From: Thermodesulfobacteriota bacterium
GTDB taxonomy: Bacteria; Desulfobacterota; Desulfobulbia; Desulfobulbales; SURF-16
DNA: 26,041 bases
Direction of reading: 5' to 3'
NCBI GenBank assembly: GCA_039715015.1
Contig: JBDLIE010000035.1
Coordinates: 1 to 26,041 of the forward strand
In this document: in pieces, positions 1 through 26,041 of the stretch
How positions within the stretch are numbered: the stretch's first letter is position 1
Layout: every line of letters begins with the position of its first letter
Made by a program: the position numbers and the translations under genes
The notes under the pieces: generated by a model
What the model saw: only the letters and a program-made list of their open reading frames with translations
Told to the model about the DNA's origin: nothing
The model's database searches: none

Positions 1-99
1 CCTCTGCCCTGGGGCTATAGATAAACAAAACCCTTAAAACAAGGGATTGATCTTCTATTTTCTGATTGACGACTGACAGACATATCAGTTTCCACAATG

Positions 100-190
100 T
101 CCCTTGCGCGGCGGAAGGCAAGTGGTGCCGAAGGCCAGGTCTGCTAAGGGTGCCCTTTTTGGTTCGTTTTTGGGCAAGCAAAAATGAACA
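100..190. repeat. Structured intergenic element, REP/MITE-like or ncRNA-like
   Basis: Hairpin GTTCGTTTTTG-ggcaag-CAAAAATGAAC (162-189, one G-T pair), GCC-GAA-GGC mini-hairpin (127-135), and TGCCC (151-155) complementary to GGGCA (172-176). Only one copy in the window. Confidence 0.4.
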
Positions 191-224
191 ATATAATATT
201 AACAAGAAGAAATACTGAAAAATT

Positions 225-737
225 TTAGCTGCCGCAATCCTTGCTGCCGCCTTTGATTTTATAGATGGCGTGGGCCAGGCCAGGCAGGATAGTCTCCAAA
301 TTTTCCCGGGCGCCTCTTTCGCTGCCGGGCAGATTGATAATCAGGCAATTTTTGCGGATACCAGCCACCCCACGAGAAAGAATAGCATTTGGAGTTTTCT
401 GGAAGCTTGCCATGCGCATCATCTCGCTGATGCCTGGAATCTCTTTGTCAAGGAGAGGAAGGGTGGTCTCTGGAGTTTGATCGCTGGGGCTTACCCCGGT
501 GCCCCCCGTGGTCAAAATGAGGTCGAGGCCCTCTTGGTCGCACCAGGTTTTCAGTGTGCTGGAGATGGCGGTTGGGTCATCGGCGACAATGGTATATCTG
601 CTGATTGTATATGGGCCTGCAGAGCGTAATTGTTCTTGGAGTTGTGGGCCGCTGGTGTCCTGACGTTTCCCTTGAGAACCCTTGTCGCTGATGGTGAGAA
701 TTCCGCAATGGTAGATTTCTGCTGTTTCCTTGTCCAT
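225..737 (-). CDS. mog: Molybdopterin adenylyltransferase (MogA/MoaB family)
   Basis: Motifs ILTISD, DLILTTGGTG, SRGVAGIR, INLPGS; 170 aa. Confidence 0.92.
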   Translation of the reverse strand: MDKETAEIYHCGILTISDKGSQGKRQDTSGPQLQEQLRSAGPYTISRYTIVADDPTAISSTLKTWCDQEGLDLILTTGGTGVSPSDQTPETTLPLLDKEIPGISEMMRMASFQKTPNAILSRGVAGIRKNCLIINLPGSERGARENLETILPGLAHAIYKIKGGSKDCGS

Positions 738-745
738 GCCTTGGC

Positions 746-2386
746 CTAGTGCGGGGCTGCTTCCTTCTCCAGCTTTTCATAATGAGAGAAAACAGCCTTG
801 AAGGTAGCGCGGCCACCGCTCAGCTGAGCTAGGTCGCCACCGTATTCAAGAATTTCCGCCATGGGCACTTGGCTGACAATGACCTCGTTTCGTGCCTCAG
901 AGCGGATTTCCATAATCTTGCCGCGTCTTTTGCCAAGATCTTGGAGGACTTCACCGACACAGTCATCCGGCAGGGTAATAGAGAGATTCATCAGCGGTTC
1001 GAGGAGGATCTGCTCCTGATCATTCTGTTGTTTTTCCTGGTAGGGCACGGTGGGCAAGGTGAGTTCAAGTTCGATGCCGAATTTGCGGGCTATTCGTTCG
1101 CAGGCAACCTCAAGATGAAGACGTCCTTGGCCGGATAGAAGGGTTTCTCGGGTTCTGGGTTCTTGGCTCATGTGGAGGGCCGGATCTTCCGCTATGATCT
1201 TTGAGAGGGCCGTATACATGTTTTCGCTGTCAGTCTGGCTCTTGCAGGCAACGGCGTAGGTAAAATGGGAGCGAGCTACATTTGGAAGTGGCTCCAAAAT
1301 AGGGGCTTCCGAGGTGTCGGAGAGGGTGTCGCCCGGGGCGCTGGCATTGAGGTCGACCAAGACCCCGATCATGCCCGCTGAAAGAGCCTCTGTTTTTTCC
1401 AGGCTACCGCCGTATGGGATGTAAAAGGAAGCGGCTTTTTCTTCGCTGTTACGGCTTACATTGTAAAGGGTGCCGGGGGTAAGGGTTCCAGAATCAACTT
1501 TGCAGTAATAAAGGATGCCCATAGTGGGATCGTGGTCGATCTTGAAGATCTGGCTGCGTTGGGAAGAATTTCCTTGCCCGCTTTCTGGAAAGAGGCGGTG
1601 GGCGAGTTCAAGGAGGAGGCCCGCTCCGAAACCTTTTTTTGCAGCTCCAGGAAGCACCGGGGACAGGGCACCGGATGCAACAGCATTTTTTAATCCAGAC
1701 AGAAGATCTTCCTTGTCAAGTTCGCCTTCTTCGAGCAATTCCTCAATGAGCTCGTCATCTGTTTCTGCGACTTGCTCCATAAGCTTTTCCAGAGCGATAT
1801 AGGTTTCGTCCTGCATGGAGGTGGGGATTTCACCCTCGGTGAGAGAGGGCCAGTCTTCTTCGGAAAAATAGAGGGCCTTTTCGCCAAGAACATCAACAAC
1901 GCCCTTGAAATCTGCGCCGCTGCCAATGGGCAAGTATAAGATGGCGGGGTCAAGCAGGATGTTTTTACGGATTGCAGCTAGGGTACCCTTGAAATCTGCC
2001 TTGTCCTCATCCATTCGGTTAATAAAAAGAATGGAGGGCATGGTGGATTGTTGAATGAGGCGAGCCGCTTTTTCCGTCTGAAACTTGTGGGCTTCGTCTG
2101 CACATATAGTCAGGACGGCATTATCACTGACCTGGGCCAGGATATCTGCTTCGTGAAGGAAGTTGTCATCCCCCGGAGTATTGGTGATAACCGTGTTCGC
2201 CCCTTGCCACATAAAATGAAGATGGCTGGAGGTGGTGGTCATCCCGTGGTCGAGAGATTCCGGGTCTTTGTCGATAACTGGATTCTCTATACCGGCAACC
2301 CTGAGAAGGGCGCGGCTGAGCGCTGTCTTGCCGGCCTTGGAGTGGCCAAGCAGAACGATGTTTTTGGTGGTCGTTGGAGCCCCCAT
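746..2386 (-). CDS. Elongation factor G-like translational GTPase lacking domain IV
   Basis: P-loop GHSKAGKT, NTPG (normally DTPG), INRMD, G' insert (FKGVVD...ETDDELIE), domain III (EDP...LSGQGRLHLEV), domain V (ILLEP...DLGKRRGKI...VPMAE...FSHYE); only 546 aa. Confidence 0.85.
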   Translation of the reverse strand: MGAPTTTKNIVLLGHSKAGKTALSRALLRVAGIENPVIDKDPESLDHGMTTTSSHLHFMWQGANTVITNTPGDDNFLHEADILAQVSDNAVLTICADEAHKFQTEKAARLIQQSTMPSILFINRMDEDKADFKGTLAAIRKNILLDPAILYLPIGSGADFKGVVDVLGEKALYFSEEDWPSLTEGEIPTSMQDETYIALEKLMEQVAETDDELIEELLEEGELDKEDLLSGLKNAVASGALSPVLPGAAKKGFGAGLLLELAHRLFPESGQGNSSQRSQIFKIDHDPTMGILYYCKVDSGTLTPGTLYNVSRNSEEKAASFYIPYGGSLEKTEALSAGMIGVLVDLNASAPGDTLSDTSEAPILEPLPNVARSHFTYAVACKSQTDSENMYTALSKIIAEDPALHMSQEPRTRETLLSGQGRLHLEVACERIARKFGIELELTLPTVPYQEKQQNDQEQILLEPLMNLSITLPDDCVGEVLQDLGKRRGKIMEIRSEARNEVIVSQVPMAEILEYGGDLAQLSGGRATFKAVFSHYEKLEKEAAPH

Positions 2387-2682
2387 GAAATATCTCCGTG
2401 CCTAGGTGCCGATTGCTTATGGTAAATGGTAAAGCATTGGCATCATGTATGAATTCTTGTTAAAACAGAGCCTGGCCTGTAGACTCTTTTAAAAAGATGG
2501 CGATTGAAAACAGATGTTTAACCTCGCTATGGCACGTATATTAAAGTCTGGCCTGTCAGAAAGCAAGCACTATAATCGTTGCGGAGATGCGGTTTTTAAC
2601 TGCCTGTAGATATCTGCCCTATGCTTGTGTTTTCCTTAGAGATCCACAGAAAGTCCTTGTCATTTTTTAACTCTATAAATCC

Positions 2683-4275
2683 ATGAAGCAGGCATCAGAC
2701 GACACTGGAATAATAGCCCGTTCAGCGGGAACCGTCGGCTTTGCTGTTATGTGCAGCAGGGTGCTGGGGCTTGTCCGTGAACAGGTGTTTGCCATTTTTT
2801 TCGGAGCTGGCTACGCCTATGACGCCTTTGTTGTTGCCTTTCGTATCCCCAATCTCCTCCGGGATCTCTTTGGCGAAGGGGCCCTTTCTGCTGCCTTTGT
2901 GGCCGTCTTTGCCGATTATGACACGACAAGGGGGGAGAAAGAGACCTGGCAACTGGCCAATAATGTCTTGGCGTTTTTCGCTGTTTTCTTGAGCCTGCTG
3001 ACCCTGGTGGGGCTTTATTTTGCCGAGGATATTGTCCTCTTGCTGGTTAAGGGTGAATTTGAACAGGAACCAGGCAAGGTGGCCTTAACCACGATGCTCA
3101 CCATGATTATGTTCCCCTTCCTGGTGCTGATCTCCCTTTCAGCTGTGGTGATGGGTGCCTTGAATACCAAGGGTAAGTTTTTTGTGCCGGCCATGGCCTC
3201 TTCCTTTTTCAATTTAGGGTCCATCATCGGTGGTCTTGGTTTTGCCTACCTTTTCACCAGGATGGGCAAGCCGGCCATTGCCGGAATGGCAGTGGGGACC
3301 CTTATAGGCGGCGGACTGCAGCTTGGCTGCCAGCTCCCGCTTTTTCGGAAGGTTGGCTTTCGTTTTAAGCCATACCTGAACCTTAGTGACCCGGGGCTGC
3401 ATCGCATTTTGCTTCTTATGGGGCCAGCGGTGATTGGTCTCTCGGCCACCCAGCTCAATATCTTCGTTAATACAAACTTTGCCTCCTCCTGCGAACAAGG
3501 CAGTGTTTCTTGGCTCCAATATGCCTTCCGCCTCATGCAGTTGCCCATCGGCGTGTTTGGGGTGGCCCTTTCCATGGCCAGCCTTCCTTTAATTTCCCGC
3601 TATGCGGCTAGAAAGGAGTTTTCAGCGCTAAAAGAGGCCTTTGTCTCTTCTTTGACCATGGGTTTTTGTCTATCGATCCCCTCGGCCTGCGGTCTCTGGA
3701 TTCTGGCCGAACCCATTGTTCGGGTCCTCTTTGGCCATGGAAATTTTGGCGGGGTTGATATCGTTAATACCGCAGAGGCCATCCGTTTTTATTCTCTCGG
3801 TCTTTTTGCCTATGCTGCGGTGAAAATAACAGTGCCTGTTTTTTATGCTTTGGGAAATACCAGGTATCCGGTGATGGGAAGTTTTATTGGCGTGGGGGTG
3901 AACCTGCTTTTGGTTGTAAGTTTGATCGACCATTTGAGTTATAAGGCCACGGCCCTCTCTCTTTCCGGAGCAATGGCCTGTAATTTTTTCTTTCTGTTTG
4001 TTGTGCTCTATCGTAAGCTCTCCGGTTTCTCAGTGGCCTATGTATTTCGGGGACTTGTGAAAATCCTTGTGTCTTCCATTCTCATGGCCCTTTGTGTGTA
4101 TGGTCTTGCTCAGTGGACTGCCTCTTGGCTTGTTGGTTCGTTACCGGCCCAGATTTCTTCTCTTTTCTTTTGTATTGCTGGCGGCGTTGTTGTGTATGGC
4201 AGCTTATTGTACGCCTTTAAGCTGCAGGAGTTAGAGACACTTGTTGGCAAAATTGCAGTAAGGATAAAGGGCTGA
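2683..4275 (+). CDS. murJ: Lipid II flippase MurJ (MviN)
   Basis: SRVLGLVRE, AFRIPNLLRDLFGEGALSAAF, RLMQLPIGVFG; many hydrophobic segments; 530 aa. Confidence 0.96.
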   Translation: MKQASDDTGIIARSAGTVGFAVMCSRVLGLVREQVFAIFFGAGYAYDAFVVAFRIPNLLRDLFGEGALSAAFVAVFADYDTTRGEKETWQLANNVLAFFAVFLSLLTLVGLYFAEDIVLLLVKGEFEQEPGKVALTTMLTMIMFPFLVLISLSAVVMGALNTKGKFFVPAMASSFFNLGSIIGGLGFAYLFTRMGKPAIAGMAVGTLIGGGLQLGCQLPLFRKVGFRFKPYLNLSDPGLHRILLLMGPAVIGLSATQLNIFVNTNFASSCEQGSVSWLQYAFRLMQLPIGVFGVALSMASLPLISRYAARKEFSALKEAFVSSLTMGFCLSIPSACGLWILAEPIVRVLFGHGNFGGVDIVNTAEAIRFYSLGLFAYAAVKITVPVFYALGNTRYPVMGSFIGVGVNLLLVVSLIDHLSYKATALSLSGAMACNFFFLFVVLYRKLSGFSVAYVFRGLVKILVSSILMALCVYGLAQWTASWLVGSLPAQISSLFFCIAGGVVVYGSLLYAFKLQELETLVGKIAVRIKG

Positions 4276-4281
4276 TGTTTT

Positions 4282-5016
4282 TTAGAGGCGGCGTAGTAGA
4301 TCGATTTGGCCAAGCAGGGATGGGATAACGCTGTCCACCCGCAGGATGCGGGGGCCGAGATGAAAGGGCTGAGCCCCTTGCTCTGTGAAGAGGGAAACTT
4401 CAAAATCAACCCAGCCTCCCTCTGGGCCGATGATGAGCAGTACCCGGCCTTCAAGCGGTGGGGGGAGGAGCTTGTTAAGGCTTAATGGGACACCGGGGTG
4501 AGCTATGACCATCTTTTCGTATCCTTCCGCAATCTTTGGGAGGGTGTCTTCGGCAAAGGGGCGAAAACGTTTATGGATGGAGACCTGGGGCGAGAGAGTG
4601 GCGCCAGCCTGTTCAAGACCATCGACAAGACGTTCTTTCATCTTCGATTCGCCGAGAAGGGAGGCGGAAAAAAAGCTTTTTTCCACCCGGTTTGAGTTGA
4701 TAAGAAAGAGGTGGCCAATGCCAAAGGTCGCTACCTGGGCCAAGACCCTTTTTAACATTATTGGCCGCGGCAGAGCCAAAACGATATCAACAAGGGGGGC
4801 AATGGCCTGGGTGTTGTGTTCGTTTAGAAGAAGCTCCACGTTAGTCCCGGAAAGCTGCCGGATGGTGGAGGTGCCGGACGGACCGTTAATGATTCCTGTT
4901 TTTAGGGTGTCGCCCGCTTTTCTTTTTAAAATTTTGATGATATGCTCGGCCCGGCGATCGGTGAGTACGATGCCATTGCCTTTTATTTCATCTCTGTCAA
5001 AGAGGATAATGTTCAT
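4282..5016 (-). CDS. rsmE: 16S rRNA m3U1498 methyltransferase RsmE
   Basis: HIIKILK near the N-terminus; SPOUT motifs IIGPEGGW and LGPRILRVD; 244 aa. Confidence 0.9.
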   Translation of the reverse strand: MNIILFDRDEIKGNGIVLTDRRAEHIIKILKRKAGDTLKTGIINGPSGTSTIRQLSGTNVELLLNEHNTQAIAPLVDIVLALPRPIMLKRVLAQVATFGIGHLFLINSNRVEKSFFSASLLGESKMKERLVDGLEQAGATLSPQVSIHKRFRPFAEDTLPKIAEGYEKMVIAHPGVPLSLNKLLPPPLEGRVLLIIGPEGGWVDFEVSLFTEQGAQPFHLGPRILRVDSVIPSLLGQIDLLRRL

Positions 5017-6308
5017 TGTTGATTCGGTTTATATATAATGTCTTGCAGCATGTTGCCTTGGTGTTGCTGGGTCTACCTCTGGCCCTTTTTGTGGCAGCAA
5101 CACCGCGCTATCGGGGCCGTGTTTTTGGTCGGCTTGGTTTTGCCCTAAAGGAGCGGGTTTCTCAGCTTCCTGCAGGAAAAAGGCGGATTTGGATACATGC
5201 CCTTTCCGTGGGCGAGGTGTCCTCCGTTGTATCACTGGTACACGGCCTGCGCAATACTTACCCGGACGCCCAGATCTTTCTTTCGACCTCAACCCGAAGT
5301 GGGGCCCATTACCGCAGTGAGGTCCTTGCTGACGTGGTGGATCTGTTCTTAGAGTTTCCTTTCGATCATTTTTGGGTGGTTCGCCATTTTGTTACAACGC
5401 TGCAGCCGGATCTCTTTATTCAGGTAGAGACAGATTTTTGGCCCAACTTGCTGGCAACCATCAAGCGGACTACAACATCGGCTATTCTCGTCAACGGCAG
5501 AATCTCGGAAGCATCCTTCGCGCGCTATCAGAAATTTTCTTTTTTCTTTGCCCCTCTTTTTGACTGCTTTCAGATTTTGAGTATGCAAACCGCTGCTGAT
5601 GTCGAGAAGATGGTTGCTTTGGGTGTTGATCGTAAAAAGGTGCGGGGGCTTGGCAATTTGAAAATTGATGCGGCCATGCCCAATTGCAAAAAGCAGATCC
5701 GGCAAACCCAAGATCCCTTCACACTGCCTGAGGGGAAAACGATTCTTGTTGTCGGCTCTACGCATCCGGGAGAGGAGGAGGTTTTGTCAGTTTGTTTTGG
5801 CAAGCTCCGGCAGGAATTTCCAGAGCTCTTTTTTGTAATTGCCCCGCGTAATATCGAGCGGAGCGGCGAGATAGCCGCTCTGTATAGGGGGCTTGGCTTT
5901 TCAGTGGTGTGCCGCAGTGAAAAAGGAACCCCCTGGAGCGATAAGGACCTTCTTATTGTTAATAGTATGGGCGAGCTGGTGAATTTCTATAAGCAGGGCG
6001 ATCTGGTCTTTGTCGGCGGCAGCCTGGTACCGTTCGGGGGCCATAATCCACTAGAGCCGGCAGCTTTTGGCAAGCCGGTCTTGTTTGGGCCCCGTATGGA
6101 GGATTTTGCCGATATCGTTACTGAGATGCTGACGGAAGGGGCAGCCAGGCAGGTGGAAGATGTGGATGAACTGTGCAGATCGCTGCACTCATTAATGGTC
6201 GACCAGGGGCGTCGTGATAAGGCCGGAGAATTGGCTTATGCTTTTGTCGAAAAGAGGCAGGGGGTTACTGGTCGCCATCTTGAAGTCATAGCAACCTTGT
6301 TCAGGTAG
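5016..6308 (+). CDS. waaA: 3-deoxy-D-manno-octulosonic acid (Kdo) transferase
   Basis: IWIHALSVGE, ETDFWPN, VNGRIS, GSTHPGEE, GGHNPLEPA; TTG start (5016 or 5019) preceded by AGAGGA. Confidence 0.95.
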   Translation: MLIRFIYNVLQHVALVLLGLPLALFVAATPRYRGRVFGRLGFALKERVSQLPAGKRRIWIHALSVGEVSSVVSLVHGLRNTYPDAQIFLSTSTRSGAHYRSEVLADVVDLFLEFPFDHFWVVRHFVTTLQPDLFIQVETDFWPNLLATIKRTTTSAILVNGRISEASFARYQKFSFFFAPLFDCFQILSMQTAADVEKMVALGVDRKKVRGLGNLKIDAAMPNCKKQIRQTQDPFTLPEGKTILVVGSTHPGEEEVLSVCFGKLRQEFPELFFVIAPRNIERSGEIAALYRGLGFSVVCRSEKGTPWSDKDLLIVNSMGELVNFYKQGDLVFVGGSLVPFGGHNPLEPAAFGKPVLFGPRMEDFADIVTEMLTEGAARQVEDVDELCRSLHSLMVDQGRRDKAGELAYAFVEKRQGVTGRHLEVIATLFR

Positions 6309-6315
6309 CAGGAAT

Positions 6316-7401
6316 ATGAGTAGAAAAAAAGAAAAAAACCGAGATCTTCGCCTTGACCCGCTCTTTTTTATTGGCCGGCCCTTTGCGCCTCTTTATGGCG
6401 CAGCCATGGCAATGCGTGCCAGCTTATATGGAAAGGGTATTATGTCCCGTCATAGCCTGGGGGTGCCTGTTGTCAGCGTGGGCAATCTCACCATGGGCGG
6501 CACTGGGAAGACCCCCATGGTGATCTATCTTGCGCGTCTTCTAGACTCCTATAAAGTTGCCATTATCAGCAGGGGATACCGCGGTAAGGCCTGTGGCAAG
6601 GTTAATGTGGTCAGCAATGGTAGTTCAGTTTTACTGGATGCTGTCCAGGCAGGGGATGAGCCATATTTGATGGCTTCTCTTCTTCCCGGGGTGCCGGTTG
6701 TTACGGCTAAAAAAAGGGCTTTGGCTGGTTTCTACGGGGTTGAGGAGCTGGGGGCAGAGGTTGTTCTTCTTGATGATGGCTTCCAGCATCTTGCTGTGGA
6801 TCGTGATCTTGATATTGTCCTTTTTAAGGTGGACAGTTTTCTGGGGAATAATCGTGTCTTTCCGGGAGGGGATATGCGTGAGCCTCTGTCTGCCCTCAAA
6901 CGGGCCCATTGTTTTGTTCTGACATGTGTTGACGGAGAAAATAAGGAACGGGCCGAGGTATTGAGACAGGCTTTATCGAGACGCTTCCCGGAGGCGCCTG
7001 TTTTTTTCAGCGAATATAAGCCCTCCTGTCTCGTGGATGGAAAAGGCAAAGAGTATGCGCTGTCAACCCTTACCGGTCAAAGGGTCAATGCTTTTTGCGG
7101 TTTGGCCCAGCCTTCTTATTTTGAAAAGAGTCTCGAACAGGCTGATTTGACCGTAGAAAATTTCTCTGTTTATCCAGATCATCATCTCTATAGTGCTAAG
7201 CAAATTTCAGCTTTGGTCGATGCCGGTAGAGGAGGAACTGAAATCAAGGCCCTGGTGACCACGGAAAAGGATCTGGTCAAGGTGAAGGAGATCGGCTGTG
7301 ATCTGCCACTCTATGCCCTGAGGATGGATGTGGTGATGGAAAAGGGGTTTGACGATTTTCTTTTTGAACGTCTTGCTGTGGCGAAAAACCCTCATAAATA
7401 G
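6316..7401 (+). CDS. lpxK: Tetraacyldisaccharide 4'-kinase
   Basis: VGNLTMGGTGKTP, SRGY, GDEP, LDDGFQH, TTEKD motifs. Confidence 0.96.
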   Translation: MSRKKEKNRDLRLDPLFFIGRPFAPLYGAAMAMRASLYGKGIMSRHSLGVPVVSVGNLTMGGTGKTPMVIYLARLLDSYKVAIISRGYRGKACGKVNVVSNGSSVLLDAVQAGDEPYLMASLLPGVPVVTAKKRALAGFYGVEELGAEVVLLDDGFQHLAVDRDLDIVLFKVDSFLGNNRVFPGGDMREPLSALKRAHCFVLTCVDGENKERAEVLRQALSRRFPEAPVFFSEYKPSCLVDGKGKEYALSTLTGQRVNAFCGLAQPSYFEKSLEQADLTVENFSVYPDHHLYSAKQISALVDAGRGGTEIKALVTTEKDLVKVKEIGCDLPLYALRMDVVMEKGFDDFLFERLAVAKNPHK

Positions 7402-7435
7402 AGGCGGTTAGGGAGGATGTGTTTTTTTTGCCACA
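7377..7435. promoter_or_regulatory. Candidate enhancer (UAS) for a sigma54 activator: two imperfect TGTGGC-N6-GCCACA palindromes
   Basis: TGTGGCGAAAAACCCTCA (7377-7394) and TGTGTTTTTTTTGCCACA (7418-7435), centres 41 bp apart, upstream of the IHF and sigma54 sites. Confidence 0.5.
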
Positions 7436-7461
7436 CAATCAGGGGTGCAGGCCTTTATCTG

Positions 7462-7474
7462 TAAGTGCTTGATT
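7462..7474 (-). promoter_or_regulatory. IHF binding site
   Basis: Reverse strand reads AATCAA-GCAC-TTA, a perfect WATCAA-N4-TTR match, between the candidate UAS and the sigma54 promoter. Confidence 0.7.
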
Positions 7475-7513
7475 TTGCATGGTTTTAAATCTGAAAAAAT
7501 GTTTTCTTCCTTG

Positions 7514-7529
7514 TGGCACAGATGGTGCA
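7514..7529 (+). promoter_or_regulatory. sigma54 (-24/-12) promoter of lpxC
   Basis: TGGCACAGATGGTGCA, with GG (7515-7516), N10, GC (7527-7528). Confidence 0.75.
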
Positions 7530-7596
7530 CGAGACACCTGTGCAACACTTGAGTCATAAATGCCCTGCGGCGTTCCAGAAAACGAGAAAAGAAAGA

Positions 7597-8568
7597 ATGT
7601 GGCAACATACTGTTAAAAAAGAAATTTCATTTGCCGGCGTTGGCCTCCATAGCGGTAAGCCCGTGAAGATGGTGGTAAAGCCTGCAGATGCCAATACCGG
7701 TATCCGTTTCAAGCGGGTTGATTTAGGTAAAGATGCCCTTGTTCGTGCCTCCATGCGCCGGGTGAGTGATACTACTCTTGCCACCACCTTGTCTAAAGAC
7801 AACGTCTTTGTGGGTACCACCGAGCATTTGCTGGCTGCCCTTGGTGGCCTAGGTATTGATAACGTGATGGTGGAGTTGGACAGCGACGAGCTGCCCATTA
7901 TGGATGGCAGTGCTGGTCCTTTTGTGCAGGTTCTTAAGAAAAATAAAAAATCGCAGAAGGCCCCTCTGTTGATGATGAAAATCACCAAAGAGATGACCTT
8001 CAAGTCCGGTCATACTGAAATTCATGTGAAGCCTTTTGACGGGTTTAAGATTACCAGCAAGGTTCAGTTTGATCATCCGGTTATTAAGAGCCAGTCCTAT
8101 ACCGTTCAGGTTGATCAGGATTCCTTTGTGAAGGAGATCGCTTCGGCACGGACTTTTGGTTTCCTTGAGCAGGTAGAATATCTTCGTGCCAATGGTAAGG
8201 CTTTGGGCGGTTCCTTGGAAAATGCTGTTGTGATTGATAAGGATGGTGTGGTCAATGCCGAGGGCCTGCGTTTTGCCGATGAGTTTGCCCGCCATAAGAT
8301 TCTTGACCTTGTTGGCGATCTCGCCTTGCTTGGTTGCCCCCTCCTGGGCCATATCAGCGCCTCCCGTGGTGGCCATACCCAGCACGTTGCTTTCATGAGA
8401 ATGTTGGCTGAAAACCAGGATTGCTGGGAGCTTGTCAAGCGAAGTGAAGACGGTAAAGAAAGTGTCATAGATAAGATGAGAATGGCTACCAGGGCTGCAG
8501 GAAAAATGGTTCTGCCCTTTCTTTTGCCACCAGTTACCGGGCTTAGCTCTTCTAAAGCCACCTGCTGA
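7597..8568 (+). CDS. lpxC: UDP-3-O-acyl-N-acetylglucosamine deacetylase
   Basis: GVGLHSG, TTEHLLAAL, PIMDGSA, ARTFGF, HKILDLVGDL. Start moved to ATG 7597 (MWQHTVKK) because the longer ORF start overlaps the promoter. Confidence 0.96.
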   Translation: MWQHTVKKEISFAGVGLHSGKPVKMVVKPADANTGIRFKRVDLGKDALVRASMRRVSDTTLATTLSKDNVFVGTTEHLLAALGGLGIDNVMVELDSDELPIMDGSAGPFVQVLKKNKKSQKAPLLMMKITKEMTFKSGHTEIHVKPFDGFKITSKVQFDHPVIKSQSYTVQVDQDSFVKEIASARTFGFLEQVEYLRANGKALGGSLENAVVIDKDGVVNAEGLRFADEFARHKILDLVGDLALLGCPLLGHISASRGGHTQHVAFMRMLAENQDCWELVKRSEDGKESVIDKMRMATRAAGKMVLPFLLPPVTGLSSSKATC

Positions 8569-8588
8569 TTTTAAGGCATACGTAGTTA

Positions 8589-8633
8589 ACCAAAAAAGGC
8601 CCTGAAGGATATTCCTTCAGGGCCTTTTTTGGT
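8589..8633. terminator. Bidirectional intrinsic terminator
   Basis: Perfect 21-bp inverted repeat ACCAAAAAAGGCCCTGAAGGA-tat-TCCTTCAGGGCCTTTTTTGGT between convergent genes. Confidence 0.9.
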
Positions 8634-8653
8634 GTTTGTTGCCGGGAAAAAAT

Positions 8654-9049
8654 CTAGCTGTCTTTTTCCATGCTTGCAGTTAACTCTTCTTTTTCCTCAA
8701 GCATGGCGTTGCGTCCTGCTTCAATGGCTTCGCTCAGGGCATTCTTTTTGTCATCAAGGTAATCCTTGCCGCTGGTGGCCATCTCTGTGCCCTGCTCAAT
8801 GAGATCCCTGCCCCTATTGATTAGATCTCTTCCTCGATCAGCAATGTCCTCTGCAGAGCCGCGAAGACTGTCGGGAAGGTTCAGGTTGCGTGTTTTGTCT
8901 CGTAAATCATTGCCGTAATCAGAAAGTATTTCTCTGGTTTCTACACCGGTTTTGGGGGCATAGAGCAGGGCAAGGCCTGCGCCGATGACCGTGCCGGTAA
9001 GAAAAGAGAGAAGGGTGGTTCCTGATTCGCAGCGATCATCTCTGTGCAT
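8654..9049 (-). CDS. YtxH-like protein
   Basis: FLTGTVIGAGLALLYAPKTGVETRE signature followed by a helical repeat-like region; AAGGAG RBS. Confidence 0.88.
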   Translation of the reverse strand: MHRDDRCESGTTLLSFLTGTVIGAGLALLYAPKTGVETREILSDYGNDLRDKTRNLNLPDSLRGSAEDIADRGRDLINRGRDLIEQGTEMATSGKDYLDDKKNALSEAIEAGRNAMLEEKEELTASMEKDS

Positions 9050-9143
9050 GGTGTTTCTCCTTAATGAATGTTGAACTCTTGGAGGCGTGACGCGTAGATA
9101 CAGTGGCGTCGTCTAGCCGCCTGATTGCCAAAAGTAAATTTGA

Positions 9144-9521
9144 TTATTTTATGAAGAACTTTGTAAACGCTTTAATCCCTGCATTGATACTGGCAATCTG
9201 AATCAAGCTGGGAGAAATTTTATCTTTCAAGATATGGGTTGTTGCGAGCAGTACATGGCCGGCCTCTTGCACTTCATTAAAAAGCGTGTCGGTCTGGTCG
9301 ATCTTGTCGTTGATGGATGCAGCCATGATCTGTAGCTCTTCTGCTGTGTCCGTGGCAGATTTGATCAGTGGTTCTATTTCGGTATCAATATGTGCAATAG
9401 CTCCTTCCACTCTCTTAGCTGTTTTTCTTATTTGATGGAGGGTAGGTATAAGGCCTGCCACCAGAACAACAAAGGAAAAGGCGATAACGGCAAGGAAAAA
9501 TGTTGAGGGGGTCACGGTCAT
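9144..9521 (-). CDS. DUF948 (YtxG/YoxC-like) membrane-anchored coiled-coil protein
   Basis: N-terminal TM helix then a coiled coil; directly upstream of ytxH, the usual pairing. Confidence 0.72.
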   Translation of the reverse strand: MTVTPSTFFLAVIAFSFVVLVAGLIPTLHQIRKTAKRVEGAIAHIDTEIEPLIKSATDTAEELQIMAASINDKIDQTDTLFNEVQEAGHVLLATTHILKDKISPSLIQIASINAGIKAFTKFFIK

Positions 9522-9560
9522 GTTACTCCTTAAGGAGGATAATCTCTTGAAATAAAAGGG

Positions 9561-9607
9561 ATAGTCTAATTGACTATTATTCTCACATAAAGGTAGGCGT
9601 TTGTAAA
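9561..9607 (-). promoter_or_regulatory. Candidate sigma70 promoter plus palindromic operator for the DUF948-YtxH pair
   Basis: TTTACA (9607-9602)-N17-GAGAAT (9584-9579) with extended TG; ATAGTC-N5-GACTAT (9561-9577) covers the predicted +1. Confidence 0.4.
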
Positions 9608-9622
9608 TAAGACAGTTGTCGA

Positions 9623-11017
9623 TTAATTGCTTGGCGCCTTCTTTTTAATACCAAATTTTTTCATCTTGTATTGCAGGAGGCTTTTAGTAATTCCCAAACT
9701 GTCTGCAGCTTTAGTTTGGATATAGTCAGATTGTTCCATGGCGCGGACGATCATCTTTTTTTCCAGAGCGTTTAAGATGTCAGGCAGGCGGATATCAGGC
9801 TTGAAAATTTCATCAATATTGAAATGAGCATCAAGTTCCGGCTGGTGGGGGCTGATGGTGTCTGGCTGCACATCTTCAGGTTCTATGTTGTTGTTATTGC
9901 AGAGAATAGAGGCTCTCTCAATGGTGTTTTCAAGTTCCCTAATGTTTCCTTCCCAGGGAAGGCTGGAGAGGAAGCTGATAGATCCTTCGGAGATGATCAG
10001 GCCGGGTTTGTTCAATTGCTTGGCAAATTTGTCGACGAAATGAAGGGCCAAGAGCGGGATGTCGTCCATGCGCTCACGAAGGGGAGGGACATGGATGTTA
10101 AGAACATTGAGACGGTAATAGAGATCCTCACGAAAATTCCCCTGCTCCACCTCTTCTTTGAGTTCTTTATTGGTCGCGGCAATAATGCGGACATCAACGG
10201 CCAGTTCGGTTGAGCCTCCAACCCGTTCGAATTTTTTTTCCTGAATGATTCTAAGAAGTTTTGCCTGGAGTGCCAGGGGCATTTCACCAATTTCATCAAG
10301 GAAGAGGGTGCCGCCATCTGCCCTTTCAAAACGGCCTTTACGTAGGGCAACAGCGCCAGTAAAGGCGCCTTTTTCGTGGCCGAACAGTTCACTTTCCAGG
10401 AGTGAGTCAGGCAAAGCCGCACAATTAACAGAGATAAAGGGGCCGCCTTCCCTGTTGGAGTTGCAGTGGATGGCACGGGCAATGAGTTCCTTGCCGGTGC
10501 CACTCTCGCCAGTTATGAGGACTGAGGTGGGAGTAGGAGAGACCTTTTCGATGAGGGAGTAGATATCTTGCATGGTCCGGTTTTTGCCCACCATGCCGGC
10601 AAAGTCGCAGCGCTGTTTAGCTTCGCTGCGGAGGCGGATATTCTCCCTTAAAACAGAGTGGTGCTCAATGGCCTTATTGATATTGGCCAGTAGTTCGTCA
10701 TTTTTAAAGGGCTTGGTGAGAAAGTTGAAAGAACCAGCCTGCATGGCGGCAACGGCCTTGTCAACCTCGCCGAAGGCAGTCATCATAATAACCGGCAATT
10801 GTGGGCTCTGTTCTTTAATGTGGGAAAGGAGTTCCATCCCTCCCATGCCTGGCATCTGCATGTCAGTCAGGACCAGGTCGAGATCTGTTTTACTGCAAAT
10901 CTGCAAAGCATCCTCACCATTGTTAGCAGTGAAAACCTGAAAGCCTTCGTCATCGAGAAGCTCTTCCAGGACAATTAGATAGTTTGGCTCGTCATCGACT
11001 ATGAGAATAGTATGCAT
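9623..11017 (-). CDS. sigma54-dependent response regulator (NtrC/AtoC family; REC-AAA+-Fis HTH)
   Basis: ILIVDDE, DMQMPG, GESGTGKE, GAFTGA, LFLDEIGE, WEGNIRELEN, C-terminal HTH. Confidence 0.95.
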   Translation of the reverse strand: MHTILIVDDEPNYLIVLEELLDDEGFQVFTANNGEDALQICSKTDLDLVLTDMQMPGMGGMELLSHIKEQSPQLPVIMMTAFGEVDKAVAAMQAGSFNFLTKPFKNDELLANINKAIEHHSVLRENIRLRSEAKQRCDFAGMVGKNRTMQDIYSLIEKVSPTPTSVLITGESGTGKELIARAIHCNSNREGGPFISVNCAALPDSLLESELFGHEKGAFTGAVALRKGRFERADGGTLFLDEIGEMPLALQAKLLRIIQEKKFERVGGSTELAVDVRIIAATNKELKEEVEQGNFREDLYYRLNVLNIHVPPLRERMDDIPLLALHFVDKFAKQLNKPGLIISEGSISFLSSLPWEGNIRELENTIERASILCNNNNIEPEDVQPDTISPHQPELDAHFNIDEIFKPDIRLPDILNALEKKMIVRAMEQSDYIQTKAADSLGITKSLLQYKMKKFGIKKKAPSN

Positions 11018-11025
11018 GATCTCTT

Positions 11026-11883
11026 TTAGTGTTTAATGTTCATTTGTATCCGCTCCTGCAATTGTAGCAGGACATCAAGGGGGACGCGTTGTTTTTTTTG
11101 CATGGTGCCCAGGCGGGTCCCGGGCCTGATGTCACCATGGTAGTCACTGCCGCCGGTGATAACCAGCTTCTCCTTTTCACACAAAGAGAGAAGTAGTTTG
11201 CGTAAGCCGGGAGAATGAACGGGGTAATACGCCTCTATACCATCAAGGCCCATCTCCACAAATTCACGGATGAGGTCAATGGTCATGTTTTTGTCCAGGG
11301 GGATGGTGCCTGGGTGAGCCAAAATAGCAAGGCCTCCAGCCCTGTGGATGATAGTTATAGCATCAGAAACCGGTAGTTTCTCCCTGGCGGCATAGGCTGG
11401 TCTATCTTTGCGCAGATACTTGTCAAAGGCGCTTTGCATGTTCTTCACTTTGCCAAGGCTGATAAGAAGTTGGCCGAAATGGGGGCGGCCAACAACACCA
11501 TCGCCTGCCAGGGACTGCATCTCGCTATATGTAACGTCAATGCCAAGGTCAAAGAGGTTCGCAATTATTTTCTCATTACGTTTTTTTCTGGTCTGCTGAA
11601 GATGTTCAAGGCTTTTTCTGAGGGACATATCCTCGGGATCAAAGCCGTAGCCAAGGATGTGAATGGGGATGTCACCATGGTTGGCACTGAGTTCGACACC
11701 GGAAAGCGCCGGCAAGCCTACCTTCTGAGCTGCGGAGAGAAGTTCCGGGACACCATCCACGGTGTCATGGTCTGTTAAAGCAAGACCGCCGAGATTCTCC
11801 TGGCAGGCCATCTCGACAAGCTCGGTGGGTGTCATGGTGCCATCGGAGAAGATAGAGTGGCAATGAAGATCAATATATTGCAT
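11026..11883 (-). CDS. PHP-domain metal-dependent phosphoesterase (TrpH/YciV-like)
   Basis: IDLHCHSIFSDG, LTDHDT, GRPH, LAHP, GGSDYHG; start moved to ATG 11883. Confidence 0.9.
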   Translation of the reverse strand: MQYIDLHCHSIFSDGTMTPTELVEMACQENLGGLALTDHDTVDGVPELLSAAQKVGLPALSGVELSANHGDIPIHILGYGFDPEDMSLRKSLEHLQQTRKKRNEKIIANLFDLGIDVTYSEMQSLAGDGVVGRPHFGQLLISLGKVKNMQSAFDKYLRKDRPAYAAREKLPVSDAITIIHRAGGLAILAHPGTIPLDKNMTIDLIREFVEMGLDGIEAYYPVHSPGLRKLLLSLCEKEKLVITGGSDYHGDIRPGTRLGTMQKKQRVPLDVLLQLQERIQMNIKH

Positions 11884-12204
11884 GTTTTTTCGTTTTTGCC
11901 GGTGGCTGAGATAGGTATGAAAGAAAAATATCCTAACGCGGTAGATCTCTGGCTGCAAGGGGTAATCAGGTGGGGAAAAAGATTACCGGAATTTGCAAAG
12001 GCTCAAATGTAATTAAATGAAATCAAGTTGTTGGGTGCAATGAGAGCTTTTCTGGCATGCTGTTATTCGTTGATGTAAATGGATGGGGCGTGCTATAGTG
12101 ATTATTGCTGTTTGGTGACAGGCAGGGGGCAAATACTCCTTGTTTGTAGATTTTTTGAGATGGGGTGGGCAGTCGCAGGGGTCCACCGAAAACGGAGGTT
12201 GTCA

Positions 12205-13287
12205 ATGGCACAGATAGATGCCTTTTTTAAACTGATGAACGAACAAGGTGCTTCTGACCTTCATATGATTGCCGGTCAGAAACCCATTTTGCGTATTCGT
12301 GGCGATATTGAGAGGGTAAAATATAAAGTTCTCGACAATGATGAACTCAAGGCCATGGTCTATGAGATTATCACTGAGGAAAAGGCCAAGAAGTATGAGG
12401 AGACAGGCGACATTGACTTCGGTTATGAGATCCCTGGTCTGGCCCGGTATCGTGGCAACCTCTTTCAACAGAAATATGGCGTTGGTGCGGTTTTTCGTGA
12501 GATTCCCAGTGAAATTCAAAGCGTCCAAGCCCTCAATCTTCCCTCGGTTGTCGGCAAGCTCTCCCAGCTCCCCAAGGGTATGGTTCTGGTGACCGGACCT
12601 ACCGGTTCTGGTAAGTCAACCACACTGGCCGCCATTGTTGATGAATGTAATAGGACCCGTAGTGACCATATCCTCACCATTGAGGATCCCATCGAATTTG
12701 TTCATCGCAGTCAGCTCTCCGTGGTTAACCATCGTGAGGTGGGAACCCACACCAAGAGCTTTTCCGCGGCTCTGCGCGGCGCACTCCGTGAAGATCCCGA
12801 TATTATCCTGGTTGGTGAGATGCGTGACCTTGAGACCATTTCTCTGGCCATGGAGGCGGCCATGACCGGCCATCTCGTCTTTGGTACCCTTCATACCCTG
12901 AACGCTGCTAAGACGGTTGATCGTATTATTGAGATCTTCCCTGCCGAGCAGCAGTCCCAGGTTCGTTCCACCCTGGCTGATGCCCTCAAGGCCGTTGTCT
13001 CCCAGACCATTTTTAAACGGGTCGATGTTAAGGGCCGTTGTGCCGCCCTGGAGATCCTCATCTGCACACCGGCGGTCCGTAACCTCATCCGTGAGGGTAA
13101 GACCTATCAGATTCCCTCGGCCATGCAGACCGGTAAGAAGTACGGTATGCAGACCCTTGATGATGCTATTATGGATTATCTCCAGCGTGGCTGGATATCT
13201 CCCGACGATGCCTATATGCATTGTATTGAGAAGAGTAAATTTGTTCAGTTTCTCAGGAAGCCACCCACCGACTTTACTGATATCTAA
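12205..13287 (+). CDS. pilT: Type IV pilus retraction ATPase
   Basis: ASDLH, GPTGSGKSTT, TIEDPIE, LREDPDIILVGEMRD, GTLHT, AVRNLIRE, GMQT; GGAGG RBS before ATG 12205. Confidence 0.95.
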   Translation: MAQIDAFFKLMNEQGASDLHMIAGQKPILRIRGDIERVKYKVLDNDELKAMVYEIITEEKAKKYEETGDIDFGYEIPGLARYRGNLFQQKYGVGAVFREIPSEIQSVQALNLPSVVGKLSQLPKGMVLVTGPTGSGKSTTLAAIVDECNRTRSDHILTIEDPIEFVHRSQLSVVNHREVGTHTKSFSAALRGALREDPDIILVGEMRDLETISLAMEAAMTGHLVFGTLHTLNAAKTVDRIIEIFPAEQQSQVRSTLADALKAVVSQTIFKRVDVKGRCAALEILICTPAVRNLIREGKTYQIPSAMQTGKKYGMQTLDDAIMDYLQRGWISPDDAYMHCIEKSKFVQFLRKPPTDFTDI

Positions 13288-13304
13288 AACAAACTGTCCC
13301 TTTC

Positions 13305-13337
13305 AAAAGGCGGTCTCTGCGGAGGTCGCCTTTTTTT
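13305..13337. terminator. Intrinsic terminator between convergent pilT and comEC
   Basis: AAAAGGCGGTCTC-tgcg-GAGGTCGCCTTTTTTT. Confidence 0.75.
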
Positions 13338-15807
13338 ATTGGAGGCTTGATGTCTCCAGACCTTCCGGCATGAAGAGGATGGTGATGGCGCCTGCTTCCG
13401 AGGTGAGCAGCGAGGTGGCCCCGCCTTCGCGGTATCTTTTCTCTACAGCTCTGTTTGGGTAACGAGACCTCTTGAATCTGCTTGCTGAAAAGATAACGGT
13501 CTTTGGAGCAACCTTGTTTAAAAATTCCCTGCTGCTGGAGCTGATGCTGCCGTGGTGGGGGGCGATGATGACGTCACTGGAGAGATTGTCGTGATGGTCC
13601 ACCAAATATCTTTCTGCTTCATTTTCAATATCACCCGGCATGAGGAGAGAGTGTTTCGCTGAGGTGAACTTGATCACCAGGCTCTGGTTGTTTTGCTTTT
13701 CCTGTGCGGAGCTGTGAAGATCGCCCAGACAAGATAGAGTGCTGCCGCTTGCCAAGGAGTAGGTTTCTCCTTTCTTGGGGATATGAATATTGCTCTGCAC
13801 TCTTTTGGCAATTTCGAGCATTTTCTGCCAGCCCGGATCAGGGGCGTTTTTCGTTGGAATCCATAAATCTCTGGGGGTGAAATGCTCCAGGAGAAAGGCG
13901 GCACCACTATAGTGGTCTTGGTCCGGGTGGCTTAGGATAAGAAGATCGATACTTCGTATCCCTTTTGACCAGAGAGCTGGGGCTATGACCTGTCTGCCAA
14001 TGTCAAAGGAGGGGGAGCGTGGTCCTCCGGCATCAACGACAATGACCTCGCCTTCACTGGTCTCAATAAGGGTGCAATTGCCTTGTCCCACATCAAGAAT
14101 GGTTGCTTGGTCAGCCGTAATTTTTGAAGGGGCAACAGCAAAGATCATGAGGCAGCAGACGACGGCTACCATCCGGAGCTGTGTCTTCTTTATCTGGATA
14201 AAAGAGAAAAGGCCGCTATAAAAGAGAATGACCTGAAAAACAGATGGAGTGGGGAGCCAGATAGATTTTGAGAGTGGCTGGAGTTTTTCTGCCAGATAAA
14301 GTGCAATGTCAAGTCCTGCCCCTCCTGTTTTAAAGAGGAGCAGGGCAAGATTTGGGAAGAGGGGGGCAAGGAGACTGGCTGGTAACCCCCAACCTAAAGC
14401 CCACATGCAAAGGAAGGGTTCGATGGTAATGGTTGCTAAGGGACCACTTAAGGCGAAACGGTTAAAATGGTAGAGGAGAAGGGGGAGGGTGGCAAGGCTT
14501 GCCGCGAGAGAAACAATAAGGCTGCCCGAGGCATATCTGATGATCAGTCGCTTAATGTTTTTGTGCTCATGGGTAGTGAAAAAGTCGCGGGCCTGGGGCA
14601 GGATAAGAATGATCCCTGCCACTGCTGCAAAGGAAAGTTGAAAGGATACTGTGGTGATGGCCAGGGGATTGATAATCAGGATGAAAAGTGCAGCCAGGCT
14701 GATATTCGTCGGTCCGTGCCACTGGCGGTCGCTGAGAAGAGCGCTTATGAAAACCATGATCATCAGCAGGGCACGTAAGGCCGGGGTCTGAAAACCAGCC
14801 ACCAGGCAGTAGAGAATAAGGGGAAGGATGGCAGCGCAGGCAGCAATTTTTTTAGCAGAGCCGTGCAGAAGGATGGTGCTGGAGCGCTGCAAGAGCCAGT
14901 AAGAGCCCGTCATGACAGCACCTGCCAAAAGAGCCATGTGGAGGCCGGAAATAGCTAAGAGATGGACAATGCCCAGGGACCTGAAAAGCTCTGTCAGTTC
15001 GGGGGACAGGCCACCCCTGTCGCCGGTGATGAGGGCGCGGTACAGAGCACTGTGTTTCTCCGGCAGATTGTGGTCTAAAAAGCTGATAAGCTGTGACCGC
15101 AATTGTTCCGGGCCATAGAATAATCTGCTGTCTTTCCTGGTAAGGCCATCCACCTTTATGATGGATTGGCCAGAGCTTATCCAGCCGCTTATGAAAATAT
15201 TCTGAGTTGCAAGAAAACGAGAGTGATCGAAACCGCCTGGGTTGTGAAAACCTTGGGGGGGAGAGAGTTTAGCTCGTGTTAGAATTTGATCCCCAGCGAA
15301 AAGAGGGTTTTTGGGCCTGCCGCGCATGTTTATTTTGACAAGGCCACTTGCCTTTTGAAAGGTTGGGAGGGGAAGATTTGCTCGCAACACAGGAAGGTGA
15401 TCGGCAGGGGGGATATAAATCCCACGGCTGTCTATGATTAATGTGGTTCTATCTCGGCTATACCTTGGAGCCTTGGCGACCACGCCAATAAGGATGACTT
15501 CTTTTTGTGTTGATACAAGGTTGGCAATATGATGGTTTGCCCAAGGAGGTGCCAGGGCAGAGATACCGTGGCTAAATCCTATTAGGAGAAAAAATACGAT
15601 TGTTAGAGTGTGACCCAGTTTTCTTGATAGGCGTAGGGCAAAAAAACACGCCATGCCAAAGCCGACGGTGGCAAGAGCAAGTGCAGAGTAGCGGGGGGAA
15701 TAGGGGAAAGCTGGAAGGGCGAGGGCGATCCCCGTGCCAAAGGCAAGGGTGGAATGGACTACAAGGAAGGATGGCGAAAACAGGTTCTTGAGGGTCCTGT
15801 TGGTCAT
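13336..15807 (-). CDS. comEC: DNA internalization competence protein ComEC/Rec2
   Basis: NPGGFD, HLLAISGLH, SFQLSF, LDVGQG, SHPDQDH and PHHGS (metallo-beta-lactamase domain); 823 aa. Confidence 0.95.
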   Translation of the reverse strand: MTNRTLKNLFSPSFLVVHSTLAFGTGIALALPAFPYSPRYSALALATVGFGMACFFALRLSRKLGHTLTIVFFLLIGFSHGISALAPPWANHHIANLVSTQKEVILIGVVAKAPRYSRDRTTLIIDSRGIYIPPADHLPVLRANLPLPTFQKASGLVKINMRGRPKNPLFAGDQILTRAKLSPPQGFHNPGGFDHSRFLATQNIFISGWISSGQSIIKVDGLTRKDSRLFYGPEQLRSQLISFLDHNLPEKHSALYRALITGDRGGLSPELTELFRSLGIVHLLAISGLHMALLAGAVMTGSYWLLQRSSTILLHGSAKKIAACAAILPLILYCLVAGFQTPALRALLMIMVFISALLSDRQWHGPTNISLAALFILIINPLAITTVSFQLSFAAVAGIILILPQARDFFTTHEHKNIKRLIIRYASGSLIVSLAASLATLPLLLYHFNRFALSGPLATITIEPFLCMWALGWGLPASLLAPLFPNLALLLFKTGGAGLDIALYLAEKLQPLSKSIWLPTPSVFQVILFYSGLFSFIQIKKTQLRMVAVVCCLMIFAVAPSKITADQATILDVGQGNCTLIETSEGEVIVVDAGGPRSPSFDIGRQVIAPALWSKGIRSIDLLILSHPDQDHYSGAAFLLEHFTPRDLWIPTKNAPDPGWQKMLEIAKRVQSNIHIPKKGETYSLASGSTLSCLGDLHSSAQEKQNNQSLVIKFTSAKHSLLMPGDIENEAERYLVDHHDNLSSDVIIAPHHGSISSSSREFLNKVAPKTVIFSASRFKRSRYPNRAVEKRYREGGATSLLTSEAGAITILFMPEGLETSSLQ

Positions 15808-15809
15808 AG

Positions 15810-15842
15810 AAAAAAACCCGCTCTTTTTAGGGGCGGGTTTTT
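15810..15842. terminator. Terminator-like hairpin between the sigma factor gene and comEC
   Basis: AAAAAAACCCGCTCTTTTTAGGGGCGGGTTTTT: GC stem flanked by A and T tracts. Confidence 0.65.
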
Positions 15843-15853
15843 ATTTTGTCAAT

Positions 15854-17161
15854 TTAGTCGAGGAAAAACTTCAGCTTTTCCCGGCGGCTTGAATGCCGCA
15901 ACCTGTTCAAGGCCTTTTTTTCAATTTGGCGGATACGCTCCCTGGAGACATTAAAGCGTTTGCCAATTTCTTCCAGGGTGTACTCGGCGTCCTCACCAAT
16001 GCCAAAACGGAGGCGGATGATTTTTTCCTCCCTGGGACTGAGGGTGGATAGAATGCCAGTTACCCGGTCAGCAAGCTCGCTGTTCTTTACAGACTCGAAA
16101 GGGGAGACCGCTTCCTGGTTCTCAAGGAAATCACCCAGGGTGGAGTCATCATCGCCCACAGGTGTTTCCAGGGAGATAGGCTCTCTGGAGGCCTCAAGGA
16201 TCGCCAGGATTTTATCCATGGGCAAGCCGGTTTTCTCTGAAATCTCAACAGGGGTAGGTTCACGGCCTAGCTCTTTAAGGAGCGAGTAAAACGCCTTGAA
16301 AAACTGACTGCGGAGCTCCAAAAAGTGAACAGGCAGACGAATGGTTCTGGTCTTATCAAGGATGGCGCGGGTTATGGCCTGGCGAATCCACCAGCTTGCA
16401 TAGGTGGAGAATTTATTCCCCTTGGTGTAATCAAAGCGGAAAACAGCCCGCATCAGACCCAGATTGCCCTCTTGGATCAGGTCGGCGAGACTTAAGCCCT
16501 GGTGCATATAGCGCTTGGCAATGGACACAACCAGGCGAAGGTTGGCCTTAATCATGGCGTCTTTGGCCGATTCAATGGAGCGGGTATAGAGGCCGATGCG
16601 AAAATTGGCAGCGCAAATGTTCTCGTTGCCGTTATGTTCGGTGGCAATGGCCAGCACCGTGCGGCGCATATGGTTAAGATGTTGCTTTTTGGGCTTTAGG
16701 GTAGGGTCGCGTTTTTCCCAGAGATCAATACGGTCAACCAGGGTGCTCACTTCAGTGAGTTCTGACTGGTCGGTGCGAATTGTTCTAATGATGGAATCAA
16801 AACCTTCGCGGATGGTCTTGGAGTATTTTTCTTCTTCCGCAGGGGTGAGCAGGTCGAAACGGCCCATTTCGCGGAGATAGGTGGTGGTGGTTTCTTCCAC
16901 TTCTTGAGCAGGCTCAACTTTTTGGCCCGGAGCAGCGGTGTTATCGTCATCGCCACTGTCGCCGTCATCTAGGTTAGCTTTATGGTTAGCGGAGAGGGTT
17001 TCGACAACCTTGATTTTATTTTTTTCAAGGAAGGCAAAGATGAGATCAATAAAGGAGGCATCTTTTTCTTCTGGGATGAGATCGTTGAGAATGCCAATAC
17101 TAACACAGCCACCACATTGCTTACCAATTTTCTTTAATCTAGCTTGAATGACTGCTGGCAC
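15854..17161 (-). CDS. RpoD/SigA-family sigma70 factor (probably a non-primary paralog)
   Basis: YLREMG (region 1.2), ANLRLVVSIAKRY, DLIQEGNLGLMRAV, KFSTYASWWIRQAI, TLEEIG..FNVSRERIRQIE. GTG at 17161 has better spacing to the GGAG RBS than GTG at 17167. Confidence 0.9.
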   Translation of the reverse strand: MPAVIQARLKKIGKQCGGCVSIGILNDLIPEEKDASFIDLIFAFLEKNKIKVVETLSANHKANLDDGDSGDDDNTAAPGQKVEPAQEVEETTTTYLREMGRFDLLTPAEEEKYSKTIREGFDSIIRTIRTDQSELTEVSTLVDRIDLWEKRDPTLKPKKQHLNHMRRTVLAIATEHNGNENICAANFRIGLYTRSIESAKDAMIKANLRLVVSIAKRYMHQGLSLADLIQEGNLGLMRAVFRFDYTKGNKFSTYASWWIRQAITRAILDKTRTIRLPVHFLELRSQFFKAFYSLLKELGREPTPVEISEKTGLPMDKILAILEASREPISLETPVGDDDSTLGDFLENQEAVSPFESVKNSELADRVTGILSTLSPREEKIIRLRFGIGEDAEYTLEEIGKRFNVSRERIRQIEKKALNRLRHSSRREKLKFFLD

Positions 17162-17395
17162 AGGCACACTCCGTAAAAAAATATGTAAAAAGGCCTTGGT
17201 TAATAAAAATATGAGGCCTATATATTAATAAAGTTCCTTGCTTTATATGCCCATATTTGCGAGCTCTTTTAAAGACTGCTGGGCAAAAAAAATACGTGTC
17301 ACCAACAGAAGCTGGTCGGTGACACGAAAACTCCATAACCTACATAATTATTCTCTGGATAGCAACCATTTTTTACTAATTCTATCAGGCCTTTC

Positions 17396-17424
17396 TTGAC
17401 TTTATAGATAGTGCCCCCCATAAT
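17396..17424 (+). promoter_or_regulatory. sigma70 promoter of malQ
   Basis: TTGACT-N17-CATAAT, about 80 bp upstream of the ATG. Confidence 0.6.
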
Positions 17425-17506
17425 CATCCAGAATAAATATCTTAAGCACTCGTTTCATTTTGTGATTGCCATATTATTCACATTCAATTCTGAGGTTACT
17501 GTCAAT

Positions 17507-19036
17507 ATGCAGGATCGCATCACAGCCATTCTTCTCCATATTTCATCATTACCCGGTTCATATGGTACAGGCGACATAGGCTCGGGTTTTTCCTTTGTTG
17601 ACTTTCTTGTCAAGGCTGGGGTTCGTTGCTGGCAGTTTCTGCCAACCTGTCCAACCTCAGGGGCTTTTGGTTACTCGCCTTATATGGGCTTTTCAGCCTG
17701 TGCTGGTAATCCTCTGTTTGTGAGCCTGAATATGATGGCTTCCTCTGGATTTTTGGAGGAGAGCGATCTGGGGCCCTTGCAGTCATCATCTGAGTACACT
17801 GCGGATTTTTCTTATGCAGATGCCGTACGCCAACCTTTGTTTACTAAGGCCTTTCGGCGTCTTAATGGTGATCAACGAAAGCAATTTCTCGATTTCTGCA
17901 CTGTTGAGCAGGATTGGCTTGATGAGTATGCCGTTTTTATGGTCCTAAAGGAGAAATTTGCTCAGAGTGCCTGGAATAATTGGCCTAAGGCTATTGCCAG
18001 GCGTGATGCGAAGGAGTTGGCTCTCTTTACCGAGAAAAATGAGGAGGCCATTGAGTTTCAAAAATTCTGCCAGTTTCTCTTTTTTGACCAATGGCAGCAG
18101 TTGCGAAGCTATGCTCGGCAAAAAGGAGTTCTTCTCTTTGGAGACATGCCCATTTATGTAAGCCATGACTCCAGTGATGTCTGGGCTAACCAGAGTTGTT
18201 TTGATCTAGATGCAACCAGCGGTGAGCCGAAGAATGTGGCTGGAGTACCACCTGATTATTTCAGCGCCACTGGCCAGCGCTGGGGAAACCCTTTATATCT
18301 TTGGCAAAAGGCGACAAAAGCAAATTCGCCGCTGTATCGCTGGTGGCGTCAACGATTTCATGTTCTCTCCGGCATGCTTGATATGGTTCGCATTGATCAT
18401 TTCCGGGGCTTTGAGTCCTACTGGGAAATTTCTGCTGCCGAGAAAACCGCCATCAATGGTACGTGGCAGAAAGGACCAGGGCAGGGATTTTTCAAAAAGA
18501 TGGGAGATGTGTTAACGGATCTTGAAATTGTCGCTGAGGATCTAGGCATCATTACTCCTGCTGTGGAAGAACTGCGGGACGAGCTCGGTTTTCCGGGCAT
18601 GAAAATCTTGCAGTTTGCCTTTGACTCAGATGCCGATAATACTTACTTGCCCCATAATCTCAATGATCCGAACTGTCTCATTTATACCGGTACCCATGAC
18701 AATGATACGGCTGTGGGCTGGTATTTTGATCCTGAGGTTGCACAACGGTCAAAAGACCGGTTGCGGCGTTATGCAAATTGCGATGGCCAGAGCATCCATC
18801 TAGACTTCATTCGTTTGGCGCTTGCCTCCACTGCCCGCATGGCAGTGCTACCTATGCAGGATGTTCTGGGTTTTGGTACAGATTGCCGGATGAACAGGCC
18901 TGCCTCCGTTGAAAAAAATTGGTTATGGCGTTGTGCTCCAAGCTATTTCAACGATGATGTGGCCAGCTTTTTACGCCAGGAAAACGAATTTTATGGCCGT
19001 CGTTTTTTTGCAAAAAGTGAGGGGGAAGATACTTGA
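17507..19036 (+). CDS. malQ: 4-alpha-glucanotransferase (amylomaltase, GH77)
   Basis: LLHISSLPG, GDMPIYV, AGVPPDYFSATGQRWGNPLY, RIDHFRG, AEDLG, YTGTHDNDT; GAGGT RBS before ATG 17507. Confidence 0.96.
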   Translation: MQDRITAILLHISSLPGSYGTGDIGSGFSFVDFLVKAGVRCWQFLPTCPTSGAFGYSPYMGFSACAGNPLFVSLNMMASSGFLEESDLGPLQSSSEYTADFSYADAVRQPLFTKAFRRLNGDQRKQFLDFCTVEQDWLDEYAVFMVLKEKFAQSAWNNWPKAIARRDAKELALFTEKNEEAIEFQKFCQFLFFDQWQQLRSYARQKGVLLFGDMPIYVSHDSSDVWANQSCFDLDATSGEPKNVAGVPPDYFSATGQRWGNPLYLWQKATKANSPLYRWWRQRFHVLSGMLDMVRIDHFRGFESYWEISAAEKTAINGTWQKGPGQGFFKKMGDVLTDLEIVAEDLGIITPAVEELRDELGFPGMKILQFAFDSDADNTYLPHNLNDPNCLIYTGTHDNDTAVGWYFDPEVAQRSKDRLRRYANCDGQSIHLDFIRLALASTARMAVLPMQDVLGFGTDCRMNRPASVEKNWLWRCAPSYFNDDVASFLRQENEFYGRRFFAKSEGEDT

Positions 19037-19061
19037 CAAAGCAGGGACAGCAGAGTAATTA
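19033..19061 (+). promoter_or_regulatory. Probable tRNA promoter
   Basis: Perfect TTGACA (19033-19038) overlapping the malQ stop codon; the -10 region (AGTAATTA) is only a weak match. Confidence 0.4.
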
Positions 19062-19077
19062 GAACCCCTCATATCAT

Positions 19078-19152
19078 GGCCCCTTCGTCTAGCGGTCAGG
19101 ACACCGGCCTCTCACGCCGGGAACAGGGGTTCGATTCCCCTAGGGGTCACCA
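19078..19152 (+). tRNA. tRNA-Glu (anticodon CTC)
   Basis: Acceptor stem GGCCCCT/AGGGGTC, anticodon arm CCGGC-CTCTCAC-GCCGG, T arm AGGGG-TTCGATT-CCCCT, encoded CCA end. Confidence 0.97.
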
Positions 19153-19162
19153 TGAATATAAC

Positions 19163-19202
19163 AACGGGAAATCAAGCTTTTAAGTTTGGTTTCCCGTTTT
19201 TA
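19163..19202 (+). terminator. Terminator hairpin after the tRNA
   Basis: AACGGGAAATCAAGCTT-tt-AAGTTTGGTTTCCCGTT followed by a T tract (two G-T pairs). Confidence 0.75.
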
Positions 19203-19403
19203 TTTGGTGGGTTTGAGGGTGATAATTTACCATAAATTCTTGGTAAATTATGGGTAATTTGTCAAAGAAGGTTTTGTCTTCATCGGGGGCGCAAATATAA
19301 AATTCCTTCCTGGAACAACCAGGAACGGAAAGCGGCTTGCCTCCGGGAAGAGAGGCCTCTTGTCACTTATGTGCTGGCCAACCTTCCACATCATTGCAGC
19401 TAT

Positions 19404-19964
19404 GCTCCAGCCGAGGATCTCAAGTATCCTTTCGGCATATCGCACTATGCCCGCGGATTTGCCTATGTCCGCAAAGGTGATGTTGCTAGATCAGAAGCTG
19501 AGCTTGCACAGCTAAGAGTCCTAGCCGACGATCCCGATGGGGCGAACGTGAAGATTTGGGGAGAGGAACAACGGTTCGGCCCTGCTGAGCATCGCTGTGG
19601 AAGTAATGTGGAAGTAATAGCGGGAGAGATCGCTGTCGCCCCAAAAGACATCGATGCGGCGTACGCTCACTTCAAGAGAGGCGTTGATCCACAGGACAAC
19701 CTGCTTTTCGATGAGCCACAGAGCTGGGACTATCCGGTTCGTCAGTCTTTGGGAGCGCTGTTGCTCGATTTCAACCGAATCGAAGAGGCTGAGGCTCTCT
19801 TCCGTAAGGATCTGCTGAAGAACGCTGATAATCCTTGATCCCTTTATGGCTTGGCCCTGTGTCTGAAGACTAAAGGGGCATCCGCCTTGGCTATCGACAC
19901 AGAGAAAAGCTTCCGCCGTGTCTGGGCCTGCGCCGACCTAAAGCAGGATCGTCCGGTATTCTAA
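19404..19964 (+). pseudogene. 3' fragment of a TPR-protein paralog
   Basis: Aligns to the C-terminal part of the gene at 22945-23493 (40/45 identical aa over LLFDEP...NP). 5' part missing, +1 frameshift near 19560, 11-bp tandem duplication at 19596-19617, Trp->TGA at 19836-19838; homology continues to RPVF-TAA (19964). Confidence 0.88.
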
Positions 19965-20130
19965 TTTTTTAGGATTATTCCAACCTCATTGACGAGTAGA
20001 CATGACCATGTGAGGCAGTTCAAGCGTGGCCTGGCCATGAGAGTCCGTCCGAGAATGACCTTTTCCCATTTATCCCCTGGGTGTTCCACATCTTTCTCAC
20101 CAGCGATAAGGAGCGGGTCGATGGTAAGAA

Positions 20131-21432
20131 TCAGTTCCTGTCTCCAATTGGGGCTGCAAAAGCATCTCTAACTAAGGTTTCGACATTATCACCTGTCAAC
20201 GATTCCAAAAAGGCAACAATGTCATTCATTTCCATGTTAGTCAGCCCTAACGGAGTTATTATTTTGTCCAGCTGTGGATTGGCGAATCCCCCCTGATTAT
20301 AAAACGTGACTACGTCTAAGAGAGTGCCGAACTTGCCGTTATGCATGTATGGGCCGGTCAGCGCCACATTACGAAGGGTAGGGGTTTTATAGCTCCAGCG
20401 GTGGGCGGGGTTCAAGGTTACCTCGTAACGTCCGATATCTCGTGGCCGGGGTTCACCAACGCTATCGATTAGCTTAGTTGGCACCCGCAGCATTACTCCT
20501 GGAGCCAGCTGCACTGGATAGTCAGCCGGTTCATCCCCCATTGACGCATGCCAGCCTACTCCGGTGTTATGGAAGGAATCATCAGTGAAGAGTGCATACG
20601 TTTCATCAATCGTGTGGCAGATTGAGCAGCTCCCCTTCCCCGTAAAGAGCTTAAAACCTCTCTTTGCTGATTCGTCGAGTGCTTTTTTGTCTCCACCATA
20701 ATACCAACGATCGAAAGATGAATTTCCTGAGACCAAGGTGCGCTCATAGGCCGCAATAGCCATGCCTATTGTCTCTATCCCAAGTCCACGTCCGTCGAAA
20801 GCATCTTCAAACAGACCCTTATAGCCTGAAAGGTTGCGGATTTTTTCGATGATCCAGCCTATGCTCGGGTTTGCCATCTCGTTCGATGCCAGCATAGGTC
20901 CCCAGATCTGAAGCTCCAGACGATTCTCTCTGCCGTCATGAAAAATATTGGAGAAATAGGCGACGTTGTAGATTGTTGGTGAATTGCGTCTGACAGTGCG
21001 CCCCTCGATACCGACTGCAGTTTTAAGTTCGTTATTGGTGAAACCCTGCTCCGGCACATGGCACATGCCACAAGACATGGTGCCGTTCAGCGACAGTCTC
21101 CGGTCAAAAAACAACTTGCGCCCGAGCTGCACTTTTTTAAAGGTCATGGGATTGTCGGCTGGAACCGGGACGGGCGGCAACCCAAGGGGCGGTGACTGCA
21201 GCACCCTCAACAGGTCTGCCGGTTCACCCTTTCGCCGCAACAGGCTAATGGAACGGGTCTCATATTCAGTTGATTCGTAGCCCTCCCTCATGTCCCCTGG
21301 GCCATACTCCACTTCCGAGCCAAACACATGACAGGAAGACGAACATATAAGTCCTGCGAGGAGGGCGATTATAACGCTCCGGACGATATGACCTCGGAGT
21401 GCTGATTTACTTGCTTTTAGTAATGGGATCAT
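20131..21432 (-). CDS. mauG: MauG-family diheme cytochrome c peroxidase-like protein
   Basis: LGRKLFFDRRLS, CGMCH, RNSPT, FHDGR, CSICH, KTPTLRNVALTGPYMHNG; signal-like N-terminus; overlaps the 3' end of the SBP56 gene. Exact start uncertain. Confidence 0.85.
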   Translation of the reverse strand: MIPLLKASKSALRGHIVRSVIIALLAGLICSSSCHVFGSEVEYGPGDMREGYESTEYETRSISLLRRKGEPADLLRVLQSPPLGLPPVPVPADNPMTFKKVQLGRKLFFDRRLSLNGTMSCGMCHVPEQGFTNNELKTAVGIEGRTVRRNSPTIYNVAYFSNIFHDGRENRLELQIWGPMLASNEMANPSIGWIIEKIRNLSGYKGLFEDAFDGRGLGIETIGMAIAAYERTLVSGNSSFDRWYYGGDKKALDESAKRGFKLFTGKGSCSICHTIDETYALFTDDSFHNTGVGWHASMGDEPADYPVQLAPGVMLRVPTKLIDSVGEPRPRDIGRYEVTLNPAHRWSYKTPTLRNVALTGPYMHNGKFGTLLDVVTFYNQGGFANPQLDKIITPLGLTNMEMNDIVAFLESLTGDNVETLVRDAFAAPIGDRN

Positions 21433-22753
21433 TGTTCTTATAAAGGGAATAGGCACCAAACTTCATTAGATGCGCTCGCCCTAGCTTCTGCTTAATGAAA
21501 TCAATTTTAAAACGCTCTTTAAGCTCTTTCCCATCCCATTCGTAGCCTTTCAGAAACTGTTCATTCTCATCACCCTTCTTGTCCCAGTTGGAAAGAAGTG
21601 AGCTGGTAAAATACAAGCGTTTACCGTCCCAACTGGATGAGACCATGTTTACCTGGGAGCCGATCTTTTTTTCGTAAACTTGGACAGGGTGGAAGGGGTC
21701 TGTAACATCAAAGGCACGCACCTTCCCATCCATAAAGGTATCTATCCAGAGTAATTTGTCATCGGAAGAAATGGAAAAAGCCACCGGCAAAGGAACTTGG
21801 GCGGGGTCACCGATATCTGCAACTTCAGAGGCCTTCCACTCATCCTTATCGTTACGGTGAATAAGCCAGATTTTCGAGGTAAGAGCCGTGGTCGTAAAAC
21901 AGTAATCATGCTCAGGCTGCAAAGCCCAACGTATTTCGAGTGGTGCTCCAGGAACGTCAAAAATTTTTAAAGGCTTGCGATTGCTCATACGCCACACGAT
22001 GACCGTATTGCCGAACCTTTTCATTGCTTGTTCATCTTTGAACATCTTGCCAAAGTCCATCATATAATTGGACCAGCCAGTAAAAGACGAGGTAATCATG
22101 ACATCCAGTCTCGGCATAAAGCGCAAATCATAACTGTATCCATCTGCATACTTTCCTGTCTTTTCGGCGCCCTGGAGATTATCATCAGTCGGCATCCAAT
22201 AGGTGGTAACGTATTCTCCTTCGGCTGTGTACTCGACAAGGGCCGAGCGGCCACCATGGTCGCGGTTGTTTGAAAGGCCGGTAATGAGCATACGATCCTG
22301 CCGGGGCATGACGGTATGGGGCCCCACTACGCCACCGCTTTTTGCCACGAAATCATGAATGGTTTTGACCAGCCGCGGTTTGGCAGGGTCAGTGTGTATG
22401 TCAAAGATAAAGATCTTGCTGGTGTCAAGCGTGGCACCCCAAAGATAATGCCGATCATGACTAAAGCCTGAGTGATGTGCCTCATTACGCCCTCCAACCG
22501 ATACGGAATGTATGACTTTACCAAAGTCTGCCGATTTAGGGTTTACATCAACTGTAACCAGTTTATCCTGCTCGTCGCCGACACCTTCCATGCCGAGAGT
22601 CCAAATATAGATGAAATCCTCCTGCCCGGTGATCTTGATCATATCAGGTGGCATATTGGTCTCGTCAGCCTGTCCAGAAATAGGTAGTAGGACGAAAATC
22701 GTCATGCTAATGGCTACTAGAATTGTATTAAGTAATTTTCTTGTTGTAGTCAT
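21407..22753 (-). CDS. mtoX: Methanethiol oxidase-like protein (SBP56/SELENBP1 family), exported
   Basis: Signal peptide then DET...ITGQEDFIYIWTLG, EAHH, GPHT, TSSFTGWSNYMMDFGKM, VPGAPLEIRW, TSSLLSNWDKKG, LGRAH; strong AAGGAGG RBS; next to mauG. Confidence 0.88.
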   Translation of the reverse strand: MTTTRKLLNTILVAISMTIFVLLPISGQADETNMPPDMIKITGQEDFIYIWTLGMEGVGDEQDKLVTVDVNPKSADFGKVIHSVSVGGRNEAHHSGFSHDRHYLWGATLDTSKIFIFDIHTDPAKPRLVKTIHDFVAKSGGVVGPHTVMPRQDRMLITGLSNNRDHGGRSALVEYTAEGEYVTTYWMPTDDNLQGAEKTGKYADGYSYDLRFMPRLDVMITSSFTGWSNYMMDFGKMFKDEQAMKRFGNTVIVWRMSNRKPLKIFDVPGAPLEIRWALQPEHDYCFTTTALTSKIWLIHRNDKDEWKASEVADIGDPAQVPLPVAFSISSDDKLLWIDTFMDGKVRAFDVTDPFHPVQVYEKKIGSQVNMVSSSWDGKRLYFTSSLLSNWDKKGDENEQFLKGYEWDGKELKERFKIDFIKQKLGRAHLMKFGAYSLYKNNDPITKSK

Positions 22754-22944
22754 TGGCCTACCTCCTTTTTGCAGATATAATCAGACAGATTAAGATTTAT
22801 ATGTTTTTGGGGCATATCTCGATCTCAATAGATCCACATAACAAGCTGAAGGATTACTCCTAAAATGAAATAAAAGAGCCAGATTACCACCTATTATTAG
22901 GCTACCTTGGTATTTCATTGAAATCCGTGGCTTTCCGATAAGAA

Positions 22945-24646
22945 TCAGAACACCGGACGAGACATCTCCAAATCGGCACGAGTCCAGGCGCGGCGAAAGC
23001 GTTTCTCCGTGTCGGTGGCCAAAACAGTTGCCCCTCTGATCTTCAGACACTTTGCCAAGCCATAGAGGGACCATGGATTCTCAGCATTTTTCAGCAGGTC
23101 CTTGCGAAAAACGGCCTCAGCCTCTTCGATTCGGTTGAGATCGAGCAACAGCGCTCCCAAAGACTGACGAACTGGATAGTACCAGCTTGGTGGCTCATCG
23201 AAGAGAAGCCCCTCCTGAAGAACTACACCTTGCTTCAAGTGCGCGATCGCTGCCTCGGCATCTCCTTTAGCGGTTGCGATTTCCGCCGCCAGGACTTCTA
23301 CAGCGATGCTCAGCAATGCCGAACCGCTATTCAGTTCCCAAATCTTGACAGCCTTTACAGCGGGATCTGCCGCCAAATCTTTCAGTTTTCCAAGCTCCAT
23401 TTCTGCTTTAACAATATTTCCCTTGCGGACATAGGCAAAGCCTCTGGCATAGTGCCACATCCCCAATGGGTACTTGAGATCCGCGGCTGGGGCAGGTTCG
23501 GCAAGGACTTTGTCCCATTTTCCAAAACGCACCAAAGCGTAGTAAGGTGCCAGATAGTATAGCTGCAGGGCGCCCATTCCAGGTTGGCGCATCGTATCCG
23601 GATCAATCCCCGCAGCCAAGGACCTAGCCGCAGCAAAGCTTTCCTGAGAGCGCCCTTCCATCATGTAGCTAGCCAGCAGAAAGTGAAAGTTGTGAGGCAT
23701 ATAACCCACTTGGTAGAGACCGCTGCTGTTGAAGGAGGCACGCAAATTTTTGTCCACTCCTATCGCCTCTTCATTAACGGTGCTGCAATCATGGTAGAGT
23801 CCAGCTGCGTAATAGCCATGGCCTGCCATGTGGACCAGATGCCCAAGAGGCCGGAGCAAGCCTTCGGATAATATCAGCGCTTTTAATCGTGGCTTCCGGC
23901 TTGGGAGAATTTTCCAGGAGGTGGATATAAAGGTGGTGTCCGTGCGGGTGATTAGGGTGATTTGTCACAACTTTTTCCAGAATTGATTCGATCTCAGGCT
24001 CCCAGGGTTGCTCCTGCCCCTTGTCGGTCCAGTAATTCCAGGGATGGAGATCCATAAGCGATTCCGCAAAGATAACAGCTACGTTTGGATCATTGGGGTA
24101 GCGCTGGTAAACTTTTCTCATTTTATCAGCGAAGGCCTTATCGAGTGAGGAACGGTCGGGCATCGGGGAAGGTGAATAGCGGACTGCCAGAGCTTCAATC
24201 AGCGCCCGTTCTTTCTTCGTTACTTTTCCGGCAAGTGCTAACGATTTTTGAACCAAAGCATAGGCCCGTGGCACATCGGCGTCGTTCATTGTGGCATTGA
24301 TGTTCGGCCCAAGGACGAAAGCAACTCCCCAGTAAGCCATGGCGCATTCGGGATCATGTCTGGCGGCCTCCATAAAGGAGATTTCCGCATCAGCATGATC
24401 AAATCCGTAGGTAAGAACCAGAGCCTGGTTGAAAAAAGCTTGTGCTTTTTTACTGTCGGTTGTGATGGGATAGTCCAAGGAAAAGAGCCCTTCGAGTAGG
24501 GGCACTTCATTTGAGGTTAGGGAAGATGGTCCATGTAGCCCTTCTATCGACCAGGCCGTTTGTGAGGAGTAGATAGTAAAAAAAACTACATTAAAAAGGG
24601 CGCAAACAGTCAGCGCAACGGGGTTTCTTAATAACGATTTTTTCAT
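22945..24646 (-). pseudogene. Exported His-rich TPR-repeat protein, split by a single +1 frameshift
   Basis: The two ORFs join as ...IRRLAPAS|GHLVHMAGH... if one T of TCT-T-GGG (23845-23846) is removed, giving 566 aa from ATG 24646. Motifs DPECAMAYWGVA, HPWNYW, HLYIHLLE, HNFHF, DEPPSWYYPVRQSLG. Confidence 0.8.
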
Positions 24647-25133
24647 TTGGACACCTTCTACTGTGATATGTAAATAACTGATCCCTATGCCAAATTTATA
24701 CTCGGATAACATTCATCCATGATGGATAGCCGGATACAGAATAACAACACATGATCCAAATTCCAGCTGAACTTGTCCGCCGGAATATATGCCCCTCTCC
24801 TTCGCGATTATTGCAAAAAATACGCCAGTTGCGTGGTTATACTGTTCTAACCAGCAAGCAGTGGTGCTCCATGTATCCGTGGCCATAGTAAAGCAATGCG
24901 AAAAGGGAGAGAGGTATTCGGAATTATGGAATTACAGCGAAAATCGCATATCAAAAATACGCTTTTCCGGATTTTTCACAAATGCGTTTTGCAATTAGTT
25001 TTCATGGCAAACGAAGTAGACAGGCTACCTGCATAACCGGATATCACTCAAAATAGGGAGCTAGCCGGAAAATCGATAACATTCCGCCATTCATTTTTCG
25101 ACCACCTAAACCACCAACCGAACCACCAAAAAT

Positions 25134-26041
25134 GTGGTTCTCAACCCAATACGGGAGGTTTTCGGATGGACGAGAAAAATAAACACACTTCAACCCCCAA
25201 AACCGGCACATTATTCCAGTGCGGAAAACGCATGGAATAATGTGGCGTGTGGTCGAAATTGTTTAGTTGCGAACGGGAGTGAGCAGGTGGACAATTTCGA
25301 TGTGCGTAAGCACAAACACGCCACAAGCAATCTACAATCAAAAAACCAAAGGGATCTAAAAAAAAATTTACACGAAGCCTATGGTTATATCCGAGAAGTC
25401 AGAGAGCATTTAAAATACTGGCAGCAACCTACTGAGGAGACAACGCGTCAATATTCATTGGCTTTGAAGAGATTGATCAAAAGCGGTCTCTGGCCAGAGC
25501 AATACGCACAAACAAAACGCGGCTTCTATTTTTACAGGGCCGCAGTCGTCAACATGTCCCTGCATTAACTATAGCAACGAATTGTACAGATCAACAAGTT
25601 ACAAAGGAAAAAGGATCTCAGTTGGATCGATATTGCCTTTGACTTAAAAGACTTTCTTAGAAAAGTAAGAATCTATCCTCCTGACCAGAAGCAAAGCCAT
25701 CTTACAAAAAACATTAGCAGTCTGTGGACGTCCGATGGAAAAAATCCTCGTTCAACAGCCAAACGTAAAGGATTGGGTACCTTGCCTAAAAACTGGAGGC
25801 GAATTTTCTGGGATAACATTCCAGAAAATTCGCCTCACCGGTTGTCAATTGCCCTTCTTTCGATAACTGGTTGTCGTCCCAGTGAACTGAAAAATTGGGT
25901 CATAATAGAACTCACAGACAAAACCAAACTCAAGATTTCCATCTTTGGCTCCAAAACTCGAAAAGGCAAATATGGACAACAAATTCGGGTTTAGACCATT
26001 GATCCACAAACCGAAGAAGCTCGTTATATCCTTCGATGATT
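25134..26041 (+). pseudogene. Tyrosine recombinase/integrase pseudogene, truncated by the window end
   Basis: ORFs 25134-25568 and 25773-25994 are in the same frame, separated by stops TAA 25566 and TAG 25572; further stops TAG 25992 and TGA 26037. Catalytic box I motif ITGCRPSEL, then a candidate catalytic Lys (GSKT). True start uncertain. Confidence 0.75.

Follow-up and report, generated by a model that had tools for sequence, protein, structure and literature searches.

An EF-G paralog without domain IV in three genera of Desulfurivibrionaceae

In the laboratory, the classic way to separate tRNA movement from the ribosome binding and GTP hydrolysis of EF-G is to delete domain IV. From the work of Martemyanov & Gudkov in 1999 and of Savelsbergh et al. 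in 2000 on EF-G without domain 4, domain IV is said to be strictly required for translocation. The window analysed here, a DNA stretch of 26,041 nucleotides, contains on its minus strand a gene (746..2386) for an EF-G paralog of 546 amino acids in which this domain seems to be missing. The locus raises the questions whether the missing domain is real, from which factor the gene descends, and what such a protein could do at the ribosome.

Domain content of the 546 amino acid protein

The reading frame starts with an ATG and ends with the stop codon at 746-748; the sequence GGAG, a Shine-Dalgarno motif, is located 7 nt 5′ of the ATG (2394..2397, minus strand like all parts of the gene). Pfam analysis revealed the domain order G-G′-II-III-V. 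The G domain and the G′ insert comprise residues 1-268 (1583..2386; GTP_EFTU match to residues 7-267, E 3e-25). Domain II (residues 269-362, 1301..1582) lacks its first hairpin of ~20 amino acids (alignment gap columns 286-305) and gives a weak EF-G_D2 match (residues 279-357, 23 bits versus a cut-off of 27). Domain III (residues 363-452, 1031..1300) is matched by EFG_III at residues 373-442 (E 3e-20). Domain V (residues 460-546, 749..1009) is matched by EFG_C at residues 461-542 (E 6e-21), and the protein stops 4 residues later, with a shortened C-terminal tail. Domain IV is replaced by the linker QQNDQEQ (7 residues, 453-459, 1010..1030), which is seen in the alignments, and the junction reads ...LPTVPYQEK-QQNDQEQ-ILLEPLMN... 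No match to EFG_IV (PF03764) was found in the protein even at E <= 1. A phmmer comparison with PDB sequences aligned residues 8-452 with residues 13-486 of T. thermophilus EF-G and residues 458-542 with 598-682, leaving 487-597, which is domain IV, without a counterpart. The original prediction of an intact 546 amino acid frame, in which a short linker at about 1010-1033 joins domain III directly to domain V, was thus confirmed. A split gene with a separately encoded domain IV was ruled out, since the 3.0-Mb genome contains two PF03764 matches and both are located inside canonical EF-Gs.

Alignment with full-length relatives showed three more clean in-frame deletions: 9 amino acids, half of switch I, are missing, as are the first ~20 amino acids of domain II and ~9 of the C-terminal helix. 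The removal of domain IV is thus accompanied by others and is the largest of four trims.

The AlphaFold2 model of the protein is confident (pLDDT 88.6, pTM 0.85), with a lower pLDDT of 74 for the block around the linker (451-460). It resembles ribosome-bound EF-G (TMq 0.90-0.94; 7n2v, 4v9o, 7k51) more than the free crystal forms (TMq 0.72-0.75), and TMq values for EF-G2 structures were 0.87 (9k0z_7) and 0.84 (8dmf). The high similarity to ribosome-bound EF-G suggests that the short linker allows G, II, III and V to be placed as they are in the ribosome-bound factor, although the predicted arrangement may echo ribosome-bound EF-G structures used in training.

Descent from an EFG II-type paralog

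Two EF-Gs of the canonical type, which carry the motifs AHIDxGKT and DTPGH, are encoded in the genome, as well as LepA, BipA and RF3, the RF3-like gene being located on contig C2. The best family for the short form is NF009381 (409.7 bits), which is also the best family for a full-length paralog of ~687 amino acids (897 bits). The score of the short form is below the NF009381 cut-off of 583 bits because profile positions ~482-600 are unmatched. The protein is not an EF-G proper (TIGR00484, 274.8 bits versus a cut-off of 659.4): domain IV is absent, NTPGD replaces DTPGH and GHSKAGKT replaces AHIDAGKT. Scores for BipA/TypA (TIGR01394, 95.6 versus 757.3, profile positions 196-473 of 594) and LepA (TIGR01393, 75 versus 533.9, positions 161-475 of 595) are also far below the cut-offs, in line with the earlier observation that the C-terminal domains of these factors are absent here. 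The same holds for RF3 (NF001964/prfC, 86.6 versus 473), where RF3_C reaches 16.9 versus 40.1 and EFG_C is present instead. For Tet(M)/Tet(O) (NF012153) the score is 173.2 versus 775; these proteins are reported to dislodge tetracycline with loops of domain IV (PMC4342817), the domain that the 546 amino acid protein lacks.

Among 120 listed matches, 25 relatives are shorter than 600 amino acids, namely 24 proteins of 537-552 amino acids (52-100% identity) and one fragment of 359 amino acids, and PF03764 is found in 0/25 of them. The other 95 are 682-763 amino acids long and carry PF03764 in 95/95 cases. In NCBI and JGI the short proteins are labelled "GTP-binding protein" or "elongation factor G"; the latter name is misleading.

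The G1 motif or P-loop (GHSKAGKT, residues 14-21, 2324..2347) has Gly as in EFG II, where EFG I has Ala. P-loop signatures of EFG II given in Table 1 of PMC3150367 are Gly16 (Ala in EFG I) and Leu25 (Thr in EFG I), and both are present in the short proteins. The respective residues, G14 and L23, correspond by alignment to positions 19 and 28 of T. thermophilus EF-G and are invariant in 24/24 short proteins, as are H15, G19 and K20. In G3/switch II (NTPGD, residues 69-73, 2168..2182) the position of the catalytic H87 of T. thermophilus EF-G is taken by D73 (phmmer alignment). The catalytic His is replaced by Asp or Asn in all 24 short proteins (NTPGD in 14, DTPGD in 6, DTPGN in 4), and the full-length relatives have DTPGD in 88/95 and DTPGH in 0/95 cases. 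In the genus of the window, the Asp of the Mg site in G3 is changed to Asn and the Lys of G4 to Arg (NRMD for canonical NKMD, residues 123-126, 2009..2020). In G2, T64 of T. thermophilus EF-G has its counterpart in T50 (within HGMTTT), and the RGITI motif is relaxed. This is a feature described for the delta sub-subgroup of EFG II, which keeps the Thr/Ser of G2 in a relaxed RGITI motif (RxxT/SI; PMC3150367); in genus g9 the G2 motif is degenerate.

In G′, an acidic helix region with the sequence MEQVAETDDELIEELLEEG (residues 203-221, 1724..1780) contains 13 positions at which 14 short and 5 full-length proteins do not vary (M203, E204, A207, E208, T209, D210, D211, L213, E215, L218, E219, E220 and G221). 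EFG II signatures in domain II are Thr291, Gly333 and Lys/Arg352 (PMC3150367), from which the 546 amino acid protein has kept Gly333 (G326). Thr291 and Lys352 are lost: the window protein has Ile and Asp at these positions and the short clade H/I/L/V and D/G/N, respectively, whereas T and K are invariant in the full-length relatives. The Lys-rich loop I of EFG II domain IV (positions 471/472, PMC3150367) is absent from the short form together with the whole domain; the full-length relatives carry GKHKKQSGG.

Two neighbours of the gene, assigned with Pfam, are conserved: mogA (MoCF_biosynth, 225..737, minus strand), which is located 8 nt 3′ of it on the same strand, and the divergent murJ (2683..4275, plus strand), for which conservation was seen by synteny. 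Both flank the short form in 11 of 13 loci, the remaining two being cut by contig ends, and mogA is 3′ of the short form in every locus whose flank is present. The slot upstream of mogA is shared with the full-length NF009381 paralog, which has mogA directly 3′ in 16/17 family loci, in locus L056 outside the family and in 4/4 further genomes. The genome of the window has no full-length gene of the NF009381 type, no short-form genome has a second match at E <= 1e-60, and among the genomes examined the two forms are mutually exclusive. Short form and full-length paralog are 37-44% identical (27% in domain II) and share the P-loop Gly and Leu, the His-less switch II of the DTPGD type, the acidic G′ region and the core of domain V. 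Unlike the short form, the full-length paralog has domain IV with the KHKKQ loop and an intact switch I, domain II hairpin and C-terminal helix. In the tree, the short proteins group with the full-length paralogs of the family against canonical EF-G. The common mogA slot, the mutually exclusive presence and this grouping identify the short gene as the positional ortholog of the full-length EFG II-type paralog (NF009381), from which it descends. The protein is thus an EF-G paralog, as predicted; it derives from a paralog of the EFG II type in which the catalytic His was already gone, and not from the housekeeping EF-G.

Distribution and selection

The short form was found in 13 of 40 species genomes of Desulfurivibrionaceae, where it fills three genera (g1 8/8, g7 3/3, g9 2/2). 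At the level of the order it is present in 13/301 genomes and 3/76 genera, with 0/261 in the genomes of 16 other families. The search for orthologs with the same deletion, proposed together with the original prediction, therefore shows that the deletion is not strain-specific. Altogether, 11 of the 13 orthologs are complete and two are cut by contig ends. An assembly artefact was ruled out, since the junction is identical in 13 species genomes that were assembled separately.

Among the best 150 of 24,092 matches in a 1.84-billion library, one representative has the short architecture (873.9 bits, a single stretch), and the next-best match reaches 381.9 bits and is 694 amino acids long. Four of these 150 proteins are shorter than 600 amino acids, one of them being the short EF-G form. 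The others were rejected as independent forms without domain IV: P0240 and P0242 are fragments ending inside domain IV, and P0209 lacks domain II instead. In the ESM Atlas, the matches listed are all full-length clusters (676-697 amino acids with EFG_IV), and none of the listed clusters with at least 50 members has G-G′-II-III-V.

Five loci were left out of the trees and of the dN/dS analysis: L022 and L025 (contig ends), L030 (frame ends early), L002 (outside the motif filter) and L057 (a canonical EF-G adjoining EF-Tu). The short proteins form one clade (SH-aLRT 100) and have a single origin; in the tree of canonical EF-G the three short-form genera are on one side of a branch, also with an SH-aLRT of 100. 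The stem of the short clade is 1.24 changes per site long, compared to at most 0.31 for inner branches among full-length proteins. Support for the deep nodes joining the short clade and the full-length paralogs of the family is 10-84, and the short clade may be either nested among these paralogs or their sister group.

Pairwise dN/dS values (Nei-Gojobori) of the short form (0.058-0.281, n = 33) are ~1.5 to 2 times higher than those of full-length pairs from the same family (0.041-0.137). Over the same species, the short form evolved ~2.8 times faster than canonical EF-G, as judged from tree path lengths. This shows that constraint on the short form is weaker overall than on the full-length paralog. 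Selection is unevenly distributed over the domains. In the short clade dN/dS is 0.03-0.10 for the G core, 0.10-0.42 for domain II, 0.125-0.40 for domain III and 0.04-0.19 for domain V (0.04-0.07 in 6/7 pairs); in full-length proteins it is 0.02-0.06 for domain III and 0.03-0.05 for domain IV, which is their most constrained part. Altogether, 78 columns are invariant in all 28 proteins (G′ 20, G core 19, V 19, II 10, III 10), and domain II is the most diverged domain. After the loss of domain IV, the G core, G′ and V thus remained tightly constrained and domains II and III were relaxed.

The weaker constraint would fit with the remains of a dispensable paralog in decay, or with an assembly or annotation artefact, in either case without a function of its own. 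The further drift of the G3 and G4 motifs in the genus of the window points in the same direction. Moreover, cells can do without some EFG II paralogs, as M. smegmatis is reported to grow unaffected when its EF-G2 is disrupted (bioRxiv 10.64898/2026.05.25.727771). This explanation is contradicted by the distribution, by the frames, which are intact in 11/11 orthologs clear of contig ends across a synonymous divergence of more than one per site, and by the dN/dS of 0.06-0.28. Four deletions with identical boundaries in 13 independently assembled genomes and the good Shine-Dalgarno sequence before the start also argue against it, and we regard it as hardly tenable. The proposal of an evolved architecture rather than fresh damage is therefore well supported by one clade under purifying selection in three genera.

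According to the evolutionary scenario that we propose, a deltaproteobacterial EFG II-type paralog was vertically inherited up to the ancestor of three uncultured Desulfurivibrionaceae genera. In this ancestor, domain IV, half of switch I, the first hairpin of domain II and the C-terminal helix would have been lost alongside a burst of substitutions, and purifying selection would then have acted on the short form. For this evolutionary and architectural part we are close to certain.

Possible action at the ribosome

Lacking domain IV, the short form is expected not to reach the 30S A site, so that it would neither translocate tRNA nor support splitting with RRF; both tasks would be performed by the two canonical EF-Gs. 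A function in recycling or splitting, which had been considered for this protein, is unlikely for RRF-dependent jobs, as the genome has kept these two factors. In EF-G, the P-loop, G4/G5, G′ and domain V face the 50S subunit with the L7/L12 stalk, L11 with H43/44 and the sarcin-ricin loop; domains II and III face the 30S subunit, where they aid the docking of every translational GTPase. Tightly conserved in the short form are the P-loop, G4, G5, the acidic G′ helix region and domain V. If the contacts of EF-G can be carried over to the short form, as we infer, then conservation of the 50S-facing parts together with relaxation of the 30S-facing domains II and III would make docking to the factor site in a nucleotide-bound state most likely. 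With Asp at the catalytic position, GTP would be hydrolysed poorly or not at all. The protein might act by occupancy, holding or shielding ribosomes or 50S subunits and keeping out EF-Tu, EF-G and other factors, as a brake in stress or slow growth that would be related to the one reported for mycobacterial EF-G2. A protein of this kind, which would occupy the factor site of the ribosome without translocating and is probably impaired in its GTPase, is the functional reading to which the sequence data lead us by a narrow preference; taken as a whole, including its evolution, we consider the explanation fairly probable.

Some GTPases hydrolyse GTP without the canonical catalytic residue, and the label GTPase-dead is for this reason unproven for the short form. 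In the genus of the window, Asn in G3 and Arg in G4 may weaken nucleotide binding as such, beyond a mere loss of hydrolysis. With domains II and III changed and Thr291 and Lys352 lost, ribosome docking itself could equally have changed.

An alternative would be a nucleotide-binding switch that was reused off the ribosome, possibly together with mogA in molybdenum cofactor synthesis or with nearby cell-envelope genes. The very long stem branch, the low identity of domain II to the full-length relatives with loss of two signature residues and the constant position of mogA would agree with such a reuse. The mogA adjacency is, however, older than the deletion and uninformative on the short form, because the full-length paralog has the same neighbour in nearly all family loci. 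Moreover, the regions that are invariant between short and full-length proteins are the ribosome-contact parts of EF-G (G′, V and P-loop), and the predicted arrangement matches ribosome-bound EF-G. A function away from the ribosome thus seems improbable.

The factor could also be an active ribosome-dependent GTPase comparable to RF3, BipA or LepA, which binds, changes the conformation of the ribosome (subunit rotation, 50S assembly or rescue) and leaves after non-canonical GTP hydrolysis, being catalytic rather than passive. BipA/TypA and LepA/EF4 resemble the short form in the G-II-III-V set, in the direct connection of III to V and in that their domain II begins without the hairpin known from EF-G. 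They differ from it in their own C-terminal domains and in the catalytic His, which is present as DTPGH in the LepA of this genome, and LepA lacks the G′ insert that the 546 amino acid protein has. RF3 lacks domain V, which the short form has, and has kept its GTPase activity, which is probably impaired in the short form. It is like the short form in its similar size, G′ insert and missing domain IV, without which RF3 is described to work (PMC5668647). G1, G4, G5 and the acidic G′ region are invariant, constraint is strongest in the G core, and the negatively charged G′ region has been connected to L7/L12 contact and L7/L12-induced hydrolysis (Margus 2011, PMC3150367), all of which would suit an active enzyme. 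Set against this are the replacement of the catalytic His in 24/24 short proteins, the deletion of half of switch I, the missing C-terminal domains of BipA and LepA and family scores far under all cut-offs. In addition, the Ile and Asp of the EF-G1 P-loop that are reported to touch the sarcin-ricin loop (bioRxiv 10.64898/2026.05.25.727771) are Ser and Lys in the short form, and according to the same preprint the exchange of His to Tyr alone (H88Y) nearly abolishes the activity of M. smegmatis EF-G1. We therefore consider an active GTPase of this type unlikely, if less so than a role off the ribosome.

Precedents for an occupant of the factor site would be found among the EF-G2 proteins. That of M. 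smegmatis carries Tyr in place of the catalytic His, lacks ribosome-dependent GTPase activity and reportedly traps ribosomes in the post-translocation state during stress (bioRxiv 10.64898/2026.05.25.727771). The EF-G2 proteins of M. smegmatis (PDB 9K0Z/9K10) and B. thetaiotaomicron (PDB 8DMF) are like the short form in that the catalytic His is replaced and the GTPase is reportedly missing. Domain IV is retained in these two proteins, and they occupy the A site, which the short form is not expected to reach. The Bacteroides thetaiotaomicron protein reportedly sustains translocation, as stated by Han et al. in 2023. If bound to ribosomes, the short form would be a new type among the EF-G paralogs acting by occupancy, beside the mycobacterial and Bacteroides EF-G2.

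The engineered domain 4 deletions of E. coli and T. thermophilus EF-G have the same G-G′-II-III-V set. They were made from housekeeping EF-G and keep the catalytic His, the full switch I and the full domain II. The short form, in contrast, is natural and conserved across three genera, and besides domain IV it is devoid of this His and of three more elements. In the literature, subscription journals aside, we found RF3 and engineered mutants but no natural EF-G without domain IV, and no passage describing such a form was found in two surveys of translational GTPases (PMC3150367, PMC4342817). The gene is thus a natural version of the laboratory cut that is under purifying selection in three genera. 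The way in which constraint shifted after this loss can be read as an experiment of nature on the dependence of the other EF-G domains on domain IV, with the G core, G′ and V kept, II and III under relaxed constraint, and both switch I and the hairpin of domain II cut back. If the short form is bound to ribosomes, it shows what the G-G′-II-III-V core does alone.

A bolder and tentative reading of the same sequence data is that of a natural "EF-G delta-4", a sixth architecture of the EF-G/EF2 branch. It would be a GTP-locked plug of the 50S factor site that is anchored through G, G′ and V, with weak or no engagement of the 30S subunit. With such weak engagement, it could sit on ribosomes with A-site tRNA or on free 50S subunits. 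To our knowledge, no EF-G2 with domain IV and no hibernation factor is able to sit with A-site tRNA or on free 50S subunits. If this possibility is true, slow-growing sediment sulfur bacteria would pause their elongating ribosomes reversibly, without emptying them.

The EF-G paralog lacking domain IV and its genomic surroundings

An open reading frame on the reverse strand of the window (746..2386), starting with ATG, codes for an EF-G paralog of 546 amino acids; a GGAG motif, read from the sequence, is located 7 nt before the ATG. Pfam matches were obtained for GTP_EFTU (residues 7-267), EF-G_D2 (279-357, weak), EFG_III (373-442) and EFG_C (461-542), and EFG_IV was not matched even at E <= 1. 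Alignment against PDB sequences showed that residues 8-452 correspond to residues 13-486 of T. thermophilus EF-G and residues 458-542 to 598-682; the seven-residue linker QQNDQEQ (nt 1010-1030) stands for residues 487-597, which are domain IV. Both analyses bear out the original prediction that domain IV is absent and that a short linker leads to domain V. A separately encoded domain IV was considered and rejected, because the only two EFG_IV domains of the genome are each part of a canonical EF-G gene.

The gene lies in an ordinary core chromosomal neighbourhood comprising mogA, murJ, an RsmE-type methyltransferase gene, kdtA, lpxK, lpxC, comEC, malQ and genes for a sigma-54 activator and a sigma-70 factor. 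No mobile elements were seen in the window. A tRNA gene (19078-19149, forward strand; Rfam RF00005, 62.3 bits) is located just after malQ. Adjacent small genes for a YtxH-like (8654-9049) and a DUF948 protein (9144-9521), both on the reverse strand, keep their synteny with the lpx genes across related loci. On the same strand, the genes for a homolog of the 56-kDa selenium-binding protein SBP56 (21407-22753) and for a di-haem cytochrome c peroxidase/MauG-type protein (20131-21459) overlap by 53 nt and may form a sulfur or selenium redox pair. Five open reading frames of 94-307 amino acids (19371-19838, 22790-23074, 23230-23562, 23789-24712 and 25134-25568) have no Pfam match at E <= 1e-5, and G+C is lower (0.42-0.46) in the final 3 kb of the window.

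Distribution of the short form

We searched a collection of 5.8 billion proteins for relatives. Among the 120 matches listed, 24 proteins are 537-552 amino acids long and 52-100% identical to the window protein, and one is a fragment of 359 amino acids; PF03764 is absent in all 25. The other 95 matches listed are 682-763 amino acids long with 35-41% identity, and PF03764 is present in every one (95/95). The short proteins come from uncultured Desulfurivibrionaceae/Desulfobulbaceae MAGs and are called "GTP-binding protein" or "elongation factor G" in the sources. In a survey of 40 GTDB species genomes of the Desulfurivibrionaceae three genera carried the short form in all of their genomes: g1, the genus of the window (8/8, the window's genome included; one genome has the gene split across two contigs), g7 (3/3, one copy being cut by a contig end) and g9 (2/2). 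Orthologs with the same deletion are thus present in 13 of the 40 family genomes; the search of the order, which took in 261 genomes from 16 other families, yielded no further case (13/301 genomes and 3/76 genera order-wide).

In a representative library of 1.84 billion proteins, the best 150 of 24,092 matches include one G-G'-II-III-V representative (873.9 bits, in a single stretch), followed by a 694-aa protein with 381.9 bits. P0209, another protein of this library, is an EF-G relative of 577 amino acids with the arrangement GTP_EFTU-EFG_III-EFG_IV-EFG_C; it has no domain II match, and its domain III begins 9 residues past the G domain. It could be a natural EF-G without domain II or a gene-call or assembly error. 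No natural G-G'-II-III-V protein of the EF-G family was found in the open-access literature searched or in passages of two surveys of bacterial translational GTPases (PMC3150367, PMC4342817).

Parent paralog, single origin and selection

The best NCBIfam model for the window protein is NF009381 ("elongation factor G" subfamily), which scores it at 409.7 bits, under the cut-off of 583, and its full-length relatives at 897. The latter carry signatures of the EFG II subfamily as given in Table 1 and section 13 of Margus et al. (2011; PMC3150367): a P-loop that opens with Gly in place of Ala, Leu following GKT, a delta-type G2 motif RxxT/SI in relaxed form and, in domain IV, a loop I rich in Lys. 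The 95 full-length proteins among the matches listed also lack the catalytic His, with switch II reading DTPGD in 88/95 and DTPGH in 0/95.

Both forms share one chromosomal slot. mogA is located directly downstream of the short form in all loci keeping that flank, and directly downstream of the full-length form in 16 of 17 family loci and in L056, a locus outside the family; it is also downstream in 4/4 further family genomes checked. murJ lies divergent and upstream of the short form in all loci keeping that flank, and of the full-length form in 4/17 loci and L056. A second match at E <= 1e-60 was found in none of the short-form genomes, and a full-length gene of the NF009381 type is missing from the window's genome. 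This makes the short form the ortholog of the full-length EFG II-type paralog rather than an additional copy. At one full-length locus (L030; G033:C88:1-3563) the frame stops after 642 amino acids, inside domain V, and tblastn similarity runs on to query residue 544. This may be due to a premature stop, a frameshift or a sequencing error in the 88%-complete MAG, and the locus was excluded from the trees.

A maximum-likelihood tree was built from 11 short and 17 full-length proteins and one canonical EF-G. In it, the short proteins form one clade (SH-aLRT 100), the stem of which measures 1.24 changes per site compared to <= 0.31 for inner branches among full-length proteins. A tree of canonical EF-G, drawn from 27 genomes of the family as a stand-in for the species tree, puts g1, g7 and g9 together on the same side of a branch with SH-aLRT 100. 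Most simply, the ancestor shared by these genera underwent a single deletion, and the gene was then inherited vertically.

Pairwise dN/dS (Nei-Gojobori) was 0.058-0.281 over 33 unsaturated short pairs and 0.041-0.137 when full-length proteins of the family were paired. Purifying selection clearly acts on the short-form gene, although its strength is about 1.5 to 2 times lower than on the full-length ortholog. That it is a decaying relic or an artefact is hardly credible given these ratios and the intact frames in 11/11 complete orthologs. With the same form in 13 genomes and three whole genera, it is a conserved family and not damage; an evolved architecture had been proposed from the tidy linker. 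Most informative of the selection results are the values per domain. In the short clade dN/dS was 0.03-0.10 in the G core (full-length: 0.055-0.127), 0.04-0.07 in domain V in 6/7 pairs (0.03-0.30), 0.10-0.42 in domain II (0.04-0.19) and 0.125-0.40 in domain III (0.02-0.06). Domain IV, absent in the short clade, showed 0.03-0.05 in the full-length proteins, where constraint is strongest in domains III and IV. Identity between both forms peaks in V (51%) and G' (50%) and is lowest in II (27%); of the 78 alignment columns without any variation among the 28 proteins, 58 belong to the G core, G' or V.

Motif changes, predicted structure and proposed function

Further losses in the short proteins, judged against their full-length orthologs, are 9 switch I residues (16 in g9), about 20 residues corresponding to the first hairpin of domain II and some 9 residues from the C-terminal helix. 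In EF-G this helix packs against domain IV. The EFG II domain II signatures Thr291 and Lys352, as described in passages of PMC3150367, are lost (H/I/L/V and D/G/N, respectively, in the short clade). Such remodelling of domain II, like the long stem branch, would fit a function off the ribosome, which we regard as distinctly improbable; the link to mogA is uninformative here, since it predates the deletion. The nucleotide-binding motifs G1, G4 and G5 are retained, with G14, H15, G19, K20, N123, M125, D126 and G247 invariant in 24/24 short proteins among the matches listed. The catalytic position is occupied by Asp in 20 and Asn in 4 of these 24, and NTPGD (G3) together with NRMD (G4) occurs in 14/14 proteins of the window's genus and, among the short proteins listed, only there. 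An active GTPase similar to RF3 or BipA would agree with the intact motifs and G' region, but the catalytic His is missing and switch I is trimmed, making this rather unlikely.

The AlphaFold2 model of the window protein, based on a 71-sequence alignment, is confident (mean pLDDT 88.6, pTM 0.85; linker block pLDDT 74), and Foldseek matches in the PDB were EF-G throughout. The predicted fold is closest to ribosome-bound EF-G (TMq 0.94 for 7n2v, 0.93 for 4v9o, 0.92 for 7k51). TMq was 0.72-0.75 for free EF-G crystal forms and 0.87 both for 1wdt (T. thermophilus EFG-2) and for 9k0z (70S-bound M. smegmatis EF-G2). Because the model, which may carry a bias from its training data, superposes best on ribosome-bound EF-G, the 7-residue linker is predicted to allow the four domains that remain to be arranged as they are on the ribosome.

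In EF-G, domain IV extends to the 30S A site and is needed for translocation, a requirement reportedly described by Martemyanov and Gudkov in 1999 and by Savelsbergh and colleagues in 2000. Because it has no domain IV, the short protein should perform neither translocation nor RRF-dependent splitting. The recycling role included in the original prediction is thus not expected, and the genome encodes two canonical EF-Gs with AHIDxGKT and DTPGH, as well as LepA, BipA and RF3. The canonical EF-G on contig C31 of the window's genome (L002:823-2919, reverse strand) has a KDG insertion in switch I (HEVRGKDGVGATMD), which passages of Margus et al. (2011; PMC3150367) give as a mark of spdEFG1. Judged by sequence, the genome seems to hold an spdEFG1/spdEFG2-type pair plus a short EFG II derivative.

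According to passages of a preprint on M. smegmatis (bioRxiv 10.64898/2026.05.25.727771), a His to Tyr exchange at the catalytic position nearly abolished the ribosome-dependent GTPase of EF-G1; EF-G2, with a natural Tyr, shows none and reportedly traps ribosomes in the post-translocated state during stress. The short protein has Asp or Asn at this position, its switch I is shortened, and Ser and Lys replace the P-loop Ile and Asp with which EF-G1 touches the sarcin-ricin loop; by analogy, canonical activation of its GTPase appears unlikely. Tight constraint is seen in its nucleotide pocket, in domain V and in the acidic G' region. Passages of Margus et al. (2011; PMC3150367) connect a G' region of negative charge with the L7/L12 stalk, and in the EF-G1 complex of mycobacteria domain V touches H43 and bL11, as stated in the preprint passages. 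Since these parts are constrained and canonical activation is unlikely, we read the short protein as a nucleotide-dependent occupant of the ribosomal factor-binding site. It would sit there depending on nucleotide and work through its presence, not through catalysis; because it would not enter the A site, its targets might be ribosomes with a filled A site or free 50S subunits. Although limited to a few uncultured genera, the short form is of real interest to translation-factor research.

Follow-up and report, generated by a model that had tools for sequence, protein, structure and literature searches.

Within the window, i.e., the whole 26,041-nucleotide stretch of DNA that was analysed, two overlapping minus-strand genes related to mtoX and mauG are found beyond a tRNA gene and between two sequences derived from a TPR gene family. 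The features of this region are as follows:

19078..19152, plus strand: tRNA-Glu (CTC) (ARAGORN; Rfam tRNA, 62.3 bits), with which the rpoD-malQ-tRNA synteny ends
19163..19198, plus strand: terminator-like hairpin directly 3' of the tRNA
19371..19961, plus strand: TPR gene remnant, C-terminal third only, with an in-frame stop at 19836-19838; left-hand arm of a pair of inverted repeats
20131..21459, minus strand: MauG-like di-haem protein lacking a SCO1/SenC domain, 442 aa from a TTG; the likelier start is the ATG at 21432
21407..22753, minus strand: mtoX, encoding a D-type MtoX (see below) of the SBP56 family, 448 aa, ATG start (Pfam and NCBIfam profiles)
22761..22766, minus strand: ribosome-binding site AGGAGG, 7 nt upstream of the mtoX ATG, read from the sequence
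22945..24712, minus strand: gene for an exported TPR protein, upstream of mtoX; the 3' third of the TPR gene supplies the right-hand arm of the inverted-repeat pair

A first-pass annotation of this DNA had described intact, overlapping mtoX- and mauG-like genes that both encode export signals, along with retained His and Trp motifs. The intact, overlapping genes and the motifs were borne out here, and both N-termini look like export signals by eye. The two ORFs are intact and overlap by 53 nt, or by 26 nt if mauG starts at its ATG, and the profile matches agree with both assignments. The mtoX product scored 711.8 bits against the NCBIfam equivalog profile NF052453 (cut-off, 650), with the match spanning positions 2-407 of 408, and 161.7 bits against the SBP56 Pfam profile; in a structure search, PDB 2ECE was the sole solved relative matched. 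The motifs AHH (92-94), GPH (144-146), RAH (426-428), FTGW (224-227) and SNWDK (388-392) are all present, such that the putative copper ligands H93, H94, H146 and H428 and the proposed quinone precursor residues W227 and W390 are retained. The N-terminus (MTTTRKLL...ISGQA|DET) resembles a Sec signal, as judged by eye, with DET as the predicted mature start. A sigma-70 scan placed no promoter on the minus strand in the interval from the TPR gene to mtoX; overall, 11 candidates were obtained, not above the 7.4 +/- 2.6 seen in shuffled sequences.

The MauG-like protein matched the Pfam CCP_MauG profile (169.8 bits) and fell below the curated cut-offs for MauG (TIGR03791; 216.2 vs. 443.85) and MbnH (TIGR04039; 235.5 vs. 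362.85). Among PDB entries, it matched bacterial cytochrome c peroxidases more strongly (153 bits) than MauG (88 bits). In the peroxidases, a Met is a haem ligand, replaced by a Tyr in MauG. Tyr387 of the window protein aligns with this Met in the KIMGS sequence of MacA, and that Tyr, together with the two haem motifs (C130xxC133H134 and C278xxC281H282 in the window), is retained in 51/51 MtoX-linked MauG proteins. The same di-haem CCP_MauG fold, pair of CxxCH motifs and Tyr in the position of the peroxidase Met are found in MauG from the methylamine dehydrogenase system (PDB 3L4M, among others) and in MbnH (PDB 6E1C). The role presumed to be common to all three is the oxidation of Trp residues in a partner protein, with the partner being an SBP56 propeller in the window but MADH or MbnP in the other two systems. 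An apparent signal peptide (by eye) is followed by a conserved linker (GPGD..YETRS..PPLGLP), and the window protein departs from conserved columns at only 3 of 97 positions. No SCO1 domain was found between or beside mtoX and mauG in a domain search of the window.

Beyond what the first-pass annotation had described, the module proved not to be a standard MtoX-MauG pair taken from aerobes. Judging from sequence comparisons, the window module is instead a member of a discrete MtoX subfamily, here called D-type, that is associated with Desulfobacterota and lacks both SCO1 and the Cys of the TCxSPYM motif. D-type proteins formed one clade (SH-aLRT 100) in a quick tree search with the root placed on two long branches, and accounted for 67 of the 128 rows compared, 3/80 genome loci and 13/80 metagenome loci. 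In public metagenomes, the subfamily is represented by dozens of sequence clusters, and every member bearing a taxon name is from the Desulfobacterota. A second protein above the NF052453 cut-off (701.8 bits) is encoded in genome G456. A literature search returned no study of any D-type protein.

The HHHWWH set of His and Trp residues is kept in all 128 rows, D-type and canonical alike, as well as in 81/81 rows of a second set. By contrast, Cys is present at position 33 in 61/61 canonical rows and in 0/67 D-type rows. The window protein contains N33 at this position and D37 in place of the motif Tyr, so that the TCxSPYM site reads N-M-P-P-D-M. Whereas the mature part of the protein contains three Cys in 61/61 canonical rows, D-type rows contain between zero and three, a further Cys pair being mostly absent; a single Cys is left in the window protein and none in 8/67 D-type rows. 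Other replacements are clade-wide, namely, D99 by F or H, beside His93/94, Y149-A150..G153 by M-P..D, in the loop beside His146, and D325-I326 by A-F, with the window protein reading M149-P150..D153 and A-F at the latter two sites. As for gene content, a SCO1 domain is encoded in 0/16 other D-type loci, as compared to 77/77 canonical loci with mauG, while the window and 15 of the 16 other D-type loci have mauG immediately downstream of mtoX. Across these 17 loci, no other neighbour was common to more than three, and no conserved cytochrome or cupredoxin neighbour was detected. Genome G097, also from the Desulfobacterota, was considered as a source of the module and set aside, as its mtoX is of the canonical type, with SCO1 but no mauG, and falls outside the D-type clade.

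Of known systems, the mtoX-SCO1/senC-mauG operon of Hyphomicrobium sp. VS offers a close parallel. According to Eyice et al. (ISME J 2018, PMC5739008), its MtoX is a periplasmic protein of the SBP56 clade, with a mature N-terminus of DET, as predicted for the window protein; His89, 90, 140 and 412 correspond to window residues His93, 94, 146 and 428, two conserved Trp are found in both, and a mauG-like gene lies downstream in the same operon-like unit. The two differ in that the Hyphomicrobium operon includes SCO1/senC, of which the window contains neither gene nor domain, and in that DET is followed by a presumed Cys (the X of the sequenced DETXNSPF) in the Hyphomicrobium enzyme but by Asn in the window. 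The hosts differ as well, one being an aerobic methylotroph and the other a dsrA-bearing, Desulfobulbaceae-like bacterium. RpMTO of Ruegeria pomeroyi DSS-3 (SPOA0269; a cluster 2 MTO) presents the same His/Trp set, at His88/89, 141 and 424 and Trp223 and 386, offset by 4-5 residues from the window. In the 2024 mBio report on this enzyme (PMC10936201), Cys28 of TCQSPYM is said to be required for activity and to bear a Cys-S-S-CH3 adduct; N-M-P-P-D-M stands at this site in the window.

The gene order seen in the window recurs in gammaproteobacterial loci (L005-L081; Methylobacter, Methylomonas, Methylotuvimicrobium and Thiocapsa) that encode SCO1-MauG fusions. These share 67-74% identity with the window in MtoX and 54-65% in the MauG domain, and the linker preceding MauG is conserved. 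Unlike the window protein, the fusions begin with a SCO1 domain some 200 aa long (Pfam match in L005; 77/77 loci), and their MtoX partners contain exactly three Cys in the mature part and a YAL.G loop after the third His. Human SELENBP1 and archaeal SBP56 (PDB 2ECE; match E 1e-20) belong to the same superfamily and likewise lack Cys at the TCxSPYM column, where 2ECE reads ..YPSPKM.., yet these proteins reside in the cytoplasm, lack a MauG partner and stand at a far greater distance in sequence.

As to the host, the named top matches of its RpoD in a sequence search were Desulfobulbaceae, Desulforhopalus and Desulfurivibrionaceae. Profile searches of the genome, which is rated 99.99% complete, revealed dsrA (574.7 bits, above cut-off) and cytochrome bd but no match to COX1 and no haem-copper oxidase. 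An anaerobic host from the Desulfobacterota had been thought probable, with dsrAB and terminal oxidases named as the genes to check, and by these markers the host is indeed a Desulfobulbaceae-like sulfate reducer, a sediment bacterium. The same genome contains two NosL matches and only two SCO1-SenC matches, weak and partial (25.7 and 23.4 bits) and away from the module. dsrA was found in 4/4 genomes encoding a D-type MtoX, and three of these four also encode COX1-family oxidases, the host of the window being the exception.

The position of the module relative to the tRNA was as first noted, with tRNA-Glu preceding it. The rpoD-malQ-tRNA-Glu block is common to 6/7 genomes of the genus; no more than about 100 nt from the hairpin, homology to these relatives tapers off, and it is gone by about 19250. 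Moreover, MtoX was found in 0/60 relatives and, above cut-off, in 2/401 genomes of the phylum, the host itself included. These distributions lend support to the earlier proposal of horizontal acquisition, the module having apparently been acquired into a variable region just past the tRNA. The more specific idea of a tRNA-linked island was upheld in part, the region being tRNA-adjacent and absent from close relatives, yet with neither an integrase nor an att repeat nor a deviant composition detected. Specifically, Pfam (E up to 10) and PHROGs searches of the ORFs between 24.7 and 26.0 kb yielded no mobility genes, no direct repeat involves the tRNA, and tetranucleotide distances fall at the 85th percentile for the island and the 69th for the module, within the range of the genome. 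The contig ends at 26041, short of the far border of the island. An integrase-like motif suspected at 25773-25994 found no support in Pfam or PHROGs.

The claim that the module lies among pseudogenes proved half right. The sequence at 19371-19961 is a true remnant, the translation of which shares 65% identity with the right-hand copy over residues 123-304 of the latter, and the arms of the inverted repeat (19403-19969 and 22940-23494) are 73-82% complementary. In the gene at 22945-24712, on the other hand, a single additional base near 23845 of the window divides the frame into two ORFs (307 and 304 aa). This base is missing from independent contigs of two public runs, where the frame is a single ORF of 588 aa; full-length homologues are of about 565 aa. 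The frameshift thus probably stems from faulty assembly or represents a minor variant. As such, the related argument that the module stayed intact while its neighbours decayed keeps the remnant as its evidence and loses the frameshift, on which it had largely relied.

Two explanations that would deprive the module of biological meaning in this host were weighed against these data. That it is a functionless passenger, having arrived with mobile DNA and now drifting towards loss, would fit with the adjoining remnant and its inverted-repeat rearrangement and with the loss of conserved Cys, including a lineage-specific C276W change. Such drift is nevertheless scarcely credible, given that both frames are intact and preceded by a strong ribosome-binding site, that MauG is so little changed at its conserved columns, and that the apparent losses are common to an entire subfamily with dozens of intact genes. 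Moreover, dN/dS within the D-type clade is 0.05-0.11, with synonymous sites saturated, and both differences seen in mtoX in run X1 are synonymous (2/2). Judging from these ratios, the module, a real two-gene unit, is under purifying selection, as had been hinted. A search for public sequencing runs containing this DNA listed none of RNA. The second possibility, that the region from 19.15 to 26 kb derives from a different organism present in the sample and was fused or binned here at a shared tRNA sequence, is improbable, if less so. It is true that public contigs break at the tRNA, where several alternative continuations are seen, with no public contig crossing the junction (pieces end at 19114 and resume at 19126), that the contigs of three genus relatives also end directly past this tRNA, that the genome assembly is in 100 contigs and that depth falls to 32 after 25038. 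Against this, depth in X1 is 65-70 for the island and 75 for the core, both are absent from run X2, tetranucleotide composition is unremarkable for the genome and contamination is 0.53%. The nearest taxon-named MtoX relatives are, furthermore, all from the Desulfobacterota, one being located on a contig of 825 kb and all three genomes containing dsrA.

The module is best read, with moderate confidence, as a horizontally acquired and selected pair comprising a periplasmic D-type MtoX and the MauG-type di-haem protein that would mature it, in a Desulfobulbaceae-like sulfate reducer. In such a scheme, MtoX would be exported via the Sec route and cleaved before DET, after which MauG, using H2O2 or O2 plus a reductant, would cross-link and oxygenate Trp227 and Trp390. 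The metal site would be loaded without a dedicated SCO1, NosL-type chaperones being encoded elsewhere in the genome. The D-type enzyme would still oxidise methanethiol and probably also sulfide, reacting with trace O2 where oxic and anoxic zones meet such that toxic thiol and O2 are removed together, with the rest being left to cytochrome bd and peroxidases. Counting against this reading, sulfidic habitats hold little free copper, and no haem-copper oxidase was found in the host genome. In the Hyphomicrobium study, sulfide is described as a competitive substrate of MTO and as being used by the Hyphomicrobium enzyme; both the quinone cofactor formed from two conserved Trp and the four His as copper ligands are presented there as proposals, even for canonical MtoX (PMC5739008).

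Since D-type proteins lack the TCxSPYM Cys and some lack Cys altogether, the Cys-S-S-CH3 route proposed for the Ruegeria protein cannot operate in these enzymes, and the chemistry would therefore have to rest on the metal/quinone site alone. That the helper, with its SCO1/thioredoxin fold, disappeared along with the three conserved Cys suggests that its task in canonical systems is as much to look after those Cys as to deliver copper. Together with the changes near His93/94 and His146, the loss of the Cys, the motif Tyr and SCO1 could also reflect a different substrate or electron acceptor, and a variant with another acceptor had been offered as an alternative in the first-pass annotation. It may accordingly be asked whether the D-type has been neofunctionalised, i.e., whether, with its MauG-made quinone, it is an O2-independent dehydrogenase that, in the manner of TTQ dehydrogenases, hands periplasmic cytochromes electrons taken from methanethiol or some other small sulfur compound, or else acts on a different substrate; in either case, sulfate reducers would gain an anaerobic way to deal with volatile thiols. 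The Cys and SCO1 losses, the proximity of the clade-wide replacements to the His ligands, the presence of dsrA in all four genomes and the lack of a haem-copper oxidase in the host of the window all speak for this idea. To our knowledge, the TTQ enzymes described so far are dehydrogenases. Still, such a change of function appears rather unlikely: the four His thought to hold O2-reactive copper are kept in every row, a cytochrome or cupredoxin gene is not a conserved neighbour, and the window protein remains above the MtoX equivalog cut-off. In addition, COX1-family enzymes are encoded in 3/3 of the other host genomes, and therefore O2 or NO is part of the life of these bacteria. The broader proposal, that D-type MtoX and the SCO1-less MauG comprise a separate enzyme class of sulfate reducers capable of Cys-free oxidation, at a metal/quinone site, of methanethiol or a similar sulfur compound, possibly without O2 and with electrons going to periplasmic cytochromes, is held to be quite doubtful. 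Were it true, it would supply the missing enzyme of anaerobic methanethiol degradation by sulfate reducers and, given the joint loss of SCO1 and Cys, would mean that the canonical 'copper chaperone' really services enzyme thiols.

In the sulfur cycle, methanethiol is a central intermediate, made in the anoxic, sulfidic sediments where these bacteria live. We know of only one bacterial methanethiol-destroying enzyme, so far tied to aerobes. D-type MtoX in sulfate reducers, which may handle volatile sulfur compounds differently from the enzymes studied to date, would place part of methanethiol turnover, or of O2/thiol detoxification, within the sulfate-reducing guild, and surveys that equate 'mtoX' with aerobic methanethiol oxidation would need to keep the D-type separate. 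With Cys and SCO1 gone but the His/Trp site and MauG kept, the subfamily also represents a natural experiment in which the Cys-persulfide and copper/quinone views of MtoX, as well as the job of SCO1 in these operons, can be put to the test.

Finally, the TPR protein encoded upstream of mtoX was considered as a conserved third partner of the module. This was rejected because the family, members of which cluster under the label 'hypothetical protein' only, is widespread and unnamed, and because a homologue adjoins the module in no D-type locus other than L108, where it is encoded downstream of mauG.

The module lies on the minus strand of the window, itself the entire contig C35 (26,041 bp) of a 3.01 Mb genome assembled in 100 contigs (completeness 99.99%, contamination 0.53%). 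The features considered are listed below.

Features of the module and its surroundings
19078-19152, tRNA-Glu, at the end of the rpoD-malQ-tRNA-Glu block shared within the genus
19371-19961, plus strand, TPR gene remnant left of the module (final third, with an in-frame stop)
20131-21459, minus strand, mauG-like gene, intact ORF of 442 aa counted from TTG
21407-22753, minus strand, mtoX, intact ORF of 448 aa
7 nt upstream of the mtoX ATG, minus strand, ribosome-binding site AGGAGG
22945-24712, minus strand, full TPR gene right of the module, interrupted in the window to give two ORFs (307 and 304 aa)

The mtoX product matched Pfam SBP56 (161.7 bits) and passed NF052453, the NCBI curated equivalog for methanethiol oxidase (711.8 bits, cut-off 650). 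The mauG-like product matched Pfam CCP_MauG (169.8 bits) and missed the curated cut-offs for both MauG proper (216 vs 444) and MbnH (235 vs 363); its start is likely the ATG at 21432, within the final 26 nt of mtoX, a position that lines up with the starts of its relatives. All of the His and Trp motifs quoted in the first-pass annotation were located in MtoX (AHH, 92-94; GPH, 144-146; RAH, 426-428; FTGW, 224-227; SNWDK, 388-392), and its description of an intact gene pair was likewise confirmed. Export of both proteins, also claimed there, is predicted from N-termini that by eye resemble Sec signals. The mature MtoX start predicted in this manner, DET..., is identical to the N-terminus of the Hyphomicrobium enzyme, determined by sequencing as DETXNSPF... 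(PMC5739008). Upstream of mtoX, a TGGC-N8-TTTCA string (22870-22886, minus strand) bears by eye a loose likeness to a sigma-54 promoter, with the -12 GC missing.

The named top matches of RpoD encoded on the same contig were from Desulfobulbaceae (89% and 79%), Desulforhopalus (78%), Desulfurivibrionaceae/Desulfurivibrio (73%) and 'Thermodesulfobacteriota'. The genome contains dsrA (574.7 bits, above its cut-off), adjoined by a dsrB-like frame, as well as cytochrome bd subunit I (532.6 bits), and yielded no match to COX1-family haem-copper oxidases. Together, these observations support the earlier assignment of the module to an anaerobic member of the Desulfobacterota, with the proviso that the genome is a metagenome-type assembly.

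Methanethiol oxidase has been described as a periplasmic copper enzyme (His89, His90, His140 and His412) for which sulfide is a competing substrate and a Trp-derived quinone made by MauG has been proposed, with the mtoX-SCO1/senC-mauG arrangement being termed 'highly conserved' (Eyice et al., PMC5739008); neither 'Desulf' nor 'Deltaproteobacteria' occurs in the main text of that paper. In the Ruegeria enzyme, Cys28 in the motif TCQSPYM is required and bears a Cys-S-S-CH3 adduct, the product being sulfane sulfur (2024 mBio, PMC10936201). Based on numbering offset and motif, this residue corresponds to alignment column 33, where Cys is missing from every member of the subfamily to which the window protein belongs, termed here D-type. 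A literature search covering the full text of articles returned no report of MtoX in sulfate reducers or of an MtoX type lacking both SCO1 and Cys.

The distinctness of this subfamily is apparent solely by comparison with other sequences. Replacements were observed at alignment positions at least 95% conserved outside the D-type clade. Clade-wide, C33 is replaced by N/G and Y37 by D/N (motif ADETC.SPYM becoming A[DN]ET[NG]..[DN]M), D99 by H/Q/F, Y149-A150..G153 by M-P..D, directly C-terminal of His146, N217 by D and D325-I326 by A-F; the Cys pair C276/C285 is eroded. Among 128 rows (120 database matches, the query and seven loci, with a few duplicates), the M-P/A-F signature was present in 67, the other 61 being canonical. 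Cys33 was found in all 61 canonical rows and in none of the D-type rows, and C276 and C285 were both present in 61/61 as opposed to 7/67. The mature part contains exactly three Cys in every canonical row, versus none (8 rows), one (41), two (16) or three (2) in D-type rows. All six His and Trp residues were conserved in 128/128 rows.

Gene order also separates the two types. The mauG gene lies directly 3' of mtoX in the window, as it does at 15 of the 16 other D-type loci; the sole exception, L109, presents no mauG within 2,256 nt. A SCO1 domain was detected in none of those 16 loci, yet lies between mtoX and mauG in all 77 canonical loci with mauG in the flank; 34 other canonical loci had no mauG there and 33 were too short for a call. 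In L005, the gene downstream of mtoX encodes a SCO1-MauG fusion (631 aa, by Pfam), and the linker following SCO1 in such fusions is also conserved in D-type MauG. Both CxxCH motifs and Tyr387 were invariant across 51 MauG rows, two truncated rows having been dropped. Tyr387 aligned to the Met within the Geobacter MacA segment 'KIMGS'. In peroxidases this Met serves as the haem ligand, a role taken by Tyr in MauG. The MauG proteins of four D-type genomes deviate at just 0-3 of 97 conserved columns. Pairwise dN/dS values, for pairs with estimable dS, were 0.055-0.103 for mtoX and 0.089-0.111 for mauG (remaining pairs being saturated), showing the module to be under purifying selection.

Neighboring genes were also noted. 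In L003, L102 and L112, shared NUDIX hydrolase and aldo-keto reductase genes follow the module, the only neighborhood that recurs among the 17 D-type loci. In L004 (10040-12721), on an 825-kb contig, three consecutive frames matching animal haem peroxidase (PF03098) lie 1.4 kb downstream of the module and could together be a single peroxidase gene, broken or mis-called, adjacent to an enzyme that produces H2O2. In L099 (G097:C30:298000-315000; 7152-11055, minus strand), a canonical-type mtoX has a flavin monooxygenase gene before it (FMO-like, possibly of the Tmm type) and, after it, SCO1 alone and then an H+-pyrophosphatase, with no mauG in the flank; its genome, from elsewhere in the phylum, contains many overlapping ORFs and is possibly of high G+C.

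The best genome matches to the window MtoX were metagenome-assembled genomes (MAGs) labelled Thermodesulfobacteriota (82% identity), Desulfobacterales (77%) and 'delta proteobacterium' (74%, on an 825-kb contig), followed, among the genome matches listed, by 77 Gammaproteobacteria-type records (67-74%). In a quick maximum-likelihood tree (82 rows, one stop-codon row dropped, rooted on two long branches), the window MtoX and these three MAGs formed one clade (SH-aLRT 100, stem length 0.51) whose branching order relative to gammaproteobacterial groups was not resolved. D-type proteins accounted for 13 of the best 80 metagenome loci, and NCBI gave Desulfobacterales for both rows with a named organism. 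The three other D-type host genomes all contain dsrA and COX1-family enzymes. MtoX was absent from 30 relatives of the nearest of these genomes, so the distribution around that genome is likewise patchy. The window module is a real variant of the known system and, judged from sequence, belongs to a distinct subfamily that is poor in cysteine, lacks SCO1 and is associated with sulfate reducers.

These comparisons demonstrate that dsrA-bearing hosts encode an SBP56-clade protein that retains the complete His/Trp site and is paired with a di-haem protein of the MauG type. In the proposed mechanism, MauG would build a Trp-derived MtoX cofactor in the periplasm and the metal site would be filled without SCO1; the window's genome yielded two NosL matches, only weak SCO1-like matches and no PCuAC. 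The enzyme would then oxidize methanethiol, and probably sulfide, using traces of O2 at redox interfaces. That it is instead an O2-independent dehydrogenase, or acts on a new substrate, is a bolder and less likely alternative. Because some D-type proteins contain no cysteine at all, the Cys persulfide route cannot be the D-type mechanism. Joint loss of SCO1 and three cysteines suggests that in canonical systems this thioredoxin-fold helper serves the MtoX thiols, a lead rather than proof, since the loss represents a single evolutionary event.

The flanking TPR copies form an inverted repeat around mtoX-mauG (arms 19403-19969 and 22940-23494, 73-82% complementary), with the two diverged copies of the 3' third sharing ~75% DNA and 65% protein identity. 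Such an arrangement suggests that, long ago, two TPR genes rearranged or recombined with each other at the site of insertion. Whereas the left copy is a real remnant, base 23845 in the right copy is absent from independent contigs of both public runs, and its removal restores a single 588-aa frame encoding an exported TPR protein (full-length relatives, ~565 aa). As such, one or more single-base assembly errors probably exist in the contig, and apparent frameshifts elsewhere in this genome should be checked likewise. With the right-hand gene probably intact in nature, the earlier argument that the module stayed intact while neighbors decayed is weakened and, on balance, does not hold. A TPR homolog lies 3' of mauG in one metagenome locus alone, L108, and a TPR component of the system was therefore rejected.

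The module was originally described as island-borne. The rpoD-malQ-tRNA-Glu block is common to 6/7 genus genomes, and nucleotide homology stops ~100 nt past tRNA-Glu, beyond which sequence varies among relatives; the module therefore lies in a variable, tRNA-adjacent region, whose far border is past the contig end. The MtoX profile matched in none of 60 relatives (7 genus, 29 family, 24 order) and exceeded its cut-off in 2/401 genomes sampled across the phylum, this one included. However, neither an integrase, nor a repeat of the tRNA end, nor anomalous composition was found (the tetranucleotide distances of the 5.9-kb region and of the module fell at the 85th and 69th percentiles, respectively). 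A false join at the tRNA would fit the lack of a bridging contig in a public run containing the sequence, but is unlikely, given similar contig depth on both sides (75 in the core vs 65-70 at 19.1-25.0 kb). Past 25038, depth halves in the matching run X1 (32 vs 70), where alternative continuations occur at 25038, 25836 and 25943; ORFs 25134-25568 and 25773-25994 gave no family matches, and 25038-26041 looks strain-variable or mis-joined. In three genus relatives (G001, G003 and G007; L083-L085), contigs stop at tRNA-Glu, at most ~120 nt from the malQ end, such that the region beyond may be hard to assemble, or variable, genus-wide.
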